From Dehalococcoidia bacterium (GTDB lineage Bacteria; Chloroflexota; Dehalococcoidia; Lucifugimonadales; Australimonadaceae), in the NCBI GenBank assembly GCA_021296055.1, contig JAGWBE010000001.1:1-57684 (forward strand): 57,684 nt of DNA. The letters are read 5' to 3'. Made by a program: the position numbers and the translations under genes. Under the pieces are notes generated by a model. It was not told the DNA's origin, searched no databases, and was given only the letters and a program-made list of their open reading frames with translations. This document shows, piece after piece, positions 1-57,684 of the stretch (position 1 is its first letter; the number at the start of each line of letters is the position of its first letter).

Positions 1-315
1 AACTTCGCCGATGCGACGGGAAACATCCTCAAATGACGGATGCGGATCGGTCTTGGCTTTAGCGTACAGCCAGGCGACAGGGTTGATGTCGCACGCCACG
101 GCGCGACGGCCCGACACCATCGCAACGTACGGAGCGGCACCACGTCCGCAGAAGGGGTCAAGCACCGTGTCGCCCGGATTGCTGAAGGCGCCGACCACTT
201 GGCGCGTGAACTCGATGGGGAACATCGCGTAGTAGGGCCCAAGGCATGCCCAGCGGCTCTCCGCCGTTCCAAAGCCGGCCAGCGCCGGCACGCTGCGCAG
301 GCCGCTGGCGCTCAT
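1..315 (-). CDS. DNA methyltransferase (amino-MTase, N6-adenine/N4-cytosine type). Only the 5' part is present; the gene runs off the left edge.
   Basis: Absent from the ORF track because there is no stop in the window. The reverse complement of 315..1 reads MSASGLRSVPALAGFGTAESRWACLGPYYAMFPIEFTRQVVGAFSNPGDTVLDPFCGRGAAPYVAMVSGRRAVACDINPVAW... The 'YYAMFP..(16 aa)..GDTVLDPFCGRGAA' block matches the motif X plus motif I (FxGxG AdoMet loop) of N6_N4-type MTases. The ATG at 315..313 overlaps the TGA at 317..315 of the upstream gene (ATGA). Confidence 0.7.
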   Translation of the reverse strand, partial: MSASGLRSVPALAGFGTAESRWACLGPYYAMFPIEFTRQVVGAFSNPGDTVLDPFCGRGAAPYVAMVSGRRAVACDINPVAWLYAKAKTDPHPSFEDVSRRIGEV

Positions 316-1637
316 CACTCTTCGAAGAGCTCCGCCAGCAAGCCGATGCCCGCCTTCAAGGGTATGGCGGCGTGCGCGTGGGCGCGCACCAGCGGGGCGA
401 AGCCGTCCTCGTAGAGGTAGGTGGAGAATTCGTCCATGATATCCAGCGCCTCGCCCAACCGTGGGTAAGCGGCTACTCCGACGCAGTCGCGGCTCTCCCC
501 TTCCGTGTTCACGATAGGCGTCATGACCACCGCATGCTGCCCCAGCCGGTTCTTATAGAGCACGCGGCGCCCATAGTCAGTTTCCACTCCATGGGCTTTA
601 GCCTCCTGAGGGCGCAAGGCGATGTGGCGGTGAGTGTACGCACGGTCGGGCGCCAGAGCCAACCCTGACTCGAGCCGCGCCCGCGGGCCTTCGTAGTCGC
701 TCTGGTCGAGCGCCTTCAGGTGTTCGAGGAACATGCCGGACTTCTCTACGCCGAAGAGCAGCACTCCGGGCCCACCGCGCGCCAAGGCCTGCGCGTGGAG
801 CCGGGCGACCTCGTTTTGCACATGGAGTTTCAGCCAGGCAGGCATGCCGAAGATGGCCAGTGGTCCGTCCATCACAAAAGCGGTTGTGCCAAAGGCGCTC
901 CACCAACCACGCCGCTCGAAGAAACGCATGATGTTGACCATAGCCAGGTGTTCCACGACCTGCCGCATAGCAGTGTAGGCCTGGGCAGAGGAGCCAAAGT
1001 CTTCGAACCGCTCGTGCAGCCGGAGGCTGTCTGTCTCGAAGATCTGCTCGCACCTTTCGCAAGCGCACTCGCCTATTCCCTCAAGGGCAGGAATGGTGTT
1101 GGAGCAATCATCCATCGGGCAAGGAAAGCGCCTAGACGGTGTGATAGCGCGCATCGTCTCAATCAGCGTCTCGTGTTCATCGTCTACTCTTCTACCAGCG
1201 AGCGCTTGGTGGACAGAGTAGCGGAAGAAGCGCTCCGGGGTATCATCAGCAACATCCTCGCGCACTACATTCCTGCCGGGCAGCACCGCGTCAAGCGTCC
1301 GGCAGTCCTCTATGTCGCGCATCGTGCTGGGCCGCGGGATTGAGCCAGGCGGGATATCCTTAAGTGCCTGGAGGTCGATGACAACAGCGGCGAGGTTTAG
1401 CAGCGCCGCCTCAGCCCCCGGGTAACCGATGCGGACGGGACTGGCGACCGTGGAACCGTCGATGACGATGATGCGGCTAATCGCGTCTTGACCCCGGGGC
1501 GGAGTCAGTGCCACGGGAGGCTCAACGGCCTCCTCGGGGCCGCCGTAGCGAATCGCGCCCTCGAAATCTCTGACGCTGTCGCTTGTGGTGAGCCGCCACA
1601 GCGATTCGCCAGTGGCAAACTCCTTCTCGTAGGGCAT
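315..1637 (-). CDS. NurA-like nuclease with an inserted Cys-rich zinc-ribbon
   Basis: 440 aa. The motif order 'IIVIDGST' (D60), 'FVMDGPLAIFG', 'LFGVEKSGMF' and C-terminal 'RAHAHAAI' is typical of the NurA domain. An insert 'CPMDDCSNTIPALEGIGECACERCEQ' (nt 1050..1121) looks like a zinc ribbon. The start overlaps the HerA-like stop (ATGA at 1639..1635). Confidence 0.7.
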   Translation of the reverse strand: MPYEKEFATGESLWRLTTSDSVRDFEGAIRYGGPEEAVEPPVALTPPRGQDAISRIIVIDGSTVASPVRIGYPGAEAALLNLAAVVIDLQALKDIPPGSIPRPSTMRDIEDCRTLDAVLPGRNVVREDVADDTPERFFRYSVHQALAGRRVDDEHETLIETMRAITPSRRFPCPMDDCSNTIPALEGIGECACERCEQIFETDSLRLHERFEDFGSSAQAYTAMRQVVEHLAMVNIMRFFERRGWWSAFGTTAFVMDGPLAIFGMPAWLKLHVQNEVARLHAQALARGGPGVLLFGVEKSGMFLEHLKALDQSDYEGPRARLESGLALAPDRAYTHRHIALRPQEAKAHGVETDYGRRVLYKNRLGQHAVVMTPIVNTEGESRDCVGVAAYPRLGEALDIMDEFSTYLYEDGFAPLVRAHAHAAIPLKAGIGLLAELFEE

Positions 1638-3793
1638 CAGGACTCCTGCGCTGGCGCAGTGAAGCGGTCGATCTGGACGGGCAGCGTGTAGGGGCTGGAC
1701 ATTGTTCGCACCTTGAGGAAGCCCGGCTCTTTCACCCGACGGATGCTGCCGCTGAAGTCGGCGAAGTCGTTGTACTGGTCTAGTTCGCGAGTCTCTCCAG
1801 TGCTGTTGAGGTGGGAGAGGAACCAGTTCTCGGTGTTGCGGAGAATGTTGCGCTGGATGGAGGATGGCTCTTGCGTGGAGTAGACCAGGCCGATGTTGAA
1901 CTTGGCGCCCTCCTTCGCCGTGCGCGCCCAGATGTTGCGAGTGTCCTCCTCGCCGCCGCGGGGCAAGAGTGTATGCGCTTCCTCAACGTAGATGATCATC
2001 GGGTCGGGCGGGAGGAAGAAGCCGTCGGAGGCTTTCCTCGGCCGGGTGAAGGTTTCCTGTTGCCGGGCGAATATCTTGCGCATGATGCGCTCCGCCGACT
2101 GCTCGTTCATAACCGGGTCGCCCAGCGCCTGGTCGAGAATCACCAGCCTGCCTGCCTCCATGTCGACGATAATCTCATCGGTGTAGTCCGCATTCCGGCT
2201 CGGGTCGTGCCACTCCCGGCACTCTCGCAACGCCTGAACTCCTCGGGTGTTTTCAAAGATGCGTAGTAAGCCAAGGAGCCGGTCATCGCTCCAGTTACGC
2301 CGATCGTGAGATGCCTGGTAGCGCCGATCGAACCTGTGACCATCTCCATTCCTTTCAAACCACTTGCTCAACTGGCGGCACAACTCCCTAGCAGCATTCC
2401 ATGACAATTCACCCTGCACTTCTGCTGTAAAACCGGACAGGAGAGGCTCGTCTTCCATGGCCCTTCGTACTTCGTCGCCGAAAAGGCCACGCACGGACAC
2501 ATTGGCGGTTGGGGGCTCGAATCCTGCTGCGGCCAGAATGGCTTGATAGACGAACACCGCGCGATGGTAGCGGACGTACTCGCCCCTATCGGTGATTCCC
2601 CCCGGCGCGGTCAGGTCGGTGCTGCGGAATGCCGCGATGTACGCCGCACTCTCGCTCTCAATGCGGCCATAGATAATCTGCTTGCCCATGTAGAGGGATT
2701 CCAGAGATTGGTGGAGGTCGTGGGCTGAGCTTGGCGGCTGCGACTGCGGCGGCAGCTCGCCCCCGAAGAAATTCACCTTAGTGATGCGCCGCCCCGGGTC
2801 GTAAGGGTGTGGCGTCAGGCCGTAGGTCACCACGTCTGACAAGTCGGCGCCTGGGAGATGCTTCACGTTGCGTAGGCAGCCGTCATCCTGCGGGTTGTCG
2901 TTGGCGTATTCCCCATTGGGGTCGATTATCAGCTGCGCGACGCGCTCAGAGGCATCCCCGCTGAGGCGCAGCTCGAAGACTGCCCGGGCGAGCGTCTTGA
3001 CGGTGTTGGACTTGCCGGTGCGGGTCATGCCGAACAGCGCCGTGCGCTGGGCCACCACGTCTCGCGTGGTCATCTGCACAGGGACGGACTCGGGGCGGCC
3101 TGCATCCAGCGAGGCAGCGTACTTGACCTCGCCGATGCGGACGCGCCCCGAGCCAGGTGCGCCGTCCCTGGTGAAATTGGCGATGCGTTCCAGCGCCACG
3201 CCTATGGGCTTGTAAATCTTCATTCCCTGCCCGGCGTAGAAGTTGTCGATATCGCTCCCAAAGGTCAAGCGCCACTCGCCGGATTCCGTAGAGTGAACCA
3301 TCCGAAAGGTGCCGAGTATGGCGCAGCGCAACCCTGCGAACCGCATCTGATTGAGGGTGAACTGGTCGGTAGTCCGGGGCTCGTCCCAGTTATAGAGGCT
3401 ATCGGAGGCGCGCTGCCCCGCTTGGAAGCGCGCCTGCTGCATCTCGATGTCATTGGGCAGCGTGCTGCTTCCCAGAACGCGAAGGAGCAGCAGTGAGGGC
3501 AGAGATTCGCCAGCCTCTCCATCACCGCCGTCGGGGGCCTGATCTCTCGCCGCTACTAGGAAGCAACCGTGGGGCACACCTCCGACCTGCTGCCGCATTG
3601 CGTCGTGCACCAAGACGTGCGCCTCGTCGAAGTCCATTCGGATGAGGTCGCCGACCAGCCAGTCGGGCTCCCGGAATGCCCTGACCTCGCCCTGCGCTGC
3701 CTCGGCGCGGCGGGCGGCCTCCTCGCGCTCCATCTCGGGCGCAAGGCGGCTCAGAGGGCCTGGGGATTCGCCTGGCGTGGAGGGAGTAGTCAC
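1637..3793 (-). CDS. HerA-like (DUF87, FtsK/HerA superfamily) ATPase
   Basis: 718 aa with a GTG start at 3793. Motifs in order: Walker A 'FGMTRTGKSN' (nt 3005..3034), 'LIIDPNGEY', Walker B 'MIIYVEEAH' (nt 1973..1999), 'GLVYSTQEPSSI' and 'NWFLSHLNS'. This is the hallmark HerA motif order. About 335 aa separate Walker A from Walker B. Confidence 0.8.
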   Translation of the reverse strand: MTTPSTPGESPGPLSRLAPEMEREEAARRAEAAQGEVRAFREPDWLVGDLIRMDFDEAHVLVHDAMRQQVGGVPHGCFLVAARDQAPDGGDGEAGESLPSLLLLRVLGSSTLPNDIEMQQARFQAGQRASDSLYNWDEPRTTDQFTLNQMRFAGLRCAILGTFRMVHSTESGEWRLTFGSDIDNFYAGQGMKIYKPIGVALERIANFTRDGAPGSGRVRIGEVKYAASLDAGRPESVPVQMTTRDVVAQRTALFGMTRTGKSNTVKTLARAVFELRLSGDASERVAQLIIDPNGEYANDNPQDDGCLRNVKHLPGADLSDVVTYGLTPHPYDPGRRITKVNFFGGELPPQSQPPSSAHDLHQSLESLYMGKQIIYGRIESESAAYIAAFRSTDLTAPGGITDRGEYVRYHRAVFVYQAILAAAGFEPPTANVSVRGLFGDEVRRAMEDEPLLSGFTAEVQGELSWNAARELCRQLSKWFERNGDGHRFDRRYQASHDRRNWSDDRLLGLLRIFENTRGVQALRECREWHDPSRNADYTDEIIVDMEAGRLVILDQALGDPVMNEQSAERIMRKIFARQQETFTRPRKASDGFFLPPDPMIIYVEEAHTLLPRGGEEDTRNIWARTAKEGAKFNIGLVYSTQEPSSIQRNILRNTENWFLSHLNSTGETRELDQYNDFADFSGSIRRVKEPGFLKVRTMSSPYTLPVQIDRFTAPAQES

Positions 3794-3806
3794 GCGCCCT
3801 ACCCTG

Positions 3807-4919
3807 CTACCACTGGACGAACATCGGCATGACGACGTGGACGTATGCTTCGTCGTCGACTTGGCGGACTACGCCGGGGCTGGAGGGGGAGGTCATCTCT
3901 AGGGCGACCTTCTCCTTGTCGAGGACGGCGAGCACGTCGGTGAGGTAGCGGGCGTTGAAGGCGATGCGCCCCTCGCCGCCCTCCACCTGCGCCTCCAGCT
4001 GCCCCTCGCTATCGCCGACCTCCTCGGCGCGGGAGGAGACGGTGAGGTGGCCTGGGGCGTTCTCGCCCGGCTCCATGCGGAGGCGGATGATGGCGAAGAT
4101 GGAGGCGGTGCGGGTTACGCGGCGGAGTTCGGCGAGGTCGACGACGGCGCGGGTGTCGTGCGCGGTGGGGACGAGTTGCTCGTAGTTGGGGAAGGTTCCC
4201 TGGATGAGCTGGGAGACGACCTCGATGTCCCTGAGGCGGAAGAGCACCTGGCTGCGCTGCGGCGTGATGACGATATCGATGGGCGCCTCGCCTTCGCTGA
4301 GGCGCTCGACTTCTTGCATAGTGCGGGCAGGGACGATGACGGTAATCTCCTCCTCGACGGGCTCGAGGAGGGGGGCGTGGTGGACGGCGAGGCGAAAGCC
4401 GTCGGCGGCGGCGAGGGTGAGGCGTTCGCCCTCGAAGTGCATGTTGACGCCGGTGAGCACGGGGCGGGAATCCTCGAAGGCGGCGGCGAAGACCACTTGC
4501 CGGATGGCGTCGCGCAGCGCTTTGGCCGCGATGCGGGTTACGGCGCCCTCGGTGGGCGTGGGGATGGGGGGGAATTCGCCCGCGTCGGCGCCGTGCATAG
4601 TGGCGTTGGTGCGATCGCCCTTGATCTCGATGCCCGTGCCCGCCTCGAGTGTCTTGACGCTGATGGTCTGGGGTTCGAGGGAGTTGATGAAGTCGGTGAG
4701 CAGGCGCGCGGGGATGGTGATGCCGCCCTCGGCCTCGACCTCGGCGCCGATCCACGTGCTGATGGCGATCTCGAGGTTGGTGGCGGAGAGCTTGATGCGG
4801 CCGGCGTCGGAGGCGATGAGGACGTGTTGGGTGATAGGCAGCGTGGTGCGGGTGGCGACGGCGCGCTGGACGATGCCGAGCCCTTGGCGGAGATTCTCCT
4901 GAAGGCAGTTCAGGTGCAT
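3807..4919 (-). CDS. dnaN: DNA polymerase III beta sliding clamp
   Basis: The sequence 'MHLNCLQENLRQGLGIVQRAVATRTTLPITQHVLIASDAGRIKLSATNLEIAIS...' shows the typical DnaN N-terminus and length (370 aa). I chose the internal ATG at 4919 rather than the ORF-track start at 4964. Confidence 0.95.
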   Translation of the reverse strand: MHLNCLQENLRQGLGIVQRAVATRTTLPITQHVLIASDAGRIKLSATNLEIAISTWIGAEVEAEGGITIPARLLTDFINSLEPQTISVKTLEAGTGIEIKGDRTNATMHGADAGEFPPIPTPTEGAVTRIAAKALRDAIRQVVFAAAFEDSRPVLTGVNMHFEGERLTLAAADGFRLAVHHAPLLEPVEEEITVIVPARTMQEVERLSEGEAPIDIVITPQRSQVLFRLRDIEVVSQLIQGTFPNYEQLVPTAHDTRAVVDLAELRRVTRTASIFAIIRLRMEPGENAPGHLTVSSRAEEVGDSEGQLEAQVEGGEGRIAFNARYLTDVLAVLDKEKVALEMTSPSSPGVVRQVDDEAYVHVVMPMFVQW

Positions 4920-5066
4920 GGGGCGTACCTCAATATGTTGTGGTTGGGGCGGCGAGCGGCGCAAGTATAGGCGGGAAGTCGAAGCGCTCGCAAGATGAAG
5001 GCGGCAGGGACGCGGCGCACGCCGTTCCAGAGGGAGGAGAAGGGAGTGAGAGCGGCGGCGTGCGGC

Positions 5067-5564
5067 CTACTGCCAGCCGCTGAGGAGCTCGACGAGCTGG
5101 TCGATTTGCTCGGGGGTAAGGGTTTCGCCGAAGTTCTGCGGCATCAAGTCGGGTTCGCAGTCGCCCGTGGGGCAGTCGGCGGCGAGCTCGGCGTTGGGGT
5201 CAAGGATGGAAAGGCGGATCGCGTCGGCGTCGAGGCGCGCGCCGATGTCGGAGAGGTCGGGACCGACCTGGCCGTTGGCCTGGGGGATGGACGCGACGCT
5301 GTGGCAAGCGCCGCATCCGGCAACCTGGACGAAGACGCGCGCGCCGCCCGTGAGGTTCGCGCCGCCGCCATCCACCGGGCCGGAGGGAGTGGGCGTGGGG
5401 ACGGGGGTGACGCCGGGCGCCTCGCACGGGCTGGCGACGAACACGCCGCCCTGTGCGACGAGGCATTGGTCGGCGTCGGGGTTAGGCTCCGTTCCGCAGG
5501 CTGCGGCGAGCGCCAGCACGGCTGCGGCAAGCAGCGTGGCGACAAGGGTTCTGGGGTGAAGCAA
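5067..5564 (-). CDS. c-type cytochrome, lipoprotein-anchored
   Basis: It has a signal/lipobox 'LLAAAVLALAAAC', the heme-binding motif 'CGACH', and a distal 'DLMPQNF' (Met ligand region). TTG start. Confidence 0.85.
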   Translation of the reverse strand: MLHPRTLVATLLAAAVLALAAACGTEPNPDADQCLVAQGGVFVASPCEAPGVTPVPTPTPSGPVDGGGANLTGGARVFVQVAGCGACHSVASIPQANGQVGPDLSDIGARLDADAIRLSILDPNAELAADCPTGDCEPDLMPQNFGETLTPEQIDQLVELLSGWQ

Positions 5565-5765
5565 GCGCTCTCTCAGCGGGACGTCTTGCGGTGGCCTGCG
5601 CCCCGCGGACTAGGCGGGCGCGGGCCGCGCCGGAGTGTGGAGTGGTTCCCGCAATAGGTATCACTCGCCCGCGCGGCCTGTCAAGGCGGAGGGAGCGCGT
5701 AAACGGGCGAGGGCGCGTTGGAGTGAGGCGCCGCCGCCTTGCCTCCCTCGAATCGAGGCGAGATT

Positions 5766-5794
5766 CCCGCTTTCTCGGAAATGACGAAAGCGGG
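5766..5794. repeat. Perfect 9-bp stem hairpin, CCCGCTTTC-(11 nt)-GAAAGCGGG
   Basis: Read directly: cccgctttc tcggaaatgac gaaagcggg. The 5' flank 'cgagattcccgc' recurs at 13099..13110. Confidence 0.7.
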
Positions 5795-5859
5795 CAGGAA
5801 CGGCATGCGACGGCCATACCCTACCCTGCCGCTTGCGCCGCGTCCTCGAGCGCGGGCGG

Positions 5860-6084
5860 CTAGCCGGTGCGCTTGACTTCGAGCGACTCGCCGGGGGCGA
5901 GCGCCACTCGCCGGACGTTGATGCCGAGCTTGAGCAGCCAGTAGCCGAGCGTGGCCTTGCTGACCTCCAAGGTCAGCGCCGTGGCCGTGAGGCCGTGCTC
6001 GTTGATCATCTCCGGGAGGAGCCGTTCCAGCGGTTGCCGGTAGCGGTCCTCCACGTTCTGCATGAGACGGGTCTTACGCGCCAT
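5860..6084 (-). CDS. Small helix-turn-helix DNA-binding protein (74 aa)
   Basis: 'MARKTRLMQNVEDRYRQPLERLLPEMINEHGLTATALTLEVSKATLGYWLLKLGI'. The segment 'LTATALTLEVSKATLGYWLLKLG' looks like an HTH. Internal ATG chosen as the start. Confidence 0.5.
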   Translation of the reverse strand: MARKTRLMQNVEDRYRQPLERLLPEMINEHGLTATALTLEVSKATLGYWLLKLGINVRRVALAPGESLEVKRTG

Positions 6085-6314
6085 ACGTACCCCTCCCCTA
6101 AGCGTGCGTGCAGGATGGATTCGGTTGTGTTTTCCCCGGCGCGTATTTGACCGCATCCTCGACGTATAGTCAACCCTACGCCTAGATACGGGACTATTCG
6201 GCGGACTATGCGCCGGTTTAGTCGAAGTATTAGAATCGTCCAGAACACGCCCGCGCGTCGCAACCGGGCGGGAGACGAAAAGCGCGCGGCGGCCTTGCGG
6301 AGACGCCCTAACCT

Positions 6315-6782
6315 ATGCCTGGAGAACTCGTCACCTTCCTCACCGCAATGGCGCCCATCGGCGAGCTTCGCGCCGCCGTGCCGCTGGGCCTCGTGCAGTA
6401 CGGGCTCTCGTGGCGAGTCGTGCTGCCTCTGGCGGTGCTGGGCAACCTAGCGCCCGTGCCGTTCGTGCTGCTGGCGCTCCACGGCGCCGGCGAGAGGGTG
6501 GAACGGATGGACAACGCCGCCGGGGCGCTGCTGCGCTGGCGCACGCGACGGCTGGAGGAGCGGTGGGGCGAGTTTGTCCGCCGCTATGAGTTCTGGGCCG
6601 TGATGCTGATGGTGGCGATTCCCTTGCCCTTCACTGGGGCGTGGACGGGTTGCTTGGCGGTCTGGTCGCTGCGCGTGCCCTTGCGCAAGGGGTTGCCGGC
6701 CATCGCGCTGGGGGTGGCTATCGCGGGTATCATCGTGATTATCCTGGTGGAAGCGGGCGTCGAGGCGTTCAGGCACGTCTAG
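6315..6782 (+). CDS. Small multidrug export protein family (COG2426-like) membrane protein
   Basis: 155 aa. The sequences 'APIGELRAAVPLGL...' and 'IPLPFTGAWTG' and four predicted TM segments are typical of the Sm_multidrug_ex family. Confidence 0.65.
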   Translation: MPGELVTFLTAMAPIGELRAAVPLGLVQYGLSWRVVLPLAVLGNLAPVPFVLLALHGAGERVERMDNAAGALLRWRTRRLEERWGEFVRRYEFWAVMLMVAIPLPFTGAWTGCLAVWSLRVPLRKGLPAIALGVAIAGIIVIILVEAGVEAFRHV

Positions 6783-6800
6783 GGAGCATCGAGGAGCGCT

Positions 6801-7289
6801 ATGCAGTTCTGGGAGAAGGTGCGGCGGAACCACGGCTTGGAGCACGCGGCCATCACGCTGATGCTGCCCCACGCGCGGCAGAACCGCGTCGTCGCGGGCT
6901 ACTCGCTGCCCGGGGGATTCGTGGTGTTGGGCGATTTCGAGACGGAGCAGGTGGAGCGCTTCGCCCAGGAGGGGTTGGAGCGGATGCGCCAGGGGCAGAC
7001 CGACCTGGCGGTGTCGCCTTTCTGCGGTACGAACATCGTGGTGGCGGCGGCGCTAGCGACGCTCGGCGCGGTGGTGGCGCTGCGGTTCGGCGGGTTCGGC
7101 CTGCGGGGGCTGAACCGCGCCTTCTCGAACGCGACGCTCGCCCTGATGGCGTCGCGCCCCATCGGGCGCTTCGTACAGGAGCGCTACACCACGTCGGCCG
7201 ACGTGGGCGCGGCGTCCATCACCGGCGTAACGCGGCATGAAATCGGCGGCCTGACGGTGCACTGGGTGGCGACGAGGTTCGCGGCGTAA
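6801..7289 (+). CDS. Conserved hypothetical protein (NHGLEHA motif, hydrophobic core segment)
   Basis: 162 aa. A GAGGAG Shine-Dalgarno lies 5 nt upstream of the ATG. I can name no confident family. Confidence 0.5.
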   Translation: MQFWEKVRRNHGLEHAAITLMLPHARQNRVVAGYSLPGGFVVLGDFETEQVERFAQEGLERMRQGQTDLAVSPFCGTNIVVAAALATLGAVVALRFGGFGLRGLNRAFSNATLALMASRPIGRFVQERYTTSADVGAASITGVTRHEIGGLTVHWVATRFAA

Positions 7290-7300
7290 GGGCGGCGAGG

Positions 7301-7376
7301 TGGCATCCCCGGACGGATTCGAACCGTCGACCGTCTGCTTAGAAGGCAGCTGCTCTGTCCGCTGAGCTACGGGGAC
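7301..7376 (-). tRNA. tRNA-Arg (anticodon UCU)
   Basis: The reverse complement GTCCCCGTAGCTCAGCGGACAGAGCAGCTGCCTTCTAAGCAGACGGTCGACGGTTCGAATCCGTCCGGGGATGCCA folds as a cloverleaf. It has a 7-bp acceptor stem, anticodon loop CTTCTAA, a TTCGAAT T-loop, and an encoded CCA. Confidence 0.9.
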
Positions 7377-7466
7377 TTGCGCTGAATTATAGTAGTAACG
7401 CCTCCGGCGGCGGTCAACCGCCCCGCTTGACGTGCCCTGCCTGTGAAATTCCCGCGAGGAGTCGCT

Positions 7467-8246
7467 ATGGCCGCCACCCTGACCTACGAGACGAAAGGCG
7501 GCGTCGCCGTCCTCACGCTGCGGCGCGAGGAGCGGCGCAACGCCATCAACCGCGCGATGATCGCCGACCTGACAGAGGCGGTGGAAGCGTTCGAGCGAGA
7601 CGCGGCGGCGCGCGTGCTCATCGTAACGGGCGCGGGCAGCGCGTTCTCGGCGGGCGCGGACATCAAGGAGCGCGCCGAGAACGCGGGCGACATGTCCGTC
7701 CAGCGCACCTCGCTCCACATCTCGCCCCTCTTCCGCCGTCTAGAGTTGATGGACAAGGTGGTCATCGCGGCGATCAATGGTCCCGCCGTCGGGGGCGGGT
7801 GCGAGTTGGCGCTGGCGTGCGACCTGCGCGTCGCGGGGCGAAGCGCGGTGTTCGCGCTGCCCGAGGTGCGGCTCGGCATCCTGCCGGGAGCGGGCGGCAC
7901 CCAGCGCCTCCCGCGCGTCGTCGGCCCTGCCCGCGCCAAGGAGATGATGCTGCTCGCCCGCTACCTGGACGCGCCGGCCGCCCTCGCGTGGGGCCTGGTC
8001 AACGAAGTGGTGGACGACGCCGAACTGATGCCGCGCGCCCGCGCCATCGCCGCCGAGGTCATCGAGATGGCGCCGGTCGCGCTCGGCGTCATCAAGACGG
8101 CCGTGGACAAGGCGCAAGACATGGACCTAGACGCCGGCTTAGCGTTCGAGCAGGAGTGCTCGCAGGTCGTGGCGGCCACCGCCGACCGCGTCGAGGGCTA
8201 CCAGGCGTTCGTGGAGAAGCGCAAGCCGCGCTTCACCGGGCGATAG
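7467..8246 (+). CDS. Enoyl-CoA hydratase/isomerase (crotonase family)
   Basis: 'VAVLTLRREERRNAIN...VLIVTGAGSAFSAGADIKE...INGPAVGGGCELALACDLR'. A GAGGAG Shine-Dalgarno precedes the ATG at 7467. Confidence 0.9.
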   Translation: MAATLTYETKGGVAVLTLRREERRNAINRAMIADLTEAVEAFERDAAARVLIVTGAGSAFSAGADIKERAENAGDMSVQRTSLHISPLFRRLELMDKVVIAAINGPAVGGGCELALACDLRVAGRSAVFALPEVRLGILPGAGGTQRLPRVVGPARAKEMMLLARYLDAPAALAWGLVNEVVDDAELMPRARAIAAEVIEMAPVALGVIKTAVDKAQDMDLDAGLAFEQECSQVVAATADRVEGYQAFVEKRKPRFTGR

Positions 8247-8391
8247 GGCGCAGGGATTCGGGGGTTGGGGTTAATCGCTTGTCTCATACGTACTGAACAA
8301 GCACGGAGGTTATCGCCAAGGAGTTTGGGTGTGATACCCTGCGAAGCGACACACCGTCACACTCTTTAGGCCTAGTAGGAGGAATGCATCG

Positions 8392-9459
8392 ATGGTGACC
8401 CCTAAGCGACTGCTGACGCTAATGACGCTGCTGCTCGTTGCTCTCGCGGCAGCGGCTTGCGGCGGCGACTCGGAAGAGGCGCGCGGAGACACGCTCGGCG
8501 AGATCCTTGACCGCGGGAACCTGGTTTGCGGCATCAAGGCGGACACGCCGGGCTTCGGCGTGCTGAACCCCGATGGCACGGCGGACGGCAACGACGTTGA
8601 GTACTGCCGCGCGCTGGCGGCGGCAGTGTTCGGCGACAAGGACAAGGTTGAGTTCAAGGAGGCCACCTCCGCGAACCGCTTCGAGTTGCTGGCGGCGAAG
8701 GAGATCGACGTGCTGATTCGCACGACGACGTGGACGGCCAGCCGCGACGCGAACTTGAACGTGGCGTTTGCGCCGACGACCTTCTACGACGGCGCAGGCG
8801 TCATGGTGAAGGCGGACGCCAACGTGTCCAGCGTCAAGGACCTGAACGGGGCGACCATCTGCATCCTCGACGGCACGAGCACACAGGGCGCAGTGTCGGA
8901 CTTCTTCTCCGAGAACGGGCTCACCTACTCGGAGTTGACTCTCCAGGCCAACCCCGAGGTGCGCGCCTCCTTCATCAACGACCAGTGCGACGGTTGGTCG
9001 TCCGACAAGTCGCAGCTGGGCGGTCACCAGTTCACGCTGAAGGCCGACGGCGTCGACGCCGTTGTGCTGCCGGAGACGCTCTCGAAGGAGCCTCTGGGCC
9101 CGAGCGTGCGCGACTACGACTCCGAGTGGGAGGACGTGGTGCGCTGGGTGGTGAACGGGATGATCATCGCCGAGGAGCAGGGCGTGACGATGGGCAACGT
9201 GGGCCAGATGGCCGCGAACCCGCCCAACAACACCGTCGCGCGTCTGCTGGGCGTCGGCTTCCAGGGCGGCGCTCCGTCGAATCTGGGCATCGGCCATGGC
9301 AGGATCGACAGCACCTTCATGCAGGACGTGATCGCACAGGTCGGCAACTACGGCGAGGCGTACGAGCGCACGCTCGAGCGGGTCGGCCTGACGCGGGCGG
9401 GTTCGCCGAATGCGTCCTACCTGGACGGCGGGCTGCTCTACGCCCCGCCGATGCGCTAG
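8392..9459 (+). CDS. aapJ: General L-amino-acid ABC transporter substrate-binding lipoprotein
   Basis: Lipobox 'LAAAACGG'. The sequence 'LVCGIKADTPGFGVLNPDGTADGNDVEYCRALAAAVFGD...IDVLIRTTTWT' is AapJ/BztA-like. Confidence 0.8.
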   Translation: MVTPKRLLTLMTLLLVALAAAACGGDSEEARGDTLGEILDRGNLVCGIKADTPGFGVLNPDGTADGNDVEYCRALAAAVFGDKDKVEFKEATSANRFELLAAKEIDVLIRTTTWTASRDANLNVAFAPTTFYDGAGVMVKADANVSSVKDLNGATICILDGTSTQGAVSDFFSENGLTYSELTLQANPEVRASFINDQCDGWSSDKSQLGGHQFTLKADGVDAVVLPETLSKEPLGPSVRDYDSEWEDVVRWVVNGMIIAEEQGVTMGNVGQMAANPPNNTVARLLGVGFQGGAPSNLGIGHGRIDSTFMQDVIAQVGNYGEAYERTLERVGLTRAGSPNASYLDGGLLYAPPMR

Positions 9460-9540
9460 GCGGTCAACGCCGATCCGAGCGGATATCGCGAGGGGCGGGC
9501 AGTGTTGCCCGCCCCTCGCTTTTGATAGGTTAGGGCCGCG

Positions 9541-10707
9541 ATGAAGCAGCGCCTGCAAGACATCTGGCGCCACAAGCGCTCCCGCTACATGGCCGTCAAC
9601 GTGACGGTGGGGGCGCTGGGCGGAATCGTCGCCGGATACGTTGCCTATTCCATCGCGGTCAACTTCTTCGACTTCGACTTCCTATTCGCACCCTACGGCA
9701 GCCCCGATCGCAGTTCGATATTCCAGGCACTGGACATCGAGGCGAGCGACCCGCGCTGGCTGGGGATGCTGAAGGGGGCGGGGAACACGCTGTCGGTGGT
9801 GGGGTTCGCCATCGTCTCGGCGTCGCTGCTGGGGCTGGCCATCGGCGTGGCGCGGTTGACGGCGCACCCGCTGATGAACACGCTGGGCAACCTGTACGTG
9901 CAGACGTTCAGGAACCTGCCCTTGCTGCTCATCATGTTCTTCTTCGCCTTCGCGGTGTTTCGGTCGCTGCCGCAGATTGAGTCGCGCTCGGGCGTGGTGG
10001 GCGTGGTCTACGTGAGCAACCGGGGGCTGGCGTTGCCCTGGCTGGAGGCGGCGAGCTCGCTGTGGACGCTGTGGGCGCTCGCGCTGGCGGCGGCCGTGGC
10101 GTTGGCGTGGTTCGCGCGGCGTTGGCGCTTGCAGGAGGAGTTGCGCACGGGCCGGAGCACGCATCCGAACACGTGGGGCGTATGCGTATTCCTGTTCGTT
10201 GCGGCCGCGACCTACCTTGCGCTGGCGGCGCCGGTGCGGGTGACGCTGCCGGAGGTCACGCAGTCGGCCTCCGGTTTCTACACCTACGAGGGCGGGAACG
10301 TGTTGGGGTTAGGCTACATGAGCGCGTTCATCTCGTTGACGCTCTACTTCAGCGCCTTCATCGCGGAGATTGTGCGCGGATCGATCCAAGCGGTGCCGCA
10401 CGGACAGGTGGAGGCCGCGACGTCGCTGGGGCTGTCTCCGTATCAGCGCTTCACGCTGATTGTCCTGCCGCAGGCGCTGCGCATCATGATTCCGCTGCTG
10501 AACAACGAATACCAGAACACGAACAAGGACTCGACGCTGGCGCACGCGATCGCCTACGGCGAGATCGTGCTCATCTCTAACCGCATCGTGAACAACGCGG
10601 GCAATCTGCTGCAGACCTACATCTTCATCTTCCTCGTCTTCGTGCTGACGAACCTCATCATCTCTCTGGTGATGAACAGCATCAACAAGAGCGTGCGGAT
10701 CCGATGA
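9541..10707 (+). CDS. aapQ: Amino-acid ABC transporter permease (AapQ/BztB-like)
   Basis: 388 aa and polytopic. It carries the EAA-type loop 'VPHGQVEAATSLGLSPYQRFTLIVLPQALRIMIPLLNNEY'. Confidence 0.8.
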   Translation: MKQRLQDIWRHKRSRYMAVNVTVGALGGIVAGYVAYSIAVNFFDFDFLFAPYGSPDRSSIFQALDIEASDPRWLGMLKGAGNTLSVVGFAIVSASLLGLAIGVARLTAHPLMNTLGNLYVQTFRNLPLLLIMFFFAFAVFRSLPQIESRSGVVGVVYVSNRGLALPWLEAASSLWTLWALALAAAVALAWFARRWRLQEELRTGRSTHPNTWGVCVFLFVAAATYLALAAPVRVTLPEVTQSASGFYTYEGGNVLGLGYMSAFISLTLYFSAFIAEIVRGSIQAVPHGQVEAATSLGLSPYQRFTLIVLPQALRIMIPLLNNEYQNTNKDSTLAHAIAYGEIVLISNRIVNNAGNLLQTYIFIFLVFVLTNLIISLVMNSINKSVRIR

Positions 10708-12050
10708 TCGGGGCGCTGCCGAACGCCTCCGCCTTGTCGCGGCGCGCGGCCCACGCGCGAGCGCGGCTGTTCAACACGCGGACGAACACGGCCCTCAGCA
10801 TCGTCGCCATCGTCGTGGGCGGCGCGCTCGCCTTCCTGCTGGCGCGGTTCATCCTGTTTGAGGCCAACTGGGGCCTGGTGGCCATCAACCGCAAGCTCTT
10901 CTTCGTGGGCAGCTACCCGCCGGACGAGGCGTTCCGCATCTGGATAGCGGTGTTCATCACCGCCGTATTGGCGGCGCTCTCCTACGGCCTCTGGGGCGGC
11001 AGGCTGCGCCCCTACGCGATAGCCGTCGGCGTGACCGCGCTTCTCATCCTCACCTTGGGGCTGGGGACGGAGTTGCGCATCGAGGAGCGCCAGTACACGG
11101 AGGAGATCCAGTCGGCGTCGGGTCAGACGACGACGGTGAGCGGCATCGAACGCGAGCTGGTGTTCGACCGCGGCTGGGCGCCGACGTGGCTCTACGCGGT
11201 GTCGCTGGGCTTGGCGTTGCCCTTCGGAGCGCCGTGGCTGCTGATGGCGGCGGTCTTCGCGTTGTTGGTCGTCGGAGCGATGGCGGGGCGGCGGCTGACG
11301 CGCTGGAAGAGCAATCCCATCCTGCTTCAGTCGATAGGGGCGGCGTGGGTGCTGCTGATACCGGTCGTCGTGCTGCTGCAAGTGGGCGTGGGCGTTGACA
11401 AATGGGAGAGCGCCTTCCTTGACCTGCTGGTGTTCGCGGTGGGGGGGTTCTTCTCGTTCGTCATCGGGGTGTTCCTTGCCCTGGGACGGCGGTCGCCCTA
11501 CCGCGCCATCAGCGTAGCGTCGGTGACTTACATCGAGGTGGTGCGGGCGGCGCCGCTGCTGGTGTGGCTGCTGTTCGCCACTTTCTTGGAGGACGAGTTG
11601 GGGCCGGTGGGCGAGGCGTTCAGCAACATCTCGCTGACCTACCGCGTGATGGTCGTGTTCGCCTTCTTCGGCGGGGCGTACATCGCCGAGGTAGTGCGCG
11701 GCGGCTTGCAGTCGATACCGCGCGGCCAGTACGAGGCTGCGGACGCGATGGGGCTTTCGCCGGTGGAGAAGTACGCGGTGATCATCCTGCCGCAGGCGAT
11801 CCGGGCGGTGGTGCCGGCCATCATCGGGCGGTTCATTGCGTTGTGGAAGGACACCGCTTTGCTGGCGGCAGTGTCGTTGGTGAACACGTTGGAGAAGGCG
11901 AAGAAGGTGCTCGGCAGCCAGACGGACATCGCCGAGGGCGCGTTCTTCGAGATATACATCGTCGTCGGGCTCGTCTACTGGCTCGTCTCCTATCTGCTCT
12001 CGCGCCTGGGCGGAGCGGCGGAGACGCGCCTGCGCGTGGGCGCGCGGTAG
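10704..12050 (+). CDS. aapM: Amino-acid ABC transporter permease (AapM/BztC-like)
   Basis: 448 aa. 'IPRGQYEAADAMGLSPVEKYAVIILPQAIRAVVPAIIGRFIALWKDT'. It overlaps the upstream gene by 4 nt. Confidence 0.8.
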   Translation: MIGALPNASALSRRAAHARARLFNTRTNTALSIVAIVVGGALAFLLARFILFEANWGLVAINRKLFFVGSYPPDEAFRIWIAVFITAVLAALSYGLWGGRLRPYAIAVGVTALLILTLGLGTELRIEERQYTEEIQSASGQTTTVSGIERELVFDRGWAPTWLYAVSLGLALPFGAPWLLMAAVFALLVVGAMAGRRLTRWKSNPILLQSIGAAWVLLIPVVVLLQVGVGVDKWESAFLDLLVFAVGGFFSFVIGVFLALGRRSPYRAISVASVTYIEVVRAAPLLVWLLFATFLEDELGPVGEAFSNISLTYRVMVVFAFFGGAYIAEVVRGGLQSIPRGQYEAADAMGLSPVEKYAVIILPQAIRAVVPAIIGRFIALWKDTALLAAVSLVNTLEKAKKVLGSQTDIAEGAFFEIYIVVGLVYWLVSYLLSRLGGAAETRLRVGAR

Positions 12051-12077
12051 CGGCGAACGGGGCACAGGAGCGGAGCA

Positions 12078-12830
12078 ATGGCGACCGAGAGCAAGCGCGA
12101 AATCGTGCGGCTGGAGAAGGTGACGAAGCGGTTCGGCGACTTCACGGCGTTGAACGGCGTAGACATCTCGGTTACGGAGGGCGAGGTAGTGGCCATCATC
12201 GGGCCGTCCGGCTCGGGCAAGTCGACGCTTCTGCGCACTATCAACCAGCTGGAGCCGCACGACGAGGGGCGCATCTTCTTCGATGGAATGGAGTTGACGG
12301 ACGACAGCCGGACGCTGACGAAGATACGGGCGGAAACGGGGATGGTGTTCCAGCAGTTCAACCTGTTCCCGCACCTGACGGTGCTGCGCAACATCGCGCT
12401 CGCCCCGCAGAAGGTGCATCACCGGCCGGAGCAGGAGGCGGAGGAGCGCGCGCTCCAGTTGCTGGACCGAGTCGGCATCGTGGAGCAGGCGGAGAAGTAC
12501 CCCGGGCAGCTATCGGGCGGGCAACAGCAGCGCGTGGCCATCGCGCGGGCGCTGGCGATGGACCCGAAGCTGATGATGTTCGACGAGCCGACCTCGGCGC
12601 TCGACCCGGAGATGATCAACGAGGTGTTGAAGGTGATGACGGAGTTGGCGGCGTCGGGCATGACGATGATCTGCGTTACGCACGAGATGGGGTTCGCGCG
12701 GAACGCGGCCAACCGCGTCATCTTCATGGACGAAGGGGAAATCGTGGAAATCGGGACGTCGGCGGAGTTCTTCACGACTCCGCGCGAGCCGCGCACCAAG
12801 ACGTTCCTCGACCAAATCCTGACGCACTAG
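12078..12830 (+). CDS. aapP: Amino-acid ABC transporter ATP-binding protein
   Basis: Walker A 'GPSGSGKST', signature '[15 protein letters not shown]', Walker B '[12 protein letters not shown]'. Confidence 0.9.
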
Positions 12831-12851
12831 GCTCCCCTACCCTCTATCTTT

Positions 12852-12877
12852 CCTTCGATTCCCCTCAGGGCGACTGG
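12852..12877. repeat. CCTTCGA..CCTCAGGGCGA module, copy 1
   Basis: ccttcgattcccctcagggcgactgg. It belongs to the same family as 18461, 18596, 33358, 46443 (reverse complement) and 53545. Confidence 0.7.
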
Positions 12878-12924
12878 AGAGAGCGCACCTGCGCGCAGTC
12901 CGCCCGCTGCCTGCGCGCTGCGTA

Positions 12925-12953
12925 GTAGGAACAGGTTTGAAACCTGTTCCTAC
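12925..12953. repeat. REP-like 29-bp palindrome GTAGGAACAGGTTTGAAACCTGTTCCTAC
   Basis: Two perfect 14-nt arms around a single central G. Near-identical copies lie at 36524, 40163, 41625 and 56500. Confidence 0.85.
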
Positions 12954-13122
12954 GGCGAAGAGGGAGGCTAGCGGGCACGCTCTGCCCTTCCCCCTCGTGC
13001 GCCTGGGCGCGGCCATGCCCTTCGCCGGCTCCGCGGAGTTGTCATCCTTCTCCTATGTGCGCCCGGGCGCGGCCTTGCGCACCGGCGTTGGGGCGTGTCG
13101 AGATTCCCGCCTACGGAGACCT

Positions 13123-13256
13123 TTGCGTAACTACTCTGTCTCCCCACCCTCACCCCCAAGAAGTAAAAGCCCTTTGTGAGGGATACCCCCACGCCCCCAG
13201 CCCCGGGGCTGGCCGCCCCTCGGCACTCCCGGCGTGAAGAGCGCCAGATTATGCAA
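13123..13256. repeat. MITE-like ~134-bp element with inverted termini (copy A)
   Basis: It starts TTGCGTAACTAC and ends ...GATTATGCAA. The internal sequence (..cccaccct..gtgagggatacccccacgcccccagcc..gctggcc..tcggc..gtgaagag..) aligns by eye with 23695..23829. Confidence 0.5.
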
Positions 13257-13386
13257 AGCCCCCCTTCACCGGAACGGCGATGGGGCAGGCTGCAAGTCGC
13301 CCTTCCCTGTCCTGAGCGCAGGCGGGACGCGTTGTCCATAATGGGGGCGTGCGGCCCTGCGCGGCAGGGCGGCGGAGGCTAGCTCG

Positions 13387-14175
13387 ATGGCGGCGACGGC
13401 GCCCATCCTTCAGGTGCAGGACGTGGTGAAGGACTTCGACGGCCTGCGCGCTGTCGATCACTGCACGTTCGACGTTTGGCCTGACGCGATAACGGGGCTG
13501 ATTGGGCCGAACGGCGCGGGCAAGACGACGCTCTTCAATCTGCTCTCCGGGGCGCTTGCGCCGACCAGTGGGCGCATCATCTTCGACGGACGGCGCATCG
13601 ACGGGATGGAGATGCACGAGACGTTCGGGCTGGGCCTGGTGCGGACGTTTCAGATACCGCGCGAGATGGCGCGGATGACGGTGCTGGAGAACCTGATGCT
13701 GGTTCCCGCGCCGCAGCTGGGCGAGCGGTTGTGGGCGTCATGGCTGACGCCGTGGCGCGTGGCCCGGCAGGAGCGCCGCATCGAAGCGCAGGCGTTGGAC
13801 GCGCTGGGGTTGGTCTCGCTCTCGCACCTGGCCAACGAGTACGCAGGGAATCTGTCAGGCGGCCAGAAGAAGCTGCTGGAGCTGGCGCGGACACTGATGG
13901 CGGAGCCGAAGATGGTGCTGCTGGACGAGCCGGGGGCAGGGGTTAACCGCATCCTCTTGCGCAGCATCGCGTCGAACATCCTGCGCGCGAGCGTGGAGCG
14001 CGGCGTCGCCTTCATCATCATCGAGCACGACATGCAGTTGGTGATGGCGCTGTGCGACCCCATCGTGGTGATGGCCAACGGCTCGGTCATTGCTCAGGGC
14101 ACGCCATTGCAGGTGCAGCAAGACCCACGCGTGCTGGAAGCCTACCTCGGGGGCCAGATCCATGGCGCTGCTTGA
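13387..14175 (+). CDS. livG: Branched-chain amino-acid ABC transporter ATP-binding protein
   Basis: 'GLIGPNGAGKTTLFN', 'LSGGQKKLLELARTL', 'VLLDEPGAG'. Confidence 0.9.
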   Translation: MAATAPILQVQDVVKDFDGLRAVDHCTFDVWPDAITGLIGPNGAGKTTLFNLLSGALAPTSGRIIFDGRRIDGMEMHETFGLGLVRTFQIPREMARMTVLENLMLVPAPQLGERLWASWLTPWRVARQERRIEAQALDALGLVSLSHLANEYAGNLSGGQKKLLELARTLMAEPKMVLLDEPGAGVNRILLRSIASNILRASVERGVAFIIIEHDMQLVMALCDPIVVMANGSVIAQGTPLQVQQDPRVLEAYLGGQIHGAA

Positions 14176-14875
14176 GGCGTCGGAGGTGGTGGCGGGCTAC
14201 GGCGAGACGGAGGTGCTGCACGGCGTGTCCGTAGTGGTGGACGAGGGGGAGGTGGTGACAATCATCGGGCCGAACGGCTGCGGCAAGTCCACACTGATGA
14301 AGGCGGTGGTGGGGTTGGTGCGCGTGCGGTCGGGCGGCGTGGCCTTCCGGGGGGCGCCCATCGAGGGGCTGCCGCCGGAGCGGATCGTGCGGACAGGCCT
14401 GTGCTATGTGCCGCAGACGAACAACGTGTTCCCGTCGCTCACCATCCGGGAGAACCTGGAGATGGGGGCGTTCGTGCGCGAGGGCGACTATCGTACGCGG
14501 ATGGACGAGATGTTCGCGCTCTTTCCCGACCTGACGCGCCAGCCGAACCGCAGGGCGGGCAGCCTGTCCGGGGGGCAGCGGCAGATGCTGGCTATCGCCC
14601 GTGCGCTGATGCTCGACCCCGTGCTGCTGCTGCTCGATGAGCCGTCGGCGGGACTGGCACCGGCGATGGTGAGCACGGTGTTCGAGCGCATCCGGGAGGT
14701 GAACCGCGCTGGCGTGGCAGTGCTGCTGGTGGAGCAGAACGCGTGGGAGGCGCTGCGGATGTCCGACCGGGGCTACTTGCTGGTCGCGGGGGAGAGCCGC
14801 CTTGAGGCGGCGGGCCGCGAGTTGCTGGACGATCCCGACGTCGCGCGGTTGTACCTGGGCGGCAGGGCGACGTGA
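14162..14875 (+). CDS. livF: Branched-chain amino-acid ABC transporter ATP-binding protein
   Basis: 'MALLEASEVVAGYG...IIGPNGCGKSTLMK...LSGGQRQMLAIARAL...LLLDEPSAGLAP'. I chose the internal ATG at 14162, which overlaps livG by 14 nt. Confidence 0.9.
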   Translation: MALLEASEVVAGYGETEVLHGVSVVVDEGEVVTIIGPNGCGKSTLMKAVVGLVRVRSGGVAFRGAPIEGLPPERIVRTGLCYVPQTNNVFPSLTIRENLEMGAFVREGDYRTRMDEMFALFPDLTRQPNRRAGSLSGGQRQMLAIARALMLDPVLLLLDEPSAGLAPAMVSTVFERIREVNRAGVAVLLVEQNAWEALRMSDRGYLLVAGESRLEAAGRELLDDPDVARLYLGGRAT

Positions 14876-15903
14876 GGGCGGCGGCGCGGCGCGGCGCGGC
14901 GCGGCGCGTTCGCCCATCGTGGTGGTCGCCACTGCATACGGTGGCGCTGATCGTGCTCGTGGCGCTCCTGGCGGGGCTGCTCCCGTTCGTGAAGATGAGC
15001 CTGGTGGTGAACGGGTTGGTGCTGGCGAGCATCATCGGCTTGGGCGCCATCGGCCTGACGCTCATCTATGGCATCTTGAACATGGCCAACGTGGCCCACG
15101 GCGACTATATGACGCTGGGCGCCTACGTCGCCCTCTTCTTCGCCGGAACGCTGATCCCCGCGCTGGGCGCGGAGGGCGGAGGGATAGGCCCTTTCACCTT
15201 CGGCTACCCACTGCTTGTGGCGATGCCGCTGTCCATCGCCGCGGTGGCGGCGTTCGCGGTGGCGGTCGACCGCCTCATCTACCGGCGGCTGCGCGAACGG
15301 GGCGTGAACGTGGTGCTGGTGTCTATGGCGTCGCTGGGGGTCGCCATCGCCTTGCGCGGGCTGGTGCAGTTGATCTGGAGCGGAGACGTGCAGCGCCTGC
15401 CGCGGGAGTCGCGCGAAGTGTGGCGTCTGCCGATGGACGTACGCGTGCCGCCCGATTCGCTCTTCATCGCCGTCGTGGCCATCGCGCTAGTGGCGGCGAC
15501 CTATCTGGTGTTGAGCCGCACGAAGATGGGGAAGGCGATGCGGGCGACGGCGGACAACCCCGACCTGGCGTTGGTGAGCGGCATTAGCACGCAGCGAGTG
15601 ATCCAGTGGACGTGGGTGATGGGCGCGGCGCTGGCGGCGACGGCGGGCGTGCTGCTCGCCGTGTTCCAGGCCAACATCATTCCAATCATGGGGTGGAAGT
15701 TCCTCATCCCGTTGTTCGCCGCCGTCATCCTGGGGGGCGTCGGCAGTCCTTACGGGGCGCTGGCCGGGGCGCTCATCATCGGCGTGACGATGGAGGTCTC
15801 GACGCAGTGGATCAACCCTAGTTACAAGCCCGCGGCGGCGTTCGCGCTGATGCTGCTGGTGTTGTTGATGCGCCCGCGCGGGCTGTTCGGGCCGCGGCAG
15901 TAA
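14872..15903 (+). CDS. livH: Branched-chain amino-acid ABC permease
   Basis: 'VNGLVLASIIGLGAIGLTLIYGILNMANVAHGDYMTLGAY' is a typical LivH N-terminus. The start is uncertain. The ORF-track GTG at 14872 includes the pentanucleotide repeat, whereas the ATG at 14995 (MSLVVNGL) fits the family better. Confidence 0.85.
   Translation: MRAAARRGAARRVRPSWWSPLHTVALIVLVALLAGLLPFVKMSLVVNGLVLASIIGLGAIGLTLIYGILNMANVAHGDYMTLGAYVALFFAGTLIPALGAEGGGIGPFTFGYPLLVAMPLSIAAVAAFAVAVDRLIYRRLRERGVNVVLVSMASLGVAIALRGLVQLIWSGDVQRLPRESREVWRLPMDVRVPPDSLFIAVVAIALVAATYLVLSRTKMGKAMRATADNPDLALVSGISTQRVIQWTWVMGAALAATAGVLLAVFQANIIPIMGWKFLIPLFAAVILGGVGSPYGALAGALIIGVTMEVSTQWINPSYKPAAAFALMLLVLLMRPRGLFGPRQ
14883..14907. repeat. Pentanucleotide microsatellite (GGCGC)x5
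   Basis: Read directly at 14883..14907, immediately after the livF stop. Confidence 0.9.
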
Positions 15904-15923
15904 CGGGAAATAAGGAGGCGGGC

Positions 15924-16928
15924 GTGGATCTGCTCGGCATCGTGGACTACCTGGTGGGGTTCGCCATCATGGCGGGCATCTACGCCGTGTTCGCGCTGGG
16001 GCTGAACGTCCACTGGGGGTTCACGGGCCTCTTCAACATCGGCATCGCGGGGTTCTTCGCGCTGGGAGCGTACACCGCCGCGCTGCTCACCACCTCGTCG
16101 CCGGACGCGGCGCAGTTCGAGGACTTTGCGTTCGCCGGGAACTGGTCGAACCTGCCGTTGCTGGATTGGGGCGTGGACGCGTGGTACGTGATGGGGTTGG
16201 CGGCGGCGGCGCTGTGCTGCGGGCTGGTGGCGCTGCCGGTGGGGTACGTGACGCTGCGCCTGCGCGACGACTACCTAGCGATAGCGACGCTGGGCATCGC
16301 GGAGACGGTGCGGCTGGTCTTTCTGAACGAGAAGTGGCTCGCCAACGGCTCCAAGGGGCTGTACCGCATCCCCGAGTTCCTGGGCGACGTGGTCTCCCCC
16401 GGCGCCTACGACTACCTGTACTTGCCGGTGGTGCTGGTCGTGCTGGCGGTGGTGTTCGTAGCGGTGCAGACGGCGGTGCGCTCGCCGTGGGGGCGCGTGC
16501 TGCGGGCGATACGAGAGGACGAGACAGCGGCGGCGGCCAGCGGCAAGGACGTGTTCCGCTTCAAACTGCAAGCATTCGTGCTGGGGGCGATGATCATGGG
16601 AGTGGGCGGGGCGCTGTTCGCGCACCACGTGCGCTTCCTCGCGCCCATCACCTTCGACCCGCTGCTGGCGACGTTCGTGATATGGGCGATGCTGATGGTC
16701 GGCGGGTCGGGGAACAATTGGGGCGCGGTGCTGGGCGCGTTCGTGGTGTGGGGGATATGGAGCGGGACGCAGTTCCTGCCGGGCCCATTGGGAGAGCCGA
16801 GTTTCCGCCTGTTCATGATCGGCGTGCTGATCGTGAGCGTGATCGTGCTGCGGCCGGGGGGCATGCTGGGCGAGGAGCGGCGCACCGCGCGGGGGGCGCC
16901 ACAGGCGCAGGCGGTGGGAGAGGGGTAA
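15924..16928 (+). CDS. livM: Branched-chain amino-acid ABC permease
   Basis: 334 aa and polytopic. 'LNVHWGFTGLFNIGIAGFFALGAYTAALL' is LivM-like. GTG start. Confidence 0.85.
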   Translation: MDLLGIVDYLVGFAIMAGIYAVFALGLNVHWGFTGLFNIGIAGFFALGAYTAALLTTSSPDAAQFEDFAFAGNWSNLPLLDWGVDAWYVMGLAAAALCCGLVALPVGYVTLRLRDDYLAIATLGIAETVRLVFLNEKWLANGSKGLYRIPEFLGDVVSPGAYDYLYLPVVLVVLAVVFVAVQTAVRSPWGRVLRAIREDETAAAASGKDVFRFKLQAFVLGAMIMGVGGALFAHHVRFLAPITFDPLLATFVIWAMLMVGGSGNNWGAVLGAFVVWGIWSGTQFLPGPLGEPSFRLFMIGVLIVSVIVLRPGGMLGEERRTARGAPQAQAVGEG

Positions 16929-16934
16929 GGTGGC

Positions 16935-16953
16935 GGGGGGGGGGGGGGGGGGG
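16935..16953. repeat. Homopolymer G19 (then C, then G5)
   Basis: Counted directly: 19 consecutive G at 16935..16953. The tract lies between the convergent stops of livM (16928) and the binding-protein gene (16980). Confidence 0.9.
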
Positions 16954-16979
16954 CGGGGGCGCGGATTCGTGCGGCAGCA

Positions 16980-18227
16980 CTAGGGCAGTTCGAACCTGCC
17001 GGTGGATTGGATCTGGCCGTCGAGGACGGTCCAAATCTCGATGGCGCCGGTGACGTCGCCGTTCTCGTCGAACTCGATCTCGCCGCCGACGCCGTTGTAG
17101 TTGATGTCGTCGCCGTCGGCGATGAGCTGGAGCGCCCTGGCGAGTTCGTCGCGGCCGGGGCCGATGACCTCGCCGGGGGCGTTGGCTACGGCGCGGAGCG
17201 AGTCGCGGATCTTGGCGGAGTCGGTGTTCGTGCCCGCGTGGGCGGCGGCGAGCGCCATCAGCACTGCCGCGTCGTAGTGCTCGCCCATAAAGGGGTGGGA
17301 GGGCGGGAAGCCGTAGTTCTCGACGTAGGAGTCCGTGAAGGCGGACTTCTGCGGCGTGTCGGGGCCGCCCTGAGCGGTGCCGAGAGTTCCGTCCAACGCC
17401 TCCCATGCGTCGATGCCGTCAATCCATTCGGAACCCTTGACGCCGTCGACGAAGAGGAAGGTGTCGGCGTAGCCGCCTTCGAGCGCCTCGCGGACGTAGA
17501 CCTGCGCGTGGCCGGTGTAGCTCATGGCGGCAAGGGCGTCGGGGTTGCCTTCGGTGGCGCGGGTGAGTTCGGAAGCGTAGGTGGGCTGCGCGTCCTCGTG
17601 CGGGACGGAGGCGGTCACCGTGCCGCCGAGCGCCTCGAACGACGCGGTGAACTGGGCCGCGAGGCCCTCGCCGTAGGCGTTGTTGATGTAGAGGATGCCG
17701 ACGGTGTTGTAGCCCTGCTCGCGGGCGACGCGCGCCAGCACCACGCCCTGGGAGGCGTCCGACGGCGTGGTGCGGAAGAGGAAGTCGTTGTCGTCGAGCA
17801 CGGTGATGCTGGGTGCGGTGGACGCGCCGGAGATGAGCAGCACGCCCTGCGGGATGGTCACCGCCTGCGCTGCGGCGATAGTTACGCCGCTGGACAGAGC
17901 GCCGACGATGCCGACGGCGCCCTCCACGTCCACCAACGCGCGGGCGGCGTCGACGCCCATAGTGGGGTTGACGCCAGTGTCGCGGCTGACGACACGCATA
18001 GGTTGGCCGTTGATTCCGCCGGCATCGTTCACGTGGTCCGCCGCTAGCTGCACGGAGTTGCGCAGCGGCTGGCCGAACTCGGAGAGGGCGCCAGTGAAGG
18101 CGTTCAGGTTGCCGACGATGAGAGGCTGGTCTTCCTCGTCGCCGCCGCCGCAAGAGAGGGTGACGGCGGCGATAAGCGCCAAGGCGACGGCCAAGGCTGC
18201 GGCGGCTAGTCGGGAGCGACGGCGCAT
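16980..18227 (-). CDS. Branched-chain amino-acid ABC transporter substrate-binding lipoprotein (LivK/Peripla_BP_6-like)
   Basis: Signal/lipobox 'ALALIAAVTLSCGGG'. 'GNLNAFTGALSEFGQPLRNSVQLAADHVNDAGGINGQPMRVVSRDTG'. I chose the internal ATG at 18227. Confidence 0.85.
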   Translation of the reverse strand: MRRRSRLAAAALAVALALIAAVTLSCGGGDEEDQPLIVGNLNAFTGALSEFGQPLRNSVQLAADHVNDAGGINGQPMRVVSRDTGVNPTMGVDAARALVDVEGAVGIVGALSSGVTIAAAQAVTIPQGVLLISGASTAPSITVLDDNDFLFRTTPSDASQGVVLARVAREQGYNTVGILYINNAYGEGLAAQFTASFEALGGTVTASVPHEDAQPTYASELTRATEGNPDALAAMSYTGHAQVYVREALEGGYADTFLFVDGVKGSEWIDGIDAWEALDGTLGTAQGGPDTPQKSAFTDSYVENYGFPPSHPFMGEHYDAAVLMALAAAHAGTNTDSAKIRDSLRAVANAPGEVIGPGRDELARALQLIADGDDINYNGVGGEIEFDENGDVTGAIEIWTVLDGQIQSTGRFELP

Positions 18228-18460
18228 ACGTTTCTCCTGTCGGCGGACGGCGCGAGGCTTGTCCGCGCTGATATCGCGATTATACATAGCGGGCAAGGCG
18301 CGCCCGGCACGTTGTTTCGGCTAAAACCGCGCAGAGCGTCCCATTGTGTCCCATCGTGTCCGATTTACGGCGGAAGGGCGCAGAGGTTTTTCGGACGGGA
18401 ATCGTCCGATTCGCGCCTGCAATCGGACACTTTGGAGGGGGAGGACGCGACGCGGCGGCG

Positions 18461-18487
18461 CCCTTCGAGTTCGCTCAGGGCGAACGG
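18461..18487. repeat. CCCTTCGA..CTCAGGGCGAACGG module, copy 2
   Basis: cccttcgagttcgctcagggcgaacgg. Confidence 0.7.
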
Positions 18488-18572
18488 GAGAGGCGGGGAA
18501 GCGGGCGGGAGCGGGCGCGGGTTCATCAGGGGAATTGTAGCAGGCGGGCGGTGTTTGCGAAACGGGCGGATG

Positions 18573-19922
18573 TCATAGCGGCGACGGGGTGTGCGCCCTT
18601 CGACTGGCCTCAGGGCGAGTGGGGGAAGGCGTTAGGGTGAATGGGGGGCCGGGTCGGGTTGGGGGCGGCGAGGTTGGGCGGGCAGCGAGGGCGACCATGA
18701 CGGCGGCCGTCCAGAAGGCGATGACGTAAGCGCCGGTGGCGTCGAAGACCGCGCCGGCGAAGGGCGCGCCCAGCGCCTGCGCTATGACGATGCCGGGCAC
18801 GATGTAGCCGCGGATGGCGCCGATGTGAGCGCGTCCGAAGTAGGTGGGCCAGATGTGGACTTGCACAACGGCGTTCGTCCCCTGCCCTATCCCCAAGGCG
18901 ATGGCGCTGACGAAGAGCACCCACGGCGCGTCGAGCAGGATGGTCGCGGCGATGCCGCCGACGGCGATGAGCATGGCGTAGGCACCGACGAAGCGCACGT
19001 GGAAGCGCTCCACGAGGAATCCCGCCGAGAGGATGCCGACGAAGAAGAAGCCCGCGTCGAGGGAGAAGGATGACGCAATGAGGCTGCGGTCGTAGCCTCG
19101 GTCTTCCCAGAAGGCGAAGCGGTGGACCTGGAGGCCGCCCATGGCGAAGGAGATGAGCACGTATGCTGCGAGGATCTGCCACAGGCGCACGGTGCGCAGC
19201 GCTTGGCGCTCCGTCCACGACACCTCGTCGTCCGCGGCCTGGGCCGCGCGGGGCGCGCCGGGTTCGGCGGCGGGCGCGTCCTCGGGCGGCGGATCGCCGT
19301 CGGGACGCAGGCCCACGTCCTCCGGCTGGCGCTTGATGACGAACCACGTGATGGGGACGACTAGCGCGATGACGAAGATTCCGGACGCGACCCACGCGGC
19401 GCGCCAGCCGAAGGCGTCGATGAGTTGCTGGTGGACGATGACGAAGGTCATGCCGCCGATGCCGAACCCGGCGGTTACGAAGGAGGTGGCGCGTCCGCGT
19501 TGGCGCACGAACCACTTCTGCACCGGCACGGAGGTCAGCAGGTTGCCGGGCATGGTGATGCCACTGAGGCCGACGAGGACGAACAGGACGAGGAACTGCC
19601 AAGCGTTCTGCACCCACCCCAGGCCGATGAGGGCCATGCCCGCCAACCCGGCGGCGGCGGTGATGAGCGCGCGACTGCCGTAGCGGTCGATGAGCCTGCC
19701 GACGAGGAGCGACGCCAGGCCGGTGGCGAGGCGCCGCCCGGCGAGCACCCAACTGATGAGGCCGCGGGAGATGTTGAGGTCTTCGCTCATCGGCTTGAGG
19801 AAGACGGCGAAGGAGAAGATGGCCGTCGCCTCGACCGCGAAGTTGGTGAGGAACAACGAGCCGACAATCCACCAGCCGTAGAAGATGGGGGAGCGTTTCT
19901 TGCGCGGGCGGGCGGTGCTCAT
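18573..19922 (-). CDS. MFS transporter
   Basis: 'MSTARPRKKRSPIFYGWWIVGSLFLTNFAVEATAIFSFAVFLKPMSEDLNISRG...' with about 12 TM segments. I chose the ATG at 19922; the 124 Arg/His-rich residues upstream in the track ORF were rejected. The last ~40 aa are translated from repeat DNA, so the true C-terminus is uncertain. Confidence 0.8.
   Translation of the reverse strand: MSTARPRKKRSPIFYGWWIVGSLFLTNFAVEATAIFSFAVFLKPMSEDLNISRGLISWVLAGRRLATGLASLLVGRLIDRYGSRALITAAAGLAGMALIGLGWVQNAWQFLVLFVLVGLSGITMPGNLLTSVPVQKWFVRQRGRATSFVTAGFGIGGMTFVIVHQQLIDAFGWRAAWVASGIFVIALVVPITWFVIKRQPEDVGLRPDGDPPPEDAPAAEPGAPRAAQAADDEVSWTERQALRTVRLWQILAAYVLISFAMGGLQVHRFAFWEDRGYDRSLIASSFSLDAGFFFVGILSAGFLVERFHVRFVGAYAMLIAVGGIAATILLDAPWVLFVSAIALGIGQGTNAVVQVHIWPTYFGRAHIGAIRGYIVPGIVIAQALGAPFAGAVFDATGAYVIAFWTAAVMVALAARPTSPPPTRPGPPFTLTPSPTRPEASRRAHTPSPL
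18596..18622. repeat. CCCTTCGA..CCTCAGGGCGA module, copy 3
   Basis: cccttcgactggcctcagggcgagtgg. It lies inside the predicted C-terminal tail of the MFS ORF on the opposite strand. Confidence 0.7.
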
Positions 19923-19988
19923 TAGGGGACAAGGCGCGCGGGAGGCGCCGGAGGCGCGAGTATACTTGGGCGGGCGCTCCCCACCCCT

Positions 19989-21470
19989 ATGCAAGCAACC
20001 ATCGACCGCCGCCGCTACGCCGTCTTCGCCGTAGTGTCCGTCGCGTTGCTCATCTCCTCGATGAATCTGACGGTGGCGTTCGTGGTGCTGCCGCAGATGC
20101 AGGAAGGGCTCGGCGCGACGCTCACGTGGGTCGGGTGGACGGTTACTGCGTACCAGCTGGCGTCGGCAGTGTCGATGTCGCTGGCCGGAGGAATCGCCGA
20201 CCGCTACGGTCGGCGGCGGATATTCATCGCGGCGCTGGCGCTGTTCTGCGCGGGATCGGTTGCGGCGGCGCTGGCGCCGAACATCACCGTCCATATCCTG
20301 ATGCGGATGGCGGCGGCGCTAGGGGGCGGGGCGGTCGTGCCTATCGCGGCGGCTGTAGTGAGCCGCGAGTTCCCGCACAGCCGCGCGCGGGCCATCGGCC
20401 TCTTCACCAGCGTGCTGCCGTTGGGGTGGATCATCGGGCCGACGGTGGGCGGCCTCATCGCCGAGCACCTGACGTGGCGGGGCGCGTTCCTGCTGCCCGC
20501 GCCGATCGCCGCGGCGGCGCTGCTTGGGGCGGTGTGGGTGATGCGGGAGAGCACGGAGGGGGCGAAGGGGCGGTTGGATATCCAAGGGGCGATGCTGCTG
20601 GCGGCGGCCATCGCGTCGTTCATGCTGTCGCTGTCGCTGTTCCGCGTGGAGGGGGGAGCGGCGTGGGCGGCGGCGTGGGGATTGCTGGGGCTGAGCGTCC
20701 CGTTGGGAGCGCTGTTCTGGCGGCACGAATCACGCGCGGAGTCGCCCATCGTGGACTTGGCGCTGCTACGGATGCGGCCTTTCGCGGCGGCCAACGCCTA
20801 CAACGTGATATGGGGCGGAGTCTCCATCGGCTCGTCGGCGTTCATCCCGCTCTACGCAGCGCTAGAGTTCAATCTGGACAGCGCGCGGGCGGGGTCGGCG
20901 CTGGTGGGGTTGGAGTTGGCGCTCATCGCGGGCTCGACGCTCACGAGCATCTGGCTGCTGCACCGCCTGGGCTATAGGCCGCTGATCCTGGCGGGGGGGT
21001 TGCTGCTGGCGGCGGTGATGGTGAGCGTGGGGTTCGGATTGATACGGGCGCTGCCGTCGGCGCTGCCGCCATTCTGGGCGCTGTTCGGCGTGCTGACCAT
21101 CGGCGGCTTCGCCATGGGCATACAGGCGCCCGCGTCGAACAACGCGGGGATCGAGCTGATGCCGTCGCGCGTGTCCGTTCCGGTTCGCCGGGAGCGTCAT
21201 CACGACCACTGTCATCTTCTTCCTACTGGCGGGGTTCGAGGACGCGGCGCGCGGGGTGGAGGTCATCTACTTGGGATTGGGCGCGATTATGCTCATCGCC
21301 GCTCCGCTCGTCCTTCTGATGCCGACGGGCCGCGAGCACCGCATCGACGCGCCCGCGGAGACGGCAGGGGTGGGGGAGCGGTAGGGCGAGCGGGACGCGA
21401 AGGGCAGCCGCCCGCCCGCCGCTACCCGCCCAGCTCCTGGGCCAGGCGTTCGGCCACCAGCGTCTCTTGA
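19989..21470 (+). CDS. MFS transporter (DHA2/EmrB-like), apparently frameshifted near 21171..21190
   Basis: 'VVSVALLISSMNLTVAFVVLPQMQEGLGATLTWVGWTVTAYQLASAVSMSLAGGIADRYGRRR'. After '...GIELMPSRV' the track frame turns Arg/Gly-rich. The +1 frame continues as a good TM helix 'FAGSVITTTVIFFLLAGFEDAARGVEVIYLGLGAIMLIAAPLVLLMPTG...' and stops at 21382..21384. Confidence 0.7.
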   Translation: MQATIDRRRYAVFAVVSVALLISSMNLTVAFVVLPQMQEGLGATLTWVGWTVTAYQLASAVSMSLAGGIADRYGRRRIFIAALALFCAGSVAAALAPNITVHILMRMAAALGGGAVVPIAAAVVSREFPHSRARAIGLFTSVLPLGWIIGPTVGGLIAEHLTWRGAFLLPAPIAAAALLGAVWVMRESTEGAKGRLDIQGAMLLAAAIASFMLSLSLFRVEGGAAWAAAWGLLGLSVPLGALFWRHESRAESPIVDLALLRMRPFAAANAYNVIWGGVSIGSSAFIPLYAALEFNLDSARAGSALVGLELALIAGSTLTSIWLLHRLGYRPLILAGGLLLAAVMVSVGFGLIRALPSALPPFWALFGVLTIGGFAMGIQAPASNNAGIELMPSRVSVPVRRERHHDHCHLLPTGGVRGRGARGGGHLLGIGRDYAHRRSARPSDADGPRAPHRRARGDGRGGGAVGRAGREGQPPARRYPPSSWARRSATSVS

Positions 21471-22559
21471 CCGGGGGCGAGGCCGAAGACGTGCACGTCC
21501 ATCCAGTCCTCGCCGGGGCGGACGCGCGTCCAGATGGGCGGCTCGCCCGTCGACCACCTCGGGCAGCGACACGCCCGTAACCGATGTGTCGGCGCGGATG
21601 CGCACGCCGAACGCGTTGTGGCCGACGACGTTGTCGATGAGCGCCGCGCCCACACCCGGCAGCCTCGCGACGCGGTCGAGGATGGCGCGGGAGCGCTGCT
21701 CGTCGTCCGCCAGCCTGTCTTCGTGGTTGAGCGACATCCAACGCTTCACCGCCGCGACGGCGCCCAGCACCTCCTGTCGGTCCACCTTCTGCGGGCGCCC
21801 GACGCCGCGCACGCGCCGTCCTTCGTAGCTGGAGAAGGTTTGCAGCGACAGCTTGCGGATCATCTCCTCCGTGCCCAACGCGAGGCCGGTGGATTGCGGC
21901 GCGCCGATGTACTTGGTCGCCACGCACTGGAACGCCGCGCCCATCCGCACGTACTTGCCGATGTTCTCCAGCGGGTATATCTGCCCCGCCGCGTCCACCG
22001 TCACGGGCACGCCCGCCTCACCCGCCACACGAATCACTTCCTCCAACGGCAGCGCCGCAGGGTCGGGCAGCTCCTCTTGGACGAGGCAATGGACGGCGGC
22101 GGTCTTGGGGCCGATGGCGCGGGCGAGGTCGTCCGCCGTCGCGCCGTCGGGCGAGCCGAACTCGACCAGCCGCGCCCCGGCCAACTCCAAGCAGCGGTCG
22201 TACCAGTAGCGCCCCCGGCGCTGGATGAGGATCTCGTCCTTCATCCCCGCCGTGTTGGGCAGCTGTTGGATCTTGTCGTCGTCGTCGCCGGCCATCAGCG
22301 CGGCGGTCGCCAGCGTCAGGGCGGAACCCGCGCCTGAGGTCACATAGGCGGCGGGCACGCCGGTCAGCCCCGCGATGAACGCGCCCGCCCGCTCCTGGAG
22401 CTCCGTCATCGGCACGTAGGCCGACTCGGCGGCGTCCATCGCCTCCTTCACCTCCGGCGGCGGCGTCGAGCCGCCGAGCAGCGTCAGGCTGCCGACGGCG
22501 TTGACGACGGGCTTCGCGCCCAACTCTTCGTACAGGCCGGTAGGGTCGAGGTCGGTCAC
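21267..22559 (-). CDS. SelA-like PLP-dependent enzyme (class-V-fold aminotransferase, DgaE-like), apparently frameshifted near 21540..21552
   Basis: 'VNAVGSLTLLGGSTPPPEVKEAMD...FQCVATKYIGAPQSTGLALG' (PLP Lys region). After '...SLPEVVDG' a different frame (ORF 21422..21655) gives a convincing end, 'EPPIWTRVRPGEDWMDVHVFGLAPGQETLVAERLAQELGG*'. The true stop is therefore probably at 21422. Confidence 0.7.
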   Translation of the reverse strand: MTDLDPTGLYEELGAKPVVNAVGSLTLLGGSTPPPEVKEAMDAAESAYVPMTELQERAGAFIAGLTGVPAAYVTSGAGSALTLATAALMAGDDDDKIQQLPNTAGMKDEILIQRRGRYWYDRCLELAGARLVEFGSPDGATADDLARAIGPKTAAVHCLVQEELPDPAALPLEEVIRVAGEAGVPVTVDAAGQIYPLENIGKYVRMGAAFQCVATKYIGAPQSTGLALGTEEMIRKLSLQTFSSYEGRRVRGVGRPQKVDRQEVLGAVAAVKRWMSLNHEDRLADDEQRSRAILDRVARLPGVGAALIDNVVGHNAFGVRIRADTSVTGVSLPEVVDGRAAHLDARPPRRGLDGRARLRPRPRSRDAGGRTPGPGAGRVAAGGRLPFASRSPYRSPTPAVSAGASMRCSRPVGIRRTSGAAMSIIAPNPK

Positions 22560-22735
22560 GGCGCAGGCTCCCTGGGCAAAAGGCCCGGCCTGATTGTCGC
22601 AGAGTTTGGCGCGCTTTGCCTGCTAGACTGCGCATGGGCGCGCTGGCCGCCGCGCGCGGCGCTCTTGTGCTGCGGCCGCGGCGCGCCGCGCGGATTCTGC
22701 GCCAAACGCAAAAGCACACCCCCGGAGGCAGCGCT

Positions 22736-23605
22736 ATGAGGCCAAGCGAACGCTTCGACTACTCCCCGATGCGCGGACGCCCGCCGCTTCGGTTGCCCGG
22801 CGGCGCGCGCGTCGCCGTCATCTCCGTCGTCAACATCGAGCATTGGGACGACGACCGCCCGATGCCCCGCGCCATCATTCCTCCGCACAGCGGTGCGCCG
22901 CCCGTCCCCGACGTGCCCAACTGGGCGTGGCACGAATACGGGATGCGCGTGGGAGTGTGGCGGCTGATGGAGCTGTTCGAGCGCCGCGCCGTCCCCGTAA
23001 CTTGCGCGCTCAACGCCTCCGTCTGCCTCGCTTACCCCGAGCTCGCCCGCGCCATCCGCGACGCCGACTGGGAGTTCATGGGCCACGGTTTCACGCAGAT
23101 AGCCGCCCCCGCCGTAGAGGACGAGCGCGCGGTGGTCGCAAAGACCGTCGAGACCATCCGTGGATTCACCGGCGCCAGCCCGCGCGGCTGGCTAGGCCCC
23201 GGCCTCGGCGAGACGGCGCACACGCCCGAGCTGCTGGTCGAGCACGGCGTCGAGTACGTTTGCGACTGGGTGGCCGACGATCAACCCTTCCGGATGCGCA
23301 CTGCCGCCGGGCCGCTCGTTTCCGTGCCCTACTCCGTCGAGCTGAACGACATCCCGATGATGCTCGTTCAGCATCACGACGCGGCGGAGATGTTGCGCCG
23401 CGTCAGAGACCAGTTCGACCGCCTCCACCAGGAGGGCGCGGAGTCGGCGCGCGTGATGACCATCGCGCTCCACCCCTACGTCAGCGGCGTGCCGCACCGC
23501 ATCCGCTACCTCGAAGAGGCCTACGACTACATGGCCGCGCGCGAAGGCGTCCTCTTCTGGAAGGCCGAGCAAGTCCTAGACTGGTGGCGCGAGGCGCAAG
23601 GGTAG
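22736..23605 (+). CDS. Polysaccharide deacetylase family protein (NodB-homology, PuuE-like)
   Basis: 'MRPSERFDYSPMRGRPPLRLPGGARVAVISVVNIEHWD...VPVTCALNASV...DWEFMGHGF'. I chose the internal ATG at 22736. Confidence 0.75.
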   Translation: MRPSERFDYSPMRGRPPLRLPGGARVAVISVVNIEHWDDDRPMPRAIIPPHSGAPPVPDVPNWAWHEYGMRVGVWRLMELFERRAVPVTCALNASVCLAYPELARAIRDADWEFMGHGFTQIAAPAVEDERAVVAKTVETIRGFTGASPRGWLGPGLGETAHTPELLVEHGVEYVCDWVADDQPFRMRTAAGPLVSVPYSVELNDIPMMLVQHHDAAEMLRRVRDQFDRLHQEGAESARVMTIALHPYVSGVPHRIRYLEEAYDYMAAREGVLFWKAEQVLDWWREAQG

Positions 23606-23694
23606 GGAGCGGCGGCGCGCAGGCCCTCCGTGATACCTGCCCGCGCTCCGTCATTCGGACATCCCCCTATCGCCAGTCCGGCTTTCGGAGAGTG

Positions 23695-23829
23695 TTGCGT
23701 AACTATTCCACTGCCCCCCACCCTTCCAAAAGATAGAAGAGGTTCTTGTGGGGGGATACTCCCACGCCCCCAGCCGAGGAGCTGGCCTCCCTTCGGCGCT
23801 CCCTGCGTGAAGAGACGCGGATTACGCAA
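23695..23829. repeat. MITE-like ~135-bp element with inverted termini (copy B)
   Basis: It starts (G)TTGCGTAACTAT and ends GGATTACGCAAC, an inverted terminus of about 9-10 bp (GTTGCGTAA). The interior aligns with 13123..13256. A solo terminus, gttgcgtaatc, lies at 41578..41588. Confidence 0.5.
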
Positions 23830-23918
23830 CTATCTCCCTTGATGGCGACCTGTTGCCGTGAGGGGGCGCATTCCCCTAGCATAGAGCGCGCTGCGGACTT
23901 ACCCCAGGAGGGCGATCG

Positions 23919-24653
23919 ATGGCCGACGTGACGGCGGAACAGGTGTGGGCTACGGTGGACAGCGTGCTCGGCAAGAGCGCCGACATGCTCGCCATCGACA
24001 GCGCCTTCAGCTTCGCGCTCCACGAGCGCGGCTTCGTCGAGAGCGTCGAGCGCCTGCGCCGGAACCTCTTCAACGCGCCTGAGCCGCCCTACGCCGCCGA
24101 CGCCGAGGGCCGCGCGGCGCGCGGACGCTGGATACAGAACTTCGACTGGCACCTCAAGGCGATTCCGCCCGCCCAGTACGAGGAGCGCCGCTCCCAGTAC
24201 TACGGTGAACTCAAGCGCCTCAGCGAGGAGTACAACCTCCCCCGTTGGACCGTCGACCACTACATCTTCTTCGGCAGCGCCCCCCAACTTTCCCCCCTCC
24301 GCGTCATCGTCCGCGAGGGCGCCGACACCGACGCCGCCATCGAGATCCGCGTCCTCTCCTCCGCCGTCACCGGCGAGGACGTCAAGCGCTTCTACGACGG
24401 CCTGCGCGAACGCGAGACTCTGCCCGCGCTCGCCTATGACCGCCCGTTGGACGGCAGCGCGCCCGACCTGGTGCGCACATGGGCCGTCCACGTGCTGACG
24501 AACCACGGCCCGATGAGCGTAGAGGAGGCGCAGCAGGCGTGGAACGAGCGCTATCCCGCGCACGCCGCCTCCGCCGTTGAACAGGAGCCCGCCTTCCGCC
24601 GCGTCCTCCGCCGCATCCAAGGCATCACCTGGGGCGCGAATCGGGGAGCGTAA
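23919..24653 (+). CDS. Hypothetical protein (244 aa), no recognisable family
   Basis: It has native-like GC and a clean ORF with a GGAGG Shine-Dalgarno upstream ('ccccaggagggcgatcgATG'). I see no motifs I can name. Confidence 0.5.
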   Translation: MADVTAEQVWATVDSVLGKSADMLAIDSAFSFALHERGFVESVERLRRNLFNAPEPPYAADAEGRAARGRWIQNFDWHLKAIPPAQYEERRSQYYGELKRLSEEYNLPRWTVDHYIFFGSAPQLSPLRVIVREGADTDAAIEIRVLSSAVTGEDVKRFYDGLRERETLPALAYDRPLDGSAPDLVRTWAVHVLTNHGPMSVEEAQQAWNERYPAHAASAVEQEPAFRRVLRRIQGITWGANRGA

Positions 24654-24668
24654 AGCAGGGCACCGCGC

Positions 24669-25538
24669 CTAGCGGATGCCCTCCGCCGCCAGCGTGTCGT
24701 GGAGGATCTGGAGCGTCTCGCTGTTCTCGTCTAGGGGGAAGCCGTCGACGGAGGCGATGGGCTTGCCGCTGGAGCCGTCCACGCCGCCGAGGTCTACGCA
24801 CGTCCGCACCCACTGCGCCTCCCGCTCGACGCTTGGCAGCAGGTTGCGTCCGGCGAGCTTAGAGAGGGAGGCGACGAGGCCGTAGCCGCCCCAGTTGGAG
24901 ACGCTGCTGATGACGAGGCGGCTGCACGCGGTCGCCGACGGGTCGTCGGGCAGCGCCTCCACGCCGCGAATCTGCTCGGCCAAGACGGCCATGCCTATCT
25001 CGTTGCCGCCGTCGCCGACGCCGACGCTGTCCTCCACCAGGTCGAAGATGGGGTCCACCTTGGCGGTGTAGGCGGAGATGTCGAGAGAGCGCATATTGCG
25101 GTAGAGGCCTTGCGTGGTGATGCTGCACCGCTCGATGGCGACGGCGACGGCGGGACGGACGCGCTCCACCAGTTGCGCGGCGAAGGCGCGGCTCTGCTCC
25201 ATATCGGCGATGGGGAACTCCACCACCTCGGCGTGGGGGGCGAGACCGCGCATAATGGCACCGCCGTGGACATCGGTTACGTAGACGACCTGGCGTCCGA
25301 GCGCCTCCAGCGCCTCGCCGATGGCGGCGGCGCCGGGCGGGCCGTCCGTCTCCACTGCGCCGCCGGAGAGGATGTAGAAGCCGGTTACGACAAGCGCGGG
25401 ACCTGTGCGGTGGTAGAGGAAGCGGGCCGCGTCGTCGCAGAAGTCGGGGCGCAGATGGGGGCGCAGCGCGTGCATGCTGCGCGCGTCGCGCCGCAGGATG
25501 ATGTCCTCGATGGTCTGGGCGGCGGCTTGGCCGGTCAT
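24669..25538 (-). CDS. DUF4392 protein (homologous to the C-terminal domain of D-glutamate cyclase)
   Basis: 'VVTGFYILSGGAVETDGPPGAAAIGEAL', 'GVGDGGNEIGMA', 'ISSVSNWGGYGL'. Confidence 0.65.
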   Translation of the reverse strand: MTGQAAAQTIEDIILRRDARSMHALRPHLRPDFCDDAARFLYHRTGPALVVTGFYILSGGAVETDGPPGAAAIGEALEALGRQVVYVTDVHGGAIMRGLAPHAEVVEFPIADMEQSRAFAAQLVERVRPAVAVAIERCSITTQGLYRNMRSLDISAYTAKVDPIFDLVEDSVGVGDGGNEIGMAVLAEQIRGVEALPDDPSATACSRLVISSVSNWGGYGLVASLSKLAGRNLLPSVEREAQWVRTCVDLGGVDGSSGKPIASVDGFPLDENSETLQILHDTLAAEGIR

Positions 25539-25540
25539 CG

Positions 25541-26278
25541 CTAGCCCGCGCTGACGGCGCCCGACTCCGTCCGCAGCAGCGCGCCGAAGCCGTCCACGGG
25601 CGCCGTGCGGCCTACGGCGCGCAGCGACGCCCAGATGGTGGCCTGGTTGGAGGTCACGACCGGCTTGCCCAACTCTCGCTCCAATTCCTCCACCACCTCC
25701 ATCGCGCGCCAGTTGGTGCAGGAGAGGAAGAAACCGTCCACGTCTCGCGCCATGTGCTGCTTGGCGAAGGCGGCTATCTGCTCCGGCGTCTGATCGCCGA
25801 TGTCGAGGTTGGCGACCAGTTGCTGCCCCGCCATGCTGGCGATGTCGAAGCCCTTGTCCTCGAAGAAGGCGGCGAGGCGCTCGTTGATGGAGTCGATGTA
25901 CGGAGTTACGACGGCGACGCGGCGCAAGCCCATCGCGTGGAGCGCGTCGATGACGGCGGGCGTCGTGCCGACGGCCTTGGTTCCGCGCGCGGCGTCGGAG
26001 ACGCGGGCGAGGAGCGCGTCGTCGTAGCCGGGGCCGCCGAGGAAGCTCCCGCTGGTGCAGGCGTAGGCGATGACGTCGACGCCCGCCGATTCGAGGGAGC
26101 GCGCGGCCTCCTCCGCGTCCTGGTTCATGCGCTCGAGCATCTCGATGGTGGTGTCCACCAGGAAGACGCGAGCGGTGTGGAGCGCGGTTTCGGCGTCGAG
26201 GATGCGCTGGTAGTCGTACTCGGCGGTCGAGTTGGACGACGGCACGATGAGTCCGATGCGGGTGCGGCGGCTGTTCAT
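25541..26278 (-). CDS. Asp/Glu/hydantoin-racemase-superfamily enzyme (maleate isomerase / arylmalonate decarboxylase-like)
   Basis: 'RIGLIVPSSNSTAEYDY', 'IAYACTSGSF' and 'FFLSCTNWRAMEVVEELERELGKPVVTSNQA' show the two catalytic Cys positions. Confidence 0.8.
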   Translation of the reverse strand: MNSRRTRIGLIVPSSNSTAEYDYQRILDAETALHTARVFLVDTTIEMLERMNQDAEEAARSLESAGVDVIAYACTSGSFLGGPGYDDALLARVSDAARGTKAVGTTPAVIDALHAMGLRRVAVVTPYIDSINERLAAFFEDKGFDIASMAGQQLVANLDIGDQTPEQIAAFAKQHMARDVDGFFLSCTNWRAMEVVEELERELGKPVVTSNQATIWASLRAVGRTAPVDGFGALLRTESGAVSAG

Positions 26279-26406
26279 GAGGGCGCCTCCTTTTGGCGCG
26301 GACTATACGCTACGCGGCGCTTTGACGCTCCCTTTGTCCGTGCCGTAACCTTGCGGCGCGCCGGGGCCGCCCTTCCCGCCCGGCGACCTGGAGAAGAGCG
26401 ACGCCT

Positions 26407-26745
26407 ATGACCATCCGCAAGACGCCCTACGTCGACCCGACCGAGATATCGGTGGACTACTACAAGGTGCTGGCCTGGCAGCAGGCGCGGCGCATGTTGG
26501 AGTGGCGGCTGCCCGCGGGCAAGTCGGATCGGCGCCACTCGCACCCCAACGCGCTCGTCTACTTCGTGAAGGGCGCCAAGCTTCAATTCTCCTACGACGA
26601 CGGCGAGATGGCCGAGGAGGAGTACGCCGACGGCGCGGTAGCGGCGTGGGGCGACGTGACGCACAAGGTGCGGAACGTGGGCGAGACCGACCTGCACGCC
26701 ATCGTGTTCGAACTGATGACGATCCGCTCCTCCGCCGGGGGGTAG
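26407..26745 (+). CDS. Cupin-domain protein
   Basis: 112 aa. 'RRHSHPNALVYFVKGAKLQFSYDDG...HKVRNVGETDLHAIVFEL'. Confidence 0.7.
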   Translation: MTIRKTPYVDPTEISVDYYKVLAWQQARRMLEWRLPAGKSDRRHSHPNALVYFVKGAKLQFSYDDGEMAEEEYADGAVAAWGDVTHKVRNVGETDLHAIVFELMTIRSSAGG

Positions 26746-26779
26746 CGGTCCGCTCTCAGGAGCATGGGGCGAAAGCGCG

Positions 26780-27706
26780 TCAGCCGGGGCGGAGGCGCTG
26801 CTCGGCAGCGCTTGCTAGCTCGACGGCGTCGGCGCGCCAGGCGATGCGCGAATCGTCGCGGCGGAACCATGCGGCTTGGCGGCGCAGCAGCGCGTGGTGC
26901 GCCGCCCGCGCGCGCGCGACGGCCTCGGAGAGCGTGAGCTCGCCCGCCAGATGGTGCGCGAGGGCGCGGTAGCCGGCGGAGGAGAAGGCGGGCGATTCGG
27001 GCGCGTAACCCATCGCCAAGAGCGCCGCCACCTCGCCCAGCCAGCCGTCGGCCAGCATCCGTTCTACGCGCGCGTCGACGCGGCGGTGCAGCTCGTCGCG
27101 GGAGCGCCATAGGCCCATGAGGCATGGCTCAAACGGCGGCGCTTGCTTGACGCGCTGGGCGGAGAAGGGCCGCCCCGTTACGTGGAATACCTCGAGGGCG
27201 CGGACGACGCGGCGCACGTTCCTCGCGTCGATGGAGGCGGCGGACGCGGGATCGACGCGGCGCAGCGCGTCGTGGAGCGCCTCGGCTCCGTCCGTGCGCG
27301 CTTGGCGCTCGAGGCGCTCGCGCACCTCCGGTTGGGCGGGAACGCGGGGCACCCGCCAGCCCTCGGCGAGCGCCCAGACGTACTGTCCCGCCCCTCCCAC
27401 GACCACGGGAAGGCTGCCCCGTTCGAGCACACCGTCGATGGCGGCGCGGGCAAGGTCGAGGTAGGCGGCGAGGTTGAAGCGCTCATCCGGGTCGACGACG
27501 TCGAAGAGGTGATGGGGACAGACGGCGCGCTGCTCCGCCGTGGGCTTGGCCGCGCCGATGGAGAGCCGACGGTAGACCTGGCGGCTGTCGGCGTTGATCA
27601 CCTCGATGGAGGAGCGCTCGGCCAGCAGCAGCGCAGCGTCCGTCTTGCCGGAGGCGGTGGGGCCGACGATGAAGAGGACGGGCGGCTTGGGCTGCGCAGT
27701 CGCCAC
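26780..27706 (-). CDS. miaA: tRNA dimethylallyltransferase
   Basis: 'PVLFIVGPTASGKTDAALLLAERSSIEVINADSRQVYRRLSIGAAKPT', 'LPVVVGGAGQY'. I chose the GTG at 27706; the upstream part of track ORF 26780..28234 is tpiA DNA read out of frame. Confidence 0.9.
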   Translation of the reverse strand: MATAQPKPPVLFIVGPTASGKTDAALLLAERSSIEVINADSRQVYRRLSIGAAKPTAEQRAVCPHHLFDVVDPDERFNLAAYLDLARAAIDGVLERGSLPVVVGGAGQYVWALAEGWRVPRVPAQPEVRERLERQARTDGAEALHDALRRVDPASAASIDARNVRRVVRALEVFHVTGRPFSAQRVKQAPPFEPCLMGLWRSRDELHRRVDARVERMLADGWLGEVAALLAMGYAPESPAFSSAGYRALAHHLAGELTLSEAVARARAAHHALLRRQAAWFRRDDSRIAWRADAVELASAAEQRLRPG

Positions 27707-27716
27707 CGGGGAGCGG

Positions 27717-28484
27717 TCAGGAGGCGGCGCCCGCTTGGGCGACGGCGGCGGCGATGGCGACGAACTGGTCGGCGCGGAGGCTCGCGCCGCCGACCAGGGC
27801 GCCGTCGATGTCCGCCTCGGCGACAAAGGAGGCGATGTTGTCCGGGTTGACGCTGCCGCCGTAGAGCAGCGGCATGCTGTCGGCGGCGGCGTCCGCGAGT
27901 TCGCCCAGTTCGCGGCGCAGTCCTCCCATCGCCTCTTGGGCGATGTCGGGCGTTGCGGCGCGGCCCGTGCCGATCGCCCACACCGGCTCGTAGGCGACGG
28001 CGACGCGCGCGACCGCATCCGGGTCGAGGCCGTCGAGGCCCCTTCGCAGCTGCTCGCGGCAGACGGCGGCGGCGCGGCCCGCCTCGCGCTGCTCCAACGT
28101 CTCGCCGAGACAGAAGATGGGCGTGAGGCCCAGGCCCAGCGCCGCGTGAACCTTGCGGTTGATGAAGTCGTCCGTCTCGCCGAAGAGTTGGCGGCGCTCG
28201 GAGTGGCCGACGATGACGTAGGCGCAGAGGTCACGCACCATCGCGCCGGAGACCTCGCCCGTGAACGCGCCGCTCGCCTCGGGGTGCATGTTCTGTGCGC
28301 CCACGCCGACGCCCGAGCCCTCGAACGCGGCGGCGACGGCGGCGAGCGCGGTGAAGGGCGGGCAGACGACGCGCGTCGCGCCCGTGAGCGCGGCGAGGCC
28401 GTCGCGCATGCCCTTGGCGAGACCGACAGCCTCCGCGACAGTCAGGTGCATCTTCCAGTTGGCGGCTACGAAGGGGGCTGTCAT
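27717..28484 (-). CDS. tpiA: Triose-phosphate isomerase
   Basis: 'FVAANWKMH', 'VIVGHSERR', 'AYEPVWAIGTG', 'LYGGSV'. 255 aa. Confidence 0.95.
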   Translation of the reverse strand: MTAPFVAANWKMHLTVAEAVGLAKGMRDGLAALTGATRVVCPPFTALAAVAAAFEGSGVGVGAQNMHPEASGAFTGEVSGAMVRDLCAYVIVGHSERRQLFGETDDFINRKVHAALGLGLTPIFCLGETLEQREAGRAAAVCREQLRRGLDGLDPDAVARVAVAYEPVWAIGTGRAATPDIAQEAMGGLRRELGELADAAADSMPLLYGGSVNPDNIASFVAEADIDGALVGGASLRADQFVAIAAAVAQAGAAS

Positions 28485-28489
28485 AGGCG

Positions 28490-29269
28490 TTACGCGGCGG
28501 GGAGGTCGGTGATGAACATATGGCCGACGCTGTGGGTGATGACGAGGGGCAAGCGGACGCGCTCGGCGACGGCCTGCGGCGTGACGCCGCAAGCCCAGTA
28601 GACGGGCGTCTCGCCGGGGCGCACCTCCACCGGGTCGCCGTAGTCGGGGCGGTCGAGGTCGTCGATGCCGAGGGCGGCGGGGTCGCCGACGTGGACGGGC
28701 GCGCCGTGGGAGAGAGGCACGGCGCCGCTCACTTCGGCGGCGAGGGCGAGCTTGTCGTCCGCGACGGGGCGCATCGTTACGACAAGAGGGCCGTTGAAGA
28801 CGCCCGCGGGCGTCGTCTCGACGCCGGTGACGTAGGTGGGCGCGGGCGCACCGGTCTCCTGGTGGCGCATCGGGATGCCAACGCGGACGAGGGAGTGCTC
28901 GAAGCCGAAGCTGCACCCCAGCAGGAACGCGGTCAGCCCTTCGTCCCATAAGTGGAGGATGTTGACCGGCTCCTCCGCCGCCTCGCCGTAGCGGAAGACG
29001 CGGTAGCGGGAGATGTCTTGGCGGAGGTCGGCGCCGGGGGCGGAGCGCTTGGGTTCGGGGTCGCCGGGGGCGAGTTGCTCGATGAGGGGGCAGGGCTGGG
29101 GGTTGCGCTCGCAGTAGAGGCGGAAGTCGGCGGCCAGCTCGTTGGGAAGGACGACGAGGTTGGCTTGGAGGTAGCCGGGGGCGTAGCCGGAGGTGATGCC
29201 CGGCAGCAGCCCCTGGCGGATGCGGGCGCGGAGTTCGGCGGGCGTGTAAGGCGTTGCAGGCGCCGTCAT
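28490..29269 (-). CDS. Putative hydro-lyase, UPF0317/DUF1445 (homologous to the N-terminal domain of D-glutamate cyclase)
   Basis: 'GYAPGYLQANLVVLPNELAADFRLYCERNPQPCPLIEQLAPGDPEP...DLRQDISRYRVF'. Confidence 0.8.
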   Translation of the reverse strand: MTAPATPYTPAELRARIRQGLLPGITSGYAPGYLQANLVVLPNELAADFRLYCERNPQPCPLIEQLAPGDPEPKRSAPGADLRQDISRYRVFRYGEAAEEPVNILHLWDEGLTAFLLGCSFGFEHSLVRVGIPMRHQETGAPAPTYVTGVETTPAGVFNGPLVVTMRPVADDKLALAAEVSGAVPLSHGAPVHVGDPAALGIDDLDRPDYGDPVEVRPGETPVYWACGVTPQAVAERVRLPLVITHSVGHMFITDLPAA

Positions 29270-29279
29270 CACTTCGCTC

Positions 29280-30485
29280 CTATGGTCCAAACTTGGCCAG
29301 CTTGCCCGCGTGGGCAAGGGCGAGGCTCATGATGTGCTTCGCTTCGAAGATGCCAAGCGATCCGCGGCGCAAGTCGCGCTCGTTGAAGCGGTCCACCCCC
29401 TCCCCTAGCGTCCACTGCGAGTGGAGCAGGAAGGGAACGGGGTGCCACGAGTGAGCAGCCATTATGGAGGGCGTGGAGTGGTCGCCCGCCACCATCAGCA
29501 CGTCGGGCTTGAGGTCGAGCAGCGCGGGGACGAACTCGTCGAGGCTTTCCAGCGCCTTGCGCTTCTTGTCGAAGTCGCCGTCCTCGCCCGCCGCGTCGGT
29601 GTTCTTGTAGTGGAGGAAGAAGAAGTCGTGCTCGTCCCAGTGCTCGCGCAGCGTGCGCACCTCCGCCGCAAAGTCGCCGCCGGTCTTGAGCACGCGCATG
29701 CCGACGATAGAGGCAAGACCGCGGTACATCGGGTAGGCGGCGATAGCGGCGGGCATCAGCGCGTAGGAGGCACCGAAGGAGGGCAGATCGGGCGCGACCG
29801 ACCAGCCACGCAGCAGCACCATGTTGGCGGCTTCCTGGTCGCGGAGCGCCTCGCGGGCGTGCTCGACAAATGCGTTCGCGGCGGCGGCGGCAGCGGCGGC
29901 GCCTTTGGCGCGGGGCTCCACCATGAGCGGCGGAGCGCCCGTCAGCTGCGGATCGGTCTCGGTGAGTTGATCGCTGAGGCCCTCGCCGCGCAACCGCAGC
30001 ACGAAGCGGTAGTCCTTCACGTGCTCGACGGCTACGTTCAGCCCGTTCAGGTTGACCTGAGCGAGGCGCTCGGCGAGCGGCGCGGCCAGTTCGGAGGCGA
30101 TGCGCCCGGCGCGGCGGTCGACCAGATTGCCGTCGGCGTCGATGGTGGCGAAGTTGCCGCGGGCGGCCACGTCGCCGGGGCGAAGCTCCATCTCGATGCC
30201 GATGGCCTCCAGCGCGCCGCGCCCGATGAGGTATCTGAGCGGGTCGTAGCCGAAGAGCGCCAGGTGGCCGGGGCCGGAGCCGGGCGCGACGCCGGGCGCG
30301 ACGGGGATGGTGAGACCAGCGGAGGACGCCTGGGCAAGGCGGTTCAGGTTCGGGATGCGCGCCGACTCCAACTCGGAGCGGCGGGAGTCGGGCGCGGGCG
30401 CGCCGCCGAGGCCGTCGGCGACGAGCATCAGGATCTTCGAGTCGGTCTTGCGAACGATGTCGGACAGGTAGGGGAAGTCGATCAC
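29280..30485 (-). CDS. apgM: Cofactor-independent phosphoglycerate mutase, archaeal type
   Basis: 'ILMLVADGLGG', 'TIPVAPGVAPGSGPGHLALFGYDP', 'VAGDHSTPS'. 401 aa. Confidence 0.85.
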   Translation of the reverse strand: MIDFPYLSDIVRKTDSKILMLVADGLGGAPAPDSRRSELESARIPNLNRLAQASSAGLTIPVAPGVAPGSGPGHLALFGYDPLRYLIGRGALEAIGIEMELRPGDVAARGNFATIDADGNLVDRRAGRIASELAAPLAERLAQVNLNGLNVAVEHVKDYRFVLRLRGEGLSDQLTETDPQLTGAPPLMVEPRAKGAAAAAAAANAFVEHAREALRDQEAANMVLLRGWSVAPDLPSFGASYALMPAAIAAYPMYRGLASIVGMRVLKTGGDFAAEVRTLREHWDEHDFFFLHYKNTDAAGEDGDFDKKRKALESLDEFVPALLDLKPDVLMVAGDHSTPSIMAAHSWHPVPFLLHSQWTLGEGVDRFNERDLRRGSLGIFEAKHIMSLALAHAGKLAKFGP

Positions 30486-30494
30486 GCGCCGCTC

Positions 30495-31682
30495 CTAGCG
30501 ATCGTCTAGCGCCGCCACGCCAGGCAGCTCCGCGCCTTCGAGGAACTCGAGGGACGCGCCGCCGCCGGTGGAGACGTGGGACATATTATCGGCCAGGCCG
30601 AACGCCGCCACCGCTTCGGCGGTGGAGCCGCCGCCGATGACGGTCGTCGCGCCGCTCTCCGCCAGCGCCTGGGCGACGGCGCGGGAGCCCTGGTCGAAGG
30701 GGGAGACTTCAGCGACGCCCATCGGGCCGTTCCACACGATGGTCTTCATGCCGCGCAGCGCGGCGGCGAAGGCGGCGGCGGCCCGGGGGCCGATGTCCAG
30801 AATCATCCAGCCGTCGGGCACGGCGGATGCCGTCACTATCTGCGTGGGCGCGCCGGGCTCGATGCGCTGAGCTATCGCCACGTCTTGCGGCAGATTCAGC
30901 GCTACGCCCGACTCCTCCGCACGGCGGACGGCGCCGCCGCAGAAGTCGATCAGGTCTTCCTCTACGAGCGAATCGCCCACGCCATGCCCCTGCGCCTTGA
31001 GAAAGGACGCGGCCATGCCGCCGCCGATGAAGACCGCGTCCGCCTGGGGGAGCAGACGGTCGAGCACCTTCACCTTGTCGCTGACCTTCGCGCCGCCGAA
31101 TACGGCGGCCAGGGGGCGTTCGGGCGATTCGAGCACCGCGCCGAGATAGGCCAACTCCTTCTCCATAAGCAGTCCCGCGCAAGCCGGGAGGTGGGCGGCG
31201 ACGCGCTCGGTGGAGGCGTGGGCGCGGTGCGCCGTGCCGAAGGCGTCGTTGACGTAGGCGTCGGCCAGCCGCGCTAGGGCGGCAGCGAAGGCGTCGGAGT
31301 TGGCCTCCTCGCCGGGGTAGAAGCGGATGTTCTCCAACAGCAGCACGCCGCCGGGGTTGAGCGCCTCGGCGCGAGCGCGGGCATCGGCGCCTGCCGCATC
31401 GTGGACGTAGGTGACGGGCGCGGCGAGCAGCTCGCACAGGCGCTCGGCGATGGGGCCGAGCTCGAGCGCGGGGTCGGGCTGGCCTTTTGGCCGCCCCAGG
31501 TGCGTAACGAGGATGACGGCGGCGCCCTGCCCTCGCAGATGCTCGATGGTCGGCAGCGCGGCGCGGATGCGCGAGTCGTCGGAGATGCGGTCCGCGCCGC
31601 GCTCGAAGGGCACGTTGAAGTCCACGCGCACGAGGGCGCGCTTGCCTTCCCACGCCATGTCGCGAACGCTCTTCTTGTTCAT
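30495..31682 (-). CDS. pgk: Phosphoglycerate kinase
   Basis: 'RVDFNVPF', 'HLGRPKG', 'LLENIRFYPGEE', 'YVNDAFGTAHRAHAS', 'VWNGPMGV'. 395 aa. I chose the ATG at 31682; the track ORF 30495..32501 fuses it to out-of-frame upstream DNA. Confidence 0.95.
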   Translation of the reverse strand: MNKKSVRDMAWEGKRALVRVDFNVPFERGADRISDDSRIRAALPTIEHLRGQGAAVILVTHLGRPKGQPDPALELGPIAERLCELLAAPVTYVHDAAGADARARAEALNPGGVLLLENIRFYPGEEANSDAFAAALARLADAYVNDAFGTAHRAHASTERVAAHLPACAGLLMEKELAYLGAVLESPERPLAAVFGGAKVSDKVKVLDRLLPQADAVFIGGGMAASFLKAQGHGVGDSLVEEDLIDFCGGAVRRAEESGVALNLPQDVAIAQRIEPGAPTQIVTASAVPDGWMILDIGPRAAAAFAAALRGMKTIVWNGPMGVAEVSPFDQGSRAVAQALAESGATTVIGGGSTAEAVAAFGLADNMSHVSTGGGASLEFLEGAELPGVAALDDR

Positions 31683-32680
31683 TCCTCGCTCGCGAGGGCG
31701 GCGGCGATCTCGCGCCAGCGCTTGAGGCGCTTTGCGGGAAGCCCGGCGTTGGCGAGGGCGGCGAGCGCCTCCTGGGCGGCGCCCCGCGCCTTCTCCTCGG
31801 CGTAGGCCCTGGAGCCCGTCTCGTCGAGGATGGCGCGGACAACGTCGAGGTCGGCGGGGGTGAGGACGCGCTTGAAGTAGGCCTCGCCCAGGGCGCGCTT
31901 CTGAGGCAGCGGGGCGTTTTCGAAGGCGTGGACGATGGGCAGGAGCTTGCTCTTGTTGAGGGCGCGAGGGCGGGCGACGGGCGACGGCGGCCACAGGTCG
32001 TTCACGTCGTCGCGCATCTGCGCGGCCAGGCCCAACGCCTCGCCGAATGCTTGGAACGCCTGGACGGTCTCGGCGTTGCGGCCCACCGCGAGGGCGCCCA
32101 TGGCGGCGGCGGCGCCGAACAGGGCGCCTCGCTTGGCGGACGCCATCGCTACGTACTGCGCTTCGGTTACGTCGAGGCGCTCCTGGTAGGCGAGGTCGAG
32201 GTAGTGTCCCTCGTAGTAGCGCAGCGCCGCCGCGTCGAGGATGGAGACCGCTCGCAGCGTCTGCTGCGGGGCCAGGCCATGCTCCACATCGAGCAGGGTG
32301 AGGCGAGCGAGGGCATGGAGGCCGTCGCCGACGTTGATGGCCTGCGCCGGCCCCCAGAGCCACCAGACGGCGGGGCGCTCCCCGGCGGGGCCATCGGCGG
32401 TCTGCATCTCCTCGTGGACGAGGACGGACTGGTAGGTTAATTCGGCGGCAGCGGCGGCGAGGCGGACGGGCGGCGCGGCGCGGCCAGCGGCCTCGACGCA
32501 CACCGCGCCGTACAGCCTGTCCGGGGCGGGCGCAACCTCCGGCGCTCCGTCCTGGCCGATCCAGCCCAAGTGGTAGCGCATCATGCGGTAGAGGGGCAGG
32601 TCGGACTGCGCGTCGAAGATGGCTCCGAGCGCCGCCTCGACTGCGCCGTGGTGGTCGAGCAGAGCGGAAGGCTCCCTCAC
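31679..32680 (-). CDS. Polyprenyl-synthetase-family protein with a degenerate first Asp-rich motif
   Basis: 'LVHEEMQTADGPAGERPAVWWLWGPAQAINVGDGLHALA' occupies the place of 'LIHDD..D....RRG.P..H..FG...AIL.GD'. The second motif, 'QMRDDVNDL', is intact. It has a GTGA overlap with tsaC and an ATGA overlap with pgk. Confidence 0.7.
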   Translation of the reverse strand: MREPSALLDHHGAVEAALGAIFDAQSDLPLYRMMRYHLGWIGQDGAPEVAPAPDRLYGAVCVEAAGRAAPPVRLAAAAAELTYQSVLVHEEMQTADGPAGERPAVWWLWGPAQAINVGDGLHALARLTLLDVEHGLAPQQTLRAVSILDAAALRYYEGHYLDLAYQERLDVTEAQYVAMASAKRGALFGAAAAMGALAVGRNAETVQAFQAFGEALGLAAQMRDDVNDLWPPSPVARPRALNKSKLLPIVHAFENAPLPQKRALGEAYFKRVLTPADLDVVRAILDETGSRAYAEEKARGAAQEALAALANAGLPAKRLKRWREIAAALASEE

Positions 32681-33315
32681 TTTCCCGCCTCCACCGCGTC
32701 GGCTACCTCGACCACGGCGCGCAGCGCCTCGACGGAGACGGCGCCGCGCCGCAGGAGTCCGGCGGGCGCGCGGGTAAGGTCAAGGATGGTTGAGGGCGCG
32801 GCGGCGGGGGCGGGGCCGCCGTCCAGCAGCACTGCCAATCTGTCGCCCAACTGTTGCTCCACGTCGTCGGCTGTGGTGGGCGGATGGCCGCCGTGCCGGT
32901 TGGCGCTGGTGCCCGTGATGGGGCATTCGGCCAGGCGCGCGAGGGCGCGCGGCGCGGGGTGGTTCGGCAACCGCACGGCGACGGTCGGGCCGCCGGTGAG
33001 GTCGTCGGGCAGGCCAGGCGCGCGCTTGAGCACCAGGGTCAGCGCGCCGGGCCAGAAGCGCTCGGCCAGCAACCGCGCCTCCGGCGGGATATCGGCTGCG
33101 ACGCGCTCGAGGTCGCCGAGGTCGGCAATCAGCACGGGCATCCCCATAGCGGCGCCGCGACCCTTGGCGGCGAGGACGGCGGCGACGGCGCGGGGGTTGC
33201 GCGCATCGGCGCCGAGACCGTAGAGAGTGTCGGTTGGGTAGGCGGCGAGGCCGCCGTCTCTGATGGCGGCGGCGGCGGCTTGCAGGCCCGCGTCATTGTC
33301 GGCCAAGCGCAGCAT
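32677..33315 (-). CDS. tsaC: L-threonylcarbamoyladenylate synthase (YrdC/Sua5 domain)
   Basis: 'AAYPTDTLYGLGADA', 'AKGRGAAMGMPVLI', 'FWPGALTLVL', 'VAVRLPNHP', 'ITGTSANRHG'. Confidence 0.85.
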   Translation of the reverse strand: MLRLADNDAGLQAAAAAIRDGGLAAYPTDTLYGLGADARNPRAVAAVLAAKGRGAAMGMPVLIADLGDLERVAADIPPEARLLAERFWPGALTLVLKRAPGLPDDLTGGPTVAVRLPNHPAPRALARLAECPITGTSANRHGGHPPTTADDVEQQLGDRLAVLLDGGPAPAAAPSTILDLTRAPAGLLRRGAVSVEALRAVVEVADAVEAGK

Positions 33316-33357
33316 CGGGGTCTCGCCTCAGTATAGCAGCGCGGCAGGGGCGCCGGG

Positions 33358-33385
33358 GCCCTTCGAGCTCCCTCAGAGCGGACGA
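33358..33385. repeat. CCCTTCGA..CCTCAGAGCGGACGAG module, copy 4 (diverged)
   Basis: cccttcgagctccctcagagcggacgag. Confidence 0.6.
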
Positions 33386-33444
33386 GAGGGAGCGCGGAGG
33401 CAGGGGCGCAGCGCCTTTGCCCTTGGCGCGGGGGCTGCATTACT

Positions 33445-35133
33445 ATGGAGGCAAGGATGGAGACTACGGGGCAGGATCCTACGCATCGCGTGGCGACCTC
33501 CGGGGACGTGGAGGTCGCCGCCTACCTGGAGATCGCGCAGGAGCGCGAGGGGCGCTCGGCTGCGCCAGAGCCGGGGCGCGGCGAGGGGCGCGGACGAACG
33601 GACGCCATTGTCATCCTCGACTTCGGATCGCAATACAGCCGCCTCATTGCTCGGCGCCTGCGCGAGCAGCGCGTCTACTGCGAGTTGCTGCCGCACGACG
33701 CGGCCAGAGAGGCGATAGCCAATCTCAACGTCAAAGGAATCGTGCTTTCGGGCGGCCCGGCGAGCGTCTGGGAGCCCGGCGCGCCGATGGCGCCTGGGTG
33801 GGTGTTCGACCTGGGCGTGCCGGTGCTGGGCATCTGCTATGGGATGCAGTTGATGGCACACCAGCTGGGAGGCGTGGTGGCGCCGGGGCGCGAGCGGGAG
33901 TACGGCTACGCGGCCATTCACCAGGAGGGGCCGAAGTCGGCGCTGTTCGCGGGGTTGGACGACGAGATTCCGGTGTGGATGAGCCACGGCGACCGCATCG
34001 ACGCGATGCCCGCAGGATTTCGTTCGCTGGCCTACAGCGGCAACTCGCCCGTGGCGGCGATGACCAACGACAAAGGATTGTTCGGCATCCAGTTCCACCC
34101 TGAGGTGGCGCACACGCCGCAGGGCAAGGAGATGCTGCGCAATTTTGCATTGGAGGTGTGCGGCTGCGCGGGCGATTGGACGCCGCGCAACTTCGTCGCC
34201 GACGCGGTGGAGCGCGTGCGAGCGCAAGTAGGTGGAGGGCGCGTCATCTGCGCGCTGTCCGGCGGCGTGGATTCCGCCGTCACCGCGATGCTCGTGCACC
34301 GAGCGATTGGGAACCAGCTGACGTGCATCTTCGTGAACAATGGTCTGCTGCGCCGCGAGGAGGCGGAGCGCGTCCGCGCGGTCTTCCAGCGCCACCTGGG
34401 GTTGAACCTGCTGTACGTGAACGCGAGCGAGCGCTTCCTGTCCGCCTTGCGCGGCGTGACCGACCCGGAGGTGAAGCGGCGGCGCATCGGCAACGAGTTC
34501 ATCGCGGTGTTCGACGAGGAGGCGGCGGCGCTGGGCGCGGTGGACTTCCTCGCCCAAGGAACGCTCTACCCCGACGTCATCGAGAGTCAGACGGCGGAAT
34601 CAAGTGCGTCGCACAAGATAAAGACGCACCACAACGTCGGGGGGCTGCCGGATCGGATGCGGATGGAGCTAGTGGAGCCGCTGCGCTACCTGTTCAAGGA
34701 CGAGGTGCGCGCCGTGGGCGAGGAGTTGGGGATGCCACCGGAGGTGCTCTACCGCCAGCCCTTCCCAGGGCCAGGCCTGGCGATACGCATCATGGGCGAG
34801 GTTACCCACGAGAAGTTGGAGACGCTGCGGGCGTGCGACTGGATCGTGATGGACGAGATCAAGCGCGACGGCCTCTACGACCGCCTGTGGCAGTCGTTCG
34901 CCGTGCTGACCGACACCAAGACGGTGGGCGTGATGGGCGATCAGCGCACCTACCAGCACGTGGCGGCAATCCGCGCCGTAACCAGCGACGACGCGATGAC
35001 GGCGGATTGGGCGCGGCTGCCCTACGACACTCTCGCGCGCATCTCCGGCCGCATCGTCAACGAGGCGCCCAGCGTCAACCGCGTCGTCTACGACATCACC
35101 AGCAAACCCCCCGGCACTATTGAGTGGGAGTGA
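33445..35133 (+). CDS. guaA: GMP synthase (glutamine-hydrolysing)
   Basis: '[18 protein letters not shown]', 'GICYGMQL', 'SGGVDSAV', C-terminal 'KPPGTIEWE'. About 50 aa precede the conserved start, so the start codon is uncertain. Confidence 0.95.
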
Positions 35134-35155
35134 GCGGCGGAGGCGCAGGGTAGCC

Positions 35156-36421
35156 GTGCGTGCGCTGGTGTTGGGCGGCGGCGGGCGGGAGCACGCCATC
35201 TTGTGGAAGTTGGCGCAAAGCCCTCGCGCGCCCGAACTCTTCCAAGCCTCCGTCAACCGCACCGCGCACGGCCTGGCGCAGCACGCCGACATCAACCCCG
35301 ACTGCCCGGCGCGTGTCGTCGAGTTCGTCGAGCGGCGTGGCATCGACCTCACCATCGTCGGGCCCGAGCGGCCATTGATGGAAGGCGTTACAGACGCACT
35401 GCGCAAACACGGCCACGCCGTGATGGGGCCGAGCCAGGCGGCGGCGCGCATCGAGTGGAGCAAGGCGTTCGCCAAGGAGGTTATGGCGCAGGCGGGCGTG
35501 CCGACGGCGGCCTCCGAGACGTTCACCGACCCCGACTCGGCCAAGGAGTGCGTCCGCAAGCGCGGCGCGCCCATCGTCGTGAAGGCGGACGGCCTTGCCG
35601 CCGGGAAGGGCGTAACGGTGGCCGCGACGGTGGAAGAAGCGGCGACGGCCATCGACGCGGCTATGACGGCGCGCGTCTTCGGCGACGCGGGCATGTCCGT
35701 CGTGGTCGAGGATTGCCTGGTCGGCGAGGAGGTGAGCGTCTTTTGCTTTACCGACGGCGTGAACGCCTCGCCCCTCATCGCCGCGCGCGACTACAAGCGC
35801 GTCTCCGACGGCGACCAAGGTCCAAACACGGGCGGAATGGGCGGCTACAGCCCTCCGCCTTACTGGGACGCGGCGTTGGAGCGGCGCATACGCGAGACGT
35901 GCATTGAGCAGGTGCTGCGCCAACTCGCCGCTATGGGCACCCCTTTTGCGGGCGTGCTGTTCGGCGGCCTGATGCTGACGGAGGACGGCCCGCAGGTCAT
36001 CGAGTTCAACGCGCGCCTTGGCGACCCGGAGGCGCAGCTCATCCTGCCTCGCCTCGAGAACGACCTGCTCGACGTTGCGGAGGCTGTCGCACATGGCGGC
36101 GTAGGCGCGCTCGACCTGCGCTGGTCGCCGACGGCGACGGTGGGCGTAACGCTCGCGTCGGGCGGCTACCCCGGCACCTACGAGACGGGCAAGCCCATCC
36201 ACGGCCTGGACGCGCTGCCCGACGGCGTAACTCCCTTCTACACGGGCGTAGGCGAGGACGATGTCGGCGCGCCTGTCACGGACGGGGGGCGCGTAGTAAC
36301 GCTCGTCGGCCACGGCGCAACGCACGCGGAGGCGCGCCGCCTCGCCTACGATGCGGCGGCGCAGGTGCGGTTCGCGGGCGCGCATTACCGGCGGGACATC
36401 GCCGCGTTCGCGGGGGAGTAA
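35156..36421 (+). CDS. purD: Phosphoribosylamine-glycine ligase
   Basis: 'VRALVLGGGGREHAILWKL', 'VVKADGLAAGKGV', 'EFNARLGDPE'. I chose the GTG at 35156. Confidence 0.95.
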   Translation: MRALVLGGGGREHAILWKLAQSPRAPELFQASVNRTAHGLAQHADINPDCPARVVEFVERRGIDLTIVGPERPLMEGVTDALRKHGHAVMGPSQAAARIEWSKAFAKEVMAQAGVPTAASETFTDPDSAKECVRKRGAPIVVKADGLAAGKGVTVAATVEEAATAIDAAMTARVFGDAGMSVVVEDCLVGEEVSVFCFTDGVNASPLIAARDYKRVSDGDQGPNTGGMGGYSPPPYWDAALERRIRETCIEQVLRQLAAMGTPFAGVLFGGLMLTEDGPQVIEFNARLGDPEAQLILPRLENDLLDVAEAVAHGGVGALDLRWSPTATVGVTLASGGYPGTYETGKPIHGLDALPDGVTPFYTGVGEDDVGAPVTDGGRVVTLVGHGATHAEARRLAYDAAAQVRFAGAHYRRDIAAFAGE

Positions 36422-36523
36422 GCGACGGAGATGCAGGGGGCGCGCCCCCTGCGACCCCCATAGGGAGAAGAGGCGCCGCTCCCACCGAATAGAGATTGCC
36501 CACCCCACTCCATGCGTCGCGTT

Positions 36524-36552
36524 GTAGGAACAGGTTTGAAACCTGTTCCTAC
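36524..36552. repeat. REP-like palindrome, copy 2 (identical core to copy 1)
   Basis: gtaggaacaggtttgaaacctgttcctac, with 5' flank gcgtcgcgttgta. Confidence 0.85.
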
Positions 36553-36596
36553 GGGCAGAGGAGGGACGCGGCGTAGCAGCCTTTGCCTCCCCTGCC

Positions 36597-37553
36597 CTAC
36601 GCGTCGATCACCTCGCGCTTCAGGAGGGCTAGCTGTTGCCGGCGGGCTTCGCCGCGTGCGAAGAGGAAGCAGTAGAGGCGCTCGACGCCCTCGCTCCGCA
36701 GTTGGTTGACGCGCTCGACGACGGAGGCAGGCGTTCCCGCGAGGGCGAGGTGGCCGACCAACTCCTTGGCGGCGGCGGGGTCTACCGCGGCGGGGTCGGA
36801 CTCCTCAGGAACGGAGAGGCCAACGGCTTGGAGGCCGTCGTTGAAGAAGCCCATCTTGAGCCAGGTGAACACCACGGGCCAGACGCGCGCGTGTGCGGCC
36901 TCAGGGTCGTCGTCGATGGAGACGGCGGCGTTGTAGGTTACGGGGATGGAGGCGGGGTCGCGTCCGGCGGCTGCGGCGCCCTCGGCGATGCGCTTGGCCG
37001 ATTGCGCGCGGAAGGGCGCGCTGAGGCCCGCGAGCAGCATCGCCTCGTCGCCCAACTCGCCCGCCGTGCGCAGAGCTCGCGGGCCGCTGGCCGTCACCAT
37101 TAGCGGCGGGGGCGGCTCGGCGGGGTCTTCGATGCGACCGTTGGGGTTCGTGCCAAACGGGACGGTCTCGCCGTGGAGCAGGGCTCGGATGGAGACGAGC
37201 GCGTCGCGGAAGGCCTGGACGGTGGCGGGGGTGGTGCCGAGGTTCTGAATCACGCTGTCGCCAGTGCCGATGCCCATCTTGGTGCGGCCGGGGTAGAGCT
37301 CGGCGAGCGTGTTGGCGACGACGGCGAGGTGGAAGGGGTGGCGCGACTTGGGGTTGGTTACGGCGGTGTAGAGGGAGATGGCGCTGGTGCGGGCGGCGGC
37401 AAGGCCGAGGATAACGAAGGTGTCCTTGCCGTCCTCCACGTGGTCGGCGACGCCGGTTCCGGCGAAGCCGAGTTGCTCGGCCTGCTCGATGGCGGCGATC
37501 TGGTCGGCGATGGAGCCGCCGGGGCCGGTGGCGAGGTGCAGTTCGAAGGGCAT
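36597..37553 (-). CDS. LLM-class (luciferase-like) flavin/F420-dependent oxidoreductase
   Basis: 'MPFELHLATGPGGSIADQIAAIEQAEQLGFAGTGVADHV...', 318 aa. The ATG at 37553 lies 1 nt after the TRAP permease stop. Confidence 0.8.
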   Translation of the reverse strand: MPFELHLATGPGGSIADQIAAIEQAEQLGFAGTGVADHVEDGKDTFVILGLAAARTSAISLYTAVTNPKSRHPFHLAVVANTLAELYPGRTKMGIGTGDSVIQNLGTTPATVQAFRDALVSIRALLHGETVPFGTNPNGRIEDPAEPPPPLMVTASGPRALRTAGELGDEAMLLAGLSAPFRAQSAKRIAEGAAAAGRDPASIPVTYNAAVSIDDDPEAAHARVWPVVFTWLKMGFFNDGLQAVGLSVPEESDPAAVDPAAAKELVGHLALAGTPASVVERVNQLRSEGVERLYCFLFARGEARRQQLALLKREVIDA

Positions 37554-37554
37554 A

Positions 37555-39726
37555 TCAGCTGTCTCCTTGGGCGGTCGGGGTTGGTTCGAGCGTTGCCTGG
37601 GACGCGGGGCGCAGCTTGCCGTAGATGATAGCCGCGGCGGCGAGGGCGATGGTGAGCAGCGGGGCGATGAGCAGCGCCGCCCCGTTGCTGCGCAGCAGCG
37701 CGTAGAAGGATACCCCGCCCACCACGTAGAAGGCGGCGCGGCCAACGGGCGGCAACATCGCGCCCACCCAGCCGCCGCTCGCCATCTGTATGCCGATGAG
37801 CACGATGGCTAGGGAGAGAACCACCGGCAGCGTGGCGAGGCCGTTGTCGGGGATGTTCTGCAGCAGCAGCAAATCGTCCGGCGCCAGCAGCAGCACGATG
37901 GGGAAGACGTAGAAGGGCCACGCCATCTTCACCAGCTGCCACGAGACCTTGCCGTAGGTCGTGCCGGCGAGCGCCGCCGCCACCAGCGCGCTGCCCGCCA
38001 CCGGCGGCACGATGAGGCTCAGCGATCCCATGTAGAAGGCGACGAAGTGCGACGCGCGCACGTCCACGCCCATGCCCGCCAAGATCGGCACGAAGGTCAC
38101 CGTAACCAGGAAGTAGATAGCCAGGTTGGGCAGTCCGGCGGCCATGATGACCGACAGGAAGATGAGCAGCGCGCCCGCCAGCGCCACGCTGCCGCCGCTC
38201 AGGTCCTCCACGATGCCGCCGAAGCGCGTCCCCACGCCCGTATGTCCGATGGTGTCGGCGAGGATGGTTACGATGACCAGCACGACGGAGACGGCGCTGG
38301 CGTAGAAGGCGGCGTTCTTCATCCCGCTCGACCAGACGGACCACCGCGTCTCCACGCGCAGGATTACGCCCAGCATCAGCGTCGCCATCAGCGCGGCGGG
38401 AACCGCCGTCCGCAGCGTGAACCCCTCCAGCACCAGGGCGATGATGATGCCCACGGGGACGGCGGCTATGGCCGCCGAGCGCACGTACATCCCCATCGGG
38501 CTGCGCGTGAGGAGCGCCAGCGCGACGGAGGCCAAGACGCCGCCTAATACCATCACGAAGGCGGACATCAGCACCGGAAACGCGCCGTCGCCAAAGAGCA
38601 GCCAAGGGAATATGCGGATGGTGGTGAGGTTCAGCAACAGCAACAGCAGCGGGACGAACACGAACAGCGCGCCGCGCACGTAGGGCCATGGCTTCTGGTC
38701 GGCTTGCGGCTGGGCGGCGGCCTCCTCCGCCGTCGCCTCCACCCGTTTGATGCGGTGGGCGTTGCGCTTGGCATGGCCGATGATGTAGGCCGCCGTGCCG
38801 ATGTACCACATCGCGGCGGGGATGATGGCCATGCGGATGACCTCAAGGTAGCTGATGCCCAGGAGGTTCGCCATGACGAAGGCGACGATGCCCAGGATGG
38901 GCGGCGTGATGGTGGACGCGTTTGAGGCGACGCCCTCGATGCCGCCGCCCTCCTCCGGCGTGTAGCCGCCACGCACCATCGCGGGGATGGTGATGGGGCC
39001 GGTGATCGCCACGTTGTTCGGTCCTGCGCCGACGAAGGAGCCGGCGATGCCGGACGCAATCAGCGCGCCCATCGCGGGGCCGCCCACTAGGCGGCGTGAA
39101 AAGGCGCGCGCCATGCCCACTACGACGAGACTCGCGCCCGCCGCCGCCAATAGGATGCCCCAGAAGATGAGGAGCCACAGGAACCGCGAGGCCTGGTCGA
39201 CAACGGCGGTGTGCTGCTTCTGGACGATGCGCGTGAGCACCTCCCACGCCTCGAAGTCGGCGCCCCGCAGGAAGCCAGGCATGAAGCCCGCCGTGAAATG
39301 GTAGGTGATGAAGATCACGCCAAGGATGGGGAAAACCCACCCGAAGTACATATAGGAGACGGCGAGCACCGAGAGAAAGATCAGCATCCCCAGGATGATG
39401 TCCGGCCACGTGCCGAAGCGCGGGCGCAGGAAGAAATCCTCCGCGCCTTGGAAGAAGTAGTACTCGGCGATGGCGACGCCGATCATCAGCAGGGCGGCGA
39501 TGACCCAGCGCGGTGTCGTGCGCTTGCGCATCACGAAGCCAAACAAGCCAATCCAGATGGCGAACGCGAGGTGGGCGTTCTGGTAGGCCTGGACGGGCGG
39601 GTCCCACCGGAACTGGCCGAGGCCCATCGCCAGCATCGCCGCGAGCGACAACCAGAACATGCCCGTTACTACGGCGTCGAGGCGGTCGGGCTTCCTCTCC
39701 TGATGCGCGCCCCTGTCTTCTGCCAC
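37555..39726 (-). CDS. TRAP transporter fused permease (TAXI-type 4TM/12TM fusion)
   Basis: 723 aa and highly polytopic. 'GTWPDIILGMLIFLSVLAVSYMYFGWVFPILGVIFITYHF', 'GGPAMGALIASGIAGSFVGAGPNNVAITGPITIPAM'. Confidence 0.85.
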   Translation of the reverse strand: MAEDRGAHQERKPDRLDAVVTGMFWLSLAAMLAMGLGQFRWDPPVQAYQNAHLAFAIWIGLFGFVMRKRTTPRWVIAALLMIGVAIAEYYFFQGAEDFFLRPRFGTWPDIILGMLIFLSVLAVSYMYFGWVFPILGVIFITYHFTAGFMPGFLRGADFEAWEVLTRIVQKQHTAVVDQASRFLWLLIFWGILLAAAGASLVVVGMARAFSRRLVGGPAMGALIASGIAGSFVGAGPNNVAITGPITIPAMVRGGYTPEEGGGIEGVASNASTITPPILGIVAFVMANLLGISYLEVIRMAIIPAAMWYIGTAAYIIGHAKRNAHRIKRVEATAEEAAAQPQADQKPWPYVRGALFVFVPLLLLLLNLTTIRIFPWLLFGDGAFPVLMSAFVMVLGGVLASVALALLTRSPMGMYVRSAAIAAVPVGIIIALVLEGFTLRTAVPAALMATLMLGVILRVETRWSVWSSGMKNAAFYASAVSVVLVIVTILADTIGHTGVGTRFGGIVEDLSGGSVALAGALLIFLSVIMAAGLPNLAIYFLVTVTFVPILAGMGVDVRASHFVAFYMGSLSLIVPPVAGSALVAAALAGTTYGKVSWQLVKMAWPFYVFPIVLLLAPDDLLLLQNIPDNGLATLPVVLSLAIVLIGIQMASGGWVGAMLPPVGRAAFYVVGGVSFYALLRSNGAALLIAPLLTIALAAAAIIYGKLRPASQATLEPTPTAQGDS

Positions 39727-39806
39727 GCCTATCTCCCATGCCGAGCGCGGCGCCCCGGCTAGCAGGCGGCATTATAAGCAGCGGGGCGCGCCGGGGCGAA
39801 CGGGGC

Positions 39807-40043
39807 TCAGCCGCGCGGCGGTTCCTCCTCCGGCAGCGGCTCGAAGAACTCGGGGCCGACCGTGACCAGACCCTTCCACGCGCCCGGCTGCCGCTTGCCC
39901 GATCGCTTATGCGACGGCTTGTACGGCTCTAGTCGCGCGACCGGCGCCCCGTTCCGGGCGATAATCACCTGTTCGCCCTGTTCCATCAGCGCCAGCAGCG
40001 CCGACAGGTGCGTCTTCGCCTTATGAATGTTCACCGTAACCAC
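39807..40043 (-). CDS. Phd/YefM-family type II antitoxin (no toxin gene adjacent)
   Basis: 'MVTVNIHKAKTHLSALLALMEQGEQVIIARNGAPVARLEPY' is the canonical Phd N-terminus. The C-terminal 'GPEFFEPLPEEE' tail is typical of PIN-partnered antitoxins. Confidence 0.8.
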   Translation of the reverse strand: MVTVNIHKAKTHLSALLALMEQGEQVIIARNGAPVARLEPYKPSHKRSGKRQPGAWKGLVTVGPEFFEPLPEEEPPRG

Positions 40044-40162
40044 GGCAGCCCTTCTTTGCGGAATTCGTAATTCTAGATTAGCACGTCCGCCCGGCGCCTC
40101 TTGCGGCTTGAGCTCCTTACGGGGAGCTTTGCGAACCCTCCGCCCGCCAGGCGCGTTGCGTT

Positions 40163-40191
40163 GTAGGGACAGATTTGAAACCTGTCCCTAC
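40163..40191. repeat. REP-like palindrome, copy 3 (GTAGGGACAGATTTGAAACCTGTCCCTAC)
   Basis: One arm mismatch. 5' flank gcgcgttgcgttgta. Confidence 0.8.
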
Positions 40192-40231
40192 AGAAAAGAT
40201 ACGGGGGACGCCGCGCTTTCGCCCGCCCTTG

Positions 40232-41518
40232 TTACGCCGCGACCATCGCGGCTTCCCTGCCCTCTTGCGTAGCGACGTTGAGACAGCGCAGGCGCGCGCT
40301 CAGCGTCCACGCCGCGCCCGCGTTGAGGAACACCAGGGCGCCGCCCAGGGCCAGCGCCAGCGGCGCGCCGATGATCCCGGCGATGAAGTTCAGGCCCGCC
40401 GCGCCGATGGTCGGCAGTATCCACGACAGCCCCCACAGGCTCATCACGCGCCCGCGAAGCTCGTCGGGGACGAGCGTCTGCATCGTCACCTCGACGGCCA
40501 TCATGAAGGCGAGGGACCCCCCGCCGATGAGCACTTGGAGCGCCGCGCCCGCCCAAAGATTGCTCGTGAAGGCGAAGGCGGTCAGCGACGCGCCGAACAG
40601 CATCCCCTGGAGCGCCATCGCCTTGCCGGTCGGGACACGGCGGAGCACGGCGGGCGTGGTCAGCACCGCGATGAATGAACCCACGCCCCCACTCGCCCAC
40701 AGCAGCGACAGCCCCGACGGCCCCGTCTCCAGCACCTCGCCCGCGAACACGGGCAGCACGAAGATATAGCCCAGCCCGGACAGCGAGCTGACGTAGGTCA
40801 TGCCGATGACGATGCGGAAGAGGGGTTGGCGGCGCACGTAGCCTAGCCCCTCGGCCAGGTTGCGCAGCACGCTCGCCCGGCCAACCACTTTGCCCGGCGC
40901 GACGGAGACACGCAGGATAAGGGCGGACATCACGAGGAAGGTCGCGGCGCTCAGCGCGAAGGCGGGCCCGGCGCCCTGGTTCGGCCCCGCTCCCGCGTAG
41001 GCGACCACCGCCCCGCCAATCGCCGGCGCGATGGGCCGTGCGAACTGCCACGTCATCGCGTTCAGCGGCACCGCTTGCGACAGCAGCGAGCGGTCGGGCA
41101 GCAGACGCGGGTAGAGCACCTGGCGGCTCGGCTGGTCGAACGACTGCGCGACCCCCGTCAGAAAGGCGGCCAGCAGCAGGTGCCACGGCTCCACCAAGCC
41201 AAGGATGGTCAGCGCCGCTAGCCCCGCCACTACAACCGCCGCGAACGCCTGCGACCCGGCGATGACGCGCCTTTGGTCGAGCCGGTCGGCGAACACGCCC
41301 CCGAACAGCGCCACCAGCAGCTGCGGCAGGCCTAGGAACAGCGTGACGGAGCCGACGAAGGCGGGCGATTCGGTCAAATGGAAGGAGAGCCAGCCGATGG
41401 TGAACCACAGCATCTGCTGGCCAACCACCTGCGACAGCAGTCCCGCCCAGTAGAGGCGGAAGTCGCGGTGGCGCAACACGGCGAACAGGTGGAACTGCGC
41501 GGCGACGGCGGAGAGCAT
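40232..41518 (-). CDS. MFS transporter (MFS_3 / EntS-like)
   Basis: 'FAVLRHRDFRLYWAGLLSQVVGQQMLWFTIGWL', 428 aa, about 12 TM segments. Confidence 0.85.
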   Translation of the reverse strand: MLSAVAAQFHLFAVLRHRDFRLYWAGLLSQVVGQQMLWFTIGWLSFHLTESPAFVGSVTLFLGLPQLLVALFGGVFADRLDQRRVIAGSQAFAAVVVAGLAALTILGLVEPWHLLLAAFLTGVAQSFDQPSRQVLYPRLLPDRSLLSQAVPLNAMTWQFARPIAPAIGGAVVAYAGAGPNQGAGPAFALSAATFLVMSALILRVSVAPGKVVGRASVLRNLAEGLGYVRRQPLFRIVIGMTYVSSLSGLGYIFVLPVFAGEVLETGPSGLSLLWASGGVGSFIAVLTTPAVLRRVPTGKAMALQGMLFGASLTAFAFTSNLWAGAALQVLIGGGSLAFMMAVEVTMQTLVPDELRGRVMSLWGLSWILPTIGAAGLNFIAGIIGAPLALALGGALVFLNAGAAWTLSARLRCLNVATQEGREAAMVAA

Positions 41519-41624
41519 CAGGCGCGTAGTGTATACGCGGCGCCCTCGCGCTCCCCTGCCCGCCTGCTAAGAAGGCCGTTGCGTAATCGGCGCATCCGGC
41601 GCATCCGGCGCGTAGCCTCCTCCT

Positions 41625-41653
41625 GTAGGGGCAGGTTTGAAACCTGTCCCTAC
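41625..41653. repeat. REP-like palindrome, copy 4 (GTAGGGGCAGGTTTGAAACCTGTCCCTAC)
   Basis: It is preceded by the short tandem cgcatccggc gcatccggc (41591..41609) and by a solo MITE-type terminus (41578..41588). Confidence 0.8.
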
Positions 41654-41773
41654 AGCGCAATTGCGGAGCGGGCGCCGGGCAATCCCTACGCAGCGGGCTC
41701 CCAGCGGTCACCCAACAGCCTCCCTTCGCGTGGGCGACACAGTGGGAGCGGGAACGACGGATAGGGGCGCCGG

Positions 41774-41803
41774 TTGACGATAGGGGCGGCGCGCGCCTAC
41801 GCT
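41774..41803 (+). promoter_or_regulatory. Candidate sigma70-type promoter of the pur cluster
   Basis: TTGACG (41774..41779), an 18-nt spacer, then TACGCT (41798..41803), about 50 nt upstream of the purE ATG. Pattern match only. Confidence 0.3.
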
Positions 41804-41851
41804 AGCCGTACGCGGGGCGCCGCCCCGGACACCCATCAGGAGAACCGAGAT

Positions 41852-42310
41852 ATGCCACTCGTCGGCGTGCTTGTTGGGAGCGCCAGCGACAAGGAGACCG
41901 TCCAGCACACGATGGACACGCTGGCGCAGTTCGGCGTAGAGGCGGAGCTGACCGTCGCCTCCGCGCACAGGAACCCCGACGCGGTGCGCGCCTACGTAGA
42001 GGAGGCGCCCGCGCGCGGCGTGGAGGTGTTCATCGCGGCGGCAGGCGGCGCGGCGGCGTTGCCGGGCGTCGTCGCCTCCCTCACCACCCTGCCTGTCATC
42101 GGCGTCCCGCTCGCGTCGTCGGAGTTGCGTGGCGAGGACGCGCTCTACTCCATCGTCCAGATGCCCCCTGGGATACCGGTGGCGACGGTCGCCATCGGCT
42201 CGTGGGGCGCGCGCAACGCGGCCATCCTGGCTACGCAGATTCTGGCGCTCAAGTATGGTAGCCTGCGCGAGGCGCTGGACGCGCACAGGCGGCGTCTCCG
42301 CGAGCGCTGA
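41852..42310 (+). CDS. purE: 5-(carboxyamino)imidazole ribonucleotide mutase
   Basis: 'VGVLVGSASD', 'VASAHRNPD', 'FIAAAGGAAALPGVVAS.TTLPVIGVP'. An AGGAG Shine-Dalgarno precedes the ATG at 41852. Confidence 0.95.
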   Translation: MPLVGVLVGSASDKETVQHTMDTLAQFGVEAELTVASAHRNPDAVRAYVEEAPARGVEVFIAAAGGAAALPGVVASLTTLPVIGVPLASSELRGEDALYSIVQMPPGIPVATVAIGSWGARNAAILATQILALKYGSLREALDAHRRRLRER

Positions 42311-42431
42311 GCCACCCGACGATGGGCCGACACTTCCGCCTCCGAACAACCGCCGCGACTCCCTCGCCTTTGCGTCTCTACGCTATCCCCGCCCTGTCCA
42401 ACTGCGCCTCCGCGCTCCCGGAGCGCCGCCC

Positions 42432-43748
42432 GTGATTCCCCGCTACTCGCGCCCCGAGATGGCCGCCGTATGGTCGGACGCGGGCATGTACGACCGCTGG
42501 CTGGCCGTGGAGGTGGCGGTGTGCGAGGCGTGGACGAACGAGGGCACGATCCCGCCGGAGGACATGGAGAAGATACGCGGCGCGCGCTACGACTTCGCGC
42601 TGATGGAGGCGGAGTTGGCGCGCACCAAGCACGACGTCAACTCCTTCCTCTTGTCAATCGCGCCGAGCCTGGGCGCCGAGGGGCGCTGGATCCACCTCGG
42701 TCTCACCTCCAACGACGTGAAAGACACCGCGCTCGGGATGCAGTTGCGCGACGCGGGCGCGATCCTGCTGGCGGACGCGGACAGGCTTATCGAGGTGCTG
42801 GGCGAACGCGCCGTCGAGTTCAAGCACACGCTCCAGATGGGGCGCACGCACGGCGTCCACGCCGAACCCATCACCTTCGGCCTCAAACTGGCGCTGTGGC
42901 GCGAGGAGATGCTCCGCAACCGCGAGCGCCTCGCCGACGCGCAGGCCCAGGTCGCCGTCGGCAAGGCGTCGGGCGCCGTGGGCAGCCACGCCACCATCCC
43001 TCCCCAGGTGGAGGAGGACGCGTGCGCCGCCTTGGGCCTCGCCGTCGCGCCGCTGTCCAACCAAGTCGTGCAGCGCGACCGCCACGCCCAGTTCGTAACC
43101 GCGCTGGCCATCGCCGCCGCGTCGTTGGAGAAGTTCGCCACGGAAATACGGGGCTTGCAGCGCACGGAGGTGCGCGAAGTGGAGGAGTTCTTCGGCGAGG
43201 GGCAGATGGGCTCGTCGGCGATGCCCCACAAGCGCAACCCCGAGCTGTCGGAACGCGTGTGCGGCCTCGCCCGCCTCATCCGCGGCCACGCCGTAACCGC
43301 CCTCGAGAACGTCGCGCTGTGGCACGAGCGCGACATCAGCCACTCGTCCGCCGAGCGCGTCATCCTGCCCGACGCCTGTCTCGCGCTGGACTACGCGCTC
43401 GACCTATTCACGGGGGTAATGGCCGAGCTGCGCGTCTTCCCGGAGCGTATGCTTGTGAACGTGGAGTCGACGCGCGGGCTGGTCTTCACACAGCGCGTTA
43501 TGCTTGCGCTGGTGGAGCGGGGCATGGGGCGGCAAGAGGCGTACCGCCTCCAGCAGGCCCACGCCCACGCCGCTTGGGACGAGGGCGCGGACTTCCGCGA
43601 GTTGACGCGCGCCGATCCGCAGGTCCGCGAGCGCTTCACGCCGGAGGAGTTGGACGCGCTGTTCGACTACGCCTACTACACTCGCCACGTGGACGCGCTG
43701 TTCGCCCGCGTCGGCCTAGGAGAACGCCGTGCAGCCGCTACTCGATAG
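42432..43748 (+). CDS. purB: Adenylosuccinate lyase
   Basis: 'VIPRYSRPEMAAVWSD', 'LGLTSNDV', 'GSSAMPHKRNP'. I chose the GTG at 42432. Confidence 0.95.
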   Translation: MIPRYSRPEMAAVWSDAGMYDRWLAVEVAVCEAWTNEGTIPPEDMEKIRGARYDFALMEAELARTKHDVNSFLLSIAPSLGAEGRWIHLGLTSNDVKDTALGMQLRDAGAILLADADRLIEVLGERAVEFKHTLQMGRTHGVHAEPITFGLKLALWREEMLRNRERLADAQAQVAVGKASGAVGSHATIPPQVEEDACAALGLAVAPLSNQVVQRDRHAQFVTALAIAAASLEKFATEIRGLQRTEVREVEEFFGEGQMGSSAMPHKRNPELSERVCGLARLIRGHAVTALENVALWHERDISHSSAERVILPDACLALDYALDLFTGVMAELRVFPERMLVNVESTRGLVFTQRVMLALVERGMGRQEAYRLQQAHAHAAWDEGADFRELTRADPQVRERFTPEELDALFDYAYYTRHVDALFARVGLGERRAAATR

Positions 43749-44634
43749 CGCCCTGCCCGACCCGCAGTATCGGGGCAAGGTGCGCGACACCTACGAGATC
43801 GACGACCGCCACTTCCTGATGGTCGCCACCGACCGCATCTCCGCGTTCGACGTGGTGCTGCCCAACGGCGTGCCCGACAAGGGCTACGTGCTCAGCCGCC
43901 TCTCGCGCTTCTGGTTCGACCGCACACGCCACATCGTCCCCAACCACCTCGTCGGCCTGGCGGACGACGCGGCGGCGCTGGGCGACTTGGCGGCGCATCC
44001 GCGCCTCGCCGGCCTGCCCTCCCACGTGGCGCGGCAGGCGATGGTCGTGCGCCGCGCAGAGCGCATCGACGTCGAGTGCGTCGTCCGCGCCTACCTCACC
44101 GGCTCCGCCCTCGCCGAGTACCGCCGCAGCGGAACCATCTTCGGCCTGCCCGCCCCCTCCGGCCTCACCGACGGCGACCGCTTGCCCGAGCTGATGTTCA
44201 CCCCCACCACCAAGGCCGAGACCGGCCACGACGAGCCGATGTCCATGGCCGAGGTGGAGGCGATGACGGGCGCGGAGACGGCGCGGCGTCTGCGCGACAC
44301 CTCCTTCGCCGTCTTCCAGTGGGCGCACGACCACGCCCGAGACATGGGCATCATCATTGCCGACACCAAGTTCGAGTTCGGCTGGGTGGACGGCGAGCTG
44401 ACGCTCATCGACGAGGTGCTCACGCCCGATTCCAGCCGCTTCTGGGACGCGGAGGGCTACGCGCCCGGCAAATCGCAGCCCAACTTCGACAAGCAGTTCG
44501 TCCGCGACTGGCTCATCGAGGCGGGCTGGAACCGCGAGCCGCCCGCGCCCGCGCTCCCCGACGACGTGGTCGCCAAGACGCGCGAGCGCTACCTCGAAGC
44601 CTACCGCCGCCTCGTGGGCGAGCCGCTGGCCTAG
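43729..44634 (+). CDS. purC: Phosphoribosylaminoimidazole-succinocarboxamide synthase
   Basis: 'YRGKVRDTYEI', 'ATDRISAFDVVL', 'IIADTKFEFG'. GTG start; overlaps purB by 20 nt. Confidence 0.95.
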   Translation: MQPLLDSALPDPQYRGKVRDTYEIDDRHFLMVATDRISAFDVVLPNGVPDKGYVLSRLSRFWFDRTRHIVPNHLVGLADDAAALGDLAAHPRLAGLPSHVARQAMVVRRAERIDVECVVRAYLTGSALAEYRRSGTIFGLPAPSGLTDGDRLPELMFTPTTKAETGHDEPMSMAEVEAMTGAETARRLRDTSFAVFQWAHDHARDMGIIIADTKFEFGWVDGELTLIDEVLTPDSSRFWDAEGYAPGKSQPNFDKQFVRDWLIEAGWNREPPAPALPDDVVAKTRERYLEAYRRLVGEPLA

Positions 44635-44649
44635 GCGGGAGAGCCGAGC

Positions 44650-45303
44650 ATGGCGAACGAAGAGGCACGCCCGCGCCGCGTGCAGCGCAGGAGCCAGTCC
44701 CGCGAGGACCGGCGCCAGCGCTCCACGTCCCGCAAGACCCGCCGCCGCATCGTCTACACTACCTTCGGCGGCGCCGTCGCCCTTGCCCTCATCATCGGCC
44801 TCTTCCTCCCCGGATTCGGCGACCAGGCCCAAACCCCCAGTCTCCCTGACCAGGGCGCGGCCGTGGGCGCGGCGGCGCCCATCCAGGAGGCTGTCCTTGT
44901 GGCCGACGGCGCGCCGCACGACGCCTACTCCACTACGCCGCCCAACTCCGGCTTCTACTCCCCTACCCTCGCGCCCTGGGGCGTGAGCGACGACCCCATC
45001 CCCGACGAACGCGTGGTCGCCAATCTGCGCCAAGGCGCGGTCGCCATCAGCCAAAATCTCCAAGACCCCGGCGAGGCGGCGCGGCTGCGCGAGGTGGTCG
45101 AAGCGCTGCCAGGCTACCCCGCGTGCGTCGTCATGCGCCCCTATGACGCGCTCGCCCCAGGCGCCGTCGTCCTGACCGCGTGGGGGCGCATACTCGAGGC
45201 GCAGGGCGTGGACGACGCGGACATCCCCGCCTTCTTCGACGCGCACCGCAACGACCAGGCTCCCTCATTCGTCGGCAACGACTGCGGCGCGGGCGGCGCG
45301 TAG
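44650..45303 (+). CDS. Membrane-anchored DUF3105-like protein
   Basis: A basic N-terminus is followed by one TM segment ('IVYTTFGGAVALALIIGLFL') and an extracytoplasmic domain ('NLRQGAVAIS', 'VVLTAWGRILE'). The family assignment is from memory and tentative. Confidence 0.45.
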   Translation: MANEEARPRRVQRRSQSREDRRQRSTSRKTRRRIVYTTFGGAVALALIIGLFLPGFGDQAQTPSLPDQGAAVGAAAPIQEAVLVADGAPHDAYSTTPPNSGFYSPTLAPWGVSDDPIPDERVVANLRQGAVAISQNLQDPGEAARLREVVEALPGYPACVVMRPYDALAPGAVVLTAWGRILEAQGVDDADIPAFFDAHRNDQAPSFVGNDCGAGGA

Positions 45304-45310
45304 CCCAACG

Positions 45311-45565
45311 ATGCGCTTCCGCGCCAGCGTCTACGTCGCGCTCAAGCCCGCCGTCAACGACCCTCAGGGCAACGCCGTCATGGACGGCCTCCACGCGCTC
45401 GGCTTCGAGAGCGCCGCCAACGTCCGCGTCGGCAAGTACCTCACCCTAGAACTGGACGCCGACGACCAAGCCGCCGCCAAGCGGCAAGCCGAGTCGATGT
45501 GCGACCGCCTCCTAGCCAACCCTGTCATCGAGACCTACACGGTGGAGGTGGCGGCGGCGGAGTAG
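45311..45565 (+). CDS. purS: Phosphoribosylformylglycinamidine synthase subunit PurS
   Basis: 84 aa. 'VYVALKPAVNDPQGNAVMDGLHALGF...VRVGKYLTLELD...LLANPVIETY'. Confidence 0.9.
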   Translation: MRFRASVYVALKPAVNDPQGNAVMDGLHALGFESAANVRVGKYLTLELDADDQAAAKRQAESMCDRLLANPVIETYTVEVAAAE

Positions 45566-45571
45566 GCGGCG

Positions 45572-46411
45572 ATGGGCAAGTACAAGGGCAACAAGGGCAA
45601 CCTCATGCAGCACTGGACGCTGTGCGAGGTATTGCTAATCGCTAACTGCCATCACTCCTCGCTCAACTACATCGACGCCCACGCCATGGCGCCGTTCGCG
45701 GCAACGCGGAAGGGCAACGACCCGGTGTTTGACCATGTGCGAGACAACCTCGCCAATGGCCAGTCCGTCTACGAGCAGGCATGGAAGGAGTTAACCTCGG
45801 ATTGCCCAGGCACCTACCCCAACAGCGCCAACTTCGTCCAGCACCTCTGGCGGGGCGACCTTTCTATGTTGCTCTGCGAGAAGGACGCGGGCATAGCGGC
45901 CAGGTTAAAGGCATGGGTGGACGACCTGCGCCAAAGCGAAAAATTGCGCTGCGGCAAAGTCCACCACGGCGACTGGAGAGAACGATTTTGCCAAGGGCTG
46001 CCGAACCCGGTTGACGCAGGGCTACCTGAAGACGCGCTGACGCTTGTCTCCTTCCACCCCTACATGATTAGCGACCGCACCCACCGTTACATGGAGGATC
46101 CCGGGAATCTATACCCGCAAGACATGGGCGCAATCGGCCAAGCACTGGAGGACGTTAAAGGGGCAGTTGTGGTTCAGATGTCCACCTACTCGATTAACGG
46201 CCCTAACCCTCAGCCCGACATCACTTCGCTCGTAGATAAGTCCCTGCGCGTGTACGGCCTTGAGCGCGTGGCCAAGACGCGCACCGGCGGCGACATGATG
46301 TCCCTCATCTACGCCCGCAACGTGGATTGGGCGTGTGGTGAGTTGAAGAGCTTGGGCGACCGCTTCACCGATTGGCTCGATGCGCAGCGCAAAGCCGCAA
46401 AGCGTACCTAG
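45572..46411 (+). CDS. RlmJ-fold (DUF519-like) protein with substituted catalytic motifs; low-GC insert
   Basis: 279 aa, close to the RlmJ length. 'YKGNKGNLMQHWTL...LNYIDAHAMAP...YPNSANF...LTLVSFHPYM' parallels E. coli RlmJ 'HAGNHADVLKHTV...LYLDTHAGAG...YPGSPLI...LILIDPPYE' (recalled from memory). Sampled lines give about 52-55% GC. The gene starts 6 nt after the purS stop. Confidence 0.5.
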   Translation: MGKYKGNKGNLMQHWTLCEVLLIANCHHSSLNYIDAHAMAPFAATRKGNDPVFDHVRDNLANGQSVYEQAWKELTSDCPGTYPNSANFVQHLWRGDLSMLLCEKDAGIAARLKAWVDDLRQSEKLRCGKVHHGDWRERFCQGLPNPVDAGLPEDALTLVSFHPYMISDRTHRYMEDPGNLYPQDMGAIGQALEDVKGAVVVQMSTYSINGPNPQPDITSLVDKSLRVYGLERVAKTRTGGDMMSLIYARNVDWACGELKSLGDRFTDWLDAQRKAAKRT

Positions 46412-46442
46412 CGCAAGTGAGGCGCAACGCCCTCGCCCCTTC

Positions 46443-46469
46443 CCGTTCGTCCTGAGGGAATTCGAAGGG
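46443..46469. repeat. CCCTTCGA..CCTCAGG.CGAACGG module, copy 5 (reverse orientation)
   Basis: ccgttcgtcctgagggaattcgaaggg; the reverse complement is cccttcgaattccctcaggacgaacgg. Confidence 0.7.
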
Positions 46470-46481
46470 CGAACGCGCCCC

Positions 46482-47111
46482 CTACCCTGCTATTGTCCCC
46501 TTGGTGCTGGGCACCTGGGCGGCGGGGGCGCGCGGGTCTAGCGCTACCGCATCGCGGAGAGCGCGGGCGAGCGCCTTGAACGTCGCCTCGGCGCGGTGGT
46601 GCGGGTTGATTCCCTCGAGCACTGTCGCGTGCAGGTTGACGCGCGCCTCGATGGCGAACGAGTGCAGGAAGTGGCGCACCAGGTCGCCGGGCAGGTCACT
46701 GACGCTCGCGCCGCTGAGGCCCAGGTCGAGCGCCGCGTAGCCCCGCCCGCTCAGGTCGACGGCCACGCGCGCCAGGGCGTCGTCCAGCGGCACGATAGCG
46801 TGCCCCATGCGGACGATGCCCGCGCCCTCGCCGAGCGCGTCGCGGAAGGCGCGGCCCAGGGCGATGGCCGTGTCCTCCACCGTGTGGTGCCAGCCCGTGC
46901 GGAGCCAGTCGCCCTTCGCCTCGATCTCCACGTCCATCAGGCCGTGGCGCGCCAACTGCTCGATGAGGTGGTCGAGCATCCCGTTGCCCGTGTTGACCTG
47001 CGCCGCCCCGGAGCCGTCCAGGTTGACGTTGATCGACAGGTCGGTCTCGCGGGTGGTGCGCTTGTATGAGCCGGTGCGGGACACTTGGTCAATTCCTCTA
47101 ACGAATGACAC
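46482..47111 (-). CDS. hisB: Imidazoleglycerol-phosphate dehydratase
   Basis: 'RTTRETDLSINVNLDGSG', 'GMLDHLIEQLARHG', 'HHTVEDTAIALG', 'NPHHRAEATFKALARAL'. Confidence 0.95.
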   Translation of the reverse strand: MSFVRGIDQVSRTGSYKRTTRETDLSINVNLDGSGAAQVNTGNGMLDHLIEQLARHGLMDVEIEAKGDWLRTGWHHTVEDTAIALGRAFRDALGEGAGIVRMGHAIVPLDDALARVAVDLSGRGYAALDLGLSGASVSDLPGDLVRHFLHSFAIEARVNLHATVLEGINPHHRAEATFKALARALRDAVALDPRAPAAQVPSTKGTIAG

Positions 47112-47148
47112 CTATGGTACCGGACTTTGTGCGCCTTCTACTGCGCCG

Positions 47149-48246
47149 CTAGCGCACGCTGAGGGCTTCGATCAGGCGGTCGGTGTCGCGGGACATGCCT
47201 ACGCTGATGCGGAGGAAGTCGGCGAGCCTGGGTTCGCTGAAGTATCGCACGAACACGCCTTGGCGGGCGAGCGCCTCGAACAACGCCTTGCCCGCGCCCT
47301 GCGGCACGCCGCACAGGACGAAGTTGGAGTCCGACGGCCACGGGTCGAGGCCGTCCAGCTCGGCGAGGGCGGCGCACATACGCTCGCGCTCGGCGACGAT
47401 GCGGGCGGCGCGCTCGTTCAGCAGTTCTGCGTCGGCGATGGAGGCGAGCAGCGCCGCCTCGGCGGCCTGGTTGACGTTGTAGGGCGGCTTGGCGCGCAGC
47501 AGCAGGTCGGCCAGCTCCGGCGCCATCAACCCGTAGCCGACGCGCAGCCCCGCCAGTCCGCCCCACTTGCTCATCGTGCGCAGCACAGCGAGGTTCGGGT
47601 GCGCGGGCAGCAGGTCAGCGGCGTTCACGCCCCCGAACTCGTAGTACGCCTCATCGACGATGACGAGGCGGCCGGCGGAGAGCAGGCGCTCCACATCGGC
47701 GAGGGGCGTCGCGTTGGCGGTGGGATTGTTGGGCGACGCCACTGCGATGACCCGCGCGTCCTCCCGCTCCGCCGCCGCGAGCGCAGCGTCCACGTCCACT
47801 TCGAAGCGCGGGCCGCGCTCGACGCGAACGGTGCGCCCGCCGCACACGTGCGCCGTGAAGGGATACATGCCGAAGGTGGGCACGCTGTCGATAACGGCGC
47901 CCCCCGGCGGCAGCACGGCGCGGAAGAGCAGGTCGATGAGCTCGTCGGAGCCGTTGCCGACGACGACGCGCGCCGGGTCCACCCCGGCGTGGCGCCCCAC
48001 CGCCTCGCGCATCGCCGTCTGGCCGGGGTCGGGGTAGATGTGGACACGGTGGAGGTTGGCGAGCGCCTCGATGACGCGGGGCGACGGGCCGTAGGGGTTC
48101 TCGTTGGCGTTCAACTTCACCAACTCCGACTCCGCTATGCCGGCGCGCGCGGCCAGCTTCTCCGGCGGATCGACGGCGGCGTACGGCTCCAACTCCAGCA
48201 GGTGCGGACGCACGAGGGAGAGGGGGTCGATGGGGCGTTGGCTCAC
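47149..48246 (-). CDS. hisC: Histidinol-phosphate aminotransferase
   Basis: 'KLNANENPYGPSP', 'YPDP', 'RTMSKWGGLAGLRVGY' (PLP Lys). It has a GTGA overlap with hisD. Confidence 0.9.
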   Translation of the reverse strand: MSQRPIDPLSLVRPHLLELEPYAAVDPPEKLAARAGIAESELVKLNANENPYGPSPRVIEALANLHRVHIYPDPGQTAMREAVGRHAGVDPARVVVGNGSDELIDLLFRAVLPPGGAVIDSVPTFGMYPFTAHVCGGRTVRVERGPRFEVDVDAALAAAEREDARVIAVASPNNPTANATPLADVERLLSAGRLVIVDEAYYEFGGVNAADLLPAHPNLAVLRTMSKWGGLAGLRVGYGLMAPELADLLLRAKPPYNVNQAAEAALLASIADAELLNERAARIVAERERMCAALAELDGLDPWPSDSNFVLCGVPQGAGKALFEALARQGVFVRYFSEPRLADFLRISVGMSRDTDRLIEALSVR

Positions 48247-49532
48247 GGCGCGCTCCTAGTCTCGCCTTCGAGGCGGCGCTCGACCGCGCGCGCGTGGGCG
48301 GTGAGGCCTTCGGCGCGGGCGATGGCGGCGGCGGTCGGCCCCAGGCGATGCACGGTGCCGCCGTCCAGCGCGACCACCGGCATAAAGCGCAGGAAGTGGC
48401 GTACGCCGAGGTAGGAGGCGAAGCGGGCGGTTCCCGCCGTTGGCATCGTGTGGCTGGGGCCCGCCGCGTAGTCGCCCAGCACCTCGGGGCTGTTCTCGCC
48501 GACGAACACGCCCCCGGCGTTGCGGACGCCCGCGGCGGCGGTCTCGGCATTCTCGACCAGCAGGCAGACATGCTCCGGGGCGTAGGCGTTCGCCAGCTCC
48601 ACGGCCTCCTCGATGGACGAAACGACGGCGGCGACGCCCTGGCGCTCAACCGCTCCGGCGGCGATTGCGACGCGCTCCAGCGAGCCTACCTGCGCCTCCA
48701 CCTGGGCGGCTACGCGCTCCGCCACGCCCTGCGACAGAGCGATGAGGATGGGCGAGGCCATAGCGTCGTGCTCCGCCTGGGCGAGCAGGTCGGCGGCGGC
48801 AAGGGCGGGGTCGGCGGACTCGTCCACGATGATGAGCGTCTCCGTCGGCCCGTAGAGGCCGTCGATGTCCGTCTCGCCGTAGACGGCGCGCTTGGCGAGC
48901 GTTACGTACAGGTTGCCCGCGCCGCACACCTTGTCCACGCGCGGCACGCTCTCCGTCCCGAACGCCATCGCCGCAATCGCCTGCGCGCCGCCAATGGCGA
49001 ACAGGCGGTCGACGCCCGCAATCTTCGCGGCGGCGAGCAGAGCGTCGGTGGGGTTCGGCGTGCACACCACTACCTCCCCTACCCCGGCGACCTTGGCCGG
49101 TATCGCGTCCATCAGCACGGAGGAGGCGTAGTTGCCGCCGGGGACGTATATCCCGACGCGCTCCAAGGGCACGACGCGCTCGCCCCACCCCATCGCCTCG
49201 TCGCGCCACGACGACGGCATGGAGGCGTGGTGGAACGCGCGGATGCGCTCGGCGGCGGCGGCCAGCGCGTCCGCAAGGGCGGTAGGGACGCGCTCGGCGG
49301 CGGCGTCCCACTCGGGCGCGGGAACCTCGAGATCGTCGAGCGTAACGGAGTCGATGCGCTTGGCGTGCTCGCGCACGGCAGCGTCGCCCCGCTCCCGCAC
49401 GTCGGCGACGATGCGCTCAACCGTCTCGGCGGCTTGGGGCGCAGCGTGTCCTGCGAGGCCGGTTATGAGCTCCATGCCGGGGCGGCGCGTGAGCAGGCGG
49501 CGCGCCTCCGTCAGGTCGGTCACGATCCGCAT
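48243..49532 (-). CDS. hisD: Histidinol dehydrogenase
   Basis: 'VGIYVPGG', 'IGGAQAIAAMAFGTESVPRVDKVCGAGNLYV', 'AQAEHD', 'GDYAAGPSHTMPT'. I chose the ATG at 49532; the track ORF 48243..50462 fuses out-of-frame hisG DNA. Confidence 0.95.
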   Translation of the reverse strand: MRIVTDLTEARRLLTRRPGMELITGLAGHAAPQAAETVERIVADVRERGDAAVREHAKRIDSVTLDDLEVPAPEWDAAAERVPTALADALAAAAERIRAFHHASMPSSWRDEAMGWGERVVPLERVGIYVPGGNYASSVLMDAIPAKVAGVGEVVVCTPNPTDALLAAAKIAGVDRLFAIGGAQAIAAMAFGTESVPRVDKVCGAGNLYVTLAKRAVYGETDIDGLYGPTETLIIVDESADPALAAADLLAQAEHDAMASPILIALSQGVAERVAAQVEAQVGSLERVAIAAGAVERQGVAAVVSSIEEAVELANAYAPEHVCLLVENAETAAAGVRNAGGVFVGENSPEVLGDYAAGPSHTMPTAGTARFASYLGVRHFLRFMPVVALDGGTVHRLGPTAAAIARAEGLTAHARAVERRLEGETRSAP

Positions 49533-50554
49533 CGGCGCTCCATAGCCGCGAGCAAGCGCCGGTATGCGCCGCTCTCCTGCCCGAAGACGTAGCCCGCCTC
49601 GGAGATGGTCACCGACGCGCCGCCGATGGCGCGGAAGTGATCGACGATAGCGGTGAGATTGGCGCGGTGGGCCAGCACGGTCACCGCGTGCCACGAGCCG
49701 CCGTCCGCCGTGAAGACGGGCGAGACGGTCGGGCCGCGCAGCCCGGCGGCCTCGCCGCGCTCGAGCACCTTGGCCGCCACCGCGGCCTCCGACGCGCCCT
49801 CGATGTTCGCCGTTACGCGCAGGTAGCCCTCCGCGCGGCGGTGCGCCTCCACCCGCTCGACAATCTCGCGCGCCGCCTCCAACGCGGCGGGGGCGGCGGC
49901 CAGCGCGCGCAGGTTGACGACGAAGCAGCCCTCGGATCGGATGACCACACCGTCCACTAGACGCTTGAGGCGGTTCTCGCGCAGCGTGGCGCCGGTGGCG
50001 GTTACGTCGATGATGATGTCCGCGTGCCCCATCGCCGGGGCGGCCTCGAGCGCGCCCGACACCTGGGGCATGCTGAAGTAGTTCACGCCGTGGCTGAAGA
50101 GGAAGCGGCGCGCCAGGCGCTGCGCCTTGGTGGCGATGCGCAGTTCCCTGCCCGACTCGCGGAACTCCACCGCCAGGTCGGCCAGGTCGGCCATCGACTC
50201 CACGTCCACCCACGCCTCGGGAACGGCGGCGACCAGCTCGCAGCGCCCGAAGCCGAGGTCTTGGAGCACGATCTCCGTGTCGCCGCCCTCGACGCGCCTT
50301 TCCTGGAAGTCGTCGTAGCCGACGAACCCCGCGTGCGCGTTGGCCGCCTCCATGTGCCCGGTGATGTCCCGAGCGCGCTGGAACATCACCTCCACGCCCT
50401 CGACGGCGGGGATGCTCCCCACGTAACGCCGCGCGTTGGGGCGGCTCACCGCCATGCCGCACGCGGCGAGGAAGGCGAGCGTCGGCTCGTACATCGCGCC
50501 GTCGCTCGGGATCGCCAGGCGCAGGCGCGCGCTAGGCGGGGCGCTCGTCGACAC
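49520..50554 (-). CDS. hisG: ATP phosphoribosyltransferase, long form with a C-terminal regulatory domain
   Basis: 'RLRLAIPSDGAMYEPTLAFLAACG', 'IIDVTATGATLRENRL', and a HisG_C-like tail 'GLRGPTVSPVF...HAVTVL...GASVTI'. Confidence 0.9.
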   Translation of the reverse strand: MSTSAPPSARLRLAIPSDGAMYEPTLAFLAACGMAVSRPNARRYVGSIPAVEGVEVMFQRARDITGHMEAANAHAGFVGYDDFQERRVEGGDTEIVLQDLGFGRCELVAAVPEAWVDVESMADLADLAVEFRESGRELRIATKAQRLARRFLFSHGVNYFSMPQVSGALEAAPAMGHADIIIDVTATGATLRENRLKRLVDGVVIRSEGCFVVNLRALAAAPAALEAAREIVERVEAHRRAEGYLRVTANIEGASEAAVAAKVLERGEAAGLRGPTVSPVFTADGGSWHAVTVLAHRANLTAIVDHFRAIGGASVTISEAGYVFGQESGAYRRLLAAMERRCGS

Positions 50555-51935
50555 TGCCGTCCCTCCCTACCCTCATAATCGTTTCGATGCCCCGCCGCTT
50601 GGCGTAGGCCGCCGCCGCCGCGTCGCCGTCGTGCGACAGGTCGAGCTCCACCGGGATGCCCTGCGCGCGCAGCCGCTCCGCCGTCGCCACCGCTTGGCCG
50701 ACGGCCGTCTCCTGCGCCGTCACCAGCACGCGGCCCGCGGACGGCGCGTCGGCATCGCCGAACCCGTCCGACAGCAGCTCGGAGACGCGCTCGAGGCTCA
50801 ACGCGAACCCCAGCGCGGGGATGTCCTGCACCTCGCCCAACGCCTTGACCAGGCCGTCGTAGCGTCCGCCGCCGCCCAGGGGCGGAGCGCCCGCAACGCC
50901 GTCGTGCTCCACCTCGAACACCACGCCCGTGTAGTAGGCGATGCCGGAGGTCGCGCCCAGGTCGAGCACGAGCGGCGCGCCCATCAGGTCGTAGCGCCCG
51001 AGCGCGTCGAAGAGTCGGTCAATGGGCGCGAGCAGGCCGTCGTCGAGGTTGTGCTCGGCCAGCAGCTCGGCGGCGCGCTTGCGCGCGGCCTCCGGCTCTC
51101 CCGCCGCGTCCGCCAGGCCGACGGCGAAGGAGAGGGCGCGCTCGACGCGGGCGGGGTCTTCCGCCTCGCGCACCTTCTTGAGGTAACGGCGCAGTATCTC
51201 TTCCGGCGTGCGCTGACCTGCGCCTGCGGCCACCGTATCGGCGAACAGCGCCTCCACCATCTCGCGCGCCTCGTCCGGATCGAGGCGCGCCGCGAGCGCC
51301 GACAGCCGCCGTGCGCGTCCGCCGCTGAGTATCCCTAACGCCTCGGCGCGGCGGCGCGCCTCTTCCGCGCCGCCCTCTGCGCGCAACAGGCCGAGGTTGC
51401 CGTGGATGAAGACGCGCGCGCGTTCGGTCAGGCCCATCGCCTCGAGGATGGCGTTGACGACCCCCACGTGGCTGATGCGCACGCGGTGGCCCGAGACGCC
51501 CAGCAACGCGAGCCCTTGCGCGGCAAGCGCAATCACCTCGGCGTCGGCGGCCTCTCCCGCCACGCCGAGCAGCTCCGCGCCCAGCTGCTCGTACTCCAAC
51601 GCGCCGGAGCCGTCGGCGCTCGGCTCGTAGCGGAACACCGGCCCCGCGTATTGCAGGCGCAACGGCAGCGGGCCGCGCAGCGAGCCGTCCACGTAGGCGC
51701 GGACGACGGAGGAGGTGAACTCGGGGCGCAAGCTGACGCTCCGTCCGCTAGGGTCGGTGAAGCTGTACATTCGGGCGGCCAACTCCCCGCCCGACTTGCG
51801 CAGGAACAGGTCGGTCTGCTCCAACGTCGGCAGCTCCACCGCGTCATAGCCGCGGCGGTCGAGGAAAGTGCGCAGCCGCTCACGGATGGCCGAGCGCCGC
51901 CGCCATGCGGTGTTGTTGAGGTCGCGTGCTCCCAT
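50532..51935 (-). CDS. Histidyl-tRNA-synthetase paralog (HisZ-like) with a degenerate HisA motif but a retained C-terminal anticodon-binding-like domain
   Basis: 'LRPEFTSSVVRAY', 'GPVFRYEPSADGSGALEYEQLGAELLG' (a canonical HisRS has FRYERPQ.GR.REF.Q here), 'GGGGRYDGL', and a C-terminal 'RVLVTAQETAVGQAVATAERLRAQGIPVELDL'. It overlaps hisG by 23 nt. Confidence 0.65.
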   Translation of the reverse strand: MGARDLNNTAWRRRSAIRERLRTFLDRRGYDAVELPTLEQTDLFLRKSGGELAARMYSFTDPSGRSVSLRPEFTSSVVRAYVDGSLRGPLPLRLQYAGPVFRYEPSADGSGALEYEQLGAELLGVAGEAADAEVIALAAQGLALLGVSGHRVRISHVGVVNAILEAMGLTERARVFIHGNLGLLRAEGGAEEARRRAEALGILSGGRARRLSALAARLDPDEAREMVEALFADTVAAGAGQRTPEEILRRYLKKVREAEDPARVERALSFAVGLADAAGEPEAARKRAAELLAEHNLDDGLLAPIDRLFDALGRYDLMGAPLVLDLGATSGIAYYTGVVFEVEHDGVAGAPPLGGGGRYDGLVKALGEVQDIPALGFALSLERVSELLSDGFGDADAPSAGRVLVTAQETAVGQAVATAERLRAQGIPVELDLSHDGDAAAAAYAKRRGIETIMRVGRDGSVDERPA

Positions 51936-51990
51936 TGCGCCGCACTATGCCCGATGCGCTTGACGCGCCCCGGCCCGTATACATTCTAGC

Positions 51991-52827
51991 CTAGCGGGAG
52001 GCGGGAGGCGGCGACGCCAGCGTAACTTCGCCGTCGCGCAGCGCGATCAACTCCCCCGCATCCGTGCGCACCAGCAACTCGCCGCCATCGCCCACGCCCT
52101 CCGCGGCGCCTGCGAAGCGCCGCTCCCGGGAGCGCGCCTCCACTCGCTGGCCGAGCGTCGCCAAGCGGCGGCGGTAGGCGTCTAGGAGCGCCGCCGGGCG
52201 TTCCGCGTCCGCTAGCCGCTCGTTGAAGGCGGCGACGACGGCATCGGCCGCAGTGAGCGTGTCGACGCGGCGCCCCGTCGCGTCGACGATACTTGTGGCG
52301 GCCTCGAGGCCGGGGGCGGACAGGTCGATGGCCAGGTTCAGCCCCACGCCCACGACGGCAAGGGAACGGCCTGCCGTATCCACCCTGCTCTCAATCAAAA
52401 TTCCGCATGTCTTGCGCTCGTTCAGGAGCACGTCGTTCGGCCATTTCAGCGTGGAGGCGACGCCGGCGAGGGCGTCTACGGCATCCGCGGCCGCAAGCGC
52501 GGCCACCATGCTGAGGCGGCTTGCTGCCTCGGCGCGCGCCTCCACCGTCAGCGACAGCAGCAGTGAGCCGCCCGGCTCGGAGCGCCACGGGCGCCCGAAG
52601 CGCCCCCTGCCCGCCGTCTGCGTCAGCGCCATCACGCCCACGGCGGGGTCGGCGAGCCGCCACGCGGCGTTCATCGTGGACGCGGCCTCGTCGTAGCACA
52701 CGATGCGCCGCGCAACGCCCCGGCCGGGGCGCCAGCGCTCCCAAACGACGCGGTCGGTCAAGCGAGCTCCTCCTGCTCCGATGGGGCAAGGGTACGGGCA
52801 AGCGGCGGCGCCGTGAAGGGGGCGCAC
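51991..52827 (-). CDS. birA: Biotin-[acetyl-CoA-carboxylase] ligase
   Basis: 'YDEAASTMN', 'TQTAGRGRFGRPWRSEPGGSLLLS', 'LKWPNDVLL'. The start is uncertain: GTG at 52827 or TTG at 52761. Confidence 0.8.
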   Translation of the reverse strand: MRPLHGAAACPYPCPIGAGGARLTDRVVWERWRPGRGVARRIVCYDEAASTMNAAWRLADPAVGVMALTQTAGRGRFGRPWRSEPGGSLLLSLTVEARAEAASRLSMVAALAAADAVDALAGVASTLKWPNDVLLNERKTCGILIESRVDTAGRSLAVVGVGLNLAIDLSAPGLEAATSIVDATGRRVDTLTAADAVVAAFNERLADAERPAALLDAYRRRLATLGQRVEARSRERRFAGAAEGVGDGGELLVRTDAGELIALRDGEVTLASPPPASR

Positions 52828-52873
52828 TTGGGGCGAAGCGAGCGCGTAGGCTATAGTGAGGCGCAGGCCGCGA

Positions 52874-52948
52874 GCGGGAGTAGCTCAGTGGCAGAGCATC
52901 TGCCTTCCAAGCAGATCGTCGTGGGTTCGATTCCCATCTCCCGCTCCA
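52874..52948 (+). tRNA. tRNA-Gly (anticodon UCC)
   Basis: GCGGGAGTAGCTCAGTGGCAGAGCATCTGCCTTCCAAGCAGATCGTCGTGGGTTCGATTCCCATCTCCCGCTCCA folds as a cloverleaf, with anticodon loop CTTCCAA and an encoded CCA. Confidence 0.9.
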
Positions 52949-53031
52949 CCGGGGTGCCCTACCCACAGTCGTCCGCCGCCCGCGCATTGCGCTGGAAACC
53001 TTGACGGATGAATGGCCTGCGCGCCCCGCCC

Positions 53032-53466
53032 CTACTCCAGCCCCGCTAGCAACCCCGTGGACTGCCCTACTTCGATCAGGTAGCCGTCGGGGTCGCGCAT
53101 ATAGCAGCGGATCTCGCCGCCTCGGTCGATGGGCGGGGTGAGGAACTCGGCGCCCTTGGCGCGCCATTCCTCATAGCAGGCGGCAATGTCGGCCACGCGC
53201 AGGTTCATGAAGCTGTCGAGGCGGGACGGGTCGGCGGGCGGTTGGACGTCGAGGCCCGGCTGGTCGGACACGGCGGCGGCGGCGCGGCCCAGGGCGACCC
53301 AGCCGTTGGCGAGCTGCACGAGGCTGAACGAAGGGCTGTCCATCACCACTACGCCGCCGAGCACGTCGCGGTAGAAGTCGCGCGAGCGGGCGCAGTCGCG
53401 CACGGTGAGCTGGTGGACGACGAGGAACCCGGCGTCGGGGTGTGGGAAGTGGTCGCGGCGGTTCAT
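53032..53466 (-). CDS. VOC (glyoxalase/bleomycin-resistance/dioxygenase) family protein
   Basis: 'HQLTVRDCARSRDFYRDVLGG', 'IRCYMRDPDGYLIEVGQ'. Confidence 0.75.
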   Translation of the reverse strand: MNRRDHFPHPDAGFLVVHQLTVRDCARSRDFYRDVLGGVVVMDSPSFSLVQLANGWVALGRAAAAVSDQPGLDVQPPADPSRLDSFMNLRVADIAACYEEWRAKGAEFLTPPIDRGGEIRCYMRDPDGYLIEVGQSTGLLAGLE

Positions 53467-53544
53467 AGCGACGCCGTTATATCAGAGGGAGCGGCGCGGC
53501 GTTGAGGCGAGCGCCGTAGCACGGTGATGCGGGGATTCCGTTCA

Positions 53545-53571
53545 CCCTTCGAGTTCCCTCAGGGCGAACGG
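53545..53571. repeat. CCCTTCGA..CCTCAGGGCGAACGG module, copy 6
   Basis: cccttcgagttccctcagggcgaacgg. Confidence 0.7.
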
Positions 53572-53581
53572 AGCAAGGCGA

Positions 53582-54766
53582 TCAGCCGGCGCGATAGGCG
53601 TCTATGAGCACTTGGGCGACCTCGGGGCGAGTGAACTCGTCGGGAGGGACTTGGCCCTTGGCGAGCATCTCGCGCACCTGCGTGCCGCTGAGGGAGACGC
53701 GCGCCTCCGGCGGGTGCGGGCAGGTCTTGGAAGTGGCCATGGCGCCGCAGCGCCCGCAGTAGAAGGAGTTCTCGAAGAAGAGAGGCGTTACGCCCAGTTC
53801 GCCGTTGGGGAAGGCGCTGAAGATGCGCTGCGCGTCGTAGGTGCCGTAGTAGGAGCCGACGCCGGCGTGGTCGCGCCCAACGATGAAGTGGGAGCAGCCG
53901 TAGTTCTTGCGAACGATGGCGTGGAAGATGGCCTCGCGCGGTCCCGCATAGCGCATAAAGGCGGGGAAGACGCTGAGCAGCACGCGGTCGGCGGGGTAGT
54001 AGCCCTCCAGCAGCGCCTGGTAGCAGCGCATCCGCACGTCGGCGGGGATGTCGTCCGCCTTGGTCGCCCCCACTAGCGGATGGAGCAGCAGGCCGTCGGC
54101 GGTCTCCAACGCCGTCTTCTGGATGTACTCGTGCGCGCGATGGACGGGGTTGCGCGTCTGGAAGCCGACCACCGTGCGCCACCCGCGCTCGGCCAACGCC
54201 TCACGCACCTCGGCCGGGCGGCGGTAGTGGGCGTGCGCCGCCGGGTCGATGGGCGGCATGCCTGCCAGCATCGTCACCGGGCCGCCCAGCAGCATGCCGC
54301 CCTGCGCGTAGAGGCCCGCGACGCCGGGGTGCGCTTCGTCCGTCGTGCCGTAGACCAACTGCGCCTCGCGTCGCTTGTCGTAGGCGAACCGCTCCTCGAC
54401 GGCGATGATTCCAAGCAGCGCTCCGTCCGCGTCGCGCAGCGCAACCTCCGCGCCGTCGGGCAGCGCGTCCGCCTGCTCCTCGTTCACGCTGAGGGTTACG
54501 GGCAGCGGCCATGGGAGGCCGTCCGCCAGGCGCATCTCCTCGACGACGTGCAGATAGTCGGCACGCCCCATGAAGCCCTCGATGGGGCTGAATGCACCCT
54601 GGGCAATCATGTGCGCGTCGGAGACCTCGCGCTCGCTGAGGACGACGGAGGGGAGCGACGGCGCGCGGCGGCGCAGGTCGTCCGCCTCGGCAGCGCCGAG
54701 GTAGCGGTCGACGAGAACGCCGCCGTGGGGAGCGATAAGGGCGTCGGATGCGGGAGCGATGGTCAT
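53582..54766 (-). CDS. sat: Sulfate adenylyltransferase (ATP sulfurylase)
   Basis: 'VGFQTRNPVHRAHEYIQ', 'FIVGRDHAGVG'. 394 aa. Confidence 0.9.
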   Translation of the reverse strand: MTIAPASDALIAPHGGVLVDRYLGAAEADDLRRRAPSLPSVVLSEREVSDAHMIAQGAFSPIEGFMGRADYLHVVEEMRLADGLPWPLPVTLSVNEEQADALPDGAEVALRDADGALLGIIAVEERFAYDKRREAQLVYGTTDEAHPGVAGLYAQGGMLLGGPVTMLAGMPPIDPAAHAHYRRPAEVREALAERGWRTVVGFQTRNPVHRAHEYIQKTALETADGLLLHPLVGATKADDIPADVRMRCYQALLEGYYPADRVLLSVFPAFMRYAGPREAIFHAIVRKNYGCSHFIVGRDHAGVGSYYGTYDAQRIFSAFPNGELGVTPLFFENSFYCGRCGAMATSKTCPHPPEARVSLSGTQVREMLAKGQVPPDEFTRPEVAQVLIDAYRAG

Positions 54767-54802
54767 AGGCGCCTCGGTTCGTACAAGATGGGTTGCGGCG
54801 GA

Positions 54803-55360
54803 CTAGGCGGCGGCGGGGACGCGAACGTAGCCCAACTCGTCCAGCTTGGCGAGCACTTTGGCCACGCTCTCCTCGACCGCTTCCTGCTCCGTGTCGAGCA
54901 GCACGTCGGGCTCGTGCGGCGCCTCATAGGGGTCGGAGACACCTGTGAAGTTGGCGATCTCGCCGCGTATGGCCTTCTCGTACAAGCCCTTCACGTCGCG
55001 CCGCACCAACTCGTCAAGGGAGGCGTGGACGTGCACCTCGATGAAGTCGCCGATGGTCTCGCGCACTTCGTCGCGGATCTCGCGGTAGGGAGAGATGGCG
55101 GCGACGATGACGGCCACACCGTTGCGCGTGAGCAGGTTGCTGACGAACCCGATGCGGCGGATGTTCGTGTCGCGGTCCTCCTTGCTGAAGCCGAGGCCCT
55201 TGGAGAGGTTGGTGCGCACGACGTCGCCGTCCAGCACCTCGACCTTGCGGCCCAGCTCGCGCAGAGCGGGGGCGAGGCGGTCGGCCACGGTCGTCTTGCC
55301 CGCGCCGGAGAGTCCCGTCAGCCAGATGGTTACGCCGCGTTCGGCGTTGGCGATGCTCAT
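54803..55360 (-). CDS. cysC: Adenylylsulfate kinase
   Basis: '[15 protein letters not shown]', '[31 protein letters not shown]'. 185 aa. I chose the ATG at 55360. Confidence 0.95.
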
Positions 55361-55370
55361 ATCGTTGTGC

Positions 55371-56123
55371 TCATCCTTTCGCGGCGGCGGGCGTCTCGCG
55401 CCCGGCCATAGTGTCTGCGTGCAGGCCGCACTCCTCTTTGCCCTGCCCCGTCCATCTGCCCGCGCGGAGGTCTTCGCCGGGGCGCACGGGGCGCGTGCAG
55501 TGAGTGCAGCCGAGGCTGGGATAGCCTTGGTCGTGGAGCGGGTTGTAGGGCACGCCGTTCGCGCGGACGTAGGCCCACACGTCCGCCTCCGTCCACGCCG
55601 CCATCGGGTTGACTTTGACCAGGCCGAACTTGGCGTCCCACTCGACGGCGGCGACGGCGGCGCGGGACTTGGCCTGGTCGCGGCGCAGTCCCGACACCCA
55701 CGCCTGCTTGCCTTCGAGGGCGCGCCCGTTGGGCTCCACCTTGCGCAGTTGGCAGCACAGGTCCGGGTCGCGCCGCCACAGCGCGGGGCCAAACTCCGCC
55801 GCCTGCTGCTCCGGCGTCCAGCGCGGCGCGTAGGCGCGCACGCGCAGGCCGTAGCGCTCGGACGCCGTTCGCACCAGTTCGTAGGTCTCAGGGAAGAGGA
55901 AGGCGGTGTCGAGGTAGAACACCTCGACGCCGGGGGCGACGCGTGAGGCCATGTCCAGCAGCGCCATGCCGGTGGCGCCGCCGAAGGAGCAGGCCAGCGT
56001 CAGTCCCTCGCCGTAGCGGGCGTAGGCCCATGCCAGCGCCTCTTGCGGCGGCGCGCCGTCGAGCCGTGCCGCCTCGCGCGCCACCTCCTCGGCGGTCTGC
56101 GGGTCGGGCGCGATGCGGTTCAA
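55371..56123 (-). CDS. cysH: Assimilatory APS/PAPS reductase (CysH; Fe-S type with CC...CxxC)
   Basis: 'LACSFGG', 'DLCCQLRKV', 'SLGCTHCT', 'KEECGLH'. TTG start. Confidence 0.9.
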
Positions 56124-56133
56124 GCGCCGCGCC

Positions 56134-56247
56134 CTACTTCGCCGACCAGGACGGCCAGTGGTGCTTGCCGAGCCACGACGGCCCGGCGTCGATGGCCTCG
56201 AGGCCGCCGGGGAGGTTCTCCCGCAGCCAGTCCCTGGCTTGGATCAT
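56134..56247 (-). CDS. Candidate 37-aa micro-protein leading the cys operon
   Basis: MIQARDWLRENLPGGLEAIDAGPSWLGKHHWPSWSAK. An AAGGAG Shine-Dalgarno lies 9 nt upstream of the ATG at 56247. The stop is 10 nt before the cysH start. No family recognised. Confidence 0.4.
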   Translation of the reverse strand: MIQARDWLRENLPGGLEAIDAGPSWLGKHHWPSWSAK

Positions 56248-56271
56248 ATGCAGTAGCTCCTTGTGCGCGGT

Positions 56272-56311
56272 CAAAAGAAGAGGCCCCTCGCAGTCTCTGC
56301 TGGAGGGGCCT
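56272..56311 (-). terminator. Intrinsic-terminator-like hairpin in the 5' leader of the cys operon
   Basis: The minus strand reads AGGCCCCTC-CAGCAGAGACTGC-GAGGGGCCT followed by CTTCTTTTG. The 9-bp GC stem (56281..56289 pairs with 56303..56311) has an inner GCAG/CTGC extension. It ends about 25 nt upstream of the micro-ORF Shine-Dalgarno. Confidence 0.5.
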
Positions 56312-56499
56312 TTGCCTGTGTCTTGCGTGGTGTTGAGTGCGGCGGCGTCAGGCGCGCGCTGCGGCAAGAGAGGGCGGAGCCTCCTCCGTGCGACAGCAAC
56401 ACATACAGAAGCAGGTGTGGCGCATGACAAGGAGGATGCTAGCGGCGCGCGAGCGGCGTGTCAATAGGCGGACGGCGTTCATCTTGGCCCCTCCCTCCA

Positions 56500-56527
56500 T
56501 AGGGGCAGGTTTGAAGCCAGTCCTTAC
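56500..56527. repeat. REP-like palindrome, copy 5 (degenerate, opposite orientation)
   Basis: ataggggcaggtttgaagccagtccttac, followed by aacgcaacgcg. The reverse complement of that flank, cgcgttgcgtt, matches the 5' flank of copies 2 and 3. Confidence 0.55.
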
Positions 56528-56630
56528 AACGCAACGCGGTAGAGGGCGCGAGGGCGGCCAGCCGGTCCCCTCTACAGGGAGCCCCAGGCCTCCCGCCCTC
56601 TCCTTCCCGCTGTGCTACCCTCCGCGCCGT

Positions 56631-57684
56631 ATGGAAGCCTATCGCGGCATCGACCTGCTCGACATCGAGTCCGATCTGACGGACGAGGAGCGTCAGGTGC
56701 GCGACGCCGTCCGCGAGTTCGTGGAGCGCGAGGCGCTGCCGCTGATTCCGCAGCACTTCCGCGAGGGGACGTTCCCACCGGAGTTGGCCGCGCGGATGGC
56801 GGAGCTGGGCCTGTTCGGGGCGCACATCGAGGGCTACGGCTGCGCCGGCCTCGGCCCCGTCGCCTACGGCATGGCGATGCGCGAACTGGAGCGCGGCGAC
56901 TCGGCGCTGCGCTCCTTCTGCTCCGTCCAGTCGTCCTTGGCGATGACCGCCGTGTGGCTCCACGGCTCGGAGGAGCAGCGCCAACGCTGGCTGCCGCGGA
57001 TGGCGGCGGGCGAGGCGATCGGCGCGTTCGCCCTCACGGAGGCAGAGCACGGCAGCGACCCGTCACGGATGGAGACGCGGGCGGAGCGCACGGCGTCGGG
57101 CTGGCGCCTCAGCGGCGGCAAGTTCTGGATCACCAACGCCTCCATCGCGGCGCTGATGGTCGTGTGGGCAGCCACTGCCGACGGTATACGCGGGTTCATC
57201 GTCGAGGGCGGCCTGCCCGGCGTGAGCGTCGAGCCTATCCACAACAAGTTGTCGCTGCGGATGAGCCTGACGGGCGCGGTGGGGTTCGACGGCGTGGAAC
57301 TGGCGGAGGACGCACTGCTGCCGGGCACGAAGGGGCTAGTGTCGGCATTGGAGTGCCTGAACCACGCCCGTTTGGGCATCGCGTGGGGCGTAACGGGCGC
57401 GGCGGCGGCCTGCCTGCACGAGACGCTGGAGTACGCCAAAGGGCGCGTGCAGTTCTCGCGCCCCATAGCGGCCTACCAGTTGGTGCAAGCGAAGCTGGCC
57501 GACATGCACACGCAGTTGGCCGCGGCGCAGTTGCTGGCGCTCCAAGCCTCCAGGAACAAGGCGGCGGGGCGCCTCCACTACAGCCACATCAGCGCGGCCA
57601 AGCATCACAACGCGCAGACGGCGCTCGACATCGCCCGAACCTGCCGCGACCTGCTGGGCGGCGCGGGCGTGCTGGACGACTTCG
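56631..57684 (+). CDS. gcdH: Acyl-CoA dehydrogenase, glutaryl-CoA-dehydrogenase-like. Only the 5' part is present; the gene runs off the right edge.
   Basis: Absent from the ORF track because there is no stop in the window. Translation from the ATG at 56631 gives MEAYRGIDLLDIESDLTDEERQVRDAVREFVEREALPLIPQHFREGTFPPELAARMAELGLFGAHIEGYGCAGL...SVQSSLAMTAVWLHGSEEQRQRWLPRMAAGEAIGAFALTEAEHGSDPS... Confidence 0.85.
   Translation, partial: MEAYRGIDLLDIESDLTDEERQVRDAVREFVEREALPLIPQHFREGTFPPELAARMAELGLFGAHIEGYGCAGLGPVAYGMAMRELERGDSALRSFCSVQSSLAMTAVWLHGSEEQRQRWLPRMAAGEAIGAFALTEAEHGSDPSRMETRAERTASGWRLSGGKFWITNASIAALMVVWAATADGIRGFIVEGGLPGVSVEPIHNKLSLRMSLTGAVGFDGVELAEDALLPGTKGLVSALECLNHARLGIAWGVTGAAAACLHETLEYAKGRVQFSRPIAAYQLVQAKLADMHTQLAAAQLLALQASRNKAAGRLHYSHISAAKHHNAQTALDIARTCRDLLGGAGVLDDF

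Follow-up and report, generated by a model that had tools for sequence, protein, structure and literature searches.

Closest described systems

Thermophiles carry TdpABC, a restriction-modification system based on phosphorothioate (An et al., Nat Chem Biol 2025), with structures available as PDB 8wet, 8wfd and 8y1k. Like the cassette studied here it consists of three genes, one for an enzyme that modifies DNA, one for a hexameric ATPase of HerA type and one for a NurA-like nuclease. The modification gene of TdpABC encodes the phosphorothioation enzyme TdpC, whereas that of the cassette encodes a predicted N6_N4-family methyltransferase with a TSPPY motif; the mark would lie on the base here, as against the backbone in TdpABC. 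An operon of Thermus thermophilus ICETh1 is made up of Tth111II, a NurA-like protein (377 aa), TdtA and a PF01555 methylase (410 aa) (PMC5365140). This tdtA operon has the same three families on a mobile element, a likeness at the level of family, but its NurA-like gene precedes the ATPase while the cassette has the ATPase first, a Type IIG restriction enzyme is present in addition, the operon sits in an ICE with an integrase, and the role assigned to it by experiment is DNA donation, not defence.

The canonical HerA-NurA pairs of Sulfolobus, Pyrococcus/Thermococcus and Deinococcus have the same folds and the same motor-nuclease pairing as the cassette but come without a methyltransferase, and those of archaea are often clustered with mre11 and rad50, going by the title of a paper cited in PMC5365140. 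The cassette proteins score far under the NCBIfam equivalog cut-offs for HerA-NurA, and the cassette, unlike the canonical pairs, has the behaviour of mobile DNA. The compact defence operons Sir2-HerA (Nezha) and DUF4297-HerA also couple a HerA-clade ATPase with an effector and are structural matches of the cassette ATPase at E about 1e-13. Their effector is Sir2 or DUF4297 where the cassette has a NurA-family nuclease, and the modification enzyme of the cassette implies self/non-self marking as opposed to infection-triggered suicide. MADS (methylation-associated defence system, mad1-mad8) is likewise methylation-linked, but of this eight-gene operon only mad8 (PADLOC E 1.5e-12 to the ATPase) and mad2 (E 1e-6 to the methyltransferase) show remote, domain-level matches.

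Layout of the cassette

The window, by which we mean the whole stretch analysed (57,684 nucleotides), carries at 1-3793 on the minus strand three genes for an ATPase, a nuclease and a truncated DNA methyltransferase, transcribed in that order (3793..1637, 1637..315, 315..1). The original prediction had placed the genes in the same way, and its motifs were verified by translation. The features are as follows.

1637..3793, minus strand: predicted HerA-clade (TdpA-like) ring ATPase, 718 aa, GTG start (Pfam, PADLOC, PDB and Foldseek matches)
3008..3031, minus strand: Walker A GMTRTGKS, aa 255-262 (translation; invariant in 41 homologues)
1973..1999, minus strand: Walker B MIIYVEEAH, aa 599-607 (translation; alignment with the Walker B blocks of TdpA and HerA)
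1635..1639, minus strand: ATPase/nuclease TGATG stop/start overlap (sequence and translation check)
315..1637, minus strand: predicted divergent NurA-family (TdpB-like) nuclease, 440 aa (transitive homology and fold)
1452..1463, minus strand: IDGS motif, aa 59-62 (D60 invariant in two homologue alignments; aligns to TdpB DG)
1050..1121, minus strand: zinc ribbon insert CPMDDC...CACERC (four cysteines: C173, C178, C191, C193/C196)
1008..1034, minus strand: TDSLRLHER helix directly past the zinc ribbon (D203 invariant; alignment and translation)
855..872, minus strand: MDGPLA motif, aa 256-261 (D257 invariant; aligns to TdpB DGRLA)
735..746, minus strand: EKSG motif of the nuclease (translation)
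366..383, minus strand: C-terminal AHAHAA block, aa 419-424, with conserved histidine (aligns to TdpB EAHGRAS)
313..317, minus strand: nuclease/methyltransferase TGATG stop/start overlap (sequence and translation check)
1..315, minus strand: predicted N6_N4-family DNA methyltransferase, N-terminal 105 aa, cut by the contig start (Pfam)
139..159, minus strand: methyltransferase motif I DPFCGRG, SAM binding (translation; relatives)

The overlaps at 1639..1635 and 317..313 had been described as ATGA; a stop/start overlap is present at both, but its form is TGATG, in which one base is common to the stop TGA and the start ATG. Among relatives, the nuclease and methyltransferase genes overlap by 4 nt at 45 loci and by 1 nt at 11, and most relatives have their genes joined by overlaps or gaps of at most 20 nt. 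GC composition analysis gave 63.1% for the cassette (58-66.5% across 400-nt windows), 67.7% for dnaN and 69.4% for the remaining contig, the cassette lying below all 251 equally sized windows of the contig; the low GC claimed earlier was therefore right in direction and wrong in size. Antisense ORFs, said to be fewer, are present in both but are shorter inside the cassette (81-207 aa) than over dnaN (238-307 aa). The GTG start of the ATPase lies 13 nt after the dnaN stop, and the visible flank is of housekeeping type (dnaN, a cytochrome c-like protein and tRNA-Arg) and is not a defence island.

The three predicted proteins

On sequence and model, the first gene encodes a HerA-clade ring ATPase whose nearest solved relative is TdpA. 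As proposed earlier for HerA/DUF87, profile matches were found: 38.2 bits against Pfam DUF87 (cut-off 23.2) and about 1e-13 against PADLOC HerA models. The NCBIfam repair-HerA equivalog gave 50 bits, far short of its cut-off of 970. TdpA is the best PDB match both by sequence (8wet_A, E 1.6e-15) and by fold, the top six Foldseek hits of the AF2 model (pLDDT 75) all being TdpA chains (E about 1e-19 to 1e-18). HerA-type STQEPSS and NWF motifs lie downstream of Walker B. The spacing from K261 of Walker A to E604 of Walker B is 343 aa, and this insert had been called unusual. It is indeed enlarged, by about 70 residues relative to TdpA, but a long spacer is in itself a feature of the HerA clade, since TdpA has about 274 aa (counted from HMMER alignments) and Sulfolobus HerA about 200 aa if its Walker B is at E356, as we presume.

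The second gene encodes a divergent NurA-family nuclease of RNase-H fold with an extra zinc ribbon, TdpB being its nearest solved relative; judged by sequence and model, the link to NurA and TdpB is remote. Direct profile searches of Pfam, PADLOC (MADS models included) and NCBIfam returned no match, nor did we find a PADLOC or NCBIfam model covering this protein, and the NurA assignment made earlier stands instead by transitive homology and fold. Among distant members of the family, 19 of 54 match Pfam NurA (best E 1.3e-25). By profile and by fold alike TdpB ranks first: the family profile matches 8wet_G (E 1.3e-5), and the AF2 model (pLDDT 79) has TdpB, D. radiodurans NurA and S. solfataricus NurA as its top Foldseek hits, this fold match being remote (E 5.5e-5; TM-score 0.47 query-normalised, 0.56 target-normalised). 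N-terminal MPYxGE, DG, DGxLA and AHxxAS blocks are common to TdpB and the cassette nuclease, and D60 is the putative first catalytic aspartate. The zinc-ribbon insert takes up about 70 aa, and TdpB is about 75 residues shorter over this segment (from alignment lengths); the cysteines of the insert are at least 90% conserved and its modelled pLDDT is about 91-92. In the Foldseek alignments both proteins share little identity with their Tdp counterparts (ATPase 17-19%, nuclease 14%). The nuclease bears the locus tag J4F32_00010, which we read as that of the second gene of the contig. The verified motifs of the three proteins are invariant or nearly so in 40-54 homologues.

By its motifs the third gene encodes a circularly permuted N6_N4-family DNA methyltransferase. 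The amino-methyltransferase foreseen by the original prediction is borne out by a match to Pfam N6_N4_Mtase (38.8 bits, cut-off 26.7, profile positions 160-214). The motif order is reversed, with motif I first and the invariant TSPPY motif IV about 190 residues later; TSPPY, which is typical of N4-cytosine enzymes, is kept in 81 of 81 full-length methyltransferases of relatives. The matches with solved structures are, in order of rank, TTHA0409 (2zie), a DNA cytosine-N4 methyltransferase (8s9n/8s9m), CcrM and M.PvuII. In relatives the operon closes with this methyltransferase (about 365-400 aa when full-length) and the downstream genes differ between genomes, so that further components past the left edge, as suggested earlier, are not expected.

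Distribution and mobility

A collection that represents 185,579 species yielded 227 stretches that encode a relative. The genome survey suggested earlier shows the trio kept together in many bacterial phyla, with the gene order unchanged in about 80 of 84 loci and all three genes intact in 58 of 76 non-edge loci. The genomes that keep this order, about 80 in number, are mostly MAGs, many with names that point to sponge symbionts. Nuclease identity is 75-78% among Dehalococcoidia, Gemmatimonadaceae, Thermoanaerobaculia, Holophagales and Latescibacterota. The foreign origin suspected earlier agrees with a cassette GC lower than that of the flanks in 54 of 67 loci (median difference -5.6 points). 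Neighbourhoods are variable and often of the defence type anticipated, with R-M, toxin-antitoxin or transposase genes; among them are an MjaI-type R-M pair, HEPN/MNT, PIN/Phd, Type III Res+Mod, HsdR, MTase-HNH fusions and transposases. By these comparisons the trio is a complete, self-contained and mobile unit.

All three families occur together on a haloarchaeal (Halorarius) plasmid, and in a relative at 30% nuclease identity the same methyltransferase family still overlaps the nuclease stop codon. In a Vibrio temperate phage a related ATPase and nuclease pair adjoins the integrase, a position that we regard as typical for prophage-borne defence genes, and has next to it, encoded on the other strand, a D12/Dam-like methylase; on a Tolypothrix plasmid the ATPase-nuclease core comes without any methylase. 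Fusions of ATPase and nuclease are also found (P0275, 1159 aa, and an ORF in L007). The pairwise-identity matrices of the two proteins give a Spearman value of 0.93, as expected for subunits of one complex, and the methyltransferase history is loosely coupled to theirs (0.43). The ATPase or nuclease is damaged and the methyltransferase intact in 14 loci and the reverse holds in 2, an asymmetry that is not significant with gene length allowed for (binomial P about 0.2, hand calculation).

Interpretation and alternatives

Taking sequence, models and analogy together, we consider it rather probable that the cassette is a self-contained, mobile three-gene defence system of restriction-modification type on a TdpAB-like core. 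Since no solved structures are closer than TdpA and TdpB, the cassette is most likely a form of TdpABC that relies on methylation and has so far gone undescribed, with the methyltransferase replacing TdpC. Host DNA would be marked by the methyltransferase, the mark probably being N4-methylcytosine. An ATPase hexamer and a nuclease dimer may form one complex, like HerA-NurA and TdpAB, that would use ATP to thread duplex DNA and shred what is unmarked, host methyl marks stalling the motor or silencing the nuclease. Such gating would mirror TdpAB, whose translocation and cleavage are reportedly blocked by phosphorothioate in host DNA. It may be noted that the Tdp mark is on the backbone and directly contacted by the ring, that loose coupling of the methyltransferase would put the host at risk if the R-M pair were matched in sequence, and that the flank in the window is not a defence island, all of which speak against this reading, as do the remote nuclease link, the donation role assigned to ICETh1 and the lack of significance of the decay asymmetry. 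A HerA-NurA pair as modification-gated restriction module, the core of the original prediction, has its solved and named precedent in TdpABC, which makes the system less novel than was held, and the first interpretation is partly supported overall. Of the computational tests suggested earlier, those run here gave favourable results apart from the direct NurA profile searches. In the literature searched we found no paper describing the trio, nor any experiment on it, and its defence activity is what we infer.

The main rival is a DNA-donation ('transjugation'-type secretion) module in which a HerA/FtsK-type ATPase (TdtA), together with the NurA-like nuclease, would process chromosomal DNA and export it from the donor cell. 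ICETh1, the only experimentally studied operon of the three families, its N4/N6 methylase co-operonic, is assigned to donation, which is lost or greatly lowered when tdtA or nurA is knocked out (PMC5365140), and later work still calls the element a DNA secretion system. The Thermus phenotype is nevertheless compatible with a primary defence role, the closest solved relatives are defence proteins, and the gene order differs. At the loci inspected the trio is accompanied by neither a Type IIG enzyme nor an integrase nor att repeats, and no partner beyond the three genes is conserved, hence no conserved membrane or export component, and we regard donation as distinctly improbable. We also hold it unlikely that the cassette is an infection-triggered system of the Sir2-HerA/DUF4297-HerA kind, in which a phage cue sets off indiscriminate DNA degradation and abortive infection and the methyltransferase is a regulator or independently selected companion, not a self-marker. 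The ATPase does match anti-phage HerA models and structures, and the loosely coupled methyltransferase lineage, the different methylase in the Vibrio prophage and the lack of any methylase on the Tolypothrix plasmid fit this view. Yet the methyltransferase is co-oriented, and usually stop/start-overlapping, at almost all loci, even where nuclease identity falls to 30%, and stays with the core on the archaeal plasmid too, TdpA and TdpB outrank all Sir2-HerA and DUF4297-HerA entries for both proteins, and no PADLOC effector model matches the nuclease.

Housekeeping end resection of double-strand breaks by a HerA-NurA pair beside dnaN by chance, with an orphan methyltransferase adjoining, is close to refuted and in our estimate very improbable. 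In its favour, HerA-NurA is recognised as a repair pair of archaea and Deinococcus, the annotation of some plasmid homologues reads 'DNA double-strand break repair nuclease NurA', and the cassette directly follows a replication gene. Against this stand the small number of relatives in so large a collection, near-identical copies in unrelated phyla, the foreign GC, the low repair-HerA score and the absence of Mre11 or Rad50 from the neighbourhoods inspected. Conservation at native GC next to dnaN was not what we found: of about 90 fetched loci only 1 has dnaN less than 10 kb away, which removes this reading, and in that sole dnaN-adjacent near relative the ATPase is without its Walker A region and the methyltransferase is frameshifted.

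Organization of the cassette

The three genes of the cassette lie on the minus strand directly behind dnaN, and the features of this end of the window are as follows.

3793..1637, minus strand: ATPase gene (718 aa), GTG start 13 nt past the dnaN stop codon
1637..315, minus strand: nuclease gene (440 aa)
315..1, minus strand: first 105 codons of the methyltransferase (MTase) gene, which runs off the window
ATG 4922, stop 3807, minus strand: dnaN, with no dnaA before it
5564..5067: cytochrome c-like putative lipoprotein ORF, upstream of dnaN
7301-7376: tRNA-Arg(TCT), upstream of dnaN

Both junctions within the cassette read TGATG, in which the A of the TGA stop is at once the first base of the ATG start; the original prediction had the coordinates of these junctions right but labelled them wrongly as ATGA. 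The protein motifs that it listed are all present in the translation and are invariant or nearly so among 40-54 homologues. GC content is 63.1% in the cassette against 69.4% in the rest of the contig, and is below that of all 251 equal-sized windows. The difference predicted from hand counts (52-58% vs 70-75%) is therefore real, but its size had been overstated. Scanning positions 1-5400 for promoters gave one sigma-70-like match, at 4993..4964 just upstream of dnaN, whereas the gap separating dnaN from the cassette held neither a promoter nor a terminator, the scan as a whole giving nothing above chance. This gap is only 13 nt long, and dnaN transcription may simply read through into the cassette.

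Conservation of the trio

The trio is a single operonic unit. A scan with one genome per species gave 227 stretches encoding a relative, and 80 loci were fetched. By tblastn the order ATPase, nuclease, MTase holds in essentially all of the 80, most of them having junctions with 1- or 4-nt overlaps or gaps of at most 20 nt, and all three genes are intact in 58 of the 76 loci that lie away from contig edges. At every locus the conserved gene in third place encodes an N6_N4 MTase. More components had been suspected beyond the left edge of the window, but the relatives end with the MTase and the genes past it vary from genome to genome, so that we expect only the remaining ~270 MTase codons to the left and nothing more. 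It may be noted that exact-sequence look-ups gave no match for the window ATPase or nuclease; the nuclease was later matched to the NCBI entry 'hypothetical protein J4F32_00010' of a Dehalococcoidia MAG. We read this tag as the second gene of the contig, in which case the contig begins where the window does and offers no further sequence to the left.

Some relatives carry fused genes. ATPase-nuclease fusions occur in a 1159-aa ENA protein (P0275), at L007:7751-11329 and possibly at L081:8795-11350, and a nuclease-MTase fusion at L057:10001-12487; if real they would back a physical coupling of the products, or they may be single-base long-read errors at the overlapping stop/start. Pairwise identities of the ATPase and the nuclease are closely correlated (Spearman 0.93), whereas each correlates with the MTase at only ~0.43. 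Recent clusters correspond one-to-one, and deeper MTase clades cut across the ATPase-nuclease clades. Decay by loss of the restriction genes with retention of the MTase goes in the expected direction, but with gene length taken into account it falls short of significance.

The ATPase

The ATPase matches the Pfam model of the HerA central domain (DUF87, PF01935) over residues 235-303, scoring 38.2 bits where the cut-off is 23.2, as had been predicted. The order of Walker A, Walker B (hhhhEEAH) and, in the C-terminal part, the STQxPS block is that of HerA; these motifs are invariant across 41 homologues and align with their counterparts in TdpA and HerA. The PADLOC and NCBIfam HerA models also match (~1e-13), far under the NCBIfam equivalog cut-offs for repair or anti-phage HerA: 50, 43 and 23 bits vs 970, 800 and 850 for NF040819, NF042943 and NF042944. 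In a sequence search of the PDB the best match is TdpA (8wet_A, E 1.6e-15), followed by the HerA of Thermococcus (1e-9) and Sulfolobus (2e-8). An AlphaFold2 model built on the 41 homologues (pLDDT 75) gave a similar ranking with Foldseek, the top six matches being TdpA chains (E 1.3e-19 to 4.2e-18, TM-score ~0.65 on target), with archaeal HerA below them and then the anti-phage Sir2-HerA and DUF4297-HerA ATPases. Foldseek alignments of ~700 columns cover the chain as a whole against TdpA and the HerA proteins of T. kodakarensis and S. solfataricus, with E from 1e-19 to 1e-14, which gives it a HerA fold that presumably takes in the N-terminal barrel. An unusually long insert between the Walker motifs had been pointed out, and the spacing is indeed long at 343 residues; since it is ~274 in TdpA (counted through sequence alignments) and ~200 in Sulfolobus HerA, the insert is an enlarged version of a clade feature.

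The nuclease

Searched directly against Pfam, PADLOC and NCBIfam (E up to 1), the window nuclease gave nothing but one chance-level match. The NurA assignment of the original prediction thus fails as a direct profile search with PF09376, but transitive homology, the family profile and the fold agree with it. With phmmer against the full library the nuclease reached 516 cluster representatives, and 19 of 54 diverse full-length relatives match Pfam NurA, the best with E 1.3e-25. One of these, a metagenomic relative with 30% nuclease identity (P0156), matches it directly, and its locus has the ATPase-nuclease-MTase arrangement, the same MTase family following the nuclease with a stop/start overlap. 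A profile of close homologues gave nothing meaningful against PDB sequences; the profile of the diverse alignment (54 members) and the fold comparison succeeded. The former matched TdpB (8wet_G) with E 1.3e-5 in three collinear pieces: a block with MPYxGE and DG at the N-terminus, then DGxLA, and AHxxAS at the C-terminus. For the AlphaFold2 model (pLDDT 79) the best Foldseek match is again TdpB (8wfd_G, E 5.5e-5, TM-score 0.47 query-normalised and 0.56 target-normalised), followed by NurA of D. radiodurans, S. solfataricus and T. kodakarensis and by TM1739. Eight of the top ten are TdpB, NurA of HerA-NurA complexes or stand-alone NurA (E 5.5e-5 to 9e-2); among the other top matches TM1739, a putative nuclease of RNase-H-like type, appears twice and TREX1 once, the scores being modest overall. 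From these three independent lines, drawn from sequence and a predicted model, the 440-aa protein is placed in the NurA family with a probable RNase-H-like fold.

As candidate catalytic positions, D60, D203, D257 and K299 do not vary across the diverse alignment and H420 is kept in at least 90% of it, and in the family profile alignment D60, D257 and the histidine block align with TdpB. A four-cysteine zinc ribbon at aa 173-196 is conserved and modelled with confidence; the alignment lengths indicate that TdpB lacks this insert. The terminal segments with the strongest conservation, residues 1-12 (MPYxxEFA) and 407-440 (YLYEDGFAPLVRAHAHAAIPL), have pLDDT <50, in contrast to the confident core, and MPYxGE is common to the N-termini of this family and TdpB. 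Possibly these segments are interface or active-site elements that become ordered only in a complex.

The methyltransferase

The MTase fragment matches the C-terminal end of the Pfam N6_N4_Mtase profile (PF01555) with 38.8 bits against a cut-off of 26.7, in line with the methyltransferase call made earlier, and its SAM-binding motif I, DPFCGRG, lies at aa 53-59. The window ends at residue 105 of a protein that is ~365-400 aa long in full-length relatives. In these, DPFxGRG occurs around position 55 and TSPPY around position 250 in 81 of 81 cases, so that motif I precedes motif IV, the reverse of the order in the Pfam model and in solved beta-class enzymes. The best solved matches are, in order, T. 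thermophilus TTHA0409, a DNA cytosine-N4 methyltransferase, CcrM and M.PvuII. As an SPPY motif IV is typical of N4-cytosine methyltransferases, m4C is the likeliest predicted product. Within the trio, the MTase alone matches the PADLOC restriction-modification (R-M) models.

Distribution and mobility

The cassette is mobile. Nuclease identity is 75-78% among MAGs of Dehalococcoidia, Gemmatimonadaceae, Thermoanaerobaculia, Holophagales and Latescibacterota, and further carriers occur in Acidimicrobiia, Caldilineaceae, Pseudomonadales, Paracoccaceae, Nitrospirales, Planctomycetota, Bradyrhizobium japonicum and Micromonospora; the carriers of loci L005-L084 are almost all MAGs, cultured ones being B. 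japonicum SZCCT0231 and Micromonospora sp. CPCC 205539 only. A plasmid of the archaeon Halorarius halobius encodes all three families in the same order and with the same DPFxGxG...TSPPY layout (ATPase 29% identical, E 2e-77; nuclease 26%, E 4e-40; MTase 26%, E 2e-21). Many carrier names hint at sponge symbionts (Poriferisodalis, Poriferisocius, Porisulfidus, Entotheonella, Caldilineaceae, Latescibacterota, Acidimicrobiia), and these record names suggest that the cassette circulates within sponge microbiomes.

A housekeeping repair function, which would have the trio at native GC beside dnaN throughout the lineage, was rejected, distribution, GC and context all being against it. Cassette GC is below that of the flanks in 54 of 67 loci (median difference -5.6 points, largest -19.5), and dnaN lies within 10 kb at one other locus only, the closest relative (L001:7048-12488, ENA ERZ25069113 contig_18), which is 89% identical with the same synteny and sits at the same site behind dnaN. 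There the ATPase is without residues 229-334, Walker A included, the MTase is frameshifted near residue 272 and the nuclease is intact, so this copy looks decayed, though an assembly error may have contributed; downstream of it are a GmrSD_N+HNH gene and a ResIII gene. Some neighbourhoods are housekeeping (smpB, ispG, recR-dnaX). Many others contain an MjaI-type R-M pair, HEPN/MNT and PIN/Phd toxin-antitoxin pairs, Type III Res+Mod, HsdR, MTase-HNH fusions, GmrSD or transposases. Scanning viral contigs with the profile of close nuclease homologues gave two prophage-end loci only, hence the cassette is not typically phage-borne. The ATPase-nuclease pair adjoins an integrase in two Vibrio cyclitrophicus temperate phages and at one IMG/VR prophage end, and in these copies a D12 (Dam-like, DPPY) methylase on the opposite strand takes the place of the SPPY MTase. 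Two of the copies are the following.

L090:1-5751: Vibrio phage 10N.286.54.E5_PE002, PQ189353.1, ATPase annotated as two CDS (424 and 310 aa)
L094:1-3601: prophage-end copy, IMG/VR UViG_2627853925_000003

Comparison with known systems

TdpA reportedly forms a hexamer similar to HerA, and TdpB a dimer similar to NurA, and the two are said to translocate on and degrade unmodified DNA, phosphorothioate on host DNA being inhibitory. The cassette resembles this system in having a TdpA-like ATPase and a TdpB-like nuclease as adjacent genes. The trio had not been recognised as a named system, but its core has a named precedent; what differs is the modification gene. TdpABC is described in secondary literature as a third phosphorothioate R-M system, with tdpC alone making the modification, whereas the modifier of the cassette is an N6_N4 MTase in every locus and its flanking genes are variable. 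By its modification component the cassette thus falls outside Tdp, yet by analogy it plausibly works alike.

The nuclease is NurA RNase-H-like and not of the PD-(D/E)xK, HNH, PLD or GIY-YIG kinds of classical Type I, II and III R-M; as motor the cassette has a ring ATPase of the HerA clade instead of the SF2 helicase-type motor of Types I and III. The gene beside the ATPase encodes a NurA-like nuclease, unlike the Sir2 or DUF4297 protein of Sir2-HerA and DUF4297-HerA. MADS was rejected because it has eight genes (mad1-mad8) against three, with remote mad8 and mad2 domain matches only, and MANTIS is unrelated. In the comparison with named systems that had been proposed, no PADLOC 2.0.0 model matched the nuclease or its 54 relatives, nor did any model of NCBIfam release 20 match the family. 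A full-text literature search found no paper on a methyltransferase-HerA-NurA defence system; papers on D. radiodurans m4C R-M were set aside as irrelevant, HerA and NurA being present only in a reference.

Proposed mechanism and alternatives

We consider it reasonably probable that the cassette is a methylation-gated, Tdp-like R-M system. The MTase would mark the host DNA, a complex of the ATPase and the nuclease would thread and shred unmarked DNA, and the mark would stall or silence this complex. What the analysis establishes is which proteins the genes encode, their unity as an operon, their mobility and their kinship with TdpAB; that the products form a complex, act in defence, modify a given base and read the mark in a given way is inferred. 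The main rival is that the machinery serves DNA donation instead of defence. ICETh1, a Thermus thermophilus element, carries a Tth111II - NurA-like - TdtA - PF01555 methylase operon that was assigned to DNA donation by experiment (PMC5365140), and compared at family level it has the same three protein families as the cassette. Against a donation role, neither an integrase nor a Type IIG enzyme was seen beside the trio in the annotated neighbourhoods. A different objection keeps the shredder and doubts that the methylase is its gatekeeper. The loose coupling of the MTase lineage to the ATPase-nuclease lineage and the replacement of the methylase family in the prophage versions both point this way, and the same two observations fit equally well a gated system in which the mark is read without a matched recognition sequence.

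Gating by the methylase can be taken further, into a reading that we put forward tentatively and regard as rather unlikely, whereby TdpAB-like HerA-NurA shredders form a cross-domain restriction superfamily with an interchangeable 'self' mark. The mark would be set by an SPPY MTase (probably m4C) here and on the haloarchaeal plasmid and by a Dam-like enzyme in the Vibrio prophages, and would be phosphorothioate in Tdp. In the present branch the ring translocase or the zinc ribbon of the nuclease would read the base methyl group along the DNA during translocation, sensing how densely the marks lie instead of a matched recognition sequence, which would explain why the MTase lineage is only loosely tied to its partners. 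If true, this would be the first case of restriction by a ring translocase that senses methyl groups.

Should the gated reading be correct, the Tdp principle, in which a mark holds a HerA-NurA shredder off host DNA, would extend from backbone phosphorothioation to base methylation, and R-M would gain a class with a NurA RNase-H-fold nuclease and a HerA-clade motor, unlike Types I-IV, BREX, DISARM and MADS. It would also supply both name and function for a nuclease family of >500 clusters at 50% identity that is annotated as 'hypothetical' and at present has no Pfam, NCBIfam or PADLOC model of its own. The cassette would then be a defence unit moving freely among unrelated phyla, with many MAG names pointing to sponge microbiomes, and there would be grounds to re-examine the ICETh1 NurA-TdtA-methylase operon, now read as DNA-secretion machinery.

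At one locus in a Caldilineaceae MAG (L004:4076-7483, OX638330.1) the gene immediately preceding that of the ATPase, in the same orientation, encodes a 1135-aa protein with no Pfam match. In size it resembles Tth111II (1106 aa), the Type IIG enzyme encoded ahead of NurA, TdtA and the methylase in ICETh1, and nothing like it was seen before the trio at the remaining annotated loci. On a plasmid of Tolypothrix sp. PCC 7910 (L092:3805-10194, NZ_CP050441.1) a DUF87 ATPase, 31% identical to that of the window, is paired with an annotated NurA and no methylase. The NurA gene is followed by a small hypothetical gene and one for an 816-aa 'exonuclease domain-containing protein', and this locus may be a different system on the same ATPase-nuclease core.
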